Source of the DNA: an uncultured Verrucomicrobiae bacterium
GTDB lineage: Bacteria; Verrucomicrobiota; Verrucomicrobiia; Palsa-1439
DNA length: 64,000 nt
Direction: 5' to 3'
NCBI GenBank assembly: GCA_963812605.1
Contig: CAWEWF010000013.1
Location: 30,735-94,734 of the forward strand
Position 1 is the first letter of the stretch, and each line of letters opens with the position of its first letter. The notes beneath the pieces are model-generated. The model searched no databases, was not told the origin of the DNA, and saw only the letters and a program-made list of their open reading frames with translations. Positions 1 to 64,000 of the stretch are shown in pieces. A program made the position numbers and the translations under genes.

Positions 1-350
1 ACCTTCCTCGACAACGCCAGAATCAGCGCAAACGTGTGTTCCGCCACGGTATTCTCGCCATAAAAAGGGACGTTACATACCGTGATTTCCCGCTTGGCGC
101 ATTCCGCCATGTCGATGTGATCGAATCCGGTGGATCGCGTAGCGACCATCCGCAACTTCGGCAATTTCGCCAGCCGCTTCGCCGTCAACTTCGAATAGAT
201 GAATGGCGAGACAATCTCCGCATCTACGATCAACGCGAGATCTTTGTCCTCCAGCACGTCGCGGAACGCAGCCAGTTCATGCGCGCTATCCACCCGTCCG
301 CGCAAATATTTTTCTTCCCAGTCATGAAGTTCGAGAAATGCAATCTTCAT
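1..350 (-). CDS. D-isomer-specific 2-hydroxyacid (D-lactate-type) dehydrogenase, N-terminal part, runs off window edge
   Basis: Not in the ORF track; hand-translated from ATG at 350: MKIAFLELHDWEEKYL...LPKLRMVATRSTGFDHID...VCNVPFYGENTVAEHTFALILALSRK, with typical D-2-hydroxyacid dehydrogenase motifs. Confidence 0.88.
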   Translation of the reverse strand, partial: MKIAFLELHDWEEKYLRGRVDSAHELAAFRDVLEDKDLALIVDAEIVSPFIYSKLTAKRLAKLPKLRMVATRSTGFDHIDMAECAKREITVCNVPFYGENTVAEHTFALILALSRK

Positions 351-652
351 CAAATCGTCCGTGTCAGTCTGTCTCGCCAGTACCTTGGCCTTCGATGCAA
401 ATGGGCGATTGCGACGATGAGAATGCCCGTTGGGCGAACTGAATAAACCACGCCATACGGGAAGCGGTTGGTGCGGCATCGCCGCGTACGACGTGACAGC
501 TTCTCCCACGCCTGCGGGTGCTTGAGAATGCGTTGAATCGTGTGCGCGATCTCGTTGGCGAACTCGTCACCCAGCGCTTGTTGTCGAGCTTCGTAATAGT
601 GAACCGCATCTTCCATCTCAGCTCGCGCTGGCGGAAGAAACTGGCAGGTCAT
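350..652 (-). CDS. Type II toxin-antitoxin system RelE/ParE-family toxin
   Basis: 100 aa; PARAEMEDAVHYYE...RRCRTNRFPYGVVY...IVAIAHLHRRPRYW. Confidence 0.88.
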   Translation of the reverse strand: MTCQFLPPARAEMEDAVHYYEARQQALGDEFANEIAHTIQRILKHPQAWEKLSRRTRRCRTNRFPYGVVYSVRPTGILIVAIAHLHRRPRYWRDRLTRTI

Positions 653-882
653 GGCCGCTTGCGCGCGCGTAGCTTGCGAAACACCTCGCGCGCGGGGATG
701 GTTTTCATTTCACCGCGTTCGAATGCATCGACGCGGGCTTCTGCCTCGTTAGCCCAGAGGGAATCAATTTCCTTCTGATTTGGGTCGTCGAGGCTTCGCA
801 ATAATTGCTCGGCCAGCTTCGCCCGCGAACGAGGTGGCAGTTTCAAAGCCACCTTCGTCACTTTTGCGGTCTGTCTAATCAT
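649..882 (-). CDS. Addiction-module antitoxin component
   Basis: 77 aa; ALKLPPRSRAKLAEQLLRSLD...W..EAEARV..FERG; 4-nt overlap with the toxin. Confidence 0.85.
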   Translation of the reverse strand: MIRQTAKVTKVALKLPPRSRAKLAEQLLRSLDDPNQKEIDSLWANEAEARVDAFERGEMKTIPAREVFRKLRARKRP

Positions 883-898
883 GGCTCACGCAGCTGTT

Positions 899-927
899 AC
901 CATAACCGAACCGTTAGCCGTATTCAA
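899..927 (-). promoter_or_regulatory. Putative sigma70 promoter of the TA operon
   Basis: TTGAAT-N17-TATGGT on the minus strand upstream of the antitoxin ATG. Confidence 0.45.
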
Positions 928-951
928 GAACGGCCACCGATTGGCGTTGTC

Positions 952-1065
952 CTAATTTGGAAAAAGATTGTGGAGTTGATGCCGAGAGATAAAATACGCA
1001 ATCCATACTAGGATGATGAAGCAAGTAGTGATTCCGATCACCCACCCGTTGCGACTAGCATTCAT
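952..1065 (-). CDS. Putative 37-aa single-TM small protein
   Basis: MNASRNGWVIGITTCFIILVWIAYFISRHQLHNLFPN*; ATGA overlap with the upstream ORF stop. Confidence 0.35.
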   Translation of the reverse strand: MNASRNGWVIGITTCFIILVWIAYFISRHQLHNLFPN

Positions 1066-1301
1066 TTCTTTAAATCCGCCACAATCGACACCCGCACAGC
1101 CCTGCGAGGTGAATCCACGGGCGAAATGCCCAAGATCGTCACAACTCGCACCTCGTTGCCAGTATAGTACACTTCACGCAAGTGCTGGATTTCATTGAGA
1201 AGGGTATACAATCCCCGTGTGCCGCGCGGAACAAAATGTATTTTGTCACGCGCCTCCCATTCTGCACAGCGTTTCACGAATCTGAGATCTGAAATGGCCA
1301 T
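1062..1301 (-). CDS. Hypothetical protein, possibly a truncated GIY-YIG-like fragment
   Basis: 79 aa, AGGAG RBS, directly after the Lrp/AhbAB gene; PRGTRGLYTLL resembles the first GIY-YIG motif. Confidence 0.4.
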   Translation of the reverse strand: MAISDLRFVKRCAEWEARDKIHFVPRGTRGLYTLLNEIQHLREVYYTGNEVRVVTILGISPVDSPRRAVRVSIVADLKK

Positions 1302-1312
1302 TGGGTCTCCTT

Positions 1313-2449
1313 TTAGGTTACCTGTCCCAGATCAAGTCCAATACTTTGGCACCATTCACGGTAGGCGAAAGGCGAAATCTCGCTCGGCTTGATTTCACTG
1401 CGACCTCCCCAAAAGACGTTGGTGTAAGAGACCGGAATGCCGGCTTCCAGGAGATGTTCGTCAATGGCCGCTTTATGGGCAAGGAGCACCGTTTTGTCCG
1501 TACCGTGAGCGACACCCATGACGTTGACATGGTGAAACTCGGGGCCAGCCTCGCGCCAATAGGCGTGGGTCATGATGTGATGTCGACCCACTTCACGGCC
1601 TGCCTCGATTTCGCGACCGCTCGGCACGGCCCAGTGAAACAGGGCGTTGTAGCGGGTCACCGCCTCGCCATTCGCAACTGGCTTCACGTGTTCCAGAAAC
1701 GTTGAGAAACGACCGATGATCTTTCGGCGGTTCAGGTTTTCCGCGACTTCCAAAAACGTGTCCAACGGCACCGTTGCTTCCTTCGCGCGGGCGACCCAGA
1801 TGTCGGAAACAAGCTCCTCCGGTGTGAATTCACGTTTCAGCGCGACAAGGACCCGCCACTCTGTCTCGTCGAGGGTAACGACCGATACGTCCGTAACCTC
1901 CGCGAGGACTTCGGCGCGGCTACCAGGCTTGAGTCCGCGACGCCGCACGTGACCGACCCCCAGCGCAAAGAGTTTTTTTGCGGGCAACAACAGGAACTTC
2001 TCGGCGCCCGTCTGCTGACACAAAAACTCGCAGTGTTTCGTCATCGAAAACCCTTGCGGCACTTTTACCGTGGTCCAAAGCCGGTATTTCGATCCGGCGG
2101 TGATTGTGTCGGTCGTGCGGATGACGACGTGCCCGCTAAACGGGTCTTGCTGAAACATGTAATCGAAGGCCGTTTCCAGTTTTTCGGCGGGCACCTGCCA
2201 GGCCACGAGCGCACCCTGGGCGAGATTCGTTGCCAGCAACGTTTGCCGCACCCGCCGGATCGTGCCCGCGCGCAACATCGCCTGGATGCGTTCGATGACC
2301 ACGGGCAATTCGAGGCCCGATTGTCGCGCGATTTCCCCGAGCGGATCACGCTGGAAGCCTTGCAGACGATCCTCGGAAACCGCGAGGATCTTCGCATTGA
2401 TCGGATCGTTGGTGCTGACGGAAATGGAAGCGGCAACCATGCGCGTCAT
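1313..2449 (-). CDS. Tandem Lrp/AsnC-like protein, siroheme decarboxylase (AhbA-AhbB/NirDL-like) fusion
   Basis: Two wHTH + RAM repeats (GTIRRV...; IIGRFS...H; THAYWR; YRLWT). Confidence 0.65.
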   Translation of the reverse strand: MTRMVAASISVSTNDPINAKILAVSEDRLQGFQRDPLGEIARQSGLELPVVIERIQAMLRAGTIRRVRQTLLATNLAQGALVAWQVPAEKLETAFDYMFQQDPFSGHVVIRTTDTITAGSKYRLWTTVKVPQGFSMTKHCEFLCQQTGAEKFLLLPAKKLFALGVGHVRRRGLKPGSRAEVLAEVTDVSVVTLDETEWRVLVALKREFTPEELVSDIWVARAKEATVPLDTFLEVAENLNRRKIIGRFSTFLEHVKPVANGEAVTRYNALFHWAVPSGREIEAGREVGRHHIMTHAYWREAGPEFHHVNVMGVAHGTDKTVLLAHKAAIDEHLLEAGIPVSYTNVFWGGRSEIKPSEISPFAYREWCQSIGLDLGQVT

Positions 2450-2455
2450 TTTACT

Positions 2456-3034
2456 CTAACTGGCGAGCCCTGCCAGCGCTTTCTCGACGAGCGCGCGCTG
2501 ATCAGCGTTCATCGGAAGAGTCAGCGCGATCTCACGCGCCTGAGGCGTCATTTTTTGCCACGTCTTTCGCAGAATGCCAATCATCTTCTCGTCGCCGGTT
2601 TTGGCCGTGGTCTCGACGAACTGTGTTTCCAAGAACAACAGGCAGAGCGCGTCTTCGAGCACGCGACCTTCCGGGTTGCGGGGGAAATTACGTTTGCGAA
2701 TCAGGTCCTGGACGCGCCCCGCTGCTGTTTCCTCGTAGCCGAGTTCCCGCAGGATCTCCCCGGCTTTCCGGGCGTGGAATTGTTTCAAATCTTCGCGCCA
2801 CTTCAGATAGCCGATGCGCCCCGCTGGATACGATTCGCGCGGAATCATCCAGCGGCAAATGTGTTGCGCGCGCGCCGCCAGGCGGAGTTCTTCGGAAGCG
2901 TTGGGCGCGAGGCGTTCGACCCAGGCGCTGAGGCGCTGGGCGTAAGGTAGCTCTACGCCGCGCGGATCCTGGGCGTTGGCAGCGTCAAACTGTTTCAGGG
3001 CGTCCTGAAATCTGGACGATGTAGGAGTAGCCAC
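2456..3034 (-). CDS. DUF4202 family protein
   Basis: FDAANAQDP, ELRLAARAQHICRW.IPR..YP.GR.GYLKWR, LEDALCL.FLE. Confidence 0.85.
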   Translation of the reverse strand: MATPTSSRFQDALKQFDAANAQDPRGVELPYAQRLSAWVERLAPNASEELRLAARAQHICRWMIPRESYPAGRIGYLKWREDLKQFHARKAGEILRELGYEETAAGRVQDLIRKRNFPRNPEGRVLEDALCLLFLETQFVETTAKTGDEKMIGILRKTWQKMTPQAREIALTLPMNADQRALVEKALAGLAS

Positions 3035-3082
3035 AACGCGAGCATACGAGAAATCCCTGTAGACGGCAACCCGTGGAGAGTG

Positions 3083-4705
3083 TCAACCCCAACGCAGTGG
3101 ACGTTTCTGGATGTGGCGTTTCAAGATCCAATACGCCGTGACCACGACGGCAATCTCGACGGTCAACAGGACCGACAAGAGGTTCATCTCGGATGCGACA
3201 TAGGAAATGCCAGCCACGATCCCCATCGTAAGCATCGTGCCGATCATCAAAGTCGTGTTTTTCGCGCTTTGGGTGCCGACCTGTGGTGACCGGGACAGCG
3301 GCAGGTAGGTGTCCACGCAAGCGGGTAGGAGCGACACGATGGGTATGGCTACGAGACCGGGCAATGCCAGAAGCAGGGCGGACCGGCTGTGGATCACGAA
3401 TACAAGCAGCGCGGACGCGAGGCAAAGGGCGGGTATCATGAGATAGAAGATGGTCGCTTTCCGCACACCGAGGAAAATAGACGCGCCGCTCTCCAGCGGT
3501 GCGGTGGCAAAAATGTCGGCAGCCGCGGCTTGCGAGGAAGTACGCAGCGTTTCCATCGCGATGATGGGAAGTTGGCCGAGCATCCAGACCGTCAACAGCG
3601 GGATGAACGGGGAAGCCCCGGTTCGCCGATCCAGCAAGCCCATCAGCGGGAAGACCAAAAAAGAACCCAGTGAGGGGTACAGGCGCAACTTGATTTCACG
3701 GTCGCGGTGCATATAGGCGGCCGCCAACCGGAACGAGGCCCGCTCGATGGGATCGGGCATCCACCAGCGGAAAAAAGGATTACGGCGGCGGTTCGTTTGT
3801 TGGGGCGCGCGTCTCGATTTGGCGGCGCGCTGCCGGGTCTCGCCGAGTTTGGCGAGCGCTTCCCCGTAACTCGGGGCCAACTTGCCGATGGCGGAATACG
3901 TTAACACGCCGGTGGCCGCGAAACCGATGAGCACGAGTCCCCAGACAGAATGTTGGGCTGATTGTCTGCTGCCGATCGCGTCCATGGCGGCGAACCATGC
4001 GGGTGGCAATGGCAGCAGAAACGGCGAATTCTCCAGGTTCAACCCGTCGAAGCGTTGCATGAGCCGTGGCATCAATTGGTATCCGCCCACGAACAAAAAT
4101 GACATGGCAACCTGGGTCCACGCGGCAAAGTTGTCGAATTTCTCCCGATTGAGGAAGCGGACGATCAATCCGTAGGTGCAAACGACGGCGGCGCAGCAAA
4201 ACACGCTGAGCAGGGCGATGGAGGCGATGTGTGTCAAGGGAAACCACCACTGCGCTCCGTGCGCTGCCAATCCGAAAAACACGGGGAAGAAATTCAAGGA
4301 ACCGGCGAGGAATAAGGCCAACCCGACCAGATTCAGTCCTTTCGCCAAGAGGAGCGTTCGCGAGTGGATCGGTCGATGAAGCAACACGTCAGACTCGTTC
4401 GCGCTGAAAAGAATGTCCCCCGACTCGGAGGTGATCGCCATACCCACGACGAGAAATGTCATGCTGTGCAGGATCATGGCGTAGGTGAACACATTCATGT
4501 GCGCGAAGACCGACAAGCTGGTCGTCAGCCCGACGAGCATGTACATCGCCGCAATGAACAACAGCCCGCGCGGTTTGCCGCTCTGCCGGCGGCGCATCGA
4601 CCCGGCCAACTTGCCGCGCGTGCTGAGGCGCCAGTAACATCGCAACAACGCGCGGAGTTGCGGACCATCGATCACACGAGACCCCGGTGTGCCCGTGGCG
4701 GTCAT
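3083..4705 (-). CDS. ABC transporter permease (multi-TM)
   Basis: Many TM helices; start placed at ATG 4705, which overlaps the ATPase stop (ATGA). Confidence 0.7.
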   Translation of the reverse strand: MTATGTPGSRVIDGPQLRALLRCYWRLSTRGKLAGSMRRRQSGKPRGLLFIAAMYMLVGLTTSLSVFAHMNVFTYAMILHSMTFLVVGMAITSESGDILFSANESDVLLHRPIHSRTLLLAKGLNLVGLALFLAGSLNFFPVFFGLAAHGAQWWFPLTHIASIALLSVFCCAAVVCTYGLIVRFLNREKFDNFAAWTQVAMSFLFVGGYQLMPRLMQRFDGLNLENSPFLLPLPPAWFAAMDAIGSRQSAQHSVWGLVLIGFAATGVLTYSAIGKLAPSYGEALAKLGETRQRAAKSRRAPQQTNRRRNPFFRWWMPDPIERASFRLAAAYMHRDREIKLRLYPSLGSFLVFPLMGLLDRRTGASPFIPLLTVWMLGQLPIIAMETLRTSSQAAAADIFATAPLESGASIFLGVRKATIFYLMIPALCLASALLVFVIHSRSALLLALPGLVAIPIVSLLPACVDTYLPLSRSPQVGTQSAKNTTLMIGTMLTMGIVAGISYVASEMNLLSVLLTVEIAVVVTAYWILKRHIQKRPLRWG

Positions 4706-5472
4706 TGGGTGAGCCCGCGGGCAAATTCCTCGGCGCGTGCCAGCAGGTTGCGCGTGCCGGTCAGTTGATTGAAGATGTGTTCGAGGGACTGCTCCCCGCA
4801 ACGCTGCTGCAACTCGGCCAGCGTTCCGTCCGCCAGAATCCGTCCCTGATGCAGGATCACAATGCGCTGGCAAATCCGTTCCACGACGTCGAGGATGTGC
4901 GAACAAAACACCACCGTTTTGCCCTCGCGCGCCAGCGAGGTGATCAAGGTCTTCACGCTGAGAGCGACGTTGGCATCAAGACCATTGAGCGGTTCGTCGA
5001 AGAAGATGACCTGCGGATTGTGCAGGAGGGCGGAGGTAATCACCACTTTCTGCCGCATTCCTTTCGAATAGGCGGACAGTTGTTTGTCGTGCAGCGTTCC
5101 CTCGTCCAATTCGAAGAACTGGCCGAAGCGCCGGATGCGGGCGTGCGCTTCGTCGTCGGGAATGTGATAGAGCGCCGCCACGAGTTCGAGGTATTCCCAG
5201 CCCGTCAGCGATTCGAACACCGCGCCGCTTTCCGGCACGTAGCCGACGACCCGTTTCACCTCCAGCGGCTGGCGCACCACGTCGAAGCCGAATACTTCCG
5301 CCGTCCCGGAACTGGGCAGCAGCATTCCCGTCAGCATCTTGATCGTCGTGGATTTCCCAGCGCCGTTGGGTCCCAGCAGGCCGACCAATTGGCCTGCGGG
5401 AATTTCCAGGTCAATCGCCCGGACGGCTTCCTGTTCTCCAAATCGCTTCGACAATTGGCGGATACTGATCAC
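4702..5472 (-). CDS. ABC transporter ATP-binding protein
   Basis: Walker A GPNGAGKST, signature YSKGMRQK, Walker B IFFDEP; probable GTG start at 5472. Confidence 0.92.
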   Translation of the reverse strand: MISIRQLSKRFGEQEAVRAIDLEIPAGQLVGLLGPNGAGKSTTIKMLTGMLLPSSGTAEVFGFDVVRQPLEVKRVVGYVPESGAVFESLTGWEYLELVAALYHIPDDEAHARIRRFGQFFELDEGTLHDKQLSAYSKGMRQKVVITSALLHNPQVIFFDEPLNGLDANVALSVKTLITSLAREGKTVVFCSHILDVVERICQRIVILHQGRILADGTLAELQQRCGEQSLEHIFNQLTGTRNLLARAEEFARGLTQ

Positions 5473-5623
5473 GTCGTCGCTCCCGTTCCCTTTCGGGCAA
5501 GGATACCAACAGTGATTCGAGAAGCCCAGTTGATACTTTGGCAACAGGCCGATGCCCGTTGCGCAGGTGACGAAAATCCGCTAGTCTATTGGCCAATGAA
5601 CAATGGGGAGGATGGCAACACGC

Positions 5624-5938
5624 ATGAGTGATTTGATCAAGGTGGCCGAAGTCGGTGATCTGCAACCGGGCGAGTGCAAGACCGTGGCGGTTGGCGAGCG
5701 CGAGCTGGCTCTTTACAATGTGGACGGGAAATTCTGCGCGACCGACAATGTCTGCCCGCACCGCGGCGGACCGTTGGGCGAGGGGACGCTGGACGGTTCG
5801 GTGGTGACCTGTCCATGGCACGGGTGGCGGTTTGACGTGTGCACCGGGCAATCGCCGGTCATTCCGACCGCGAAAGTTGAGAAGTTCGATTGCGTGGTCG
5901 AAGGCAACGATGTGAAGGTGAAGCTCGATGGCAATTAA
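5624..5938 (+). CDS. Rieske [2Fe-2S] ferredoxin
   Basis: CPH...CPWH motif. Confidence 0.92.
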   Translation: MSDLIKVAEVGDLQPGECKTVAVGERELALYNVDGKFCATDNVCPHRGGPLGEGTLDGSVVTCPWHGWRFDVCTGQSPVIPTAKVEKFDCVVEGNDVKVKLDGN

Positions 5939-6209
5939 ATCGGCTTACGAACTGGCACTGGAACGCATGGGCGGGGAACCGGGCAAGAAACTCACGCCAC
6001 AGCAGAAGGCGAAACTCGCGGAACTCGATCGGGTCTACGCCGCGAAAATCGCCGAGGAAGAGCTGTCGCTGAACCCGAAGATCTCTGCCGCGCGCGCGGC
6101 AGGCGACCTGGAGGGAGCGCAGAAACTCGAAGAGACCTTGCGGGCGCAGGTCCAGAAGTTACGCGGCAAACTTGATGCCGAAAAAGAAGCGGCACGGCAA
6201 GGGAAGTGA
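5928..6209 (+). CDS. Small helical hypothetical protein
   Basis: MAIKSAYELALERMG...; overlaps both neighbours. Confidence 0.75.
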   Translation: MAIKSAYELALERMGGEPGKKLTPQQKAKLAELDRVYAAKIAEEELSLNPKISAARAAGDLEGAQKLEETLRAQVQKLRGKLDAEKEAARQGK

Positions 6210-6897
6210 AACGCGCTGTTTGTGCCCTCGTCAGCGGCGGCCTCGACAGTTGCGTGATGCTCGCCGAGTTGGCTCGCCGGTACCGGAAGAGTTTATCCTG
6301 TCTTCATTCGCTACGGACTCGTGTGGGAGACGGCGGAGTTGCGTCACCTGAAGAAATTTCTCCGCCACGCCAGAATCCCGCGCGTCCAATCGTTGACGGT
6401 TCTTGATTTGCCCGGTCCGTGACCTCTACGGCGCTCATTGGAGCACCACGGGTCGCAACGTGCCGCGCGCCAAAACGCCCGACGAAGCCGTGTACCTGCC
6501 CGGGCGCAATTTGTTGCTCCTGTCCAAAGCCGCTGTCTTCTGTGCCCTCCACAAGATCGATACGATGGCCGTCGGCTCTCTCGACCACAATCCCTTTCCC
6601 GATGCCACGCCAAAGTTTTTCCGCGAATTCGCGACCGTGGCGGGTGGCGCGCTGGGTTTTCGCATCAAGGTCATCGCCCCGTTCCGAACGCTCTCCAAGG
6701 GGAAAGTGCTTCGTCGCGGTAGGTCGCTCCCGCTGCATCTGAGTTTTTCCTGTATCGCCCCGCGTCATGGAATGCATTGCGGTCGCTGCAACAAGTGCGC
6801 GGAACGGCAACACGCATTTCGCGAAGCTGGTGTGGAGGATTTGACGCGGTATGTAACAGCTTTCAAAAGGAGATTGGAAGGACAAAATAGAAAATGA
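6206..6897 (+). CDS. QueC/ExsB-family protein (7-cyano-7-deazaguanine synthase-like); two apparent frameshifts near 6289 and 6412
   Basis: SGGLDS, YLPGRN, SC...CGRCNKC; the middle segment VYPVFIRYGLVWETAEL is in a third frame. Confidence 0.75.
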
Positions 6898-6979
6898 AAA
6901 TTGAACTCGGCAAGTTAATCTTGAATTCTACAGGCAGGAGGGGCCGGGCGGCGACATCCGGGAGTGGAGCTCGGTTATA

Positions 6980-7165
6980 TATCGTTAAACGATAATTTTG
7001 CTGGACACGGGGTGGCGGAAAATGTAGAAGCAGAAGGATGAGAGATGAAGATGGAATTCGGAATCCAGAAATCAGGAGCCAGAAGGGGCCTGAGCCCATT
7101 TTGGCAGGGTTGCCGTGGCCGAGGAAGAGCACAAAAAATACACAAATTACGAAACGAACCCCCCT
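6980..7165 (+). repeat. Dispersed palindrome-promoter-IR element, copy D (degenerate)
   Basis: TATCG-N5-CGATA 6980-6994, TGGACA 7002, N17, TAGAAG 7025, CGAAACGAACCC ~7150; no clear partner arm. Confidence 0.6.
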
Positions 7166-7493
7166 GTTAACATGCTGCTTTACAAGGGTTTATCGCAGCG
7201 GGTGTCAAAAACCGGCCGGGGTTAATGCGGTGCCGGAGTTGATGATGGCAATCAACGGACGCGTGGCGGCGCGTCCCTACCGCGGGATCAGGATGCGGCG
7301 CGTGATGGACGACATCCGCCCCTGCGTGCGTTGCCCTTCGGGTTGCGACCCAGGCACTACATGGTCGGTTTGCCGTACACGACAACGGCGTGTCGTCGGA
7401 CTCCGCTCCGTCGGACTCGGCTTCGAAACGACGGAGTTCGTTTGCCGATTTCAGGTTTCCGTTGTTTACGTACTCGTGCTATCAATCTACGGC

Positions 7494-8942
7494 ATGGCCT
7501 ACGATTCTTTGCGCGACTTCGTCCAGAAGTTGGCTGCGGCGGGGGAACTGAAGCGAATTCCTGTCGAGGTCGATCCCGTTCTCGAAATCACCGAGATCGC
7601 CGACCGCGAGATGAAGTTGCCCGGGGGCGGGAAGGCGTTGCTTTTCGAGAAATGCAAAGGCGCGCAGTTTCCGCTGCTGATCAATGCGTATGGTTCGACG
7701 AAACGCATGGCATTGGCACTGGGAGTCGAAAATGTCGACGACATTGCGCGTGAACTGGGGGGATTGCTCAAGGCGAAACCGCCAACTTCGTTTACGGAGG
7801 CCATCGCGCTCCTCGGCACGGCCTTCGAATTGCGGCACGCGAAGCCGAAAACCGTGAAGTCGGGGCCGTGCCAGGAAACTGTTGAGTCAGGACCCGATCT
7901 CGCCGCGTTGCCGATCCAGAAGTGCTGGCCGCAGGATGCGGGGCGATTCATCTGCCTGCCGCTGGTCATCACGCGCGATCCCGATACGGGTGCGCGCAAT
8001 GTGGGTTGTTACCGGATGCAGGTGATCGATGGGCGCACGACCTTTATGCACTGGCAACTGCACAAAACCGGTGCGCGCCATTGGCGGCGCTACCGGGAAT
8101 TGAAGAAGCGCATGCCGGTGACGGTAGCGCTCGGCGGCGATCCCGTGTACGCCTTCGCAGCGACGGCGCCGCTGCCGGATGGCATCGACGAGATGATGTT
8201 GGCGGGATATCTGCGCAAGAAATCGGTGGAGATGGTGAAGTGCGGGACGAACGACCTGGAAGCGCCGGCGGACTGCGATTTTGTGCTGGAAGGTTACGTG
8301 GACCCGGAAGAGAACCTCGATCTCGAAGGCCCATTCGGCGATCACACGGGCTATTATACATTGCCCGAATTGTACCCGAAATTTCACATCGAACGCATCA
8401 CCCATCGGCGCGACGCGGTTTATCCGAGCACGATCGTGGGTGTGCCGCCGATGGAAGATTTCTACATGGGCACGGCGAGCGTGCGGATTTTTCTGCCAGT
8501 ATTTCAAATGAACTTCAATGAGATCGTGGACATGGCGCTGCCCGCCGAAGGCGTGTTCCACAATCTCGTCGTGGTCTCGATCAAAAAACAATTCCCCTAT
8601 CACGCGATGAAGGTGATGCACGGGCTCTGGGGCATGGGGCAAATGATGTTCACCAAGATCATCGTGGTCGTGGACGAAGACGTGGACGTCCATAACATGA
8701 GCGAAGTGCTCTTCCGCCTCACCGCCAATATCGATCCCGACCGCGACGTTATCTTCACCAAAGGTCCCGCCGATGTGCTCGACCACGCCACGCCGGTCAT
8801 GGGATTTGGCAGCAAGATCGGCATTGATGCCACGCACAAGATCAAAGGCGAAGGCAACACGCGCCCCTGGCCGCCCATCATCAAGATGGACGAGGCTGTC
8901 CAGAAGCGCGTGGACGAGTTACTGGGCCATGCCACCCAGTGA
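7494..8942 (+). CDS. UbiD-family prFMN-dependent decarboxylase (menaquinone futalosine-pathway type likely)
   Basis: MAYDSLRDFV..L...GEL, EGPFGDHTGYY, LWGMGQMMFTK, DVLDHA, KIGIDAT; start at ATG 7494. Confidence 0.9.
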   Translation: MAYDSLRDFVQKLAAAGELKRIPVEVDPVLEITEIADREMKLPGGGKALLFEKCKGAQFPLLINAYGSTKRMALALGVENVDDIARELGGLLKAKPPTSFTEAIALLGTAFELRHAKPKTVKSGPCQETVESGPDLAALPIQKCWPQDAGRFICLPLVITRDPDTGARNVGCYRMQVIDGRTTFMHWQLHKTGARHWRRYRELKKRMPVTVALGGDPVYAFAATAPLPDGIDEMMLAGYLRKKSVEMVKCGTNDLEAPADCDFVLEGYVDPEENLDLEGPFGDHTGYYTLPELYPKFHIERITHRRDAVYPSTIVGVPPMEDFYMGTASVRIFLPVFQMNFNEIVDMALPAEGVFHNLVVVSIKKQFPYHAMKVMHGLWGMGQMMFTKIIVVVDEDVDVHNMSEVLFRLTANIDPDRDVIFTKGPADVLDHATPVMGFGSKIGIDATHKIKGEGNTRPWPPIIKMDEAVQKRVDELLGHATQ

Positions 8943-9225
8943 CTTCATCTGTCCGGCTTGCGGCGCCGAAGTTCCTGGTGGCGCCATGGCCTGCCCCGAA
9001 TGCGGTGCGGACGAGAAGACGGGCTGGTCCCCAGATACGATCTATGATGGGACTGACATCGAAGATCCGGATGAATTCGACCACGATAATTGGAAGCGGC
9101 GCGAGATCGATGGTCGCGGGCCCCGTCGGACGAAGCGGCAATGGTTCTGGTGGGCAATCGGCTTGGTGATTTTGGCGGCGCTGTTGTGGTTGTTCGCGGT
9201 GCGACTATGGTGCGCGATCCCATAG
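8929..9225 (+). CDS. Zinc-ribbon small membrane protein
   Basis: CPACG..CPECG plus a C-terminal TM helix. Confidence 0.75.
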   Translation: MPPSDFICPACGAEVPGGAMACPECGADEKTGWSPDTIYDGTDIEDPDEFDHDNWKRREIDGRGPRRTKRQWFWWAIGLVILAALLWLFAVRLWCAIP

Positions 9226-9253
9226 GCCATTACGCAGGGAGTTTCACCGAATC

Positions 9254-10738
9254 TTGAACATCGACGGCAAACGATCTGGCGTCTTGCTCATCCTCGTGCT
9301 GGCGGCTGCATTGGGGCTTCGCTTGTTTCATCTTGGGGAACGCGTGGTGTGGTTCGACGAGGCGAACTCGTTGCTGGTTGCCAGGGCATCGCCAGCGGAG
9401 ATCATCGATGCGGCGCGCGACGATGTGCACAGCGCGCTGTATTATCTGATTTTGCACGTCTGGCAATCTGCTTTCACGGGCGAAATCGGAGCCCGAATGT
9501 TGTCTGTACTGGCGGCCGTGGCGACTGTGACAGCGGTGTACTTCATGGGTAGGCGGCTGGCCGGGCGAAATGCGGGGCTGCTGAGCGCGGGACTCTTGAG
9601 CCTGTCGCCCTTGCATATTTGGTATTCGCAGGAGATCCGGATGTACAGCCTGCAGACCCTGTTGATTTGTCTCTCGTTTCTCTTCCTCCTCAAGGCGCTG
9701 CGGGAGGGAGGTGGGATTTCATGGGTAATCTACGTTCTCTGTACTGCCCTGACCCTCTACGTGCAATACACGTCGATCTTTGCGGTTCTGGCGCAAAACG
9801 TGTTTGCCACCATCTACTATCGAAAAGATCGAAGAAAATTCCGGTGCTGGTTGCTGTCGCAATGCGCGGTGGCGCTTCTTTTTACGCCTTGCCTTCCGCT
9901 GTTATTTTGGCAAACGACCCGGGTTGCGGGGCGTTCATGGATTCAACCGCTGGAATTGCGCCAGATTTTTGGTTTTGTTTCACTTTTCAGCGGAGCCTAT
10001 CTGGGAGATGCACGATCACGGGTATTGTCTGTTCTCGTGACGACGGCCGTGTTGGCGACAGCCATAGCCATTCTTTGCCGTAAGCGTGAGAATCGCGAAA
10101 CAGTTTGTCTTCTGACACTCTGGTTCGGTTTGCCAATCACCCTGTTGTTGGTGCTGTCGCTGCGACAGAATCTTTTTCTGCCGCGCACGTTGGTTTACAC
10201 GACGCCAGCTCTCGCTCTGTTAATGGGGTGCGCTTTGGCGCGGGCCGAAAACGTGATTGAACGCCCGGTGGTTGCGCTGCTGGCCGTGGCGCTGGTCTCG
10301 GCAAATATTTTCGCGTTGGGCAACTACTATTTCTCGGATAATCCCTGGGTAAAATCCGATCTTCGCAAAGGTGCGCTCGAAATTGCGGTGCGCTTGCGTC
10401 CGGGTGACGTTATCATCCATTCCTCGCAATTTAGCTATCGGCCGTTCCAATACTACTTGGGTGACCGGATTGCGCAGGGCGTGGCCCGGAAGCTTGAAGA
10501 CTTGCCGCATTTCTATCGCGTGATTGGCGACGGGCAACCGCCAGGGGATGGCACGAATTACAAACGTATTTGGCTCGTTCTTTATACGGATTTCAGAAAC
10601 CCGGACGCGTGGGAAAAGGTCATCGAGTGGATGGACAACCATCACCACCACGCTGTGCAGTTCATCCACAGCTCTCCGGGGTTGCTTATCGGCCTGTATG
10701 AACGGACGGGAGCCGAATTGATGCCCCGATTTGAGTGA
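9254..10738 (+). CDS. GT-C (family 39/PMT-like) integral membrane glycosyltransferase
   Basis: LRL..LG....[19 protein letters not shown], many TM segments. Confidence 0.85.
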
Positions 10739-10827
10739 GGCCTTCGCCGTGTCGCAATTCTCGCGCAGAAGTCTTGATTGCGACCAACGACCCACTTAGA
10801 GTGAGAGCAGCGGAGCGGAGAGTTTTG

Positions 10828-13800
10828 ATGAAGCACTCTGATTTTGTCCATCTTCACCTGCACACCGAGTACAGCCTGCTCGACGGGGCCTGCCGTATTT
10901 CTGATGTCGTCGACAAGGCGCACGCGTGCAAGATGCCGGCAGTGGCCGTAACCGATCACGGCAACATGTACGGCGCCATCGAATTCTACAAGACCGCGCA
11001 AGAGAAGGGGTTGAAGCCAATCATCGGATGTGAGACATACATCGCGCCGGGCAGTCGCCTTGAAAAGAAATCCACGAACGCCCGCGATGCCGCATATCAT
11101 CTGGTTCTGCTGGCGAAGGACGAAGTCGGCTACAAAAACCTCGTCCAACTCGTGTCCATGGCGCACCTCGACGGCTTCTACTACAAGCCGCGCATCGACA
11201 AGGATATTCTGGCCAAACATTCGAAGGGACTGATCGGGCTCACCTCGTGCCTCAAGGGGGAAGTGCCTTACCAGATCAAGGAAGGCCAGCTTGATCAAGC
11301 CAAAGCCTCGCTCGACGAGTACCGCCAAATCTTTGAGCCCGGCGATTTTTATGTAGAGTTGCAGAACCACGGCATCGAGGAGCAACGCACGGTCAACCGC
11401 ACGCTCATTCCCTGGGCGAAGGAATTCAATCTCCCGCTGGTCGCGACCAACGATGTGCATTACGTCGAGCGCCAGCATTGGGAGGCGCACGATTGCATGA
11501 TCTGCCTGCAGACCCAATCACTGCTCGCCGACGAGAAACGCATGCGGTACGTGTCCGAGCAGTTTTATTTGCGGACACCCGAGGAGATGCACGAATTGTT
11601 TGCGGAGGTTCCCGACGCGCTGAAAAACACGCTGGCCGTCGCCGAGAAGTGCAATCTCTTGTTGGAATTTGGCAAGCTGCGGTTTCCGGTTTATCAGCCG
11701 CCCGACAGCTTTACCCGCGAGCATTACCTGCGGCACTTGTGCGTGCAAGGGCTGCACGACCGTTACGGCATTGAGTGGAAAAAGCCGAAGGACGAACAAG
11801 AGAAGTCGATTGTCGAACGCGTGGAGTTCGAATTGAAGATCATGGAAAAGACGGGCTTCGTCAGCTACTTCCTGATCGTCTGGGACTTCGTCCACTTCGC
11901 CAGGACCAATGGGATTCCCGTCGGTCCGGGCCGCGGCAGCGCGGCCGGCAGCGTCGTGGCGTACCTGCTGAAGATCACGGACATCGATCCGCTCCGCTAC
12001 AATTTGCTTTTCGAGCGCTTCCTGAATCCCGAGCGCATCTCGCCGCCCGATATCGACATGGATTTTTGCTACAACCGCCGTCCGGAAGTCATCGATTACG
12101 TGCGCAAGAAATACGGCGATGATCGTGTCGCGCAAATCAGTCACCTTCGGCACGCTCGGCGCGAAGATGGTGGTGCGCGACGTGGGCCGCGTGATGGGCC
12201 TGAGCTACGGCGAGTGCGACCGCATTGCGAAGATGATCCCGCCCGACATCGGGATGACACTGAAAAAGGCCATGGATATCAATCCCGAGCTGAAGACGGC
12301 CTACCAAAACGAGCCGAACGTCAAGCGGATGATTGATTACGGGTACACGCTCGAAGGGATTTCCCGCAACATTTCGACCCACGCGGCCGGCGTGGTGATC
12401 GGCGCCGAGCCGCTCACGAACATTGTGCCGCTCACCACCGGCACGAACTCGAACGAAATCGTCACCCAATACTCGATGAACCCGTTGGGCGACCTCGGCC
12501 TCTTGAAGATGGACTTCCTCGGGTTGAAGACGTTGACAGTCATCAAGGACGCGAACGATATCATCGAACAGACCACCGGGCAGCGCCTCGACATCGACAA
12601 GATCCCGCTGGAGGACAAGAAAACATTCGACCTGCTGGCCAAGGCCAACACGATCGGCGTGTTCCAGTTGGAATCGCAGGGGATGCGCGATTTGTGCCGC
12701 CGCATCGGCGTGGACTCCATCGACGTCATCATCGCGCTCATCGCTTTGTTCCGGCCCGGGCCGATGAACATGCTCGACGACTACGTCAACCGCAAGCATG
12801 GCAAGGTCAAGGTTGCGTACGACCACCCGTTGCTGGATTCGATTCTCAAGGAGACATTCGGCGTGTTTGTGTACCAGGAGCAGGTGATGCAGGCGGCCAA
12901 CGTGCTCGCGGGCTATTCGCTTGGCGGCGCCGACGTGCTGCGCCGCGCGATGGGCAAGAAGAATGCCGAGGAAATGGAGAAGCAACGCGAGACCTTCATC
13001 AAGGGCTGCCACGAGAAGAACAAGATTCCCCGTCCCAAGGCCAACCAGATTTTTGATACGCTGGCGAAGTTTGCCGGGTACGGCTTCAACAAATCGCACA
13101 GCGCAGCGTACGCCATCGTCGCCTACCAGACGGCGTGGCTGAAGGCGAACTACCCGGTGGAGTTCATGGCCGCGGTCCTCTCCAACGAACTGGCCAATAC
13201 CGACAAGATCCAGCTTTTCATCAACGAGTGCAAATGCATGGGCATCGAGGTGCAGGCACCGGATGTCAATGAGAGCGGTGTCCGCTTCACGGTGCGCGAC
13301 GGCAGGATTCGTTTTGGCCTCGCGGCGATCAAGAACGTCGGGGAAGTTGCCGTGAAAAACGTCATCCAGGTGCGCGATGAGAGCGGCCGGTTTGCGTCTT
13401 TCGAGGATTTTTGCACGCGAGTCGATCTCCGGGTCGTCAACCGCAAGGTGCTGGAGTGCCTGGCGAAATGCGGGGCGTTCGATTCTTTGGGCGAGCCGCG
13501 GGCCCAGGCTTTTGCGGCCATTGAGTACCAGATGAGCCGCGCTGCCACAGTCCAGTTCGATCGCGAACGCGGCCAGGCGGCGCTGTTCGACGTGGAGCCG
13601 GTGAACGCGCGGCAAAAAGCCACGGGCCAGCGCGCGTCGGTCGAATGGACGCAGGGCCAAATGCTGGCGTTCGAGAAGGAATTGCTCGGTTTCTACGTGA
13701 CGGGCCACCCGTTGAGTGAGTACGCCGAGATCTTGGGCCGCTACGAGCTGGCTTCCTCTGGAAAACTGGCGCAGCTTCAGGATGGGCAGGTGACGCGCAT

Positions 13801-14371
13801 CGGGGGGATCATCGGCAAACTGGTGCCGAAGACGACAAAGCAGGGCAAGCCGATGGCGATCATGACGCTCGAAGATCTTGACGGCGCGGTGGAGGTCCTG
13901 GTTTTTCCCGAGTCGTACGCCCGGTACGCGATGAGCTTGAAAACCGATGCCGCGATTTTCCTTTGTGGCACGGTCAACTTGCGCGAGGACAAGCCGAAGA
14001 TCGTGGCGGACCAGATCATTCCGCTGGGCGATGTGCCGAAGAAATTCACGAAGGCCGTGCACATCCGTATCTCGGCGGGCACCACGGAGGATTCGACGCT
14101 CACACGCGTCCAGGAGGTTCTCCGGACGCACAAAGGCGAGGTTCCGGTAATGTTTTGCTTTATGTATCCCGACGGCAAACTGGTCTTCCTCGAGGCGCAT
14201 GAACATTTCTCCGTGGCGCCCACGCAGCAATTCGTGCGCGATGTGGAAGGAATTCTCGGCGAGGAGAGCGTTTGGCTGAAAGTGGACACCGAAAAACTGG
14301 CCGCGACCAACGAAGTCCGTCGCGGACGACCATGGGAGCAAAGGGGTGTGCCGGCAGCAGTGGCTTCTTGA
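10828..14371 (+). CDS. dnaE: DNA polymerase III alpha subunit; single +1 frameshift near 12139
   Basis: [44 protein letters not shown]; VAQI/VTFG split by one extra A. Confidence 0.97.
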
Positions 14372-14446
14372 ATCAGCTTCTCTCAAAAACCTTTCCCGGC
14401 CCCGAAACTTCTGGGACCAAACTTCGCCTGATAGCGCTGGGAGTTT

Positions 14447-14998
14447 TCACTTCGGAATAACAAGCTTCTGGCCGACTTTCAACGAATCGCTGGTCAGGTT
14501 GTTGGCCTTTCTCAAATCAGCGATGGTGACCCCGCAGCTTTTCGCAATCAACGTCAACGTTTCGCCCGATTGCACAACATGCTCGTTACCTGTCTCTGCG
14601 GTCGCGGTCGCGGTTGCCGTCGTCGTCTTGCCGGCGTGCGCCCCGCCACTCATTGCCGCAAGTTCCTTGGCGAGCTGATCAATGATGACCTTCTTGTCGG
14701 TCTCGCGGGCGGCATCCAGCGCCTTGACCCTCGCCTCAAGCGCCTGCAAATCATTCGCCGACGCACTGGGACCCGCGTGACGGACCTCATCCATTTGACC
14801 CTGGATCTGTTTGATGTCCTGTTGGATTTGTTGCTGGCTGAATTGCAGGGCATCGACATCCGCGCGCAGCTTGCTGAGGCGTTCGTCGAGGATGGACACC
14901 TGCTGGGCGATGGTTTGCTCCTGGGCCTGTGCTGGCAGGCCCGTTACTGCGAACGCGACCAAAATGATGGCAAATCTGAGAAGCTCCTTGTGTTTCAT
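14447..14998 (-). CDS. Secreted coiled-coil + LysM peptidoglycan-binding protein
   Basis: Signal peptide, coiled coil, HVVQSGETL..IA...GVT...L..AN...LKVGQKLVIP. Confidence 0.9.
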   Translation of the reverse strand: MKHKELLRFAIILVAFAVTGLPAQAQEQTIAQQVSILDERLSKLRADVDALQFSQQQIQQDIKQIQGQMDEVRHAGPSASANDLQALEARVKALDAARETDKKVIIDQLAKELAAMSGGAHAGKTTTATATATAETGNEHVVQSGETLTLIAKSCGVTIADLRKANNLTSDSLKVGQKLVIPK

Positions 14999-15123
14999 GG
15001 TAACAGTCTAGGAACGCTGCGGAATCCTTGCAAGTCCCGAATCCATTGTTGCGCAATCAGTTTCATTCCCAAACCGCCCCCCGCTGGCCTGAATCGTGCT
15101 TTTCATTGTCCGAGGCAGCATCT

Positions 15124-16512
15124 ATGGGCATAGCTGACGTTCAGCATACTGAGGAACTGACGGTCGGATTGGAGTCGGATAGCGCGGCTGCGCCCGCAAC
15201 CCCGGCCGATTCGATTGCCCCGCTTTTTACCAATCCCGCCGACTGGTTTGTTCCCGCGTTCCCGGAAAAACTGGAGGACCTCGATGTCAACCCCGGCTTC
15301 CTCGCTGACCTGGCGCTGAAGGTCGTCCCGCTCGACACGGATTGCAACACCTTCAGCATCTCGAAACGGCTGCGGCTGGGCATGATGATCACCGAGGCGC
15401 TGCTCCAACGACTGTGCCACGAGAAATTCATCGAGGCCAAAGGCGTCGTCGGCTTGCACAATCATCGCTACGCGATGCTCGATCACGGGTGGGAGGCGTT
15501 GCGCCGCCTGACCAGTTTTTGCAGCTACGCCGGGCCTGCCCCGGTCTCGCTGAAGGCCTACACGGAAATGATTACGCAGCAGGTCCGCAACCGGCCGCCC
15601 TCCTCGCGCCAGGCGCTCGATCAGGCCATGTCGAATCTCATCCTCTCGGACTACGCCAAGGAAATCCTCGGGCTGGTCGTCGGTTCGGGCCGCAGTTTGT
15701 TTTTGACCGGGCCCTCGGGTAACGGCAAGACCGCCATGGCGCGGTCGCTGGTCGACGCGATTCCAGGTGAAGTTTGGATTCCCTACGCCATTGAAGTCGA
15801 TGGTCAGGTCATCCGCATTTTCGACAGCCACAACCACGTGCCCGTCCAGCACTCCAACGACGATTACGACCGCCGCTGGATACGCGTCAGTCCGCCCTTG
15901 GTGGTCGTCGGCGGCGAGCTGACGCTGCAAAGCCTGGACCTCGCCTTCACCGAGACGCAGCGCTTCTACGAAGCTCCCCTGCACATCAAATCCAATGGCG
16001 GCGTGCTCGTGGTGGATGATCTCGGCCGCCAGCGCTGTTCGGCCACCGAGCTGCTGAACCGCTGGATCGTCCCGCTGGAGTATCGGGTCGATTACCTCAC
16101 CTTGAGCACCGGGAAAAAAATCCAGATGCCCTTCGAGCAGATCGTGGTTTTCGCCACAAACCTCGTCGAATCCGATCTGGACGATGAAGCGTTCATGCGC
16201 CGCATGGGTTACCGCCTCCACGCCGAAGCCCCCAGCGCCGAGACTTTCACGGAAATCTTCCTGCGCTACGCCCGCTCGCGCGGTCTTGCCGCGGACGAGA
16301 ACGTGGTGCTGCAGTTGCTGCAGAAGTACCAGGTGGAAGGCCGGATCCCGAAATCCTGCGACCCGCGCGACCTGATCGACCGTGCCATCGACCGCTGCCG
16401 CCTCCACAAGCAGGCCCCCAAGTTGACGCCCGAGGGACTGGAAATCGTCTGGAACGGCTATTTCGGCCGCCCCGGCACCGACCCCAAACGCCCCACGCAA
16501 GCCCGCGCCTGA
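15124..16512 (+). CDS. AAA+ family ATPase of unknown function
   Basis: GPSGNGKT, LVVDDLGRQ, NRWIVPLE, FATNL, AFMRR. Confidence 0.85.
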   Translation: MGIADVQHTEELTVGLESDSAAAPATPADSIAPLFTNPADWFVPAFPEKLEDLDVNPGFLADLALKVVPLDTDCNTFSISKRLRLGMMITEALLQRLCHEKFIEAKGVVGLHNHRYAMLDHGWEALRRLTSFCSYAGPAPVSLKAYTEMITQQVRNRPPSSRQALDQAMSNLILSDYAKEILGLVVGSGRSLFLTGPSGNGKTAMARSLVDAIPGEVWIPYAIEVDGQVIRIFDSHNHVPVQHSNDDYDRRWIRVSPPLVVVGGELTLQSLDLAFTETQRFYEAPLHIKSNGGVLVVDDLGRQRCSATELLNRWIVPLEYRVDYLTLSTGKKIQMPFEQIVVFATNLVESDLDDEAFMRRMGYRLHAEAPSAETFTEIFLRYARSRGLAADENVVLQLLQKYQVEGRIPKSCDPRDLIDRAIDRCRLHKQAPKLTPEGLEIVWNGYFGRPGTDPKRPTQARA

Positions 16513-16518
16513 CCCATT

Positions 16519-16542
16519 AGTGGCGCGGGCGTCCCGCCCGCG
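16519..16542. repeat. REP-like GTGG palindrome (similar copies at 19158-19182 and 41441-41464)
   Basis: AGTGGCGCGGGCGTCCCGCCCGCG hairpin. Confidence 0.6.
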
Positions 16543-16694
16543 TCCTTCCATTTTCGGGTCATGTCGCTTATTTGACCCTTGCCATCGGCTGTGGTCCTTC
16601 GCCCCCGTTCCATCTACTTGGAGTGCTGCGACTCGTCGCAGCTTTGCTGTTCGTCGGTCGGCTGTCTCACACACCACGAAGTCGTTTTCACGCC

Positions 16695-16802
16695 AAACGA
16701 ACCCGATTGTAATCTTCACAATCTTGCCTTGCATCCACCTCCGCCACAATGATTTAACCCCTGTTTTCTCATAGAAACAAATCGGGTTCGTTTCGCAGAA
16801 AC
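16695..16802 (-). repeat. Dispersed IR element, copy A
   Basis: Perfect 14-bp IR AAACGAACCCGATT (16695) / AATCGGGTTCGTTT (16780), 71-nt loop, then CGCAGAAAC. Confidence 0.8.
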
Positions 16803-17137
16803 ACATGTTTTTCGCGCCTCCTCTCCTTGTCCGCCATAGCCCTGGCGGCGGCGGATTCGCGCAACAGCATCTTAACCACCGCGCCCAATAAGTCTTCATA
16901 AATTTCATCTGCATCCGCCCCGAGCCTAAATGATCTTCGACCCAAACCGTTATCGCACTTTGGAAGCTCTGGAAGGTTTGGAAGCTTTTCTATGAAAGGC
17001 CCGTAAACATCGGATTTTTTAGCGGACAAACTGCGCAGAAACCGGACCGCCGGGCGCCACTCACACGTACTCCGAAACCTCATGGGGCTCTGGTCGGGAT
17101 GGTCAAGACGGTTGAGTTTCATGGCGGCGTGTTGGCG

Positions 17138-17209
17138 GTCTAACGATCCAAACCTTAATAATTAGCGCAGTTGAGAGTGGACGCGGTTAGCTCCACCGAA
17201 TCGTTATGA
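17138..17209 (-). mobile_element. Degenerate attC-like site
   Basis: Minus strand: TCATAAC overlaps the gene stop, then GATTC-GGTGGAGC ... GGATC-GTTAGAC; next ATG 15 nt later. Confidence 0.4.
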
Positions 17210-17521
17210 TTCTTTCCGTATGAGAATAATCGCGGCAATTCCAAGAGCAATTACAAGGACGCCGCACAATAGCAGGGCTTCGTTTGCGCCTGAGGCATCG
17301 CGCGCTACGACTGACGCTAGCGAGGCAAACTCCAATGGAGTCATGCCGAGAATCTGCTGTGCGCCAGCAGATGTACCACTCTCGCGAAGCAACCTCTCGT
17401 AGGCGTAAACGTGGGCTTGCCGGAGCGCGGCGCCGTGACTACTGAGAAACGAAACGAAGACAATGCCGCAGCCAAGCACAACCTGAGCGATAAAGATAAG
17501 CTTTATGCCCCTCGTATGCAT
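17204..17521 (-). CDS. Small two-TM hypothetical protein (cassette-like)
   Basis: 105 aa, two hydrophobic helices, visibly lower GC. Confidence 0.6.
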   Translation of the reverse strand: MHTRGIKLIFIAQVVLGCGIVFVSFLSSHGAALRQAHVYAYERLLRESGTSAGAQQILGMTPLEFASLASVVARDASGANEALLLCGVLVIALGIAAIILIRKES

Positions 17522-17523
17522 TT

Positions 17524-17864
17524 ACAATTCCATTTCCAGTTTGTTGGGCGAATGGGGGAAATGGGGTCAGGTCTCAATATCAGACAATTCCATTTCCATT
17601 TTGTTTAGCGAATGCTGCGGTCTGGACATTCAACTGCATATTTCAGATTAAACGCCTGCTTGAACCCCGAGAACAGCACAAAAATATGCGCAATCCGCGC
17701 ACCACCACTTCCGACGAGAGGATGGAAATGGGGTCAGGTCTCAACATCAGACAATTCCGTTTCCAGTTTATTTGGCGAGTGCTGCCAAGTTTGAATGTTC
17801 AACAGCTTGTTTCCCACATTTCAGATTAAACGCCTGCTTGAACCCCGAGAACAGCACAAAAATA
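17524..17864. repeat. Imperfect tandem duplication carrying the GGGGTCAGGTCTCAAYATCA motif
   Basis: Motif at 17563 and 17730; identical 47-nt block at 17640-17686 and 17818-17864. Confidence 0.85.
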
Positions 17865-17889
17865 GGGCCCTACCGGCTCATCACCGGCA

Positions 17890-17918
17890 TTGACAAACGC
17901 CCTCCCGCCTGCTACAAT
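17890..17918 (+). promoter_or_regulatory. sigma70 promoter of the DAHP synthase leader
   Basis: TTGACA-N17-TACAAT with extended -10 TG. Confidence 0.8.
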
Positions 17919-17929
17919 CCTGCCCGTAA

Positions 17930-18016
17930 ATGAAGGCAATTTCTCAGCACGGCACCGCAGTTCAGGCATGGTATTGGTTTTACTTTAGCCAGCCCTGTCT
18001 GCGGGCCGCGTGTTGA
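17930..18016 (+). CDS. Attenuator leader peptide (28 aa) with a W-Y-W-F-Y-F run
   Basis: MKAISQHGTAVQAWYWFYFSQPCLRAAC*, between the promoter and the terminator upstream of DAHP synthase. Confidence 0.85.
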   Translation: MKAISQHGTAVQAWYWFYFSQPCLRAAC

Positions 18017-18036
18017 TGCCAGTAACGTTGACACCC

Positions 18037-18067
18037 AACCGTCCCGCGGAAGCGGGGCGGTTTTTTT
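18037..18067 (+). terminator. Attenuator intrinsic terminator
   Basis: AACCGTCCCGC-GGAA-GCGGGGCGGTT followed by a T run. Confidence 0.88.
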
Positions 18068-18108
18068 ATTGCCAAAACCGAACCGCGCGCGGGCAAAGGA
18101 ATGAAGAA

Positions 18109-19135
18109 ATGATCATCGTGTTACGACCGGGAACGAGCGAACAGGAAATTCAACAAGTGGCCGACGCCGTGAAGAAGTTCAATTACGAGCCGCGCCTGAT
18201 CCGCGGCGTCGAGCGCACCGTCGTCGCCTGCATCGGCGACGAACGCAGCCATCACACGCTGGAATCGCTCGTCGTCTTCCCGCAGGTGGAGAGCGTCACC
18301 CCGATCCAAAAGAAGTACAAACTCGTCAGCCGCGAATATCAGGCGCGTCGATTCCGTCCTCGACGTGGCCGGCCTCAAAATCGGCGGCGGCACCTTTCAC
18401 GTGGTAGCCGGGCCGTGTTCGGTCGAGTACGCCACCCAGACAATTGAAACCGCGAAAGCGGTGAAGTCGTACGGCGCAACGCTTTTCCGGGGCGGCGCTT
18501 TCAAGCCCCGCACTTCGCCGTACGACTTCCAGGGTTTGGGCCGCGACGGGCTGGAATTGCTGCAGCAAGCCCGCGCGGCCACGGGCCTGCCCATCGTCAC
18601 CGAAGTCCTGTCGCCGCAGGACGTCGAGTTGGTGGCCTCCTTCGCCGACATCCTGCAAATCGGCGCGCGCAACGCGCAAAACGTCCCGCTGCTCGCCGCC
18701 GCCGCCGCCTCGGGCAAGGTCATCCTCTTGAAACGCGGCGTCTCCGGCCTGGTCGATGAATGGCTCCTCGCCGCCGAATACATCTGCGTGCATGGCAACA
18801 GCCAGGTCATCCTCTGCGAGCGCGGCATCCGCACCTTCGAACACGCCTGCCGCAACACGCTCGACCTCAGCGCCGTCGCCGTGGCGAAGAAGGAAACGCA
18901 TCTGCCAGTCTTCGTCGACCCCAGCCACGCCGCCGGCCGGGCGGACATGGTCATCCCGCTGGCGCGCGCCGCCGTCGCCGTCGGCGCCGACGGCTTGCTG
19001 TTGGAAGTCCATCCCGACCCCGCCACCGCCCTCAGCGACGGCGGCCAGCAACTGAAGCCGAAACAATTCGGCCAGCTAATGGCGGAAATCCGCCCGCTCG
19101 TGGAAGTGATGGGAAAAAAATTCGGCTCCGACTAG
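18109..19135 (+). CDS. aroF: 3-deoxy-7-phosphoheptulonate (DAHP) synthase, type I-beta with N-terminal regulatory domain; frameshift near 18345
   Basis: MIIVL..., [54 protein letters not shown]. Confidence 0.92.
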
Positions 19136-19205
19136 TCGTGGTTTTCATAAAGCACGGGTGGCACAGGCGTCCCTGCCTGTGCGGATTCGGTATGGAAACC
19201 GTACC

Positions 19206-20317
19206 CTACGCCCGCGCCACGCGCCAGAGCAGCCACAAGCCGAGCAGTTCGAAAAACAGGTCCGGCGACCACATAATCGCGTCAGGATAAAGGTAGGGAC
19301 GGCTCTTGAGCGTGTTGGCGAGCACCGTCACAAAATAGAAACCGAGCGCCAGGAGAATGCTTAGAGCGATGCCGACCGACGTTTCGCGCCGACTGGTCTT
19401 GATCCCCAGCGGGATGCCGATCAAGGTGAAGGCCAGGCACGCGACCGCGCTCGCCACGCGTTGATGGGCTTCCACCAGCGCGGCGGCGGGATAAATCCCG
19501 CGTTGGCGCAAATCACGAATTTCACCGAGCAGTTCCTTAAAGACGAGATCGCCCAGTTGCCGGCTCGCCTTGGCCTGTCGCAACGCCCGGCTCAGGTCCA
19601 TCTCGATGGGATAGCGGGCCGCCGTGGTGTCGGGACGAATCTTGTGGACGTTGGTCGGGTCTTTCGCGTCGCGCAAATCCCCGCGGACATTATACAGGTC
19701 GAGCATCAGCTTGTGCTCTTCCGGTTTCGCGGTGACGAATCCTTTTTCGGCCCGCAGGCTGGAGAGGACATTATTGCTGTCGTCGAGCGTGTAGAGCATC
19801 ACGTCCTCGATCCGGTTGTCATTTTTCCGGGCCACATACATCACGTAGCCGGGAAAATCCTTGATGTACGTTCCTTCCTGGATCAGCGCCATCGGCCGTT
19901 CCGAGCCGAGCCGCACGAACATCGTCTTGAACTGGAATTTGCAATAGGGCGCGAGGTCCGCGTTGATGTACAGGCACAACACGCTCATCAGGGCCCCGAG
20001 CAAAATCACCGGCGCCACCACCTGCCCGAGGCTGAGCCCGAAGCGCGCATGGCGGTGATTTCGTGGTCGGCGCTCATCCGACCGTAGACCAGCAGCGCCG
20101 TCGCCAGCATCGCCATCGGCAGCGAAAAACCAAGGACGTTCGGCGTCACGAGCAGGATGAAGTACCCGATAACGTCCAGGCCCACCTTCTGGTTCACCAG
20201 CATATCACTGAGTTGCTTGAGGATTTTTGCCAGGAGCAACACGAACGTGAGTACGCTGATCGTGAAAAACAATGTAATGACCGCTTGCCGTGTGATGTAC
20301 TTTGAGAGAATCTTCAT
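19206..20317 (-). CDS. lptF: LPS export permease LptF/LptG; frameshift near 20040
   Basis: MKILSKYI, LPMAMLA..L..YGRMSADHEITAMRASG, AFTLIGIPLG. Confidence 0.8.
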
Positions 20318-20322
20318 GCGCT

Positions 20323-23220
20323 GTGGGTACGACTAACAACTTTTCGGCTCCAACGCCACGCAAAATCCATCTCGGCCCATTTCAGCCGACGCTCGAAACC
20401 GCCCTGGCTGCGGATATCCTGGCATTTCGGAACAAGAACGGCCCGCTCGCGCCACTCACCATCGTCGTTCCCACCCGCTTGCTTGGGCTGCATTTGCAAC
20501 GAAAACTAGCGCGAGTGTTGACCAGCGGCCATGCCAATTTGCGTTTCAGCGCGCTCGAGGACCTGCTGCCGCCGGCGCGTCTCGGCCCGCGACTGGGTCT
20601 CGAACTCCTTTGCGGCGAAATCGCGAAAAATGAAATCCCGGCGAATGGTTATTTTGCGCCCGTGCGTGAAACGCGCGGCTTCCGCAACGCCCTGCTGGAG
20701 ACGTTCAAGGACCTCGAACAAGCGGGCCAGACGCCCGACGCATTCCGCAAGGCCGCCGGCGGGTCGCCAAAGCTCGCCGAATTGGCCGCCGCCTACACCG
20801 CATACCGCAAGTGGCTTACGGAGCATGATTTCGTTACGGAACCCGATCTGTACTTGAATGCCGAGATCACCGTTCCGAAGTCCGCCGTTCTGCTGTACGG
20901 CTTCTATGATCTCACCACTGTGCAGCGCCAATTTGTGAGCAGGCTCGCTCCAACCACGGTCTTTTTCCCGTGGACAGCACCCAACGCCTATGCGGAGCCG
21001 CTTCTCGATTGGTTCAAGTCACAGGGCTACCAGCCCGTCGCGCCTCCGCCGGCGAAAAGCTCTCCACCGGCCACGATTCTTTCCTGTCCGGGTGAAACGA
21101 GTGAAGTCCAGGAAGCCTTGCGCGAAGCGCTGGCGTTCGTGAGGAAAGAGGGCCGGACGTTCAACGATGTGGCGATCCTCTGTCGCAGCCGCGAACAGTA
21201 CGACGCGGTGCTGCGCGACACGCTGGCGAACCTCGGGATCAAAGCCTATTTTCGCGGAGGACGCCCGCTCGCGGAACAAAGCGACGCGCGTCTGCTGTTG
21301 CTGCTGCTGGAAACGATCCATTCCGATTTCAGACCGGGCGACGGTGATGGAACTGGCCGGCCACCTGACCCCGAGTTCGCATTGGGACGCGCTCTCGGTG
21401 CAATTGGGCATCGTGGGCGGACAAGAGCAATGGCTGACGCGTCTGGAAGCCGTCGCCTCGGAACCGCCCCGCGAACGGCGCAACCCGGATGACGCTCGTC
21501 GTCGCGAATGGCGTCAGCGTACCGCCCAGCAATCCCTCGCCTTCATGAAACAACTCATCGCGTTGCTCGGCGGCTTGCCGGATGAGGCGGGGTGGGGGGA
21601 GTATGGCGCGAAACTCGTCCGGGCTTTTCGCGCGCTGGGCGGAAAAAACGAAGCCGTGATCGATTGCGTCGAGCAACTCGCCGGATTGGAAGTGTTTCAA
21701 CCGCGCGTGCCGTTCGACACGTTTGCCGAGTACTGCCAAAAGTCGCTCGAATCGGCGATGGACCAACCCGAGAAATTCCAGGGCGGCGGCATCTTCGTCG
21801 GCGACGTGATGAGCGCGCGCGGTTTGTCGTGGCCGCTGGTGATTGTGCCGGGCCTTGTCGAGAAACGGTTTCCCCGTGTCATCCGCGAAGACCCATTGTT
21901 GCTGGATGACTGAACGCGCGCGGGTCAACGCGGAACTGCCGCGCAAACTGGACGGTTACGATGAGGAGCGGCTGTTGTTCTCGCTCGCCGTCGCCGCTGC
22001 CGGCGAGCAACTCGTTTTGAGTTATCCGCGCTTGGAACCCGCCACGTCGCGTCCGCGTCTGGCGTCGTTCCTGTTGCTGGAATACGTCGGCGCCACCAGT
22101 TTCCCGGCCTTGGACAAACTGTCGCGCATCATCCCGCTCTCGCCGGTGCGCGCCGTTGACGAACCGCTAACCGAGCGCGAGTTCGACCTGACCGCGCTGG
22201 CATCGTTGACGGATCAGTCGCCTTATCTGCGCCAGGTATCGCCGCTGCTGGCCGACGGTGTGATCCATGTCCACACGCGCTGGCACGAACACCAGCTCAC
22301 ACTGTACGACGGATTGCTGGGCGGTCCCGAGGCATTGAAACTCCTTCGCGATCGGTTCGGCCTGGAGAAACTCATCATTAGTACCACGTCCCTGGAGGAT
22401 TTCTTTGGCTGTCCGTTCTATTACTTCCAGAAACACGTGTTGGGCATTGAACCGTGGGAGGAACCCGAGGCCGCGCTTTCCATCAACGCCCTCGATCTCG
22501 GCTCGCTCTATCATTCGATTCTGGAAGACTACTACAAATCGCACGCGCACGACGTTGTCGCGGTGGCCGAAAAACATTTCCGCGAATTCGAGCGGCGCGG
22601 TGTGACGGGTTACCCGACCGTTTGGGAGATCAAAAAACAGGTGATCGTTGAGGAAGTGGGCGCCTTCGTCGAACGCGATCGTGCAACCGCCGCCGGTTGG
22701 CAGCCCGCAAAGTTTGAGGAGGAATTCAACGGCATTGCCGTCGCGCCGCCAATACGCCTGCGGGGCAAAATCGATCGCATCGACCTCCGTGACGACGGTT
22801 CCCGGGCACGGGTCGCTCGACTACAAGACCGGCAAGCAGCCTCGGGGGGTGCGTGACGACTCATTCGCGGGTGGCGAAGCGCTGCAATTGCCGTTATACA
22901 TCCTCGCGGCGCAACAGTTGCTGCCAAAAACCTTGGTCGAATCGGCCAGTTACCTCTACTTCACGTTGCGCGGCGGCTATCGCACCGTTACCTTCACGCG
23001 TGGCGCGCTGGATACTCGACGCACCGAACTCACCAGCCTGTTGGATACGGCCGCCAATCTCATTCGCAGTGGTATCTTCGCGCAGTACGCCACCGTGGAA
23101 GGCTGCCGCCGTTGTGAGTTCCGCCCCATCTGTGGCAACGGCATCCTGAAACTGTACGACTTGAAGCACGAAGACGCGCACATGGAAGCCTTTCGCGCGA
23201 TCAAGGAAGAGGTGAAATGA
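20323..23220 (+). CDS. addB: AddB-like helicase/nuclease subunit with PD-(D/E)XK Fe-S nuclease; three frameshifts; start uncertain
   Basis: IVVPT, ARGLSW..V.VPGL.E..FP, EERLLF, GCPFYYF..HVLG, LRGKIDRID, DYKTG, LQLPLY, CRRCEFRPIC. Confidence 0.8.
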
Positions 23221-26200
23221 AGCCCGTCGATCACAAGGAGCGCGAGGCCGCAGCCACCGAGCTCGACACCACGTTCTTTGTCGAGGCGGCGGCGGGCACG
23301 GGCAAGACCACGGCGCTGGTAGCGCGTATTGTGTCCGCAGTCGAAACGGGCGCGCCCGGCTTGGCGAGATCGTGGCGATCACTTTCACGGAGAAGGCGGC
23401 CGGTGAATTGAAAGTGCGATTGCGCGAGAAATTGGAGGAGACGCTTCAGGGGAACAAACGAAAAGAGGCCCTGGCGGATTTGGAGCGCGCGCATATCACG
23501 ACGATTCATTCTTTCTGCGCCTGGATCTTGCGCGAACGACCAATCGAAGCGGTCGTCGATCCGTTGTTCGCCGTTGCCGACGAGTTGCAGCGGCGGCTGT
23601 TGTTTGAAGAGGCGTGGGACGAATGGCTCGAAGCCGAATTGGGCCAGAATCCACCCGCCCTTCGACAGGCGCTGATGTTCGGCGTCGAGTTGGACACGCT
23701 TCCCGAACTGGCCGCGCTGCTCGTGGAACATCGTGACCGTCTTTCGCGCGTGAAATGGCCGGGACCGGAACCATTGGACGTCGAGGGTGTCATGGCCGAA
23801 TTGAAATCCGCCGCGCCGACATTGGAACGCTGCCTGAAACATTTCACGGCCCGCGACAAGAATGCTTACGTGCGAGCGCGAACGTTCCTGGACACCCTGC
23901 CATCGTTGTCGCACGCCTCGGCAGAGCGCAGGATTGCCGTGTTGCGTTCGCTGGAATTGTCCGAGCCAAAAGCGAAGGCGCATTTGGACAGCGAAGAGGC
24001 CTTCCGCGAGTTGCGCGACACGGTCAAACAACTTGGCTCGCTGCTGGAGAATTTTGGGGCCGCCGCCGACCATAATTTCCTCGTGGAACTCGTGGCGTGG
24101 TTGCGCGGATTCGTCGACCACTTTCAGAAAGCCAAGCACGACCGCGCATTGCTCGATTTCGACGATCTGTTGGTAAAGACGCGGGATTTGTTGCTCGGGA
24201 ATGCCGAGGTGCGGCGCGAATTACAGCAGCGCTTCAAATTCGTGCTCATCGACGAGTTTCAGGACACGGATCCCGTGCAGTCGGAAGTAGTCCTCCTGCT
24301 CGGCGAGGGCGCGCCCGGGAAGCTCTTCGTGGTCGGCGACCCGAAGCAGAGCATTTACGGGTTCCGCCGCGCGGACATCGAGATGTATGCCGGCACGCGC
24401 CGCGAGATTGAGCGCAAAGGCCGGGTGCTGACATTCCGCCAGAATTTCAGGAGCGCCTCCACGATTCTCGATTGGGTGAACGACGTTTTTACCAAGATCC
24501 TCGTCAAATCCACGGATGGCGACTACCAGCCAGAGTACATTGGACTGGCATCCTGGCCCGAGTTGCAGACGGCAAACGCAACCGTCACACTCCTTCGCCC
24601 GAAGCAGGCACTCAAAGCCAGTGCGGATGAACTGCGACGTACGGAGGCGACTGCCGTCGCCCGCTATCTTCAGCAACAGGTGAGCAATGGGGCGTACGAG
24701 TGGGGCGACGTGGCGCTGCTGTTCCGCAGCTTCACGGGCGTCGAGACGTATGGCGACGTGTTACAGGAACAGGGAGTTCCATTCCGCATCATCGGCGGGA
24801 AAGGTTATTATCAGCGTCAGGAGATCCAGACGCTATCATCGCTTTTGTCGTGCCTCGACAATCCTACGGACAAACTTAATCTCGTCGCGACGCTTCGCTC
24901 GCCCTTGTTCGGCTGGGCGGATGAGTTGGTGTTCCTCATTTCCGCGACGCCAGGGCTGGATTATCTGGCCGAGACGGCGCCGGATGCGCCCGAACAGGTG
25001 AAGCAAACTTTTGCGCTCCTGCGTGAGTTGCATGCGTGTCGACATGATTCTTCGGTCGCGGGTTACGTTGACCGTGTGTTCGCGCGTACCCGGATTTGCG
25101 AGGCGTTTTTCGCCAGTCAGCCAGACGGCGCGCAATGCGTGGCCAATCTACTCAAGGCACTCGAATTGGCGAGGCAACTCGAAACGGCTGGCGTCCGTTC
25201 GCTGCGCGCGTTTGTACGGCGGCTGCGCGACACCGTTCTGGGCGGGGTTGAAGAAGAACCCTCTCCGGCGAACGAAGAAAGCGAAAACGTGGTGCGCATC
25301 CTGACGATGCACAAGGCCAAAGGCTTGGAATTTCCCGTGGTGGTGTTGCCGGATTTGGCGGGCCGCTCTGCGGACTCGGGCGCGAAGTTGCTGTTTCGTC
25401 GCGACGGGGGCTGCGAACTACGGTTTGCCAGCCGCCGCACGGTGGAATTCGATGAAGCCGATGAAGACCGCAAGAAACGCGAGGAGGCTGAGGAAATTCG
25501 GCTGCTGTATGTCGCCACTACGCGCGCGAAAAAGCGGCTGGTGATCCCTTGGTTCGCGGAAAAGGGCGGACGAATCGGTCTGCTGGCGCGCGGATTCATA
25601 CCCGTCGCCAGCGCCCTGGTGGAAGCGCCCGATTTGGAATCCTTGACCGTGAAGAAAACCGAACCCAGAAAAACGGAGGCCCGGCGCGGTTCGCCAGCGC
25701 AGTTGATCGATCAACGGCGTGCGTGGGCGGCATCCCGAGACGAGTTATTGGTGCGCGCGGTGAAGTCGCCGTTGCGAAAGAGCCCGTCGAAACTCTTGAC
25801 CGAATCGGAACCGTCCGAGGAAGAGCCAATCGGCGCGGAGCGCGCGCGCGCGATGGATTTTGGCGTAGCGGTGCACGGTGCGCTGGAAGCAGTGGATTTG
25901 CAGGCAACCGGGACGGCACAGCGGCAACAAATCGAGCAGTTCCTGGCCTTGGCGGGTCTGAGTGGTGAGGATCACCGCCGGGCGCTCGAAATGGTCGGCA
26001 ACGCGGTCGGTTCCGAGTTGTTGGTGCGCGCCCGCAAGGCGGAGGTGCTTTATCGCGAACTGCCGTTTACGCAGGTCTTGGGCGAGGGATTGATGGAGGG
26101 CAAAATCGATTTGCTGTTTTGCGAAAAAGGGCAATGGGTATTGGTCGATTACAAGACGGATGCACGCGTCGAAGTGGAAAAATACGCCGAACAATTGCGC

Positions 26201-26302
26201 GCCTACGAGGCCGCGCTCAAGCAAGTGGCCGGGATCGATCTCGCCCAGAAATTGCTATTCTTCCTGGCGAGCGGGACGGTGAAGCAGGTGACGGATGATT
26301 AA
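23217..26302 (+). CDS. addA: AddA-like UvrD helicase-nuclease; frameshift near 23360
   Basis: AAAGTGKT, AITFTEKAA, TIHSFC, DEFQDTD, VGDPKQSIYGFR, TMHKAKGLEF, YVATTRA, GKIDL..DYKT. Confidence 0.9.
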
Positions 26303-27017
26303 AGTGGATTTGCACATGCACTCGGGAGAAGACCCGGCGGACGGGTTGCGCTATCCGGCGACCGCGTTGATCGACCGGGCTGTCGAACTCGGCTACGACG
26401 CGATCGCCATCACCCTCCATGGCCGGGTGATTGGCGACGAACGCGTCTTTGAGTATGCGCAGCAGAAAGGCCTGCTGCTAATCCGCGCGGTCGAGTGGAA
26501 CATCAACGGCGGCGACGTCTTGCTCTATAACGTCACGCAACGCGAAGCCGAAAAACTGGTCACTTTTGATGATCTTCGCGCCTACAGGCGCGAACGCCCC
26601 GAGGATCTCCTGGTGATCGCGCCGCATCCCTTTTACCCGCGAGGGCATAGTCTCCGAGATCAACTCGAAGCGAATATCAATTTGTTCGACGCGATCGAGT
26701 ACGCGCAGATTCATCTCCCCTGGTTCGATAAATTCAATCAGCAGGCAGTCCGCGTGGCGCGAAAACACAACAAACCGATTGTGGCGAACTCCGACTCGCA
26801 CAATCTCTGGATGTTTGGCCGCCATTACACGCTCGCGGACGCCGCGCCCACTATGTCCTCGATCTTCCACGCCATTCGCACAGGCCAGGTCAAGCCCATC
26901 AGCCCGCCCGTGACGGTCTGGGATTGCCTGCGGATGTTCGTCTTCGACCCGCTGCTGGAGCGCAAGCCGGGCCAGGTGATGGAGAGTTTTCCGCCGGCCA
27001 GCACCAAGACGGGTTGA
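26295..27017 (+). CDS. PHP-domain metallophosphoesterase
   Basis: DLHMHS, AITLH, APHPF, NSDSH. Confidence 0.85.
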   Translation: MIKVDLHMHSGEDPADGLRYPATALIDRAVELGYDAIAITLHGRVIGDERVFEYAQQKGLLLIRAVEWNINGGDVLLYNVTQREAEKLVTFDDLRAYRRERPEDLLVIAPHPFYPRGHSLRDQLEANINLFDAIEYAQIHLPWFDKFNQQAVRVARKHNKPIVANSDSHNLWMFGRHYTLADAAPTMSSIFHAIRTGQVKPISPPVTVWDCLRMFVFDPLLERKPGQVMESFPPASTKTG

Positions 27018-27026
27018 GGTCGCGTT

Positions 27027-27905
27027 TCAAATCTCGAGCGTATCCTGGCGGGTGAACGACGAAGCAATGAAGTGGAACATGACGAAATACTCGAGCGCAA
27101 AAGGCAGGAAACCGAGAAAGCCGACCAGCGGCATCTCAAAGAATTTCAGGTTCCGGCCGTGCGGGAAGATATAGACCCATTTCGTGTAGGCCCACATGTT
27201 CCAGAATTCCCACAGGAACCCGCAGATTGCGCCGGCGGCCAGCAATTGCAGCGTGCGCGACCAATCACCGCGTTCCCAGTCGCGATAGATGCTCTGGGCC
27301 CGCCGCCAGTAGTTGAAGGGCTCCAGGAGAAGGAACCACCCCAGCCAGACGAAGACCCACAGATACCCGCGCGTCTTTTCGGGCATGAAGGGCGGCGCGA
27401 TGACAAAAACCGCGCCGAGGACGACCGACGCGATCAGAAGACCCCGACCCCAGCGGAAACTCCGCGTCCGGGCGCGGGCGAGAAATTCGTAGCTCTGCAG
27501 CAGTTCGCAGGTCAGAAACATCGCCGGCATGATCGTGGCAAACGAGATCGCGTAACCGAGCAGGCGGAGCGACAGGTTCGACTCCAGGTTCAAGTAACGC
27601 CAGCCCGGCATCACGCGGTTATAGGCCTCGAACAAACACCAGAAGGCGACCGAGAGGATGCATTGAGCGACCAGCGACTCGCGCCGATCCGTCAACAACG
27701 ACGTGCCTTTGCGGCGATAGATCCACGCATCGGCAATCAGGATGTAAGCCCACCAGCAGACCGGCGTCGTCCAACTGGTAATGAGCCACCACGGCGTGGC
27801 GGGCAGCGCGTCCGTTCGCGCGCAGAAGACCGCGGTTTCCATGAGCAGGAGAATCGCCAGTCCAATCGTGCCGTATTGGGGAAAGCGGTGGCGGTACCCG
27901 TTCAT
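27027..27905 (-). CDS. Trp-rich integral membrane protein
   Basis: Multi-TM; FWCLFEAYN, CGFLWEFWN, KW.Y, FEMPL.GFLGF.PFALE. Confidence 0.75.
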   Translation of the reverse strand: MNGYRHRFPQYGTIGLAILLLMETAVFCARTDALPATPWWLITSWTTPVCWWAYILIADAWIYRRKGTSLLTDRRESLVAQCILSVAFWCLFEAYNRVMPGWRYLNLESNLSLRLLGYAISFATIMPAMFLTCELLQSYEFLARARTRSFRWGRGLLIASVVLGAVFVIAPPFMPEKTRGYLWVFVWLGWFLLLEPFNYWRRAQSIYRDWERGDWSRTLQLLAAGAICGFLWEFWNMWAYTKWVYIFPHGRNLKFFEMPLVGFLGFLPFALEYFVMFHFIASSFTRQDTLEI

Positions 27906-28675
27906 GAGCGGTCAGTGCCGGGATCGCGAGGATGGTCAAGCGCGGACAATTGGCGCAACACGGCGTCCTTGCAACTCCACGCCAACGACAGTGTCAGCGA
28001 GAAGGGGAGCAAGAGGACGACAATGATCAGCAAATTGGCGCGACCCAGGAGGAATCTCAATTCGGAAAGCGGGTCACTGCGCTGGAAAACCGCCATGCCA
28101 ATGATGTACGCGATGACGCAGGCAAATGGCAACAGCAACAACCCGACATTGCCCGAGCCGAACATGCGCGATTCGAACACCATGTCCTTTCGTCCCAGGG
28201 CCGTGGCCAGCACCGCGACCACGCGGTTGAAAGCGATGACATAAACGATTCCCGTGGCCGCAAAGGCGAGTACGTTGCCGAGCAGGTAGGCGCTCATCGG
28301 CACGCGCCGCCACAAATAAAAGAACACGCAGAAATAGGTCATCAGCATCGCCAGGCTGAACGCCCGGCGGATCCCTTGACGCCAGGATTCCCCGAGGCTG
28401 CGCACCTGATACAACCGCCACGACCCGATCAGCGTCGCCAACACCCCGACGCCCAGGAACGACTCGGCGAACGGCGGCATGTCGGTGAGCATGAGCAGTT
28501 CCACGCCGGTCAGTACCGTCAACAACAATCCCCAGAAGACGAAATAGAAACCCTGCGCCAGGCGCACATAATCGCGCGCGGGAACCTGGAGATCAGCGCT
28601 CACGGGAATCTCGATGGCGGCGCCGGGCTCAAGCTGGGTCGTCGGCTGCGCCGCCGCGTCAATTGTGTCCGACAT
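27902..28675 (-). CDS. Hypothetical membrane protein
   Basis: About six TM helices; overlaps both neighbours. Confidence 0.7.
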   Translation of the reverse strand: MSDTIDAAAQPTTQLEPGAAIEIPVSADLQVPARDYVRLAQGFYFVFWGLLLTVLTGVELLMLTDMPPFAESFLGVGVLATLIGSWRLYQVRSLGESWRQGIRRAFSLAMLMTYFCVFFYLWRRVPMSAYLLGNVLAFAATGIVYVIAFNRVVAVLATALGRKDMVFESRMFGSGNVGLLLLPFACVIAYIIGMAVFQRSDPLSELRFLLGRANLLIIVVLLLPFSLTLSLAWSCKDAVLRQLSALDHPRDPGTDRS

Positions 28676-29327
28676 GTTTGTTGGGCAGCTTGCCTTGGAG
28701 GGTTTTCCACAGTTCGAATTGCTGGATTTTTTTCTGCAACAACACCAGCAATTTTTCGAGCCGTTCGTCCGTGTCGATCGTTTCCAACATCGCCTGCTTG
28801 TCGTAATAATCGTCCAGCAGGGTATAACTCACCAGGTCCGACAAATAGTCCGTGTTCTTGACGGAACGCAACGCGTTGAGCACGGCTTTCGGCAGTTCCG
28901 CGCCCATGCGCGCCCGCGCCTTCGCCAATTGCGTGACCGCTTTCAATAGCGGTTCACGCCGGCCGCCGACCGCCTCCTCGGGGCCCGCCAGGGATTCGAC
29001 GAGGGCGACGCGATAGGGCCGTTGCTTCACGTATTCAGAAATCCTCACGCGCGCCACGCCTTCGAGGATCACATTGGCCGAACCGTCGGGCCGCGCCACG
29101 CACGTGCGGATCACCCCGATGCTCGCGATGGGATGGGGCGTGGGATTACGGCCTTCCTTCTCCCAACCCTTGCGCAGCAACGCTACGGCGAACATGCGTT
29201 CGCCCTTCAGGCAATCCGCCAGCATCTGTTTGTAGCGCGGCTCGAAAATGTACAGCGGCAGCAACACTCGCGGGAACAGGATCGCGTTCGGCAACGGCAT
29301 CACCGCAATGTGCTTCGGCAGCCTCAC
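28659..29327 (-). CDS. LON peptidase substrate-binding-domain protein
   Basis: MPLPNAILFP...LPLYIFEPRYKQML.DC; GTG 29327 lies 7 nt after TTGACG-N17-TATACT. Confidence 0.9.
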   Translation of the reverse strand: MRLPKHIAVMPLPNAILFPRVLLPLYIFEPRYKQMLADCLKGERMFAVALLRKGWEKEGRNPTPHPIASIGVIRTCVARPDGSANVILEGVARVRISEYVKQRPYRVALVESLAGPEEAVGGRREPLLKAVTQLAKARARMGAELPKAVLNALRSVKNTDYLSDLVSYTLLDDYYDKQAMLETIDTDERLEKLLVLLQKKIQQFELWKTLQGKLPNKHVGHN

Positions 29328-29425
29328 GTCGCACAGTATAACCGCAGCCGCCGCGGGCGTCAAAGGCAGAACTGCGAAAGCGGACAGCGGAAGGCGGAAA
29401 GAAAGGCAAAAAACGGAGGATCCTT

Positions 29426-29902
29426 CTATCGAAGGTTCTTCACCAAGGAGGCATAAAGCTCGTCCAGCGCCTGGGGCAACACGTGCGTATCGGCAAGGAC
29501 CGGGATGAAATTCGTGTCGCCGGCCCAGCGGGGGACGATGTGCATGTGAACGTGATCGAGCACGCCCGCGCCCGCGCTACGGCCAAGATTCATGCCGATG
29601 TTGAAACCGTCGGGCTTCATGGTTCTGGCGAGCAATTGCTTGCAGCGGCGGGTGAGTGCCATCAGCTCCGAGAGTTCCTGATCGGAAAGGTCGTCGAGTT
29701 CGCCCGTGTGTTTGTACGGCGCGACCATCAAATGGCCTGCGGTGTACGGAAAGGTATTGAGCAGCGCGAAACAGTTCCGCTCGCGAATGACGACGTAATT
29801 TTTCGCATCGTCGCTCTCCTGCGACTTGCGACAGAAGAAGCAGCCCTCTTCTTTTTCCCCGAGGATGTACCGAATCCGCCAAGGCGCCCAGAGATGTTCC
29901 AT
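29426..29902 (-). CDS. HIT-family hydrolase (Ap4A phosphorylase-like)
   Basis: MEHLWAPWR..YI, CFFC, LN.FPY..GH, HVHMHIVPRW.GD.NF. Confidence 0.92.
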   Translation of the reverse strand: MEHLWAPWRIRYILGEKEEGCFFCRKSQESDDAKNYVVIRERNCFALLNTFPYTAGHLMVAPYKHTGELDDLSDQELSELMALTRRCKQLLARTMKPDGFNIGMNLGRSAGAGVLDHVHMHIVPRWAGDTNFIPVLADTHVLPQALDELYASLVKNLR

Positions 29903-29972
29903 GCCGAGCTTTATAAAACTGCCCCGCAAACAAGTCAACGCGAGTCCGCTTCACCCCTGCCAATTTCCCGAT

Positions 29973-30143
29973 TGTAGGGCGAGCGGCCCGCTCGCCACCG
30001 TTCTCGGATATCTCCTCTCCCCTCGGGGGAGAAGATTAAGGTGAGGAGGTTGGAAAGTTCCCGGTTGTACAACATTGGGAATACCCCGCTTGTGCAAGAG
30101 CCGAGTCCGACCCCGGTTGTGCGAGGGTCTCCCGACCCCGCAC
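29973..30143. repeat. Cluster of REP-like palindromes
   Basis: GTAGGGCGAGCGGCCCGCTCGCC; CTCTCCCCTCGGGGGAGA; GTGCGAGGGTCTCCCGACCCCGCAC. Confidence 0.6.
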
Positions 30144-30291
30144 GATACCCATTGGATCAGGCAGTTCCTCAAGTTCGAGTCCCGTCTGCGGACACCTTTT
30201 TGTGCTTTCCTCGCAATTCCATCAGAGGTTTAATGAGGCCCACACACTTTACCGGTGTGGAAGGAATACCTGTTAGATTCCGTAGCTAGAT

Positions 30292-30723
30292 ATGGCCGAG
30301 AGTGACATCCTACCGGAGGCCGCTTCTGAAGTTCGTCCTGACTTCAGAAGACAGAAGTGGTTTGCGCTTATGGCCCTTGTCGTTCTCGCCGCGGTGTTGG
30401 GTGGCGTTGATGTTCTTATCCACGAGAGTACATCGGCCGAAAAAGCCATCACGATAGGAAGCGCTCTCTTGATGTTGTCATTTGTTTTCACATGGCTTTA
30501 CTACGATAGCCTCGAGCACCATTACCGAATCGGTATGCTGCTGGGTCTTTGCATCATTCTTCTGGGGGGCATCGGCATCCCGGTATACTTTTTTAGGACG
30601 CGTGGATTGCGTGGTTTCATATCGCTCGGACTTGCCTTGTTGTTCAGTTGCGGTCTGGCTCTGATTGTCAGTGTGTCGTTCTACGCTGTGTACTACGTGC
30701 GGGAGGCGTTTGCACATTGGTAG
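30292..30723 (+). CDS. Four-TM hypothetical protein (cassette-like)
   Basis: 143 aa, hydrophobic; GTTAGAT core 13 nt before the ATG. Confidence 0.7.
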   Translation: MAESDILPEAASEVRPDFRRQKWFALMALVVLAAVLGGVDVLIHESTSAEKAITIGSALLMLSFVFTWLYYDSLEHHYRIGMLLGLCIILLGGIGIPVYFFRTRGLRGFISLGLALLFSCGLALIVSVSFYAVYYVREAFAHW

Positions 30724-30906
30724 ATCTGTCTGACAATAAGATCGAGCTAAACACAGTTGTGCTATTGAATAACTCAGCATGTTTATTCGGGCACTGTTTG
30801 CTTTTCTGGCGTTGCGCATGCACTCGTGATTGCGCTTTTTGGGGAAACGGTTGCGTTCGTGCTCTTGTCGATAGATAATTAAATTGCGTTAGACAGGAGA
30901 AGCTCA

Positions 30907-31416
30907 ATGAAAGTAAATTTGCTTCTTATCACCGTGTCGGTACTTTGCAGCGCCAGCACCTTCGGCCAATCCAATAGCCCCAGTCTTGCGTTCGTCGTCC
31001 CTGAAGGCATGCAGGCAGTCGCCATTAGTGGAGGCACAATCACCAGCGCGGTAACTAGCGTCAAGGCAGGCGACCGGGTGGACATTCTGTTAACGTATAC
31101 CGACCCGGTCGCGCACCAGGAAACCACGCAAATGATCCTGCAAAATGTTCTTGTGCTCGCGGTGACCAACGGAAAGGTTAATCCTTCAAGCAAGGAAGCT
31201 GGCGGGAGTTCGATGACTTTAGCTGTGAGGCCCGAGCAGGTTGAACTTGTCACTGCTGCTGACAGGGCTGGTGCGTTGAGCGTCGTTTTGCGTCCGGCGC
31301 ACGAGGAGAAAGCCACCGCACCTTCGCGGCCAGGTGTAGGGGACTTTTGGTCTTCTGGAGAGTTACAGCGGCTTCTTGAAGAGAGGAAACAGCAGCGACG
31401 ACAAGGATCGGACTGA
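30907..31416 (+). CDS. Stand-alone RcpC/CpaB (Flp pilus assembly) C-terminal-domain protein with signal peptide
   Basis: VPEGMQAVAI, GDRVDILL, ILQNVLVLAV, TLAVRPEQ, G.LS.VLR. Confidence 0.75.
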   Translation: MKVNLLLITVSVLCSASTFGQSNSPSLAFVVPEGMQAVAISGGTITSAVTSVKAGDRVDILLTYTDPVAHQETTQMILQNVLVLAVTNGKVNPSSKEAGGSSMTLAVRPEQVELVTAADRAGALSVVLRPAHEEKATAPSRPGVGDFWSSGELQRLLEERKQQRRQGSD

Positions 31417-31478
31417 ATGTAGCCATGCGCTTCAGCCAGCGCCGATATTGCGTCCATAGCTGAGCTTAATCGATAGGC
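31417..31478 (+). mobile_element. Degenerate integron attC site
   Basis: ATGTAGC-N5-GCTTCAGC ... GCTGAGC-N6-GATAGGC; the L boxes pair with one extra base, the R boxes are mutated. Confidence 0.6.
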
Positions 31479-31483
31479 AGAAG

Positions 31484-31760
31484 ATGGCAGCTTCACGAAA
31501 GAGGACAGTCGTTCTTAGGACGAGTTGCGATTGTGTTCATCGTCCTTTTTGTTGGCTGGGAATTGTTGCTGTTCGCGTTTTATTTGAGGCCGCAAGGGCC
31601 CAGCGTCGCTCGTTTTCGGACGGTATGAAGGCCTTTGGCCGAGTGTGCGTCTCATGGGCTTGTGGGACATCGCGGCGCTGGTGTTGCTGGCATTCTCATG
31701 CATCTTTTGGCAACTGGCCCTATGGAGCGGCAAACATGACGCTTCCGAGAGAAAGTGATT
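31484..31760 (+). pseudogene. Decayed small membrane-protein cassette gene
   Basis: ATG 5 nt after the attC; interrupted hydrophobic segments RVAIVFIVLFVGWELLLFAFYL and LWDIAALVLLAFSCIFWQLALW lie outside the start frame. Confidence 0.4.
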
Positions 31761-31904
31761 TGCCCATCAATTCTTCCCCAACGCCTCCAGCTTCAGGCAT
31801 CCCCATTCCACTCTCGACGCCGGGTTGGACAAAGTAGCTACTACACTTGACTTTCGGAATGGGATTACCGAAATATCCATCGACTCAAAGGCAATCGCAT
31901 CGCC

Positions 31905-32432
31905 ATGACTTCAGTCCCGGAACAACCAGTCCATATAGTCCCCTACGATGAATCCTGGCCCATACGATTCGAACAAGAGCGGGCAATTTTGGATCGCGTG
32001 ATCGGAAGTTGGGCAGTCGGTGGAATCGAGCACATTGGCAGTACCGCCGTGCCGGGACTCGCTGCGAAACCGGTCATCGACATCATGGCCGGGGTTGATA
32101 GCTTGGAAGCCTCTCGCTCGGCAATACCGGTCCTCAGCGAGATTGAATACTGCCACTTCCCATACCGCCCCGATTTGATGCACTGGTTTTGCAAACCCTC
32201 GCCATCGTTCCGCACCCACCACCTTCATTTGATCCCTTTCCGAAGTCGCCTGTGGGCCGAACGCCTCGCTTTCCGCGACTATCTGCGAGAACACACTGAC
32301 GTTGCGATGGAATATGCCGAGTTAAAGCAGCGCCTCGCCGCACAACATCGCCTCGACCGAGAGGCCTACACGGACGCAAAAACTCCATTCGTGGAACGGA
32401 TCGTCAAACTCGCTCTTGCGAAGAAACAGTGA
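31905..32432 (+). CDS. GrpB/UPF0157 family protein
   Basis: YDESWP..F..E, IEHIGSTAVPGLAAKPVIDI, LAFRDYLR, Y..LK, YTDAK. Confidence 0.92.
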   Translation: MTSVPEQPVHIVPYDESWPIRFEQERAILDRVIGSWAVGGIEHIGSTAVPGLAAKPVIDIMAGVDSLEASRSAIPVLSEIEYCHFPYRPDLMHWFCKPSPSFRTHHLHLIPFRSRLWAERLAFRDYLREHTDVAMEYAELKQRLAAQHRLDREAYTDAKTPFVERIVKLALAKKQ

Positions 32433-32491
32433 TCCGAACCTGCTTGACGCCGTTTTGCCGCCTGATAGAAGTTCTCTCGGGACTGCCAACT

Positions 32492-33382
32492 ATGCGCTTC
32501 AAAAAACAACTCTTGGGAGTCTCGCTGACACTGCTGATGATAACAACCGCTCACGCCCAGAAGTCCACGCCACCAACGAACTCCCCTCCGGCGGAGGGGC
32601 AGGGGGTGGGTACCAAAGTTTCCCCTCCACCGGAGGGGTTAGGGGTGGGTACTGTTGTCACGCTCCACCCGGCGCTGTTCCTCGTCGGCGATTCCATCAT
32701 GCGGACCGGCAACGGCACGGGCGAAAATGGTCAGTGGGGCTGGGGTTCGGAGATCATTCCACTTTTCGACCCGGCAAAAATCCACGTGTACAACGAAGCG
32801 CATGGCGGACGCAGCAGCCGCTCCTACATCGAAGAAGGACTGTGGGCGAAAATTCTCGACCGCCTGCAACCCGGCGATTTCATCCTGTTGCAATTCGGCC
32901 ACAACGATTCCGCCAACTCGCAGAACTACCCCGACCGCGCCACGATCACTGGCGACGGCGATGAGACGGTGCACTTCGGGGTCGGCAGTTCCAATAAAGT
33001 CGTCCACGCCTATGGCTGGTACCTGCGGCAGTACGTCAAAGACGCCAAAGCCAAGGGCGCGGTGGTGATCATCTGTTCTCCGGTCCCACGCAACACATGG
33101 GTCGATGGCAAGATCAAGCGTGGCTTCGACGGCTACGCCCAGTGGGCTGCCGACGCTGCGAAGGCGTCGGGTGCTCTCTTCATCGACCTCAACAACATCG
33201 CCGCCGATCATTACGATGCGCTCGGCCAGGAGAAGACGGCGGACTTGTTCTCGGATTACCAGCACACCAAAAAAGCCGGCGCTCGCCTAAATGCCGAGTC
33301 CGTGGTTGAAGGCCTTAAGCAATTGAAAAGTTGCCCATTGGCCGGCGACCTTGCGTCCGCGCCTGCCAGTGCAAATCAGTGA
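32492..33382 (+). CDS. Rhamnogalacturonan acetylesterase-like SGNH hydrolase, secreted
   Basis: LVGDS, GWG, N.A.GGRSSRSY, QFGHND, D..HT...GA. Confidence 0.88.
   Translation: MRFKKQLLGVSLTLLMITTAHAQKSTPPTNSPPAEGQGVGTKVSPPPEGLGVGTVVTLHPALFLVGDSIMRTGNGTGENGQWGWGSEIIPLFDPAKIHVYNEAHGGRSSRSYIEEGLWAKILDRLQPGDFILLQFGHNDSANSQNYPDRATITGDGDETVHFGVGSSNKVVHAYGWYLRQYVKDAKAKGAVVIICSPVPRNTWVDGKIKRGFDGYAQWAADAAKASGALFIDLNNIAADHYDALGQEKTADLFSDYQHTKKAGARLNAESVVEGLKQLKSCPLAGDLASAPASANQ
32582..32652. repeat. Two REP-like palindromes inside the CDS (39-nt period)
   Basis: TCCCCTCC-N3-GGAGGGG-N3-GGGGTGGGTAC twice. Confidence 0.8.
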
Positions 33383-33405
33383 GTATTCAGCCAAGCTGCA
33401 AACAC

Positions 33406-33732
33406 TCAGTCAATATGACGGTCAATAATCTCCGCAGCTAGGTTCCGCCACGATGTTTCACTATTGATGCTGTAAACAAATGGGGCATGAGCGGTCGAAG
33501 GCATGTCGTCGATCACAATGTCGGGCTTGGCCGTGAAACCCTCGAAAAATTCGGTGAGTCCATGCTGCTCGGCTACGCGGCGAGCGTACTCAGCACCGAC
33601 TGAGGACCATAAGAAAAGATGACAACCTTCATTTCGAAGCCGTTGTAACGCTTCCTGTGCGCCGTCTAGGAGGCGTCCTCCTGCATCCACCAGTGTGAGA
33701 TCAACATCGATGAAGATATTCGCATTTTTCAC
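33406..33732 (-). CDS. Small HAD-superfamily protein
   Basis: FIDVDLTLVD, LWSS.G..YA, KPD..IDD; GTG start after GGAGG. Confidence 0.8.
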   Translation of the reverse strand: MKNANIFIDVDLTLVDAGGRLLDGAQEALQRLRNEGCHLFLWSSVGAEYARRVAEQHGLTEFFEGFTAKPDIVIDDMPSTAHAPFVYSINSETSWRNLAAEIIDRHID

Positions 33733-33876
33733 GGCGCCTCCGGTTCTACCTGTAAGGGTATAATACCATAAATTTGGATGTAAAAGACCAGGCATCCTGG
33801 CTTTGTCGCTTTACAGTCGCTTGACGAACGGATGTGAAACTCTTAGCCTTCCGCTGTCTCGACGAAAAATAATGTT

Positions 33877-34683
33877 ATGCGTCCTCTCAAATACCTGCTT
33901 TTACTTGTCGCCTCCGCAGTGTTTCTAACATCGCTCGCCGTCCTGGCTGTCGAAGACTCGGTCACACTCAATTCCGGGGAGATCGTCAAGGGACGGATCA
34001 CCTCAGAAACCGACACGGACATCGCCGTCGAAATCTCCAACGAACGCCATACGGTTTTCACGACGCGAACTCTTCTCAAGTCCGATATCAAGGAAGTCCA
34101 CAAACTTACTCCCGAGCAGCGCCAGGAGGGCGAAGCGTACGAAGCGCTCGGGCGTTACCAGTTGAATCCCAATCAGGAATTCAAGTCCGCTTACTATGCG
34201 GAGGGAATCGCGGCCTTCGACAAATTTCTGGCCGCTTATCCCAACTCGGAAAACGCCGCGTCGATTACCGCCCGGCAGACGCAATGGCGGTTTGAAAAGT
34301 TCGAAGTGGACCATGGACGCGTCAAATTCGCCGATAAATGGATGCTGCCCGACGCGAAAAAGCCGCTCGTCGAGGAACAACAACGTCAAAGCATGGAGCG
34401 GTATCTTCAGAATCAAGTGCAGATCGTCAGGGCAGCCAAGGCGCGGGTGGACGCCGCCCAAAAAGAGCATAATTTTCTGCACAGCACCGCCGGGTATCGT
34501 GGCAAGGTGCTCGCAGAACCTGAATACAGCCAGGTCATGGCACGCTATGCAGCCAACGACGCGGAAATCCCCAAAGCCCAAGCCAACCTGACAGCAGTCC
34601 AGGGGAAATTCAACGAGTTGTACGCCCAGTACCAGAAGCTGGGCGGCACGGTGAATTACCAGCAGCAGATCGACGCGAAGTAA
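33877..34683 (+). CDS. Secreted hypothetical protein (beta-rich N-domain + helical region)
   Basis: Signal peptide; VTLNSGEIVKGRITSETD; FL.AYPNS. Confidence 0.7.
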   Translation: MRPLKYLLLLVASAVFLTSLAVLAVEDSVTLNSGEIVKGRITSETDTDIAVEISNERHTVFTTRTLLKSDIKEVHKLTPEQRQEGEAYEALGRYQLNPNQEFKSAYYAEGIAAFDKFLAAYPNSENAASITARQTQWRFEKFEVDHGRVKFADKWMLPDAKKPLVEEQQRQSMERYLQNQVQIVRAAKARVDAAQKEHNFLHSTAGYRGKVLAEPEYSQVMARYAANDAEIPKAQANLTAVQGKFNELYAQYQKLGGTVNYQQQIDAK

Positions 34684-35164
34684 GCTAGTCCGCAGGAAAC
34701 AGATAGGTCTTGTCAGACGGCGGAATGCCCCTCGCGGCAACGAGGTGATGAACAGGGGAGGGCATCAATGGCGACGGTTTGCCGGCGTCAGGTGAGCGAG
34801 GATCGTCTTCGTCACTATCGTGAAGCTGCGTGCCTTAAGAAATGGCTTGAGCAAGATCCGTACGATTCGGCCGAAAGTAAAAGCCGCCTTCGCCACTGGC
34901 GGCGACAAGACAACGCGTCCGCCAAGAAATCGGAGTGTAACGGGATCGTCCCAATAGCAAGTGGGTGCAACTGGTGAGCTCAACGCATCGAATGTAGCCG
35001 AGCGTAGCTTCGATCCGCATTCTACCATGAACTCACGTTCGGCTCAAACGATAGTGTCGACAAAAGAAGGGGCTTCGATTGTCGTGCATGTCTCAATCTT
35101 TGATACGGCAAAACAACCGCTAACCCTGCTTGACAGCCTGCCGCGTCATCCGCAAACTGTCGCC

Positions 35165-36289
35165 ATGCCTGTAGCGGCCACAAAGACAAAGTCCATCTAC
35201 CTCGTCGGTGGCGCCGATGAGTTTTCCATCAAGGAAACCGCCGCCAAGCTGGCGGAGAAGTTGGCGCCGAAGAAGGCGGGGGAGTTTGGGTTGGAGATCA
35301 TCGAAGGTTCGGTGTCGAACCAGGACGAGGCGCTGAAGGTTCTTTCGCGTGTCCGCGAAGCGTTGAACACCGTCGGCTTGTTCGGCGGGGGCGACAAGCT
35401 GGTGTGGTTGAAGAGCACCGACCTGCTAGCCGACAATCCGACCACACGCGCGGAAGCCGTTAAGGACGCGCTGGCGGAACTGGGCGATCTACTGAAAAGC
35501 GGTCTGGGCGACGGCGTGATACTGTTGATCAGCGCGATCGGGTGCGACCGGCGCAAGTCGCTCTACAAGACGCTCGAGAAAATCGGTGAAGTGCAATTTT
35601 TCGAGGCGCTCGAAGAAGGCAAGGGCGATGCCGACGAGGACATCGAGGCCTTCATCCGCGCGAAGCTGCGCGCCGACGCCAAGACGATGAACCCGGAAGC
35701 CGTCCAGGTGTTTCGCGAACTGGTCGCGCCGAATCTGCGCGAGATCGCCAACGAATTGGAGAAGCTGATCACCTACGTCGGCAAGCGGAACGAGATTTTA
35801 CCCGAAGATGTACGCGCGATTTGCTCGGCCTCGCGCCAGGCGGTAATTTGGGAACTGACCGACGCCCTCGGCGCGCGCCGCACCGCGCACGCCATCGCCG
35901 CGCTGGAAAACCTGCTCGACTCCGGCGATCAACCAATCGGCATCTTGATGATGCTGGTCGCGCAGTTTCGCCTGATGTTGCTCGCGCGGGACCTGCTGCA
36001 ACGCAAACTGATCACCGCCCGTGACGGCCAGGGCGGTAATTTCGAGTTCGTGAAAGCGTTCGAGCGCCTGCCCGAGAGTGTAATCGCGCATTTTCCGCGA
36101 ACGAAAGAGGGCGCGTTGCCGAATGCCTGGCGCGTGTACCGCTGTGCGCTCGCGGCAAAGAATTTTTCCACGACGGAACTGATCCGCGCGATGGATTTGC
36201 TGTTGGAAGCGAATCGCCAACTCGTTACGACGCAACTGGATGATCGACTGGTGTTGGAAGAAGCGATTGCCAAAATAGCGCGGAAATAG
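35165..36289 (+). CDS. holA: DNA polymerase III delta subunit
   Basis: IYLVGG.DEF, T.GLFGG..LVW, D.RKSLYK, NELEKL..Y, IWELTDAL. Confidence 0.88.
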   Translation: MPVAATKTKSIYLVGGADEFSIKETAAKLAEKLAPKKAGEFGLEIIEGSVSNQDEALKVLSRVREALNTVGLFGGGDKLVWLKSTDLLADNPTTRAEAVKDALAELGDLLKSGLGDGVILLISAIGCDRRKSLYKTLEKIGEVQFFEALEEGKGDADEDIEAFIRAKLRADAKTMNPEAVQVFRELVAPNLREIANELEKLITYVGKRNEILPEDVRAICSASRQAVIWELTDALGARRTAHAIAALENLLDSGDQPIGILMMLVAQFRLMLLARDLLQRKLITARDGQGGNFEFVKAFERLPESVIAHFPRTKEGALPNAWRVYRCALAAKNFSTTELIRAMDLLLEANRQLVTTQLDDRLVLEEAIAKIARK

Positions 36290-36382
36290 ACGGCCATCGC
36301 GCCGTCTAGGGAGATTTCCTAAAAGCGCCTCGGAAACCAGTAAAAGATTGACTGGAAAGCTCTTCGCATTAATTACTCAGCC

Positions 36383-38724
36383 ATGGAGATCTCGCGATTC
36401 CTCGCTGAATTGCATCTGCGGTTGGTGCCTTTTCCCATCGTGCTGTTGCTGACGGCGTTGTTGCTCGACGGGTTCGGTTTGGCTTGTCGCAACATGAAGT
36501 TGCACCAGTCGGCCAAATGGTTGCTGTGCGCCGGCACCGTGTCGCTGCTCCTGGCGTTTATCTGCGGAATCTGCGCGGAGATCTGGGCCGGTCGCGCGGG
36601 TGTCCCGCATCTGCCCATCCAAATTCACGAACTCGCCGCGACGATTGCCGCCTGGGGTTTCATCGCGCTGATGTCGTGGCGGCTGTTCCTCGACGGCACG
36701 CGCCGGGGGGCGATGCTCGCCTATGTGATTTGCGGCCTCGGTTTGTACGCCTTGCTGGGGATCACGGGTTATCTCGGCGGCAAATTGGTGACCGAATACG
36801 GCGCGGCAGTTACCGGTGCAAGCGCCAAGACGGTCCTCTCGGGGCACGATCTCAACACGCTGGCCGAGCGCCAGACTGATCGTAATCTGCAATACTCCGA
36901 TTTCATGCACCACAGCGCCGGCGTGTTCGTGCTGACGCTGACACTGGCGATCTTCGTGCGCGAGCTCTGGCCGGAGTATGAATCCAAGGTGCGCTGGGTC
37001 GGGCCCACCTTGCTCAAGGTGGGCGGCGTGATGCTGTTCCTCTGTGCCGATCTTGACCTGTACGCATTGACCGATCCACGGCAGTTCATGGACCGCGAAG
37101 CGCAGATGCACAAGCTCACCGCGCTGATCATGGTGGCTGCCGGCCTGTATATGCTGGTGAGGCAGCGCCGCGGGCCCGTCGTGCAGAAGACCGAAGCGCA
37201 AGCCCGATTCCAAAACCGCCTCATCGCTGTCCTCGCGCTCATTGGTGGTGGCTTGCTCTTCACGCACGTGCACACCGTCGCGCCCTATGCCAATGTCGCC
37301 GCGGGCGTTTACATCAATCATATCACCATGGGCTTCGTCGCGCTGGCGATTGGCGCCATCAAACTGCTGGACGATGCGTTGCCCGACAAGGTGCGCTGGC
37401 GCGCGTTGCTGTTCCCCTCGTTTCTTGGCGTGCAGGCGTTCTTGTTGTTGACGTACACCGAGGGCATCCCGTGGTGGGCCGGCATCGGCCACTACAATCG
37501 TTGGGGCCCCAACGGCGGCTGCGTCGCATCCTTCGGTAAGGAACGCGCGGAGCTGGTGTTTGACCCTGTCGCAGCCATGCTCGACGTCCGGGTTCTCGAT
37601 CGGTTTGCCGACGACCCGGTCAGCATCGCGGCGACCAACGTCAATATCATCGTCGCGCGCGGTTACGAAGAAACTGCGGTTCCGCTCGCCGCGGTCAACG
37701 CCACGAACGGCACAGCCTCGCACTTTCGCGGCCCCGCGCTGTTCCTGAAGGATGCCGTGCAGTTCGACGCGCGCGTCATCCTGCCGCTGGACGGGAAAGA
37801 GCGCACCGGCTATTTCGATCCGTGGGTGACGCCGGTCATCCACGGCATTCCACCCAACGAGGTTGCGCGGTTCGTTTGCCCAATGCACGAAGGGATTCGC
37901 TCAACAACTTCCGGGGTATGCAGGATTTGCGGGATGCCTTTGGTGCCGCTACAACTCACGCCGCCGCAAGGGTTGCACGATGCGAAGTTCGCGATGAAAC
38001 TGGAACGCAAGGGCGACACCTTGCATTTCCTGCCGCAATTGGCCGCGACCGGTGAAACCGTGCGCGATCTTCTCATCACGCATGAACACTTGCTGCACCT
38101 GATCATTGTGAGCGATGACCTGTCCTTTTTCGATCACGTCCATCCCGTTCGCCAGGAGGACGGGACGTTCACTCTTGATTACAAGTTCCCGCACGCCGGC
38201 AATTTTCTTCTCTTCGCCGACATCATGCCCAATGGCGAACGGGCCCAGGTATTCCGCCTCCCGCTATCAATCGACGAAAATACTCCACCGCGGCGCAACC
38301 CTGCGCTTTATCGGTATCGCCGGCGCCCGCGCGCGAGGTCGGGCCGTATCACGTCGAGATGATTCTCCAGCCGCGGGCCCTCGTGGCGGAGCGTGAATCG
38401 CAACTGGCATTCCGTCTGGAGCGCGATGGCAAGCCGGTGACCGATCTGTCCCCGTACATCGGCGCAATGGGTCATTGCGTGATCATCAGTGAAGACACGC
38501 AAACCTACCTGCATAGTCATCCCGAGCAGTTTGCGCCGGCGCTGCCGTCCGGGGCGCAGGGCGGACCCGAGGTGAGTTTTCACACCGTGTTCCCAGCGCC
38601 GGGCCGCTACAAGGTCTGGGGACAATTCAAGCGTGGCGACGAACTGATCGTGGCGGACTTTGTGGTGAATGTCGAAAAACCGATCATGCCCCGGTGGCTG
38701 GTAGGTTTTTTACTGTTTGATTGA
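36383..38724 (+). CDS. Large His-rich membrane protein: DUF2231-like N-terminus + TM region + CPMH metal-binding domain + duplicated His-motif domain; frameshift near 38290-38350
   Basis: HLRLVPFPI..GYLGGKLV.EYG; CPMH...CRICGM; HEHLLHLIIVSDDL..FDHVHP; PYIGAMGH...YLHSHP...FPAPGRYKVWGQF. Confidence 0.7.
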
Positions 38725-38742
38725 GCGCGCGATGGTAACCGG

Positions 38743-40470
38743 CTAAAACGGATTCAGCAATTGCGACGGAACATCGGGCGCGCGCGCGACGGGGGAGTTT
38801 GTGGGGACGATTCCCTTCGCCTTCTCCAGCAACGCAAGAAGCTGGTCCGCGCCGACATATTCAACCTGTCGCAATTCCGTATGCTCGCGACCATCCGGGC
38901 CAAGGAAAAGGATGGTCGGCACGCCCCAAATGCCGAAATCCTTGCGGATCTTTTCAACCTCGGGCGAACTCTCACGCGTAAGATCGGCCCTGACCATCGT
39001 GACCTGGTTGGTCTGGCCGATGACGCGCGCATCGCGGAACGTGGTGCGCTGCATTTTGCGACACGGACCGCACCAGTCGGCCGTGAAATCGATCATCACC
39101 GGGCGATGCTCGGCGGCGGCTTGCTGGAGGTTGGCGGCGGAGTAAGGTTCCCACGCGATCCCGCCGGTGGTCGGCGTCGCGGCATTCAGCCAGAGCGGGC
39201 TGGTAATCCACGCCGCCACTGCGAACAGCGCCACGCCAAATACCCGCTTCACCCAGACCATCCACATGCCCGATTTCGGCAGGCGCGTCAGTAATCCGGA
39301 AAATGTCCCGAGCACGACATAGGGCAGACCCAACCCCAGCGCCAGCGCAAAGAACAGCCACCAGCCGATCCACGGGTTGCCGGTTTGGCCGACGAATGCC
39401 AACAGCGCGACGACGAACGGAGCCAGGCAGGGCGCGGCAATGACCCCGATCACCGCGCCGAGAAAAAACACGCCGATGTAGCCCGCCTTCGACGACAGAC
39501 CGGTCGCCCTCTGCATCAGGGCCTGGGGAGGTTGAAGCTCGAACAGGCCGAACATGCTCAGCGCGAGCGCGACGAGCAGCAAGGCGATGCCGACCAGCAC
39601 AAAAGGACTTTGGAGCGCGGAACCGAAGAGCGAGCCGGTAAGCGCCGCGATCAATCCAAGGGTCGAATAGGTCAGCACGATGCCGAGACAATAAATGAGC
39701 GAGGACGCAAACGCGCGCCGCGCATTTCGCTCGCCGCCCTGCCCGCCGAAGTAGCTGACCGTAATGGCGATCATCGGGTACACGCACGGCGTGAGATTGA
39801 GCGCCAGGCCACCCAGGAAAACGATCAGGATCGTGACGAACCAGCCGCGTTCCCGCACGAGTGTGGCAATGGGACTGACCCCCTCATTCCCCCCGGCGGT
39901 CACGAGACGCGCCAGCGGCGCGGCCTCGGTCACGGCGCCGAAGAGCTCGGGATGGACTGACTGCGGCTTCTGCGGTGCCGATACGATTTCAGTCTCGATG
40001 ACCACGGGAATGGTCTTCGGTGCAATGCACACCTGATCGTTGCAGGCCTGGTAGCGCAGCGTGCCTTCCAGTTTCACCGGCCCGGGTTGGGCCGCGGCGT
40101 TGACGCGCCCTTCCGCAAAAATAATCGTGTGACCCGTGTAAAGCGCGACCGGTCCGTCAGACCACGACACCTGCGTCGTCGCGCCCTTTGGATAAACAAT
40201 GCGGTCGAACACGACAGCCGCAGTTGACGGCAGTGTGAGCGTCGTTGGGATCAGGCCCTCGGCGTTGGCGGGATTGGCGTTGATGTGCCAGTGTTCGGCG
40301 ACATCGATGACAATCGCGACGCGGAAAGACGCGTCCGGGGCCAGCTTATCGACCGACAACAACGTCGTGACCCTGGCCTCGCCTTGCGGCCCGCCCGGTT
40401 GCGCTTTACCGGCCAGCGAGGTTAGGAGAACCAGCGCGAGCGCGACCGAAAATGGCCGGAAACGGCTCAT
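38743..40470 (-). CDS. dsbD: Protein-disulfide reductase DsbD
   Basis: YQACNDQVC, LTPCVYP, APC, thioredoxin FTADWCGPC. Confidence 0.92.
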   Translation of the reverse strand: MSRFRPFSVALALVLLTSLAGKAQPGGPQGEARVTTLLSVDKLAPDASFRVAIVIDVAEHWHINANPANAEGLIPTTLTLPSTAAVVFDRIVYPKGATTQVSWSDGPVALYTGHTIIFAEGRVNAAAQPGPVKLEGTLRYQACNDQVCIAPKTIPVVIETEIVSAPQKPQSVHPELFGAVTEAAPLARLVTAGGNEGVSPIATLVRERGWFVTILIVFLGGLALNLTPCVYPMIAITVSYFGGQGGERNARRAFASSLIYCLGIVLTYSTLGLIAALTGSLFGSALQSPFVLVGIALLLVALALSMFGLFELQPPQALMQRATGLSSKAGYIGVFFLGAVIGVIAAPCLAPFVVALLAFVGQTGNPWIGWWLFFALALGLGLPYVVLGTFSGLLTRLPKSGMWMVWVKRVFGVALFAVAAWITSPLWLNAATPTTGGIAWEPYSAANLQQAAAEHRPVMIDFTADWCGPCRKMQRTTFRDARVIGQTNQVTMVRADLTRESSPEVEKIRKDFGIWGVPTILFLGPDGREHTELRQVEYVGADQLLALLEKAKGIVPTNSPVARAPDVPSQLLNPF

Positions 40471-41027
40471 TGATTGAAGATGGCTCGAATGTCGGCTTTG
40501 AGGGCATTGGCTTCGGTGACACCGACATATTTACGGATGATATTTTGGTTCTTGTCGATGATGAACAGGGTCGGCACAGCCGTCAGGCCGCCGAAGCCTT
40601 GAATGATGTCGTAATCGGGTGGGTATAGCGGAAAATTCACGCCCTGCTCTTCGGCAAAGGTCTTGATCGGTTGGGCGCCAGGCTGTTCGAAGGCGAGGCC
40701 GAGCACGGCCAGGTTTGTCTCGCTGTATTCCTTGAGGAGTTCATTCAGGATGGGCACCTGCCTCTGGCTGGGTCCGTCCCCGGTGGCCAGAAAGAAAACA
40801 ACCAGCGCCTTGCCTTTGAAGTCGCTGAGTTTGACGATCTGTCCCCGCCCGATCTTTAACGAGAAAGCGGGCGCGGGTATGGCCATGTGAGTATCGTTTG
40901 TCGCGCCAAATGCGCGCCCCAAGAACACGATCACCACCAACAGCATGACGAGCCCCACCACCAGTGAAATCGCGAGACGACTCGTCCCTGCATTTGTTTT
41001 GGCATTCATTTTTTGGGTTTTCGACAC
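40467..41027 (-). CDS. TlpA/redoxin-fold membrane-anchored protein lacking CxxC
   Basis: PAPAFSL...VKLSDFKGK.LVVFFLATGDGPS; AVPTLFIID. Confidence 0.75.
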   Translation of the reverse strand: MSKTQKMNAKTNAGTSRLAISLVVGLVMLLVVIVFLGRAFGATNDTHMAIPAPAFSLKIGRGQIVKLSDFKGKALVVFFLATGDGPSQRQVPILNELLKEYSETNLAVLGLAFEQPGAQPIKTFAEEQGVNFPLYPPDYDIIQGFGGLTAVPTLFIIDKNQNIIRKYVGVTEANALKADIRAIFNQ

Positions 41028-41297
41028 CTTCTTTGCAACCCCAATGACCGGATGGCTTCACGTATATTATTACTAGACTCCATTCCCGTGCGCAAGCGCG
41101 GCTTTCTCTTAGGACGAAACGTCCGGCCGTCCCATTGAACCGCTTGCCCCGAATCCGTTTCGGGGTTGGACGTTAAATCCGTTCACAATTCGCCCTGCCG
41201 GAACGCGGGAGGGACATTACTGCGGCTCCCCAGTGGCCTCGTTTTCCAAAAAACGAAGCCACTTTTCGATGTAAACGGTCCCACCGGGGCCTTATTT

Positions 41298-41570
41298 TGG
41301 GTTCGTTTTCCGAAAACGAACCCACCTGCAAACGCTGCTGCAAACGTCACAAGTTTCTGTAAATAAAAGTGATACATCGGAAATGCCGTCGCAAAACGGT
41401 GGGTTCGTTTCGCAGAAACGTATATAGGGGCCCCCGCTGGTAGTGGCGCGGGTGTCCCGCCTGCACACTTTCGCCGCCCACTTGTTGCTGTTCCGTCTCA
41501 ATTCGTAATTCACACGCCAATTATACCCCTCCCACCACGCCGCGTCCAGCAAAAATATCGATTTACGATA
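41298..41570 (-). repeat. Dispersed palindrome-promoter-IR element, copy B
   Basis: TATCG-N5-CGATA 41556-41570; TGGACG-N17-TATAAT on the minus strand (41548-41520); 13-bp IR 41314-41326 / 41398-41410. Confidence 0.8.
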
Positions 41571-41632
41571 CACGGGCGGAATCCCGATGTACCCGCCTCG
41601 CCCCGTCGAGGCGTCGGCCCGGCCGGTTCGCC

Positions 41633-43403
41633 TCCTCGGACGGGACAAAGGGGGGCACCCTAAGAAATTATGCCCGCCCGACAAGAAAGCCTTGCCTTCG
41701 CGAAATCAGCGGCGTAGAAGGCAACCAAGTGGAGAATTCTAATTCAGTCTGCGGCTCAAAGCGGTGAAAGGCGGCGAGCATGAATATGGCGGGCGAGCAC
41801 ATCCGAGTTCGGCTGACACTCCTTTCGATGTGTGATCAACAAAGTGGAGGTCGGATTGTTTGATGTTGAGACCTGACCCCATTCCCATTCATTGCCTCTT
41901 GTATCGATTTACGATGGACGAAGAGGTGATGGGTGCCCCCATGCCTAAGTGACCGTTTACTCCACAACGCTCCCGGCTACCAAACCCTTGTGGACTTCGA
42001 AACCAACCTCAACTAAACTCATGACTCATGCACTTCCTCCACTGTCCACCAAACCGGGGCACGGGCATGAAACCGTAGGACCTGTGAAGTGAGCGATACG
42101 CTTCGAGCGCCGGGTGCCAAGCTGGGCCAGTCGGTCAAGCTGGTGATCTTTACGGTCCTCGCCTTGTTGATGGTGATATGTGTCGCCCGCGCGACCTACG
42201 ATTTGGGTCGAGCGTATTTCTGGAGAAGCACGCCTTGCCTGATCCTCAGCAGTGAAGTCAAGCTACACGGTCAGCTTTATGTATTCGAAGCCACCTACCA
42301 GTACACACTGGATCTGCGGGAGTATAACTCCAAATATGTCGGTGGGGCCTCGTCCGATTACAATCGGGCTCAGCGGCTTATGGATCGGTATCCCGTTGGC
42401 GCAGCAGCGACATGTTATGTGAATTGGCCGAATCCGGGTGAGTCAATCCTTCGCCGTCCGGGGTTGGATAGCGTGATTATGTTGTCGATCCTCCTGGCGG
42501 TGCCTACTATGTTTGTACTGGTCGGCGTTGTCTTTCTATGGACTCTGTCTGGGAAAGACGCCGGCAGTCCCGGGCTGCAAGACCCGCCCCCAAAACCCGG
42601 TCGGTTCGATTTAACGATGGCCGTCCCCGCGCTCCTGGTCCTGGTATTTTTCATCTGCCTGCCCGCGATTGTTTTCTCGGCATTTACCATTGGTGGAGCG
42701 GCCGACCTCTATCTGAACTGCATCAAACCTTTGCGTCAGCGCGCCGACTCGAGGGGCTGGACGCAGACGCCCTGTGTGGTAGTGTCCAGTCGGGTGATGA
42801 CCCTTCGGAAAGGCCCGAGATACCGTGCCGACATTTTGTACTCCTATCGCGTTGGCGATCGGGAATACCGGTCAAATCATTATCTCATCTTCGAGTACGG
42901 CTCGCGCGATTATGATAGCCAGGCGGCAATCGTGCAGCGATTTCCGACGGGAACACAATCGGTTTGTTGTGTCAATCCTGCCGACCCGACGGAAGCGGTC
43001 CTGGTTCGCAACGTCGCCTCAAGCGTTTGGACAATCGGCCTGCTGATGGGATTATTGTTTTTCAGTATCGGCGTCGCGGGCCTCACGTGGGTTGCGCGGA
43101 GTGGATTGCGGAGGCGCCGATTGAGAGGAAAAACAGGTCAGTCCCGCATAACCGCATATTTGCTGGCACCCTCAGCCGGCCGTTTCTTGACTTGCCGTTA
43201 TCGACGGTATACGCCTAGGCACTGATGCGCACGGCTTTGCAATCTTAGGGGTCAATCTTAGGGGTCAGGTCTCAACATCATACAAATCAGTTGAAAGGGT
43301 CAATCTTAGGGGTCAGGGAAAGGAAAGGGAGTCAGGGCTTGACACCTGACAGAATTGTTCCTCGGAGGGGACAAAGGGGTGGGTGCTTTCAGAAATTATG
43401 CCC
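41633..43403. mobile_element. Repeat-bounded cassette carrying the DUF3592 gene
   Basis: Perfect 20-bp IR 41861-41880 / 43261-43280; imperfect ~45-bp direct repeats 41633-41675 / 43359-43403. Confidence 0.6.
42089..43225 (+). CDS. Tandem DUF3592-domain membrane protein
   Basis: Two repeats of W..TPC.(I/V).SS.V...Y.Y.....Y.S...(Y/F)P.G....C.VN...P.E. Confidence 0.8.
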   Translation: MSDTLRAPGAKLGQSVKLVIFTVLALLMVICVARATYDLGRAYFWRSTPCLILSSEVKLHGQLYVFEATYQYTLDLREYNSKYVGGASSDYNRAQRLMDRYPVGAAATCYVNWPNPGESILRRPGLDSVIMLSILLAVPTMFVLVGVVFLWTLSGKDAGSPGLQDPPPKPGRFDLTMAVPALLVLVFFICLPAIVFSAFTIGGAADLYLNCIKPLRQRADSRGWTQTPCVVVSSRVMTLRKGPRYRADILYSYRVGDREYRSNHYLIFEYGSRDYDSQAAIVQRFPTGTQSVCCVNPADPTEAVLVRNVASSVWTIGLLMGLLFFSIGVAGLTWVARSGLRRRRLRGKTGQSRITAYLLAPSAGRFLTCRYRRYTPRH

Positions 43404-43473
43404 AGCGAAAACGGAAAGGAACGGGCGGTTAAAAAATCCGAAAAATTTACTTGCGCTTGTTTTTATTTCATTT

Positions 43474-43499
43474 TATATTCAACCATATGGTTGAATATA
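43474..43499. promoter_or_regulatory. Perfect 26-bp palindromic operator overlapping the -10 box and the ArsR start codon
   Basis: TATATTCAACCAT-ATGGTTGAATATA; TTGCGC-N17-TATATT. Confidence 0.85.
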
Positions 43500-43846
43500 C
43501 ATCGAAGATGTTGGACCGGACTTTTGGGGCGCTGGCGGACCCGACGCGGCGGCGGATTTTGGCGCAACTGGCGAAAGGCGACGAGTGCGTGACGGATCTG
43601 GCGCGGCCGCACGCGATGTCGCTGGCGGCGGTATCGAAGCATCTGATCGTTTTGGAAAAGGCGGGCTTGGTGAAGCGGCGGCGCAAGGGGCGGGTGCATT
43701 CGCTGGCGCTGGAGGCGAAGCCGATGCGAGAGGCGCAGGCGTGGATTGACCGGTATCGGAAATTCTGGGAGGGAAACCTGGACCAGTTCGAAAAATATTT
43801 GGACAAACTACAAACGAAGGAGACCAAACATGCTGATGATAAATAA
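43487..43846 (+). CDS. ArsR/SmtB-family transcriptional regulator
   Basis: LDRTFGALADPTRRRIL, SLAAVSKHL.VLE.AGLV. Confidence 0.93.
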   Translation: MVEYTSKMLDRTFGALADPTRRRILAQLAKGDECVTDLARPHAMSLAAVSKHLIVLEKAGLVKRRRKGRVHSLALEAKPMREAQAWIDRYRKFWEGNLDQFEKYLDKLQTKETKHADDK

Positions 43847-44321
43847 TGAAGTGCAGAAGCCGGATGACGCGACGTTAATCGTGAAACGGATGCTGAATGC
43901 GCCGCAGGAGCTGGCGTTCCAGGCGTGGACGTCGGCGGAACATATCCAGCAATGGATGCGTCCGGAACCGGGAATGGAGGTGCCGATGGCGAGCATGGAT
44001 TTGCGGGTGGGCGGAAGATTCCGCATCCAGATGAAGAAGCCGGACGGTGAATTTTTCACCGCCGCGGGAGAGTTCCGTGAGGTCAAGGCGCCGGAGCGAC
44101 TGGTTTACACGTGGGATTGGGAAAAGGACGGCTGCGGCACGGAGTTTGGCGAGGTGGAGGGTAAGCCATCGCTGATCACGGTGGAGTTCCTCAAGCGGGG
44201 CAAGCAGACGGAATTCGTGCTGACGCATACCCGGTTCGCCACGGTGGAAAGCCGGGACAATCACGCGCAAGGCTGGAGCAAAATTGCGGAGAGTTTTGCG
44301 AGCTTTGTGGAGAAAAAATGA
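43830..44321 (+). CDS. SRPBCC/AHSA1-like domain protein
   Basis: AP.EL.F.AWT, MDLRVGG.FRI.M, PERLVYTW, H..GW. Confidence 0.9.
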   Translation: MLMINNEVQKPDDATLIVKRMLNAPQELAFQAWTSAEHIQQWMRPEPGMEVPMASMDLRVGGRFRIQMKKPDGEFFTAAGEFREVKAPERLVYTWDWEKDGCGTEFGEVEGKPSLITVEFLKRGKQTEFVLTHTRFATVESRDNHAQGWSKIAESFASFVEKK

Positions 44322-44402
44322 CGCGTCGTACCACTGAAACTGAACAAAGCTGACAACGGTTGGCCCCGCAGGCGCGGGATCAGCCCATAACGAAAGGTAA
44401 TC

Positions 44403-45238
44403 ATGAGCACAAAAGCGAATATCGTATCGCAGAGAGGAATGGATAGCGGCCCGGCTCGGGCTGCTCAAGGAGGAGAAGGAGCTAACGCGGCGCAGCGACG
44501 AGCTGGCGCGGCGGCGGCAGGAGTTGCCGTGGGTTCGGATCGACAAGGAGTATCGATTCGACACCGACGAGGGGAGCGCCTCGCTGGCAGACCTCTTTCG
44601 AGGGCGCTCGCAGCTCCTCATCTACCACTTCATGTTCGGGCCCGAATACACGGCGGGGTGTCCGTCCTGCTCGGCGATCGCGGACGGGTTCAACGGCTTC
44701 GCCGTCCACCTGGCCAACCACGACGTCACGCTTTCGGCGGTGTCGCGGGCTCCGTTCGCGAAACTGCAGGCGTACAAGCAGCGGATGGGCTGGAGCTTCC
44801 CCTGGGCGTCCTCGCTCGGCGCGGACTTCAACTTCGACTTCAATGTCTCGCTCACCGAGAAGCAACAGCGCGAGGGGACCGTCGAATACAACTACCGGCG
44901 CGAAGCGGCGTGGATAGAAACGCGGAATCGACGATTCACTGACGAAACGCGGCAAGGGGCCTGTCGCCGAGCACGCGGCCATGACCGGGACCGACGTGGC
45001 CACGTACACGCGCGAGAGGCCGGGCATGAGCGCGTTCGTGCTCGAGGACGGCGTCGTCTACCACACCTATTCCACCTATGCGCGCGGGCTGGACGGCCTC
45101 TGGGGCATGTACCAGTGGCTCGACCGGGCACCCAAGGGGCGCAACGAGACAGGCATCTGGTGGCGTCGCCACGACGAATACGAGGCGCTTCCTCAAAACG
45201 GCGGGTCGTGCTGCCACGCGGCGGAGGCGCGCGCGTGA
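44403..45238 (+). CDS. DUF899 thioredoxin-like protein; frameshifts near 44430 and 44930-44960
   Basis: LADLF.GRSQLLIYHFMFGP...GCPSCS, YHTYSTYARG, WLDRAPKGRNE, RRHDEY. Confidence 0.88.
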
Positions 45239-45540
45239 ACGCTCGCCACTGTTGCCACAAAGCGACGCGAGCCGGCGACAACGTTCGTCGGCCCGCGTCG
45301 CGGTTGCGCCGTGGCGGGGAGATCGCTGGTTGGATCGTTCCGAGCGCTGCGCTGGCACTGCTTCCCAAGTGTCCCGCCTGTGTGGCGGCGTATGTGGCCC
45401 TCGCGACCGGCATCGGGATCTCTTTGCCGACCGCCACTTACCTGCGGGCGATGCTGGTGGTATTGTGCGTGGCGTCATTGGTTCTCATTACGGCAAGACG
45501 ACTGCGGAGTTTAATTGCGCGGGGAGTCAGCCAGCAGTGA
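45235..45540 (+). CDS. Small Cys-containing membrane protein
   Basis: GTG overlaps the DUF899 stop; HCC...LLPKCPAC.AAY..L.TGIG. Confidence 0.7.
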   Translation: MNARHCCHKATRAGDNVRRPASRLRRGGEIAGWIVPSAALALLPKCPACVAAYVALATGIGISLPTATYLRAMLVVLCVASLVLITARRLRSLIARGVSQQ

Positions 45541-45661
45541 TCATTCGTGTCAGCATGTGAAGGGGTCAGACCGGCACAGTCGCATATTCATCACCTAACT
45601 TGGCTCAGTTCAGGATCCGCCTGCGCGAAGGCTCACGGAGTTCGGACACCACCCCGGCTCC

Positions 45662-45794
45662 GGTGATGTCTTAATTTGCATCCGCCAACTGTAGCCGAAG
45701 CGTAAGCTTCGGGAATCCGTATTGCTACCACCGAAGCTTACGCTTCGGCTACAAAACACGAACAATGAGCGGTGCGGCAAATTAAGACGCCACC
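45662..45794. repeat. GTAG REP doublet (REPIN-like) nested inside an outer 18-bp IR
   Basis: Perfect 23-bp IR 45690-45712 / 45731-45753; outer IR 45662-45679 / 45777-45794 (16/18). Confidence 0.85.
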
Positions 45795-45809
45795 CTGGCT
45801 GGCCGTCCC

Positions 45810-45838
45810 TTGACAAATCGTTGCTGACGGCCTACGCT
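45810..45838 (+). promoter_or_regulatory. sigma70 promoter of the metal-resistance cluster
   Basis: TTGACA-N17-TACGCT. Confidence 0.6.
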
Positions 45839-45848
45839 TTTCCCACTG

Positions 45849-46220
45849 ATGCGCATGGCTTTGAGACTTGTGGCGGCGCTGGTGACGATCTCGCTTGTTG
45901 GCAGCTTGCCGGTGCGTGGCGAACTGTGTGACGGTGCCACAGCACCGTGTCGTAATACGCAACCGCAGCCAATGAATTGCTGCACGCCCACGCATTGCCA
46001 CTGCAATTTGTCCGCGCCCGTTCAGCCGGCTCCGAATTCCCTGCCGGCCCGCGCCACCACGGTCAATGGCCACGAGATCGTGAAAGTCGCGTCGTTACCC
46101 GTGGACGCAATGTTCCTCGCGGGCGGCGAATATTTCAACGTGCGCTCGGCCGCGAGAGCCGACATTTCTCTCCCCAGCGCCGCCGATTCGTACCTCCTGA
46201 CGCATGCCTTCCTGATCTGA
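45849..46220 (+). CDS. Small exported Cys-rich protein heading the copper locus
   Basis: Signal peptide, C..C..MNCCTPTHCHC, C-terminus YLLTHAFLI. Confidence 0.65.
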   Translation: MRMALRLVAALVTISLVGSLPVRGELCDGATAPCRNTQPQPMNCCTPTHCHCNLSAPVQPAPNSLPARATTVNGHEIVKVASLPVDAMFLAGGEYFNVRSAARADISLPSAADSYLLTHAFLI

Positions 46221-46269
46221 GACCTGACGCTACGCCCGTGGTGTCTCTTTCGTCTGTCTCTGATCAGCC

Positions 46270-46824
46270 ATGCAAGTACACGAACAACCAGATTCCGAAG
46301 TCATCCGGCAAATCCAGTCGGGTGACGATTCCGCGTTTGACGAATTGATGAGGCGTTATCAACGCCCCGTCGTGAACTTCATCTTTCGCATGCTCGGCAA
46401 CGAGGACGACGCCGCCGATGTGGCGCAAGAAGTGTTCGTGCGCGTCTACCAGAAACTGAATACCTATCGACCGGAGACAAAGTTCTCGACGTGGCTCTTT
46501 GCGCTGGCCCGTAACGCGGCGATCGACCGTTTGCGTTGGCGCGCGCGACATCCCACCGAGCCAATCGAGTCCGAATCACAACTGGCCGCCGCGACGGATA
46601 CCGCGAAGGAGGTAGACGCGCGTGAGATTGGCGCGTTGATTGCCGCGGCGGTCAGCGAACTCCCTGAAGATCAGCGGACAGTGCTGGTTTTGTCCGAATA
46701 TCAAGGAATGTCGCATGCGGAAATCGCCGCGGTCATGCGCTGCTCGGAGAAATCGGCAGAGTCACGGCTCTATCGCGCCAAACAAACGCTGCGAGGGGTG
46801 TTGCGCCCCCTGTTGGATCGATGA
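46270..46824 (+). CDS. ECF RNA polymerase sigma factor
   Basis: AFDELM.RYQ, DAADVAQEVF, FSTWLF.LARN, LP..QR, ESRLYRAK. Confidence 0.93.
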   Translation: MQVHEQPDSEVIRQIQSGDDSAFDELMRRYQRPVVNFIFRMLGNEDDAADVAQEVFVRVYQKLNTYRPETKFSTWLFALARNAAIDRLRWRARHPTEPIESESQLAAATDTAKEVDAREIGALIAAAVSELPEDQRTVLVLSEYQGMSHAEIAAVMRCSEKSAESRLYRAKQTLRGVLRPLLDR

Positions 46825-46989
46825 GCGTGTGTATCGCTTTAACCACGTTGACTGATTCAGAACAGTTGGTTGACAAATCCGGGGGTCAGTTGGAAATTCT
46901 TGACACTACGGAATCACTTGCGGCAACGTGTGTTGCGTAATATTCACGTGAGCGACGCGAGGTTGGCACGGCGCATGTTAATAGTCTGT

Positions 46990-47116
46990 CAACCGCGCGC
47001 GATGGTGCGCGACACCGAGACAGTCGGTGTTGCACCTCACCAACACCTTCGCCAAAGGCCTACCTTATCCCGTCGGAAGCTGAAAGCCCTCGTTGGAAAC
47101 AACGAGGGCTTTTTTT
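46990..47116 (+). ncRNA. Candidate small RNA with 5' hairpin and intrinsic terminator
   Basis: Hairpin 47004-47036, C/A-rich linker, terminator 47083-47116; sigma54-like TGGCACG-N4-ATGT at 46964. Confidence 0.45.
47083..47116 (+). terminator. Intrinsic terminator
   Basis: AAAGCCCTCGTTG-GAAA-CAACGAGGGCTTT plus T run; perfect 13-bp stem. Confidence 0.88.
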
Positions 47117-47138
47117 GTCCCCAGCGTATTACCAGTTG

Positions 47139-47474
47139 ATGAACCAAGATGACGACAGACTACATGCGCTCTTGAAGCAATGGCGCGATATCGAGCCACC
47201 GTCCAATTTCCAGGCCAATGTCTGGCGGCAAATTCGGGCCGCCGTTAAGCCCGCGGTCGATACGGTCAACTGGATCGACGTGATCGGGCGTTTGTTGTGG
47301 CGGCCTGCCTGGTCAGTCGTGGCTGCCATGGTGGTCGCGCTAACCGTTGGCGTCTGGGGCGGTATTGCCTCGGTTCCCCGTCAAATCGAGCGGCCGACGG
47401 CGGAACTCCGATTCCTCTCCTCAGGTACCCTGGCGGGCGGCTACGCGCAAATGACCTCGAAGGACGCGCGATGA
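47139..47474 (+). CDS. Single-TM anti-sigma factor (CnrY-like position)
   Basis: DDRL..LL..W....PP..F...VW..I, one TM helix. Confidence 0.7.
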   Translation: MNQDDDRLHALLKQWRDIEPPSNFQANVWRQIRAAVKPAVDTVNWIDVIGRLLWRPAWSVVAAMVVALTVGVWGGIASVPRQIERPTAELRFLSSGTLAGGYAQMTSKDAR

Positions 47475-47923
47475 AGAAGACGTTGACAGCCCTTGCGGTC
47501 TTGACGCTGATTGTCACGGCGGTTTCCTTCGGTGTGGCGCGGTGGTCGGTCCGCTGCGCCATGGCCCAGCCAGCCGTGAATTTGGACGATGCGGCGTGGC
47601 TCAAGCGCAAGTTGAACCTGACGGACGCGCAAGCCCGTGACGTTGAAAAGACCGAGGCTGAATTCCGCGCGCAGTTGAATTCATTCTGCGTCGCCCATTG
47701 TTCAGCGCGGATGGCCCTGGGTGACGAGTTGGCGAAGTCGAAACCGGACCCTGACAAATGCAGCGGTTTCATCGAGAAGATGAATGCCGTGCAGGCGGAT
47801 GCGGAGCGGGTGACGCTGGCGCATATATTGAAAGTGCGGTCATTGCTGAATGAACAACAAGCGCAGCGCTACTCCGCGCTCATCCACGACCAGGTTTGCA
47901 GCCTGCCGATGGGGACCCTGTAA
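47471..47923 (+). CDS. Periplasmic heavy-metal sensor (CnrX/Spy-CpxP-like)
   Basis: N-terminal anchor, L.LTDAQ, FCVAHC, H..KV..LL.EQQ, terminal C. Confidence 0.75.
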   Translation: MKKTLTALAVLTLIVTAVSFGVARWSVRCAMAQPAVNLDDAAWLKRKLNLTDAQARDVEKTEAEFRAQLNSFCVAHCSARMALGDELAKSKPDPDKCSGFIEKMNAVQADAERVTLAHILKVRSLLNEQQAQRYSALIHDQVCSLPMGTL

Positions 47924-47943
47924 GCCAACCGAACGGAACCGTC

Positions 47944-49257
47944 ATGCAAATCAAGTCCATCATGCGGAGCGGGATTCTTGTTCTCGCGGGCCTTCTGACG
48001 TCCGTGACCGTGGTGTGGTCCGAGCCGAAGGAAATAGTTTCCAGCCTCACCTTGGATCAGGTCATCGCCGAAGCGCTGCGGAATAATGCGGAAGTACGCG
48101 GGATGCAAGCCCGGTGGGAGGCGGCGCAGGAGCGCCCGGCGCAGGAGCGCACGTTGCCGAATCCGGTGCTGGCAGTCAAAGGCGGGAACTCGCTTGATAA
48201 TTTCAGCTTCCCGAGAACTCAAGAAACTCGTGTAGAGGTCGAGCAAACGTTTCCTTGGTTCGGCAAATTGGATCTGCGCGGGAAAATCGCGGAGAAAGAC
48301 GCGGCCATCGTGCATCACGAGCACGAGGCGATGGAACTGGAAGTGGTGGCCTCCGTGAAGGAAGCCTACTTCGATCTCTACGCCGTACAGCTCTCGCTGG
48401 CCATTACCCATGCCGAAGAAGCTGTTCTCAAAGAGGTCGAAACGATTGCCGAAAGCAAGTACGCCACAGGCGCCGTGAGCCAGCAGGACGTGCTCAAGGC
48501 GCAGACGGAAACCACCATGCTCCAACAGCAGTTGCTCGAGTTGGAGCAACAGGAAACCACGGCCAAGGCAAAGCTGAACTTGTTGTTGGATCGCCCCGCC
48601 GATTCACCTCTCGGCTTGGCCGTCACGCCCCCACTGCCCGATGTTGAGGCCGGCACTGACAGTTTGTTCGCTTTGGCGGAGAAGGCCCGTCCCGAGATCC
48701 AGAAGGCGCAGATGGAGATCCAACGCAACGAAACCCAACGGAGCTTAATGAAAAAAGAGTTCTTCCCCGACTACCGGCTTGGGCTGGAGTACTCCCACTT
48801 TGGCTCGGATTACGCCGACTACCCCGGTTCCGAAAACCTGGTGATGGTCACCGTCGGGTTCGACCTGCCGATCTGGCGGACCAAATACCGCGCGGGCTTG
48901 CGCGAGGCGGAGAAGATGGTCGAAGCCAGCCAGGCCGCCCTCGAAGCGGCGGAAAAACAGATTTCCTATGATGTGCAAGATGCGCATTTCAAATCATTGA
49001 CCGCCAGGCGCACGGTCGATCTCTACAAGAACTCTCTGATACCGCAGGCCGACGCTCGATTCAAAGCCAGCGAAGCCGCCTACCGCACCGGCCAGGTGAG
49101 TTTTCTCGAATTGCTCGAAAGCGAGCGATTCCTGCTCAATGCGCGCGTCATGGAAGCGATGGCGGAAGGGAACCTCGGCGTGCAATTGGCCCGCCAGGAG
49201 CGCGCCATCGGCACGGGTGTGAAGTACGTTTCACACCCTGGTGGCGCGAACCAATGA
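47944..49257 (+). CDS. TolC-family outer-membrane efflux protein (CusC-like)
   Basis: LPNP, QTFPWFGK..LR, Y..G...QQDVL.AQ, LPIW, Y..G...FL.LL. Confidence 0.9.
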   Translation: MQIKSIMRSGILVLAGLLTSVTVVWSEPKEIVSSLTLDQVIAEALRNNAEVRGMQARWEAAQERPAQERTLPNPVLAVKGGNSLDNFSFPRTQETRVEVEQTFPWFGKLDLRGKIAEKDAAIVHHEHEAMELEVVASVKEAYFDLYAVQLSLAITHAEEAVLKEVETIAESKYATGAVSQQDVLKAQTETTMLQQQLLELEQQETTAKAKLNLLLDRPADSPLGLAVTPPLPDVEAGTDSLFALAEKARPEIQKAQMEIQRNETQRSLMKKEFFPDYRLGLEYSHFGSDYADYPGSENLVMVTVGFDLPIWRTKYRAGLREAEKMVEASQAALEAAEKQISYDVQDAHFKSLTARRTVDLYKNSLIPQADARFKASEAAYRTGQVSFLELLESERFLLNARVMEAMAEGNLGVQLARQERAIGTGVKYVSHPGGANQ

Positions 49258-49268
49258 AGGAATAATTG

Positions 49269-50498
49269 ATGGAATCTCCGACACAACTATCTCCTCCGTC
49301 CCGCCATCGGTTGTTGTCGCGGATCTTTGCCGTCTTGGTGGTAACGGCATTGCTGGTGGCAGCGTTTTTTATTGGTCGAAACTTCGTGCCGCGCCCGCCC
49401 AGTCCAGCCGCCACGGGAATGGCGACCGCTGAGACGAGGCGGAAACTGTATCAGTGCTCGATGCATCCACAGATTGTTTCAGACAAGCCCGGTAAATGTC
49501 CGATTTGCGGCATGAATCTTGAGCCGGTCGAAGAAACACCGGCGGCGCCGACGATGGGCGCTCCCAAAGAACACAAGATTCTTCTTTACCGTAACCCCAT
49601 GCGGGCCGACGTGACCTCGCCAACGCCGATGAAAGATGAAATGGGTATGGATTACCTCCCGGTTTACGCGGACGAAATGGCTGCCACCGAAAGCGAAGTG
49701 CCGGGCCACGGTTCGTTTACCTTGTCCACCGCGCGTCAGCAACTCATTGGAGTGACTCATGGCAAGGTCGAATCAAGAGACCTCCAGTTGGTGATCCGGA
49801 CCGTGGGTCAGGTTGCGTACGATCCCGATTTGTATCAGGCGATTATCGAATACCGGAATATGGTCAGTCACCCGGGCATGGAGACAGTTATCACCAATGC
49901 CGTATTGCGACTACGCCAGCTGGGGTTGTCGGAAGACATGATCAAAGAGGTGGCGGACGCCACGCATGACCCCAACAGTCTGTTACTGCCGGGCAAAGAG
50001 GTCTGGGTATATGCGCAGATTTATGAATACGAACTTGACCTGGTCCACGCGGGACAGACAGCCATCGTCACCGCGCCATCCTTACCAGGTCACAGCTATA
50101 CAGCGAAGGTTCTGGCGGTCGATCCAATCCTTAACGCAACGACTCGCACCGCGCGCGCCCGCATCCTGGTAGCCACCCCGGAGGAAAACCTGAGGCCCCA
50201 ATCATTCGTCCAGGTCAAGATAGAGGTCTCGTTGGGCAATAAACTGGCCGTGCCCTTTGATGCCGTCCTGGACACGGGCGAACACCAGATTGTGTTTGTG
50301 GTCAAGGAGCCGGGTGCCTTCGAGCCGCGCTCCGTAGAATTGGGAAGGCAGGCCGACGGCTATTACGAAGTCTTGTCGGGACTGGAAGCGGGCGATGAAG
50401 TGGTGACCTCGGCCAATTTCCTGATTGACTCCGAGTCGAGGTTCCGTTCGGCGCTGGCCGCGTACACGCAGAAACCCGCTGCGGCCGGCGCGCACTAG
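49269..50498 (+). CDS. cusB: RND periplasmic adaptor, CusB-like, with heavy-metal-binding domains
   Basis: YQCSMHP...PGKCPICGM; YRNPM...KDEMGMDY; SANFLIDSES. Confidence 0.88.
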   Translation: MESPTQLSPPSRHRLLSRIFAVLVVTALLVAAFFIGRNFVPRPPSPAATGMATAETRRKLYQCSMHPQIVSDKPGKCPICGMNLEPVEETPAAPTMGAPKEHKILLYRNPMRADVTSPTPMKDEMGMDYLPVYADEMAATESEVPGHGSFTLSTARQQLIGVTHGKVESRDLQLVIRTVGQVAYDPDLYQAIIEYRNMVSHPGMETVITNAVLRLRQLGLSEDMIKEVADATHDPNSLLLPGKEVWVYAQIYEYELDLVHAGQTAIVTAPSLPGHSYTAKVLAVDPILNATTRTARARILVATPEENLRPQSFVQVKIEVSLGNKLAVPFDAVLDTGEHQIVFVVKEPGAFEPRSVELGRQADGYYEVLSGLEAGDEVVTSANFLIDSESRFRSALAAYTQKPAAAGAH

Positions 50499-50507
50499 GA
50501 ACTGACC

Positions 50508-53500
50508 ATGGTTGAGAAAATCATCGAGTTCAGCGCCAAAAACAAATACCTCGTCATGATTGTCGTGGTGGCCGCGATGGCGGCGGCCACCTGGTGCGTG
50601 AAGAACCTTCGTCTGGATGCGATTCCCGATTTGAGCGACACGCAAGTGATCGTGTTCAGCCGCTGGGACCGCAGCCCCGACATCATCGAAGATCAAGTCA
50701 CTTACCCAATCGTCACCGCGCTGCTCGGCGCGCCCAGGATCAAGGCGATCCGCGGCTTCTCGGATTTCGGATATTCGTATGTGTACGTGATTTTCGAGGA
50801 TGGCACCGACATCTACTGGGCCCGCTCGCGGGTCATCGAATATCTGAGCAAAATCACCCCCCGGCTGCCCCAAGGTGTTCAAACCGAAATGGGACCCGAC
50901 GCGACCAGCGTGGGTTGGGTGTACCAGTATGCGCTGGTTGACAAGTCCGGCAAACAGAACCTGGCTCAACTTCGCAGCCTCCAGGACTGGTATCTGCGCT
51001 ACAACTTGCAGGCTGTTCCCGGTGTCTCCGAGGTGGCTGCGGTCGGCGGGTTTCAGAAACAGTACCAGGTCAACGTCGATCCCGACCTGCTATTGGCCTA
51101 CAACATCCCCTTGACGCAGGTCATCGATGCCGTTCGCAAAGGAAATAACGACGTGGGCGGGCGGTTGCTGGAGTTCGCGGGCACGGAGTTCATGGTGCGC
51201 GCGCGCGGCTACGTGAAATCGGTCGATGACCTGGAAAAGATCGTGGTCGGCGTCGATGCCAAATCCGGCACGCCGATACTCCTTAAGCAAGTTGCGCATG
51301 TGGCTCTCGGCCCGGATCTACGGCGCGGCGTGTCTGACCTCGACGGCGAGGGAGACACCGTAGGCGGCATCATCGTGATGCGGCAGGGTGAGAATGCGTT
51401 GAACGTCATCCAGCGCGTCAAAGCCAAGCTGGAAGATTTGAAGCCCACACTGCCCGAGGGCGTGGAAGTGGTGACCACCTACGACCGTTCGGAGTTGATC
51501 GAGCGTTCGATCCACACGCTAAAGCATTCCCTGATTGAGGAAATGATCATTGTCAGCATCGTCATCCTGATTTTCCTTTGGCATGTGCCTTCGGCCATCA
51601 TTCCCATCGTTACCATTCCCATTTCGGTGTTTCTGGCGTTCATCCCGTTTTATTTGATGGGATTGACCGCGAACATCATGTCTTTGGCCGGCATCGCCAT
51701 TTCCATCGGCGTCCTGGTGGACGGCGCGATTGTGGAGGTCGAAAACGCCTACAATAAACTGGAACAGTGGCAATCGGGCGGGCGCGTTGGGGATTACCAT
51801 GCCATCCGGCTGCAAGCGCTGAAGGAAGTGGGTCCGGCGGTGTTTTTCTCGCTGCTGGTGATCGCCGTGGCGTTTTTGCCGGTGTTCACTCTGGTTGATC
51901 AGGAAGGGCGGCTGTTCAAGCCGCTCGCATTCTCCAAGAATCTGGCGATGGCTTTGGCGGCGGTGCTGGCGATCACTCTGGATCCCGCTTTGCGCATGAT
52001 GTTCACACGGATGGATTATCATCAGTTCCAGCCCCGCTGGCTGAGTTGGCTGGTCAATACGGTAACCGTCGGGAAGTATTATCCGGAAGAGAAACACCCT
52101 GTCAGTCGCGTGCTCTTTCGAATTTACGGGCCGGCCTGTCGCTGGGTGCTGGAGCATCGCCAGATCACTCTCGGCGTTGTTCTGGTTTTGTTGATCTCAA
52201 CCATCCCGGTTTACTTCAAGCTAGGGCACGAGTTCATGCCGCCGCTGAACGAAGGCGCGTACCTCTACATGCCAACCGCGCTGCCGGGTATGTCGGTGAC
52301 AGAAGCGCAAAGGATTTTACAAATTCAAGACAGGATATTGAAGGGGTTTCCCGAGGTTGACACCGTGTTCGGCAAAGCGGGGCGCGCGGATTCCTCGACT
52401 GACCCCGCGCCGTTTTCGATGGTGGAGACCACGGTGACTCTCAAGCCCGAAAACCAATGGCGCACTGTGAAACGCTGGTACTCCAACTGGCCGCGGCCGT
52501 TCCGCTCGCTGTTTTCTTACTTCGTGCCCGAGCACCTTACGTTTGAGGAATTGCGGGACGAGATGAACGAAAAGCTGCGGTTTCCGGGTATCCCCAACAT
52601 TTGGACCATGCCGATTAAAAATCGCATCGACATGCTCTCCACCGGCGTGCGCACGCCGATTGGAATCAAAGTCCTGGGTCCCGACCTCAAAGTCGTTCAA
52701 AAAATCGGGGAAGACCTGGAGAACATCATCCGTGATATTCGCGGCACCCGCACAGTGCTGGCCGAACGCACGGCCGGCGGCTACTATCTCGATTTCGTGC
52801 TCAAACGCGATGAACTGGCCCGTTACGGACTCAGCGTTCAAGACGCGCAGGAGACCATCATGGCGGCCATCGGGGGTGAAAACGTGACCACCGCCATCGA
52901 AGGGCTCGAACGCTACAGCGTGAACGTGCGCTATGCGCGAGACTTCCGTGACGACGTGGAAAAGCTCAAGCGCGTGCTGGTGCCCACCTCTACCGGCGCG
53001 CACATTCCCCTGGCCGAACTGGCTGACATCCGCATGCTCGAAGGGCCGTCCATGATTCGCAACGAGAACGGCCAGCTTGCCGGCTATGTCTTCGTGGACA
53101 TGGTCGGTCGCGATATTGGAGGCTATGTTGACGAGGCAAAGAAGCGCGTTCAGCAGAATCTCAGAATGCCCAAGGGCTATACGCTCATCTGGAGCGGCCA
53201 GTACGAGAATATGGCCCGAGTCACCCAGCGACTAAAAGTGGTTTTGCCGCTGACCGTTTTCCTGATCGCCCTGCTGCTCTACGCAAACACCAAGTCGGCG
53301 GTGAAGGCCGGTATCGTCATGCTGGCCGTGCCGTTCTCACTCGTGGGCGCAGTCTGGCTGCTATATCTGCTGCACTACAACATCTCCATCGCTGTGTGGG
53401 TCGGGATGATCGCGCTCATGGGACTGGACGCAGAGACGGGGGTATTCATGCTGCTGTTCCTCGACCTCGCCTACGAAGACCGCGTTCGCAAGGGCCAGAT

Positions 53501-53804
53501 GCGCACCTATAAGGACCTGGAGGAAGCGATCATGCACGGCGCAGTCAAACGCATCCGGCCCAAGATGATGACCGTCACCGCCATGTTCATGGGACTGCTG
53601 CCGATTATGTGGTCGCTGGGCGCGGGCGCGGATATGATGAAGCGCGTCGCCGCGCCGATGGTGGGCGGAGTGTTCACTTCCTTCATCCTCGAATTGCTCG
53701 TTTATCCGGTTCTTTATTCCATCTGGAAGTGGCGGTTTGTGATGAAGAAAGGCTCGGTCGTCCCGCAGCCGAAGGAGATCGCCGCCCACGGTCACACGCT
53801 CTAA
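50508..53804 (+). CDS. cusA: HME-RND Cu(I)/Ag(I) efflux pump CusA
   Basis: LDAIPDLSDTQVI, GPDATSVGWVYQY, GHEFMPPLNEG..LYMP, IKNRIDMLSTG, RIRPKMMT. Confidence 0.95.
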   Translation: MVEKIIEFSAKNKYLVMIVVVAAMAAATWCVKNLRLDAIPDLSDTQVIVFSRWDRSPDIIEDQVTYPIVTALLGAPRIKAIRGFSDFGYSYVYVIFEDGTDIYWARSRVIEYLSKITPRLPQGVQTEMGPDATSVGWVYQYALVDKSGKQNLAQLRSLQDWYLRYNLQAVPGVSEVAAVGGFQKQYQVNVDPDLLLAYNIPLTQVIDAVRKGNNDVGGRLLEFAGTEFMVRARGYVKSVDDLEKIVVGVDAKSGTPILLKQVAHVALGPDLRRGVSDLDGEGDTVGGIIVMRQGENALNVIQRVKAKLEDLKPTLPEGVEVVTTYDRSELIERSIHTLKHSLIEEMIIVSIVILIFLWHVPSAIIPIVTIPISVFLAFIPFYLMGLTANIMSLAGIAISIGVLVDGAIVEVENAYNKLEQWQSGGRVGDYHAIRLQALKEVGPAVFFSLLVIAVAFLPVFTLVDQEGRLFKPLAFSKNLAMALAAVLAITLDPALRMMFTRMDYHQFQPRWLSWLVNTVTVGKYYPEEKHPVSRVLFRIYGPACRWVLEHRQITLGVVLVLLISTIPVYFKLGHEFMPPLNEGAYLYMPTALPGMSVTEAQRILQIQDRILKGFPEVDTVFGKAGRADSSTDPAPFSMVETTVTLKPENQWRTVKRWYSNWPRPFRSLFSYFVPEHLTFEELRDEMNEKLRFPGIPNIWTMPIKNRIDMLSTGVRTPIGIKVLGPDLKVVQKIGEDLENIIRDIRGTRTVLAERTAGGYYLDFVLKRDELARYGLSVQDAQETIMAAIGGENVTTAIEGLERYSVNVRYARDFRDDVEKLKRVLVPTSTGAHIPLAELADIRMLEGPSMIRNENGQLAGYVFVDMVGRDIGGYVDEAKKRVQQNLRMPKGYTLIWSGQYENMARVTQRLKVVLPLTVFLIALLLYANTKSAVKAGIVMLAVPFSLVGAVWLLYLLHYNISIAVWVGMIALMGLDAETGVFMLLFLDLAYEDRVRKGQMRTYKDLEEAIMHGAVKRIRPKMMTVTAMFMGLLPIMWSLGAGADMMKRVAAPMVGGVFTSFILELLVYPVLYSIWKWRFVMKKGSVVPQPKEIAAHGHTL

Positions 53805-53909
53805 CGCATATTCACCTTGTTCCTGATGGAACTTCTCGTCTATCCCGCCATTTACCTGCTGTGGAAATGGCACAAAGAGGTGAAGTGGACTGCTGTCCGA
53901 GAGAATTAA
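53805..53909 (+). pseudogene. Relic 3' end of a second cusA paralog
   Basis: RIFTLFLMELLVYPAIYLLWKWHKEVK... versus CusA VFTSFILELLVYPVLYSIWKWRFVMK. Confidence 0.8.
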
Positions 53910-56449
53910 TCGTCGTCGGTCTTGTCTTTGCCATGGACGAAGACGAAGCCGGCGTGGGTGGGCGCGGGCACGGGGGAATCTTCGCCACGGACAGATTGCC
54001 AGATGACCTTGTTTAGCAGCAGGTCATCGACGGCGTCCTCCCGGGAAAAATCCATGGTCCGCGACGCCTTTTCGCCCCAGGACAACTTCGTATTCTTTTG
54101 TTCCAAATCAAAGCGGGCGGGGCGGGCGTTGTAGGGGTGCAGATCGGGGGCACTTTGGAACGCATTGAACATCGGTATGGTGGCAGCGTCATACTGCGAC
54201 ATGGGTTTCAGTCCGAGAATCAGTTCGATCGTCCGCAGCATGCTGCTGGTCGAGTACAGGGTCGAATCGACGAGACGACGTTTCATGTACGGGCTGACGA
54301 CAAACGCCAGCGTCCGGTGCGCGTCAACATGGTCGGCCCCATTCTGCGCGTCGTCTTCCACGACAAAGATGGCGGTTTGCGGCCAGAACGGTGAATGGCT
54401 GATGCCCTCGATGATTCGTCCCAACGCAAGATCGTTGTCCGCAACACAGGCGCTGGGTGTTCTCTTATTCAGCCGCACGCCGTAGGTGTGATCGCCGGGC
54501 AACCGGATCACTTGCAGGCGCGGCATGTCGCCTTCACCCTCGAATCGTTTCAGTTCCTCCAGGAAACGGTCCGCGCGTTTCGCGTCCCGGTAATCCAGGT
54601 CGAAGCCGCGATACATTTCATCAATATGGCCGCGCAAGGCTTTCACACGCGGGACGCACGGATCGTCCGCTGTTTTTCCGTTGGAGACAAATTCGCCGTA
54701 ACTGCGGTAGCTCAGGCCGGCTTCCGCCGCGCGGTCCCAGAGATAACCGCCGGCGGGCGCAGCCATGGGAACAACTCCCTCGGCGGGATAAAGATACTTC
54801 TCGCGCTGGTTGTGGCCGTACTCGAGCGGCCAGGTCTTTTGCACGAAATCGCTCGCATACGCCCCCATCGTCCATTCGTGGCCGTCCGCGCTGACTTCGG
54901 CATCAGCGTAAAAATTGTCAAAGAGGACAAACTCGCGGGCCAATTGATGGTGGTTTGGTGAAACTTCTTCCGGAAACAAACAAAGGTTCGTATCGCCGTT
55001 GCCCTCCGGCAGGTCGCCCAGGACCTGATCGTAGGTGCGGTTCTCCTTGATGATATAGAAACAGTATTTGATCGGGCTCGGATCACCGGATTTGAGCGGA
55101 ATCGGGCTGTCAGTCGGACGGACGGCGGAGACTGTCGCGTCCGGCTTGAGTGGACTGCAACGATAGGCTTCGACCGTGTCGGCCACGAGCTGCTTTTCGA
55201 ACACCTTCCGCTCCGGTAGATCGATCACACTCAACGTCCCGCGCAGAAGTTCGGCAATATATTGCGGCAGCGTTTCCGCTTTGGTTTTTCGACCCGGCTG
55301 CGGCCCGTCCGGGTTCGCCATGGGAATAACTCCCCTGCCGTTGCTGACCAGCAAATGCCGGCCGTTGGGTGTCACGCGGACGGAAGTGGGATACCATCCA
55401 ACGGGAATGAAGCCGAGCGAATGACTGTGACCCGGCTCGCTCACGTCGAACACAGCGAGGTTGTTGTTGTCCGCGTTGGCCACGAACAGCGTCCTTTCGT
55501 CCGGCGTTAATGCCAGGCTGTTGGGAGTGGAGCCGGGAGGCCAGTTGGGATAAAGCGAGGCGGTCAACGTTTCCAGCATCTTGCCCGTCCGGGTGTCGAA
55601 AACAGTCACGGTGTTGCGGTTGGCGTTGGCGACGAACAGGATCCTGCCCGAAGCCGTGAGCAGCATTTCGTTGGGATGTTCTTCCGTCGGCCAGCGGGCG
55701 ATCACTTGCTGCGACTTTAGATCGATGACGGCAATCTGGGCATTACCCCAGAGACTGACATAGAGTTGTTGACGCCGATTGTCCAGGCAGCAGGCGTAAG
55801 GGAAAACGCCGGTGTGATTCACTTCGGTTTCGACAGCTTTGCCCGCCGTTGTGACGGTCTCAAATCCAAATCCGGCTGGCGTCAGGGGAATATCGATGAC
55901 CTTTTCTTTCTTCAAATCGATTTCGGATACGCTCTGACCATACAAGTTCGCCACGCAAAGCCGTTTGGCGCCGGCATCCAGGGCCAGCCCGGCGGGAATG
56001 CCAACATCCTTGATGTCGCGCAGACGAATGTCCTGCTGATGGGACAAGAGCCCGTCCTTGAAATGGAAACTATGGATCACTTCTTCGCTGGCGCCGCTGC
56101 AGAACAGGCGCGAGCCGTTGCGGGAAAAAACGATCCCATAGAAAGCTTCCTCGAGTGGCACGTTGGTCACGACCTTTTCCGTCGCGAGGTCCACAACCAT
56201 GATTCCATGATGGCTGTAGCCGGTATGCAGAATCGCAGCGAACCGGCCCTGGGGATGCACGGCAATATTAATCGGGAAATCGCCCAATTCGATTTGTCGT
56301 CCCACCGGACGCAGTGACCACTGGTTGGGCAACAAAACGGAACCATCGGCTTGTTGACCGGGCAATTGGACCGGCGGCTTGTTGTCTTTCGCGGTCGAAC
56401 CGATTGCGCTCGTGAAAAGAATAATCAGGCCCAGTGTGAGTTTGCTCAT
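53906..56449 (-). CDS. Secreted YncE-type beta-propeller / phosphoesterase (alkaline-phosphatase-fold) protein
   Basis: YVTN-like repeats, IPVGWYPT, YIIKENRTYDQVLGD, SADGH.W, EDDAQNG.DHVDAHR. Confidence 0.9.
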   Translation of the reverse strand: MSKLTLGLIILFTSAIGSTAKDNKPPVQLPGQQADGSVLLPNQWSLRPVGRQIELGDFPINIAVHPQGRFAAILHTGYSHHGIMVVDLATEKVVTNVPLEEAFYGIVFSRNGSRLFCSGASEEVIHSFHFKDGLLSHQQDIRLRDIKDVGIPAGLALDAGAKRLCVANLYGQSVSEIDLKKEKVIDIPLTPAGFGFETVTTAGKAVETEVNHTGVFPYACCLDNRRQQLYVSLWGNAQIAVIDLKSQQVIARWPTEEHPNEMLLTASGRILFVANANRNTVTVFDTRTGKMLETLTASLYPNWPPGSTPNSLALTPDERTLFVANADNNNLAVFDVSEPGHSHSLGFIPVGWYPTSVRVTPNGRHLLVSNGRGVIPMANPDGPQPGRKTKAETLPQYIAELLRGTLSVIDLPERKVFEKQLVADTVEAYRCSPLKPDATVSAVRPTDSPIPLKSGDPSPIKYCFYIIKENRTYDQVLGDLPEGNGDTNLCLFPEEVSPNHHQLAREFVLFDNFYADAEVSADGHEWTMGAYASDFVQKTWPLEYGHNQREKYLYPAEGVVPMAAPAGGYLWDRAAEAGLSYRSYGEFVSNGKTADDPCVPRVKALRGHIDEMYRGFDLDYRDAKRADRFLEELKRFEGEGDMPRLQVIRLPGDHTYGVRLNKRTPSACVADNDLALGRIIEGISHSPFWPQTAIFVVEDDAQNGADHVDAHRTLAFVVSPYMKRRLVDSTLYSTSSMLRTIELILGLKPMSQYDAATIPMFNAFQSAPDLHPYNARPARFDLEQKNTKLSWGEKASRTMDFSREDAVDDLLLNKVIWQSVRGEDSPVPAPTHAGFVFVHGKDKTDDD

Positions 56450-57804
56450 GTAGATGTTGAATCCTCATAGCCATGTGCTTTTGCCGGCCACGCGGCGACA
56501 AACAGCAAAGTCCCCACAATGGAGATAATTAACAAACCGCGAAACGCCGCGTCCCAGCCGTAATGCTGCACCAGCGCGCCGATACCCCAACCGGAAAGCC
56601 ACGTGCTCGCATAACCAAAGATGCTGGTCAAACCGATGGCGGTGGCAGCGGCGCGTTTGGTGGCGAGATTGGCGCACGCGATGGCCAGCAGGCATTGCGG
56701 GCCATAGACAAAGAAGCCAATGGCGCAAAGCAAGCTCGTGGTCAAGAACCGCGATTGCGCGGGAATTTTCCAGAACAGCAACACCGAAACTCCGGCCAGG
56801 GCCATGTAGACGACGCAGGCGCGCACGGTGCGTCCGCCGAGAAACCGGTCCGAAAACCAACCGCCAAACATCGCGCCAATAAACCCGAACACTTCAAAGC
56901 CGGCGATCATCCATTTGGAGTCAACGATCTGAATGTGCTTGGCCTCCATCATGATGGTGGTTCCCCAATCGAACACGGCGTAGCGGAGGGTGTACACGAA
57001 GAAATTCGCCAGTGAGAGAAGCCAAATGTACTTGTTGCAAAAGACGTGCTGTCGCACAAAAGCTTTGAAGTCCTCCTCGGAGCCCGTTTCCCCATCGGCC
57101 ATTTCTGTGCCCTCCACTTCCGGTAATCCGACCGACGGCGGTGTGTCCGGGAGCATAAACCAGGTGACGATCGCCACGACAAGGGCAATGGCCGCGGGAA
57201 CGAAAAAACAAGGTCGCCAACCGTCCACGACGAGAAATCCGCAGAGCAGGACAATCAGGATGCTGCCGATGTTGTGGGAAGAATTCCAGATGGAGAATTT
57301 GGTCGCAAGCTGTTTGGGCGGAAACCAGTTGGCCATCAATCGCGCGCAGGGCGGAAAGCCCATGCCTTGAAACCAGCCGTTAAGCATCCAGATGACAATG
57401 AAAACCACGAGAGTAGAACTGAGCCCGAACCAGATATTCAGGAGCGCGGAAGCGATCAGGGCCGTGGCCATGAAGACGCAGGCATTCGCGCGATCGGCCA
57501 GAAAACCATTGAGGAACTTGGAAAGGCCGTACACCATCCCGTGCAGCGAGAGAATCAGTCCGAGGCCTTGCTTGGAAATGCCCAGGTCCTTGCCGATGAT
57601 GGGTTGAACGACGCTGAAGTTTTTGCGGACGAAATAAAACGTCGCGTAGCCGATGATGGAGAAAATGAGGACCCGGGTTTGCCAGTGCCGGTATTTGTCC
57701 GAGATCTCCTTGGGATCCGTCAGCGTGACCGCGGCAGGAGGAGCCGGTTGGAAAATATTCAGGAACGTGCCGCGGGGCTTTGGGGCTGCCAATTGATAGT
57801 CCAA
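56446..57804 (-). CDS. MFS organophosphate:phosphate antiporter (GlpT/UhpT family)
   Basis: GYATFYFVRKN, YGLSKF..G..AD, NGWFQGMGFPP, WNSSHN.G, YGPQ; probable TTG start at 57804 after GGAG. Confidence 0.9.
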   Translation of the reverse strand: MDYQLAAPKPRGTFLNIFQPAPPAAVTLTDPKEISDKYRHWQTRVLIFSIIGYATFYFVRKNFSVVQPIIGKDLGISKQGLGLILSLHGMVYGLSKFLNGFLADRANACVFMATALIASALLNIWFGLSSTLVVFIVIWMLNGWFQGMGFPPCARLMANWFPPKQLATKFSIWNSSHNIGSILIVLLCGFLVVDGWRPCFFVPAAIALVVAIVTWFMLPDTPPSVGLPEVEGTEMADGETGSEEDFKAFVRQHVFCNKYIWLLSLANFFVYTLRYAVFDWGTTIMMEAKHIQIVDSKWMIAGFEVFGFIGAMFGGWFSDRFLGGRTVRACVVYMALAGVSVLLFWKIPAQSRFLTTSLLCAIGFFVYGPQCLLAIACANLATKRAAATAIGLTSIFGYASTWLSGWGIGALVQHYGWDAAFRGLLIISIVGTLLFVAAWPAKAHGYEDSTST

Positions 57805-57924
57805 GGTCTGCTCCGTCTCAAAACGCCAAGGACACACGATTGAAGCGATTTCGTCAAGTTTCAACCCATACCAACCCGGTGTTGCCGAAGCCGGTCTGCG
57901 CATGCCATAACTGTCCGAACCGTT

Positions 57925-60117
57925 GTGGTTATCCTTTTTACAGTCACGATCTTTGTCGGCGCCGCGCTGCTGTTTTTGGTGCAGCCGATGTTTACACGAA
58001 TGGTGTTGCCGCTGCTCGGCGGGTCGCCCGCGGTATGGAACACCTCGCTCGTCTTCTATCAGGCCGCATTGTTGGCCGGCTACGCGTACGCTCATGTGAC
58101 GACCCGCTGGCTGGGGGTGCGCAAGCAGGTGATGCTGCACCTGGCGATCTTGCTCGTGCCGCTGTTTCTCTTGCCGATTGCCATCCCGCGCGGTTGGTTG
58201 CCGTCAGCTCAGGGCAGCCCAATCCCGTGGTTGCTGGTGGTGCTGGCAGTCTCGGCGGGATTGCCTTTTTTTGCCGTGTCAGCCACGAGTCCGCTGCTGC
58301 AACGGTGGTTCACCGCCAGCGGCCATCGATCCGCGTCGGATCCATACTTCCTCTATGCCGCGAGCAATCTCGGCAGCCTGCTGGCGTTGGCCAGTTACCC
58401 CACAATCGTCGAACGGCGCTGGGGACTTGTCCAACAAAGCCGCTGGTGGTCGGTGGGCTACGTGGCGCTGCTGGTGTTGACGGCGATCTGCGGATTGTGC
58501 GCGCGCCGCCGCGCCGCCGATGATGGCATTGCCGGAGCCGCCGCCGAACCTTCGGCCATACCGCTGCCGCTCCTGCGACGCCTGCGCTGGCTGCTGTTGG
58601 CGTTTGTGCCGTGCAGTTTGATGTTGAGCGTCACGACCTACATAACCAACGAGGTCGCGCCGATCCCTCTTCTCTGGGTAATCCCGCTGGGCATCTACCT
58701 GCTAACATTTGTCCTCGTCTTCGCGCGTCGCCGTCTGGTGTCGCACGTGTGGATGGTGCGGGCACTCCCGCTCGTTGTCCTGGCGGTGCTCTGGACGATG
58801 GTCGGCCTGTTGCTGGGGCAGGCGATGGAACCGTTGGACTGCCTGATTGCGTTGCACCTCCTGGCGTTGTTCGTGGTAGCGATGGTCTGCCACGGCGAGC
58901 TGGCCAATGACCGTCCACCGGGATGGCAATTGACTGAATTCTACCTGTGGATCTCGGCCGGAGGAGTGCTGGGCGGGATGTTCAATGCGCTGTTGGCGCC
59001 GTGGCTGTTCCCGATGGTCCTCGAATACCCAATCACACTCGTCCTGGCCTGCGCGCTGATGCCGCGTCGCGCTTCCGCAACCCCCGGCTGCTACGGGTAT
59101 TTCGGGGACGTTGCCTGGCCCGTGGCGCTCGGCCTTTTCACCGCGGGCCTCATCGTGATTCTCAACCACGTACCGTTCGAAACGCGTTGGCTCGGTTCCA
59201 CGCTCGCCTTCGGAATACCGTCGGTGCTCTGTCTGGCGTTCTCCCGTCGTCCGCTCCGACTGGCGTTGGGCGTTACCGCCATCCTGTTGGTCATTACGTT
59301 GCCGCCCTGGGCCCGCTCCCGTCCCGTTTATCGTGCCCGCAGCTTCTTCGGGATTCATCAGGTTATTGTCGATGGCGAATACCACTCCTTGAAACACGGT
59401 TCAACCGTGCACGGTGTCCAAAGCACCGACCCCGCTCGCCGCCGCGAACCGCTTTCCTACTACTCGCGACCCGGGCCGCTGGGGGAACTGCTCGCGGCGG
59501 TGCCGACCGCCTTGAAGCAACGCGTCGGAGTCGTCGGCCTCGGCGCGGGCACGGTCGCCTGTTACGGGGAACGCGGCCAGCAATGGACCTTCTACGAGAT
59601 CGATCCCACCGTGGAACGCATCGCGCGCGACCCGCGGTATTTCACCTTCCTCGCCGACTGCCCGGCGGATGTCACCGTTGTGCTCGGCGATGCGCGGCTG
59701 TCGCTCCAACGCGCTCCCGACGGCCAATTCGGCGTGCTGATTCTCGACGCCTACAATTCCGACTCGTTGCCCATGCATCTCATCACTCGCGAGGCGCTGG
59801 CTCTCTATCTGCGCAAACTCGCGCCCGACGGCGTCCTCGCCTTTCATATCAGCACCCGCCACCTCGACCTCAAATCGGTCCTCGCCAACCTCGCCCTCGA
59901 CGCGCATTTGTACGCGCTGCACATGAACGATTTCACCGGCAACTCCGGCCACGCGCAAGGCCGCTTCTCTTCCCGCTGGCTGGTGATGACCCGCACTCCC
60001 GCGTCCGTCGAATCTCTTCTCGCCACCGGCTACTGGCAACCCCCGCGTCCCCAACCCGCCGTCGGCGTCTGGACCGACGACCACGCCAGCCTCTTCCGCG
60101 TCTGGAGCTGGTACTGA
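57925..60117 (+). CDS. Fused membrane / spermidine-synthase-like SAM-dependent protein
   Basis: LLF.VQPM, GGSPAVW, PY.LYA.SN.GS, CHGEL, HG.T.HG.Q, VGLGAG, YEIDP, WTDD. Confidence 0.9.
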   Translation: MVILFTVTIFVGAALLFLVQPMFTRMVLPLLGGSPAVWNTSLVFYQAALLAGYAYAHVTTRWLGVRKQVMLHLAILLVPLFLLPIAIPRGWLPSAQGSPIPWLLVVLAVSAGLPFFAVSATSPLLQRWFTASGHRSASDPYFLYAASNLGSLLALASYPTIVERRWGLVQQSRWWSVGYVALLVLTAICGLCARRRAADDGIAGAAAEPSAIPLPLLRRLRWLLLAFVPCSLMLSVTTYITNEVAPIPLLWVIPLGIYLLTFVLVFARRRLVSHVWMVRALPLVVLAVLWTMVGLLLGQAMEPLDCLIALHLLALFVVAMVCHGELANDRPPGWQLTEFYLWISAGGVLGGMFNALLAPWLFPMVLEYPITLVLACALMPRRASATPGCYGYFGDVAWPVALGLFTAGLIVILNHVPFETRWLGSTLAFGIPSVLCLAFSRRPLRLALGVTAILLVITLPPWARSRPVYRARSFFGIHQVIVDGEYHSLKHGSTVHGVQSTDPARRREPLSYYSRPGPLGELLAAVPTALKQRVGVVGLGAGTVACYGERGQQWTFYEIDPTVERIARDPRYFTFLADCPADVTVVLGDARLSLQRAPDGQFGVLILDAYNSDSLPMHLITREALALYLRKLAPDGVLAFHISTRHLDLKSVLANLALDAHLYALHMNDFTGNSGHAQGRFSSRWLVMTRTPASVESLLATGYWQPPRPQPAVGVWTDDHASLFRVWSWY

Positions 60118-60148
60118 CTCGTTCGTCCGCCGTCCCTCTCCTAAAAGT

Positions 60149-60175
60149 TGTCATCCTGAGCTTGTCGAAGGATCT
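60149..60175. repeat. REP-like GTCATCCTGAGCTTGTCGAAGGATCT motif
   Basis: Imperfect palindrome typical of dispersed intergenic repeats. Confidence 0.45.
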
Positions 60176-60220
60176 CTGTCGTGCTCCGACCACCAGCGGC
60201 CTCTCTTGGAATTCCCAAAA

Positions 60221-60448
60221 AAACGAACCCGTTTACAAAACCCACTCTCTCCTCGCCTAACCCATTCTCCATCTGATGGATACATGCTGTTTTCCGACGT
60301 AAACAAAACGGGTTCGTTTCGCAGAAACGCATGTTTTTAAGCCCCAATCCTCCCTGGAAAAAACGCCCTGTCTCCCCTCATTCAAAGAACCGAACGGATC
60401 ATACCGAACCCACAACACCGTGTCCAGTAAAATTATCGATTCTCGATA
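60221..60448 (-). repeat. Dispersed palindrome-promoter-IR element, copy C
   Basis: TATCG-N5-CGATA 60434-60448; TGGACA-N17-TATGAT on the minus strand (60426-60398); 14-bp IR 60221-60234 / 60306-60319. Confidence 0.82.
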
Positions 60449-60458
60449 GGCAGGTAGA

Positions 60459-63400
60459 TCACCAGAGGTCTAGCGAGCGGGTGATGATTTCGTCGAGTTC
60501 GGCTTTGCTGTCGCCGCTGCCGTAGGTGAAAGTGCTGGTCAGATGCCGCCAGTCGTCGGCGTCCAGACCGTAGCACTCACGGGCGACCAGGACTTCGAGC
60601 TTGGCCCGCTCCTTCGTGTCATGTGGCGCCGACAACAATTTCTCCGCCGCCGCTGCCAAACGGGAACGCAGCTTGTCCGACAATTTCGGAATCGGAAGCT
60701 CATACAGGAAGAACAGGTTGACGTTAGCCGAGATCTTGTTGCGCATGTAATAGTTCAGGACTAGCGAATTGAATAAGCAAAGAATGGTACGCGTGGCTTC
60801 GTTCGGTAATGCGCGTTGCTCCAACTTGCCTTTCGCGCCGAGATGGTAGGTAAATGACGTGAGGTAGTTCATGGACTCAGTGAGACACACGTGCGGTTTG
60901 ATGATCGACGCAATCAGCGTGCGTTCATCAGTAGAGCGACCGATCTTCCGGTAGGCTAGGCGTTCCATTTCATAGTGTAACTTGAACTTCTTCACGGCGA
61001 ACACTTGCCGCAGTCGGGCCTCCACCTTCTCCTTGGTTTCGGGCAGCGATTTGCCTTCGAGAAGTTTGACGCCGGACTCACGGACAAACTGCGTCAAGCG
61101 GAAAAGCTCTTTGTGTAGCAGATCTTCGCGAACTTCTTTCTCGATAACGTAGTAAGTGCCGGGTGCGTAGTCGCTGTCGAACTGATAGATCATCTTGCCT
61201 TCGTAAAGCGGCAATTGACCGGTTTTCAGTTTGTTTGCAAGGCGCTTGTGGAAGTAGCGGCTGTCTTCAGTGACGTGAAATTCCCGGCGGAACTGGAGGC
61301 CCAAGTCGCCGAGCAACGGATGGTTGCTGCGTATTTTGCCGCAGAGGGCGTAGTCGCGCTCGCTGCGAAACTCCATCAACGAGAAATTCTCGGGTGAGAA
61401 TCGGCGCATCAAGTCCACGCTGTAGCGGATTGAAGGACCGGTGGCCTGTGCTGGGTCGTGAAGGTAAAAGCGTGCGTCAAAGACATGTGCCTTGGGGGTC
61501 GGCACCCCCTTGATTATTTTTAGGAAGCCGAATTTGTAGCGGTTGTCCACGTCGGGAAAAATCTTTACCGTCTTGTCTTCACCGTTGACCTTCGCCGTGT
61601 AGCCACGGTTTTCGAACGAGCTAAGTTCAATAAGCGTGTGCTCGGTTGTTAGCAACCTGCGCAATGCGGTGCAGCCTTCGTCAGTCTGGATGCCCGATGG
61701 CACGAGGATGCCGAGGCGACCGCCTGCCTTCAACAAGTTGAGATTGCTTTCGAGGAAAAGCTTAAAGTAGTTCCAGTCGCCAGTACCCTGATACTTGAAT
61801 TTCCGTGCAAGGTAGTCTTTATACGCGACGAAATCGGCCTGGTACTTTTCCCAGCGAGCACTGAACTCGGTATCCGTCTTGAGTTTCTTCTCAAACCACG
61901 CGTCCACATCGGAAGCATCAACAGAGTACTTGCCGACACGCGCAAATTCTTTACGGACGGGTTTGGCGTTTCCCCACGGTGGATTACCGATGTTGCCGTC
62001 GAAGCCCCGTTTGGTTGCCGGTAGGGCTTTGCCGTCGGCGGTGAAGTAACATGGAAAGAAACTGAGGGCAACCAGCAGCGGGTCGCAAGGGAGTTTCTCA
62101 CCGGCAAAATGCGCGATCAGAATATCGCGGATTTCGCGGCGGATCGCGAGGGCCCCTTCCAGCGGGGCGTGATCACTGGGATTGGCGACGTACTGATTGC
62201 GCAGCGCGTTAAGTTGAACGATGGCCTCGCGCCCGGTTGTGGACAGCCAGGCAAGTTGTGCGTCAATGTCCGCGTCCACGAGGGAATCGTTGCAGATGAA
62301 GTTGAGTTCGAGGTTGGGGAGAATCTTGGCGGCTTCGGTTTTGAGCTCGCGAAAGTTGTAGTCTTCGGGCGTGAGCTTGACGGCCTCCTTCCAGACGTTG
62401 GTCTTGGCGACTTCGAGCGCACCGGAATCTTTGTCCACGCACCAGATGTGGCGCAGGAGGATGGCGGCGACGAGTTGGCGGCGCTGGTTGTCACGCAGAA
62501 GATGCCGGTGGCAAAAGTCTGCGGCGTCGCGCACTTCGGGTGGTACATCGAAGAGTCCCTTGCCAGGTTGTTTGGCCCAGGCGCATGCGGATTCAATGCG
62601 CCGGTATTGGTCCCAGACGGCACGGAGGGCTTTGATAAGGAACCCGCCACTGCCGCTGGCCATGTCCACGATGCGCAAATCGCCAAGCTCTTTCATCAGC
62701 GCGTCAGCGGCAACGAAGTCGTGGCGATTGGCGGAAAGCAATTCGACTATCTGGTTGACCAGCGGAGCAAACAGGGTCGCAACAAGGCTGTTCGCCATCG
62801 GCGTGGTGATCGGCGCGGGCGTGTAATAAATGCCTTCGTCCTTGCGGTTGGCGGCAAGGAACATCTCGTAAGACTTCCCGAAGATGTCTTCATTGATGCG
62901 GCGGTAGTTGTAGTGGACGATGCCGCGGCTGAAAACTTTGTTCCAAGTGCTGATGCCGAGCACATCATCGAGAGCGCGGGCAAAACGGTCGAGGTTTTCT
63001 GGTGATTTATCGAGATAGTCCCAAAGTTTTTCCTCGAATAGTTCCGTGTCGTAGTGGTCATCGAAGAATTCTTCGAACTCGCGGAGAAAGCTGCGTAGGA
63101 TGGACAGTGAGCCTTTGGCAACCCATTTTTCTTTCTGCCGCTCATACTCCTCTTGGATGAAGCGGAACGGGACCAGACCGAAGTCTTCCAACGTCTTGGC
63201 AAAGATCAGCTTGTTGATGAGCAGGATGACCAGCTCAGCCTCACGTTCGCTATCAGTAAACTTTACCTCGCGAAACCGCGTAAACCATCCCTGCAAGTCT
63301 TCAAAAAACACGCGGTCGAGTTCTGGTTTTTCAACATCGTCCTCGGCCCGACGAAGGACATCAAGTAGGCTACGAGTTTGCGCGGCACGCTCCAGCAACT

Positions 63401-63887
63401 CAGCGAAGGGAAGGCGCTGGAAGGGCTTGTCGTCCACGAAAGTATCACGAGCGTTGTAGAGATAGGCATCACGCAGATCGGTGAGGATGACGTACTCATG
63501 TTTTCGTAGATAATTTTTGATTTGGGGAAGGTGGTCAGCGGGTTTCAGCGGGTGCGAACTGAGCCGCTCATCACTATACAGGTCAAACAGCGCTTTTAAC
63601 TCGATTAGCACCGGTTCGGTCCCACGCTCCGCTACGGCAAAGTCCACAAAACCGTGTACGACATTGACCTGTGGCTGAAGCGGTAGATCGAGCACATCCG
63701 CCGCAAGGGCGCGCAACAGATCCTCGGCGGCACTCTCGGGTTTCGACCCGTTCTTGAGGTCGAGAATGTACTTGTTAATCGGCTCGTATTTGGAAAAGCG
63801 CGAGTTCTTCTCCAGCAACGGCATGAGCTGGATGTCGTGCCGATTTGTCAATTCGCACAGAGCTTGGAGAATGGCTGGTTTGTCCAT
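60459..63887 (-). CDS. Type IIG (Eco57I-like) fused restriction endonuclease / N6-adenine methyltransferase
   Basis: N-terminal VD...ELK nuclease motif, GIYYTP, motif I DMASGSGGF, motif IV NPPW, C-terminal TRD-like region. Confidence 0.85.
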   Translation of the reverse strand: MDKPAILQALCELTNRHDIQLMPLLEKNSRFSKYEPINKYILDLKNGSKPESAAEDLLRALAADVLDLPLQPQVNVVHGFVDFAVAERGTEPVLIELKALFDLYSDERLSSHPLKPADHLPQIKNYLRKHEYVILTDLRDAYLYNARDTFVDDKPFQRLPFAELLERAAQTRSLLDVLRRAEDDVEKPELDRVFFEDLQGWFTRFREVKFTDSEREAELVILLINKLIFAKTLEDFGLVPFRFIQEEYERQKEKWVAKGSLSILRSFLREFEEFFDDHYDTELFEEKLWDYLDKSPENLDRFARALDDVLGISTWNKVFSRGIVHYNYRRINEDIFGKSYEMFLAANRKDEGIYYTPAPITTPMANSLVATLFAPLVNQIVELLSANRHDFVAADALMKELGDLRIVDMASGSGGFLIKALRAVWDQYRRIESACAWAKQPGKGLFDVPPEVRDAADFCHRHLLRDNQRRQLVAAILLRHIWCVDKDSGALEVAKTNVWKEAVKLTPEDYNFRELKTEAAKILPNLELNFICNDSLVDADIDAQLAWLSTTGREAIVQLNALRNQYVANPSDHAPLEGALAIRREIRDILIAHFAGEKLPCDPLLVALSFFPCYFTADGKALPATKRGFDGNIGNPPWGNAKPVRKEFARVGKYSVDASDVDAWFEKKLKTDTEFSARWEKYQADFVAYKDYLARKFKYQGTGDWNYFKLFLESNLNLLKAGGRLGILVPSGIQTDEGCTALRRLLTTEHTLIELSSFENRGYTAKVNGEDKTVKIFPDVDNRYKFGFLKIIKGVPTPKAHVFDARFYLHDPAQATGPSIRYSVDLMRRFSPENFSLMEFRSERDYALCGKIRSNHPLLGDLGLQFRREFHVTEDSRYFHKRLANKLKTGQLPLYEGKMIYQFDSDYAPGTYYVIEKEVREDLLHKELFRLTQFVRESGVKLLEGKSLPETKEKVEARLRQVFAVKKFKLHYEMERLAYRKIGRSTDERTLIASIIKPHVCLTESMNYLTSFTYHLGAKGKLEQRALPNEATRTILCLFNSLVLNYYMRNKISANVNLFFLYELPIPKLSDKLRSRLAAAAEKLLSAPHDTKERAKLEVLVARECYGLDADDWRHLTSTFTYGSGDSKAELDEIITRSLDLW

Positions 63888-64000
63888 CGGCGATGAGCAT
63901 CCTACCAAGTTGGTCGGGTGAGGGCAAGGAATGCGCGGCGGCGGCCAGCCGTCTCTCACTATCACCGCTGCCGTTCGCGCTTAAATTAGGGCATCACCGC

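Follow-up and report, generated by a model that had tools for sequence, protein, structure and literature searches.

The shikimate pathway begins with DAHP synthase, and the gene for a type I-beta form of this enzyme is very probably controlled by a ribosome-mediated (leader-peptide) transcription attenuator in the soil or peat Verrucomicrobiia bacterium studied here (genome, 4.17 Mb). Positions are those of the window, i.e., the whole stretch of 64,000 nucleotides that was analysed, and all features described lie on its forward strand. A short upstream open reading frame (uORF) with a cluster of codons for the end products of the pathway is located just past a promoter and ahead of this biosynthetic gene. 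An intrinsic terminator stands between the uORF and the gene, an antiterminator shares the 5′ arm of this terminator, and an upstream segment can sequester the strand that the antiterminator requires. This is the arrangement expected of an attenuator, and its anatomy, its conservation, the preservation of the uORF frame and the identity of the gene are directly observed. Promoter, 28-residue uORF, six aromatic codons, stems and terminator were all found where the first-pass annotation had placed them.

The promoter is near consensus (TTGACA-17-TACAAT, 17890–17918), with 11 of 12 matches plus a TG extension. Its −35 hexamer, TTGACA (17890–17895), is invariant in all 30 aligned relatives; the −10 hexamer, TACAAT (17913–17918), carries the TG extension in the promoter scan, and in the alignment its initial TA never varies and its distance to the uORF ATG is ~8–11 nt. 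Promoter-like sites of such quality number two in 2.5 kb, compared with 0.8 expected. With only 11 nt between the −10 box and the ATG here, translation of the uORF probably begins at or close to the 5′ end of its mRNA (leaderless or nearly so); a Shine-Dalgarno sequence is absent. In one relative (G064) the entire leader has been lost and the same promoter is fused straight onto the start codon of DAHP synthase, and therefore this promoter drives the DAHP synthase gene. The repeats upstream are dispersed direct repeats, and Tandem Repeats Finder, run on 17000–18000, found nothing.

In the open reading frame listing, the uORF (MKAISQHGTAVQAWYWFYFSQPCLRAAC) extends over 17930–18016, from ATG to TGA, with 28 codons preceding the stop. 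Codons at 17969–17986 (TGG TAT TGG TTT TAC TTT) specify six consecutive aromatic residues, W-Y-W-F-Y-F. Comparison with related genomes, proposed in the first-pass annotation as a check, bore out this feature: an aromatic-rich uORF is present at 32 of 33 orthologous family loci, whereas the reverse complement gave 0 of 33 and 20 shuffles averaged 0.5. Among 30 aligned relatives, the start column reads ATG in 28 and GTG in 2, and the stop is TGA in all 30. The start-to-TGA length takes seven values between 69 and 93 nt and is a multiple of three at every one of these loci. With the frame kept through indels at 30 of 30 loci, the uORF is, on the evidence of the alignment, selected as a reading frame. 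At least four of six residues are aromatic at 29 of the 30 family loci, the thirtieth being W-F-x-x-Y, and the run varies among relatives by synonymous changes and by swaps between aromatic residues. Trp codons occur in 31 of 33 family leaders and Tyr and Phe codons in all 33, with all three together in 31. The distance from the stop to the T tract is 42–51 nt in 34 loci.

The uORF exceeds what chance would give. Both strands of the 4.17-Mb genome were scanned for short ORFs with at least four aromatic residues in six, followed by a terminator. The scan gave five candidates. Of these, only this uORF starts with ATG and none of the others has six aromatics in a row; no further aromatic leader on either strand was convincing. 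PDT, PDH and TrpA genes are present in the genome, covering all three terminal branches of the aromatic pathway.

Folding of the alternative structures reproduced both the 1:2 and the 2:3 pairings, in agreement with the mutually exclusive stems proposed in the first-pass annotation. Segment 1 (17944–17960), the 5′ arm of the anti-antiterminator, pairs with 17999–18016. Segment 2 (17998–18008), whose CUGCGGG core is invariant in the alignment of relatives, pairs either with segment 1 or with 18040–18050. Segment 3 (18037–18047) is the 5′ arm of the terminator and is common to the antiterminator, while segment 4 and the T tract (18052–18070) comprise the 3′ arm at 18052–18062 and the T tract at 18061–18070. 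The intrinsic terminator (18037–18062) has 11 pairs, 8 of them G-C, followed by a T7 tract, and the 3:4 helix has an energy of −22.0 kcal/mol. The first description can be refined by an extra 9-bp hairpin (18010–18018 with 18026–18034), which holds the uORF stop codon and forms the apical part of the antiterminator; stacked on the 2:3 helix, it yields an antiterminator of −22.8 kcal/mol. The 188-nt leader as a whole folds at −73.2 kcal/mol, compared with −60.1 ± 3.9 kcal/mol for shuffled sequences (z = −3.4; 0 of 200 as stable).

All three helices are conserved in the 30 relatives. The fraction of paired cells is 98.8% for the terminator, 86.2% for the antiterminator and 79.8% for the 1:2 helix, as compared with 34–58%, 38–51% and 35–42%, respectively, when the 3′ partners are slid by 1–3 columns. 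In the apical hairpin, the paired fraction is 80–85%, and most changes turn wobble into Watson-Crick pairs. Covariation, which the first-pass annotation had also suggested looking for, is evident in one helix: the 1:2 helix contains 12 pairs with both sides changed, a number reached by 2 of 500 shuffles (0–2 of 500 over the observed values). There is little of it in the terminator and antiterminator, where the observed scores were reached by 200 of 500 and 87–494 of 500 shuffles, because both are almost invariant; support for these two helices is conservation, which related sequences have in common anyway. The uORF codons that make up segment 2 are invariant at all three codon positions in the 30-locus alignment, which points to a constraint at the RNA level there.

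Based on this anatomy, we infer that the uORF is translated, that ribosomes stall within it, that the helices fold in a kinetic order, and that the switch is sensitive to each of three amino acids. Transcription would start a few bases ahead of the uORF ATG. When charged Trp-, Tyr- and Phe-tRNA are plentiful, the ribosome would reach the TGA at 18014 and cover segment 2 (17998–18008) together with the 5′ half of the apical hairpin; with segment 2 covered, the hairpin at 18037–18062 and the T tract would form and transcription would end. If the uORF were left untranslated, segment 1 would sequester segment 2, and termination would ensue as well. A stall at any of the six aromatic codons would instead block segment 1 and leave segment 2, at least 12 nt downstream, free to pair with the terminator 5′ arm once that arm emerges. 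The antiterminator would then form before segment 4 exists, and RNA polymerase would read into the DAHP synthase gene. In static folding with a ribosome-sized mask placed at each aromatic codon, the minimum-energy structure still has the terminator under every mask. The proposed switch would therefore depend on co-transcriptional kinetics, and equilibrium folding cannot show it.

The downstream gene (18109–19135) is, as the first-pass annotation had recognized, a type I-beta DAHP synthase. It is of the ferredoxin-like-domain kind, with the N-terminal ferredoxin-like domain PF18152 (E = 1.9e-18) and the catalytic domain DAHP_synth_1, PF00793 (E = 3.7e-80). Its own Shine-Dalgarno sequence, AAGGA, is at 18096–18100; the gene is monocistronic, and the next gene is on the opposite strand. 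One extra base at 18349 breaks the reading frame in this assembly, at a linker that measures 25 nt here and an in-frame 24 nt in relatives. Comparison with two DNA runs gave two short contig pieces, from relatives, one of which is without the base at 18349. The one-base frameshift is probably an assembly error; if it were real, the attenuator here would precede a pseudogene. Two metatranscriptome runs gave zero cover of the locus, and the runs in the search shared at most 0.21 of the sampled words. At a second DAHP synthase paralogue, the leader was found in 0 of 6 loci examined.

The element is not confined to one family. Of 47 genomes in the order, 36 have a single strong match to the covariance model R1, and the matches whose coordinates were compared sit just upstream of this type of DAHP synthase. 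A homologous leader with terminator is also present at 12 of 57 further class-level loci, in at least 10 other families (reverse complement, 0 of 57). These distant leaders keep W, Y and F, down to a minimal L-Y-F-W; one order-level relative has F-T-F only. For annotation, it is worth remembering that the ~140 nt conserved ahead of these DAHP synthase genes contain a micro-ORF, and the leader element could seed a new RNA family for annotating genomes. Both the leader-deleted relative with its promoter–gene fusion and the reduced aromatic runs (Y-F-W, F-T-F) offer natural controls for experiments.

A similar leader is found in a second phylum. Of 47 Acidobacteriota-labelled loci (MAGs), 33 have an aromatic uORF of the form …S-F-R-F-W-x-F… ahead of the gene for a ferredoxin-like-domain DAHP synthase. 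These leaders resemble the Verrucomicrobial ones in their mixture of F, Y and W, in a near-leaderless start and in a terminator 48–77 nt past the stop (30 of 30 loci examined), and a copy of the terminator 3′ arm at the stop codon could serve as antiterminator. They differ in their stem sequences (CCCACTCG/GAGTGGG) and in a conserved Arg codon within the aromatic run, and the Acidobacteriota enzymes form a clade separate from the Verrucomicrobial ones in a rough tree. The Acidobacteriota leader probably arose independently; otherwise its origin would be very old. For two abundant, poorly studied soil phyla, these leaders represent a concrete, testable regulatory element.

The mixture of codons suggests an OR gate, in which a shortage of just one among Trp, Tyr and Phe would be enough to release transcription. 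Only tentatively, and at somewhat less than an even chance, do we propose that mixed W/Y/F leaders on leaderless or nearly leaderless transcripts are a widespread, undescribed means of gating the shikimate pathway at its committed step: a true OR gate that would monitor charging in all three aromatic tRNA pools simultaneously and that arose at least twice, in Verrucomicrobiota and Acidobacteriota, on the same ferredoxin-like-domain enzyme. It is possible, if rather unlikely, that the same attenuator operates without a three-way gate: only one or two of the aromatics, for example Phe or Phe plus Tyr, would stall the ribosome effectively, and the other codons would be tolerated because single-base changes interconvert aromatic codons. 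Against this reading, 31 of 33 family leaders retain W, Y and F together, as do the distant class-level versions, and the independently built Acidobacteriota leaders show a like mixture. On the other side, W is absent from 2 of the 33 family leaders, the numbers of W, Y and F drift among relatives, and the relative with F-T-F only argues against a three-way gate. The aroR leader of Corynebacterium glutamicum (Phe-Tyr-Phe; Neshat et al. 2014), located before aroF and the one characterised leader on a DAHP synthase gene, points the same way: according to a review, Phe limitation raised transcription and Tyr availability was without effect despite the Tyr codon. If the OR-gate reading is true, one leader peptide may integrate three end products at the common entry step of a branched pathway, and a Trp-sensitive transcriptional layer would be added to an enzyme with a reportedly Tyr/Phe-responsive regulatory domain. 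In enzyme work on Thermotoga, the regulatory domain of DAHP synthase itself reportedly responds to Tyr and Phe.

Other readings of the leader fare far worse than attenuation by a translating ribosome. It is very improbable that the peptide is a TnaC-like nascent-peptide (arrest-peptide) sensor, whose C-terminus (…FSQPCLRAxC-stop) would stall the ribosome on a free ligand and not in response to tRNA charging. Family leaders do show strong conservation of the C-terminal L-R-A-x-C and of the TGA stop. However, none of these conserved codons varies at any of its three positions, and together they map precisely onto segment 2 and the apical stem, as an RNA-level constraint would predict; this argues against an arrest peptide. 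Moreover, distant leaders end otherwise (…LLALS, …ERLSG, …RVWPD) yet retain the aromatic run and the stems.

We give just as little credence to an independent small gene for a micro-protein or an sRNA, equipped with a promoter and a terminator of its own and only incidentally adjacent to a DAHP synthase gene transcribed from another promoter. The T tract is only ~40 nt from the DAHP synthase ATG, with no promoter-like site between them in the promoter scan. Each genome has one strong copy of the element, before DAHP synthase wherever coordinates were compared, and the leaderless relative G064, with this promoter joined to the DAHP synthase start codon, likewise counts against independence. These points outweigh the strong promoter and terminator that the unit does possess, as well as the precedent, described in published abstracts, of leader peptides and RNAs from attenuators that work in trans elsewhere among bacteria. 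Although competing terminator and antiterminator folds do not by themselves reveal what is sensed, a protein- or ligand-controlled switch (T-box, TRAP-like or riboswitch) with an irrelevant uORF is likewise very improbable, given the frame kept through indels at 30 of 30 loci, the conservation of aromatic identity rather than codon sequence, and Rfam searches that returned four chance-level matches to unrelated families and no leader, T-box or riboswitch in 16500–19500 at E ≤ 10, and 0 matches at the gathering threshold on 18 related loci.

That this lineage uses leader-peptide attenuation is shown by a classical Leu-rich leader before leuA, present in this genome and in relatives and the sole leader found in a genome scan for single-amino-acid runs. 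It shares with the DAHP synthase leader a promoter style (TTGAC...CCTGCTACA), an ATG ~11 nt past the −10 box, a TGA stop within GGnTGA and a terminator ~50 nt later; the Leu codons, the stem sequences and the gene are different.

The four-segment logic, with 1:2, 2:3 and 3:4 stems and a T tract, is that of E. coli trpL-trpEDCBA and pheL-pheA, as are the regulatory codons ahead of segment 2 and a stop placed so that the terminating ribosome covers segment 2. In contrast, trpL and pheL each respond to one amino acid and regulate a terminal branch, whereas control here is at the common entry step; the uORF starts 11 nt past the −10 box without a Shine-Dalgarno sequence, and the Rfam models of the Trp, Phe, His, Leu and Thr leaders do not match. 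Enterobacterial thrL (Thr and Ile) and ilvL (Leu, Val and Ile) are multivalent leaders; there, too, a single leader peptide combines the codons of more than one end product of a common pathway. The amino acids and the pathway are others, and the all-versus-any logic is experimental there, whereas here it is deduced from sequence.

The first-pass annotation knew of no described W+Y+F leader on this gene or in this lineage, and our full-text literature search, whose coverage is without most subscription journals, likewise turned up no account of one from Verrucomicrobia or Acidobacteria; an attenuator on DAHP synthase does have a precedent in aroR. In this nearest known case, too, ribosome-mediated attenuation acts on a DAHP synthase gene through mixed aromatic codons. 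Compared with aroR, the present leader has six codons including Trp and precedes a monocistronic gene for a ferredoxin-like-domain I-beta enzyme in the phylum Verrucomicrobiota. Homology to aroR is unlikely in view of the different phylum and enzyme subtype. The principle is textbook and the version in soil Verrucomicrobia, with its look-alike in Acidobacteria, seems undescribed: a leader-peptide attenuator on DAHP synthase has precedent, and the novelty seems to lie in its W+Y+F codons, in the subtype of the enzyme and in the lineage.

Sequence inspection agrees with the first-pass annotation, which had described a promoter, a 28-codon leader frame with six aromatic codons, and a terminator ahead of a DAHP synthase gene. 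A sigma-70-type promoter (TTGACA-17-TACAAT, TG-extended) occupies 17890-17918 and matches 11 of 12 positions; 2 promoter-like sites of that quality were observed in the 2.5 kb scanned, against 0.8 expected. The aromatic-rich leader-peptide frame (uORF; MKAISQHGTAVQAWYWFYFSQPCLRAAC, 17930-18016) begins with an ATG 11 bases past the -10 box, and its codons 14-19 are TGG TAT TGG TTT TAC TTT (17969-17986). It is followed by a G+C-rich terminator hairpin of 11 bp (18037-18062) and then a T tract, from which ~40 bases, including the Shine-Dalgarno sequence AAGGA, lead to the next ORF. This ORF, starting at 18109, was identified as a DAHP synthase by its N-terminal ferredoxin-like domain (PF18152, E = 1.9e-18) and DAHP_synth_1 catalytic domain (PF00793, E = 3.7e-80). 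The gene is monocistronic, because the next gene, encoding an LptF/LptG permease, is on the opposite strand.

The surroundings contain several further features. A three-codon mini-ORF, ATG AAG AAA TGA (18101-18112), overlaps the start codon of the DAHP synthase gene; relatives do not conserve it, and it is probably incidental. In the intergenic region immediately preceding the promoter are three direct-repeat families (17524-17864; 31-62 nt, 87-98% identical, spaced 60-178 nt apart), which Tandem Repeats Finder did not call. The upstream gene (15028-16512, + strand) encodes a 494-aa protein whose sole domain match is a weak AAA_16 ATPase; it is syntenic in several relatives, with its C-terminus visible upstream of their leaders.

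In this assembly, an extra base (C at 18349; 18340-18352) puts the DAHP synthase gene out of frame between the ferredoxin-like and catalytic domains, where relatives have an in-frame 24-nt linker; the contig of a 90-95% identical relative lacks this base. Other genes are also broken, namely the LptF/LptG gene (two overlapping ORFs, 19206-20317, - strand), a PD-(D/E)XK / AddB-like nuclease gene (three overlapping ORFs, 20302-22856, + strand) and trpA (two pieces, at 335211-335977 of contig C5 of the same genome), which makes assembly indels the likelier cause of the frameshift.

Folding of the leader RNA reproduced the mutually exclusive stems that had been proposed from the sequence alone. The folding energy of the 188-nt leader is -73.2 kcal/mol versus -60.1 ± 3.9 kcal/mol for shuffles (z = -3.4). 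In the ribosome-free fold, 17944-17960 (segment 1) pairs with 17999-18016 (segment 2) in a long hairpin enclosing the aromatic codons, and the terminator (segments 3 and 4) forms as well; folded alone, the terminator has an energy of -22.0 kcal/mol. When folding was restricted to 17995-18051, representing a ribosome on the aromatic codons with segment 4 still unmade, a single antiterminator hairpin of -22.8 kcal/mol was obtained, in which 17998-18008 pairs with 18040-18050, the 5' arm of the terminator. At the top of this hairpin is a 9-bp stem, formed by 18010-18018 and 18026-18034, which includes the uORF stop codon. The layout matches the trp attenuator in that segment 2 would be covered by a ribosome that had reached the TGA (18014-18016), whereas one at the last aromatic codon would leave 12 nt before it. 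Equilibrium folds with ribosome-sized masks kept the terminator and showed no switch, from which we infer that the switch must be kinetic.

The first-pass annotation had proposed testing relatives for a conserved aromatic-run uORF and covarying stems, and the uORF is clearly conserved. The window is part of contig C13 in an assembly of 4.17 Mb and 15 contigs; the named records closest to it are peat and soil MAGs of Verrucomicrobiia. A catalytic-domain query matched at E ≤ 1e-40 in 47 of 61 related genomes, and 30 loci, including that of the window, were taken from this search. Just upstream, 29 of the 30 have a uORF in which at least 4 of 6 residues are aromatic, and the remaining one reads ...AWFDLYL.... 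With three loci added, the aromatic uORF was found in 32/33 on the forward strand and 0/33 on the reverse complement, and shuffled controls gave a mean of 0.5 and a maximum of 2 positives (20 shuffles). The conserved start column holds ATG in 28 and GTG in 2 of the 30 loci, and its distance to the TGA is a multiple of three in all 30, although it takes seven different values (69-93 nt). Changes in the aromatic run are synonymous or aromatic-for-aromatic (WYWFYF, YYWFYF, WFWFYF, FGFYFYF, WFYFF), with Trp present in 31, Tyr in 33 and Phe in 33 of the 33 leaders. Invariant elements in the alignment are the -35 box, the first two bases of the -10 box (TA), ATGAA at the start, CUGCGGG in segment 2, GUUGA, which contains the stop codon, and the terminator. 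The uORF stop is TGA wherever scored, and the T tract starts 42-51 nt downstream.

In the 30-sequence alignment, paired cells amount to 98.8% in the terminator, 86.2% in the antiterminator and 79.8% in the 1:2 helix, versus 34-58%, 38-51% and 35-42%, respectively, when the 3' partners were slid by 1-3 columns. The 1:2 helix has 12 pairs changed on both sides, and its values were equaled by 0-2 of 500 shuffles. Covariation was not visible in the terminator (200/500 shuffles reach the observed value) or antiterminator (87-494/500), because both are too invariant. Since shuffles match these invariant helices, and related sequences may outscore shuffles even without structure, the alignment argues for the helices through conservation more than covariation.

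Of the order's 47 genomes, 36 each gave one strong match (E = 1e-13 to 1e-38) to a covariance model built from the leader (R1; 144 positions, 41 pairs), directly upstream of DAHP synthase wherever coordinates were compared. Strong matches are confined to the window's own family, and the two genomes of the order's other families were missed. In family genomes with no match, the orthologue is mostly absent or at a contig end. Two natural variants in the family are instructive. In G064 (L178, C4), the same promoter is fused straight to the GTG start of DAHP synthase, and the leader has therefore been deleted; G061 (L179, C150), where a gene for a cold-shock protein is found upstream, has lost the uORF and kept the apical hairpin and the terminator. 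At the order level, one genome (G037) has MIRYGQSGWFYGFYFTKPGLLALS with a terminator and another (G038) F-T-F only. Across a class sample of 201 genomes, the enzyme was found at E ≤ 1e-60 in 84. We examined 57 further loci (55 outside the family plus G064 and G061) for a uORF containing 3 or more aromatic residues in a window of 8 and a terminator 36-55 nt past its stop. Both were present at 12/57 loci, from 10 families (reverse complement, 0/57), and three more were partial (one cut by a contig end, one with F-T-F only, one with no T tract). Many class-level leaders end in ...L-R-x-x(-x)-stop because the CUGCGG segment is conserved, so they look homologous to the leader of the window.

A parallel arrangement occurs in Acidobacteriota. 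A collection scan yielded 78 loci outside the window's close relatives, and 65 of them had both a ferredoxin-like domain and sufficient sequence upstream for scanning; 35 of these 65 carry an aromatic uORF on the forward strand (reverse complement 4, shuffled mean 1.85). Of these, 33 fall within the 47 scanned Acidobacteriota-labeled loci (among L057-L131), spanning Bryobacterales, Terriglobia, Acidoferrales and others. None was found in the scanned Blastocatellia or Pyrinomonadaceae loci, nor, with two doubtful exceptions, in the 14 scanned loci labeled Bacillota, deltaproteobacterial groups, Planctomycetes and others. The acidobacterial leaders read ...S-F-(S/R)-F-R-F-W-x-F... and start ~11 nt past a TATACT box; they are analogous to that of the window, on the same enzyme type, but have their own terminator and antiterminator sequences. 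All 30 examined have the terminator CCCACTCG-loop-GAGTGGG plus T tract 48-77 nt past the stop. A copy of the terminator 3' arm, GAGTGGCG, sits at the stop codon, where it could act as antiterminator, and outscores 95% of shuffles at 17 of the 30 loci. A rough, midpoint-rooted FastTree built from 177 catalytic domains groups the verrucomicrobial enzymes in one 90-member clade (support 96), which contains all 47 leader-bearing and 42 leaderless loci; the acidobacterial leader-bearing enzymes are placed in a different clade. This placement suggests that the leader was present early in Verrucomicrobiia, with losses within the class, and that in Acidobacteriota its origin may be separate or very old.

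The weak secondary R1 matches are Leu leaders (MKRNLNLLLALLALLRLASETAG) before leuA. In the window's genome, leuA is preceded by a Leu-rich leader, MNCNLGLSLALLALRFASETVG, that has its own promoter and terminator (contig C4, 38375-38443, + strand), and leaders of the same kind occur in G013 (L132) and G021 (L133). Like the aromatic leader, the one in the window's genome combines a CCTGCTACA -10 region with a short distance to the ATG; predicted leader-peptide attenuators on near-leaderless transcripts are thus a recurring feature of the lineage. The genome also has a second ferredoxin-like-domain DAHP synthase (contig C4, 262091-262810, - strand; ~58% identical), directly downstream of a hisC-like aminotransferase gene and ~5 kb from pheA; no leader peptide precedes this paralogue at the 6 loci examined. 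Because genes for prephenate dehydratase, prephenate dehydrogenase and the tryptophan synthase alpha subunit are all present, the DAHP synthase at 18109 plausibly feeds all three aromatic branches.

No Rfam family matches the leader in the window region or related loci. The first-pass annotation knew of no Trp-Tyr-Phe leader on this gene or lineage, and our literature search, which did not extend to subscription journals and supplements, likewise returned no such leader in Verrucomicrobia or Acidobacteria. A 2005 paper lists attenuator predictions of unspecified type ahead of the aroA(I-beta) operons of a few bacteria. In Corynebacterium glutamicum, a leader peptide with Phe-Tyr-Phe, aroR, precedes aroF, one of two DAHP synthase genes; a 2025 review and a paper from 2013 describe that Phe limitation stalls the ribosome there and raises transcription, and that Tyr availability has no effect. 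The window's leader may plausibly respond as an OR gate to Trp, Tyr or Phe, since a hungry codon anywhere in the run would stall the ribosome before it reaches segment 2, but aroR cautions that some codon classes may have no effect. Thus, the mechanism class is textbook and a DAHP synthase leader has one precedent; the six-codon Trp/Tyr/Phe composition, the I-beta target with a ferredoxin-like domain, the near-leaderless start and the phyletic spread appear to be new.
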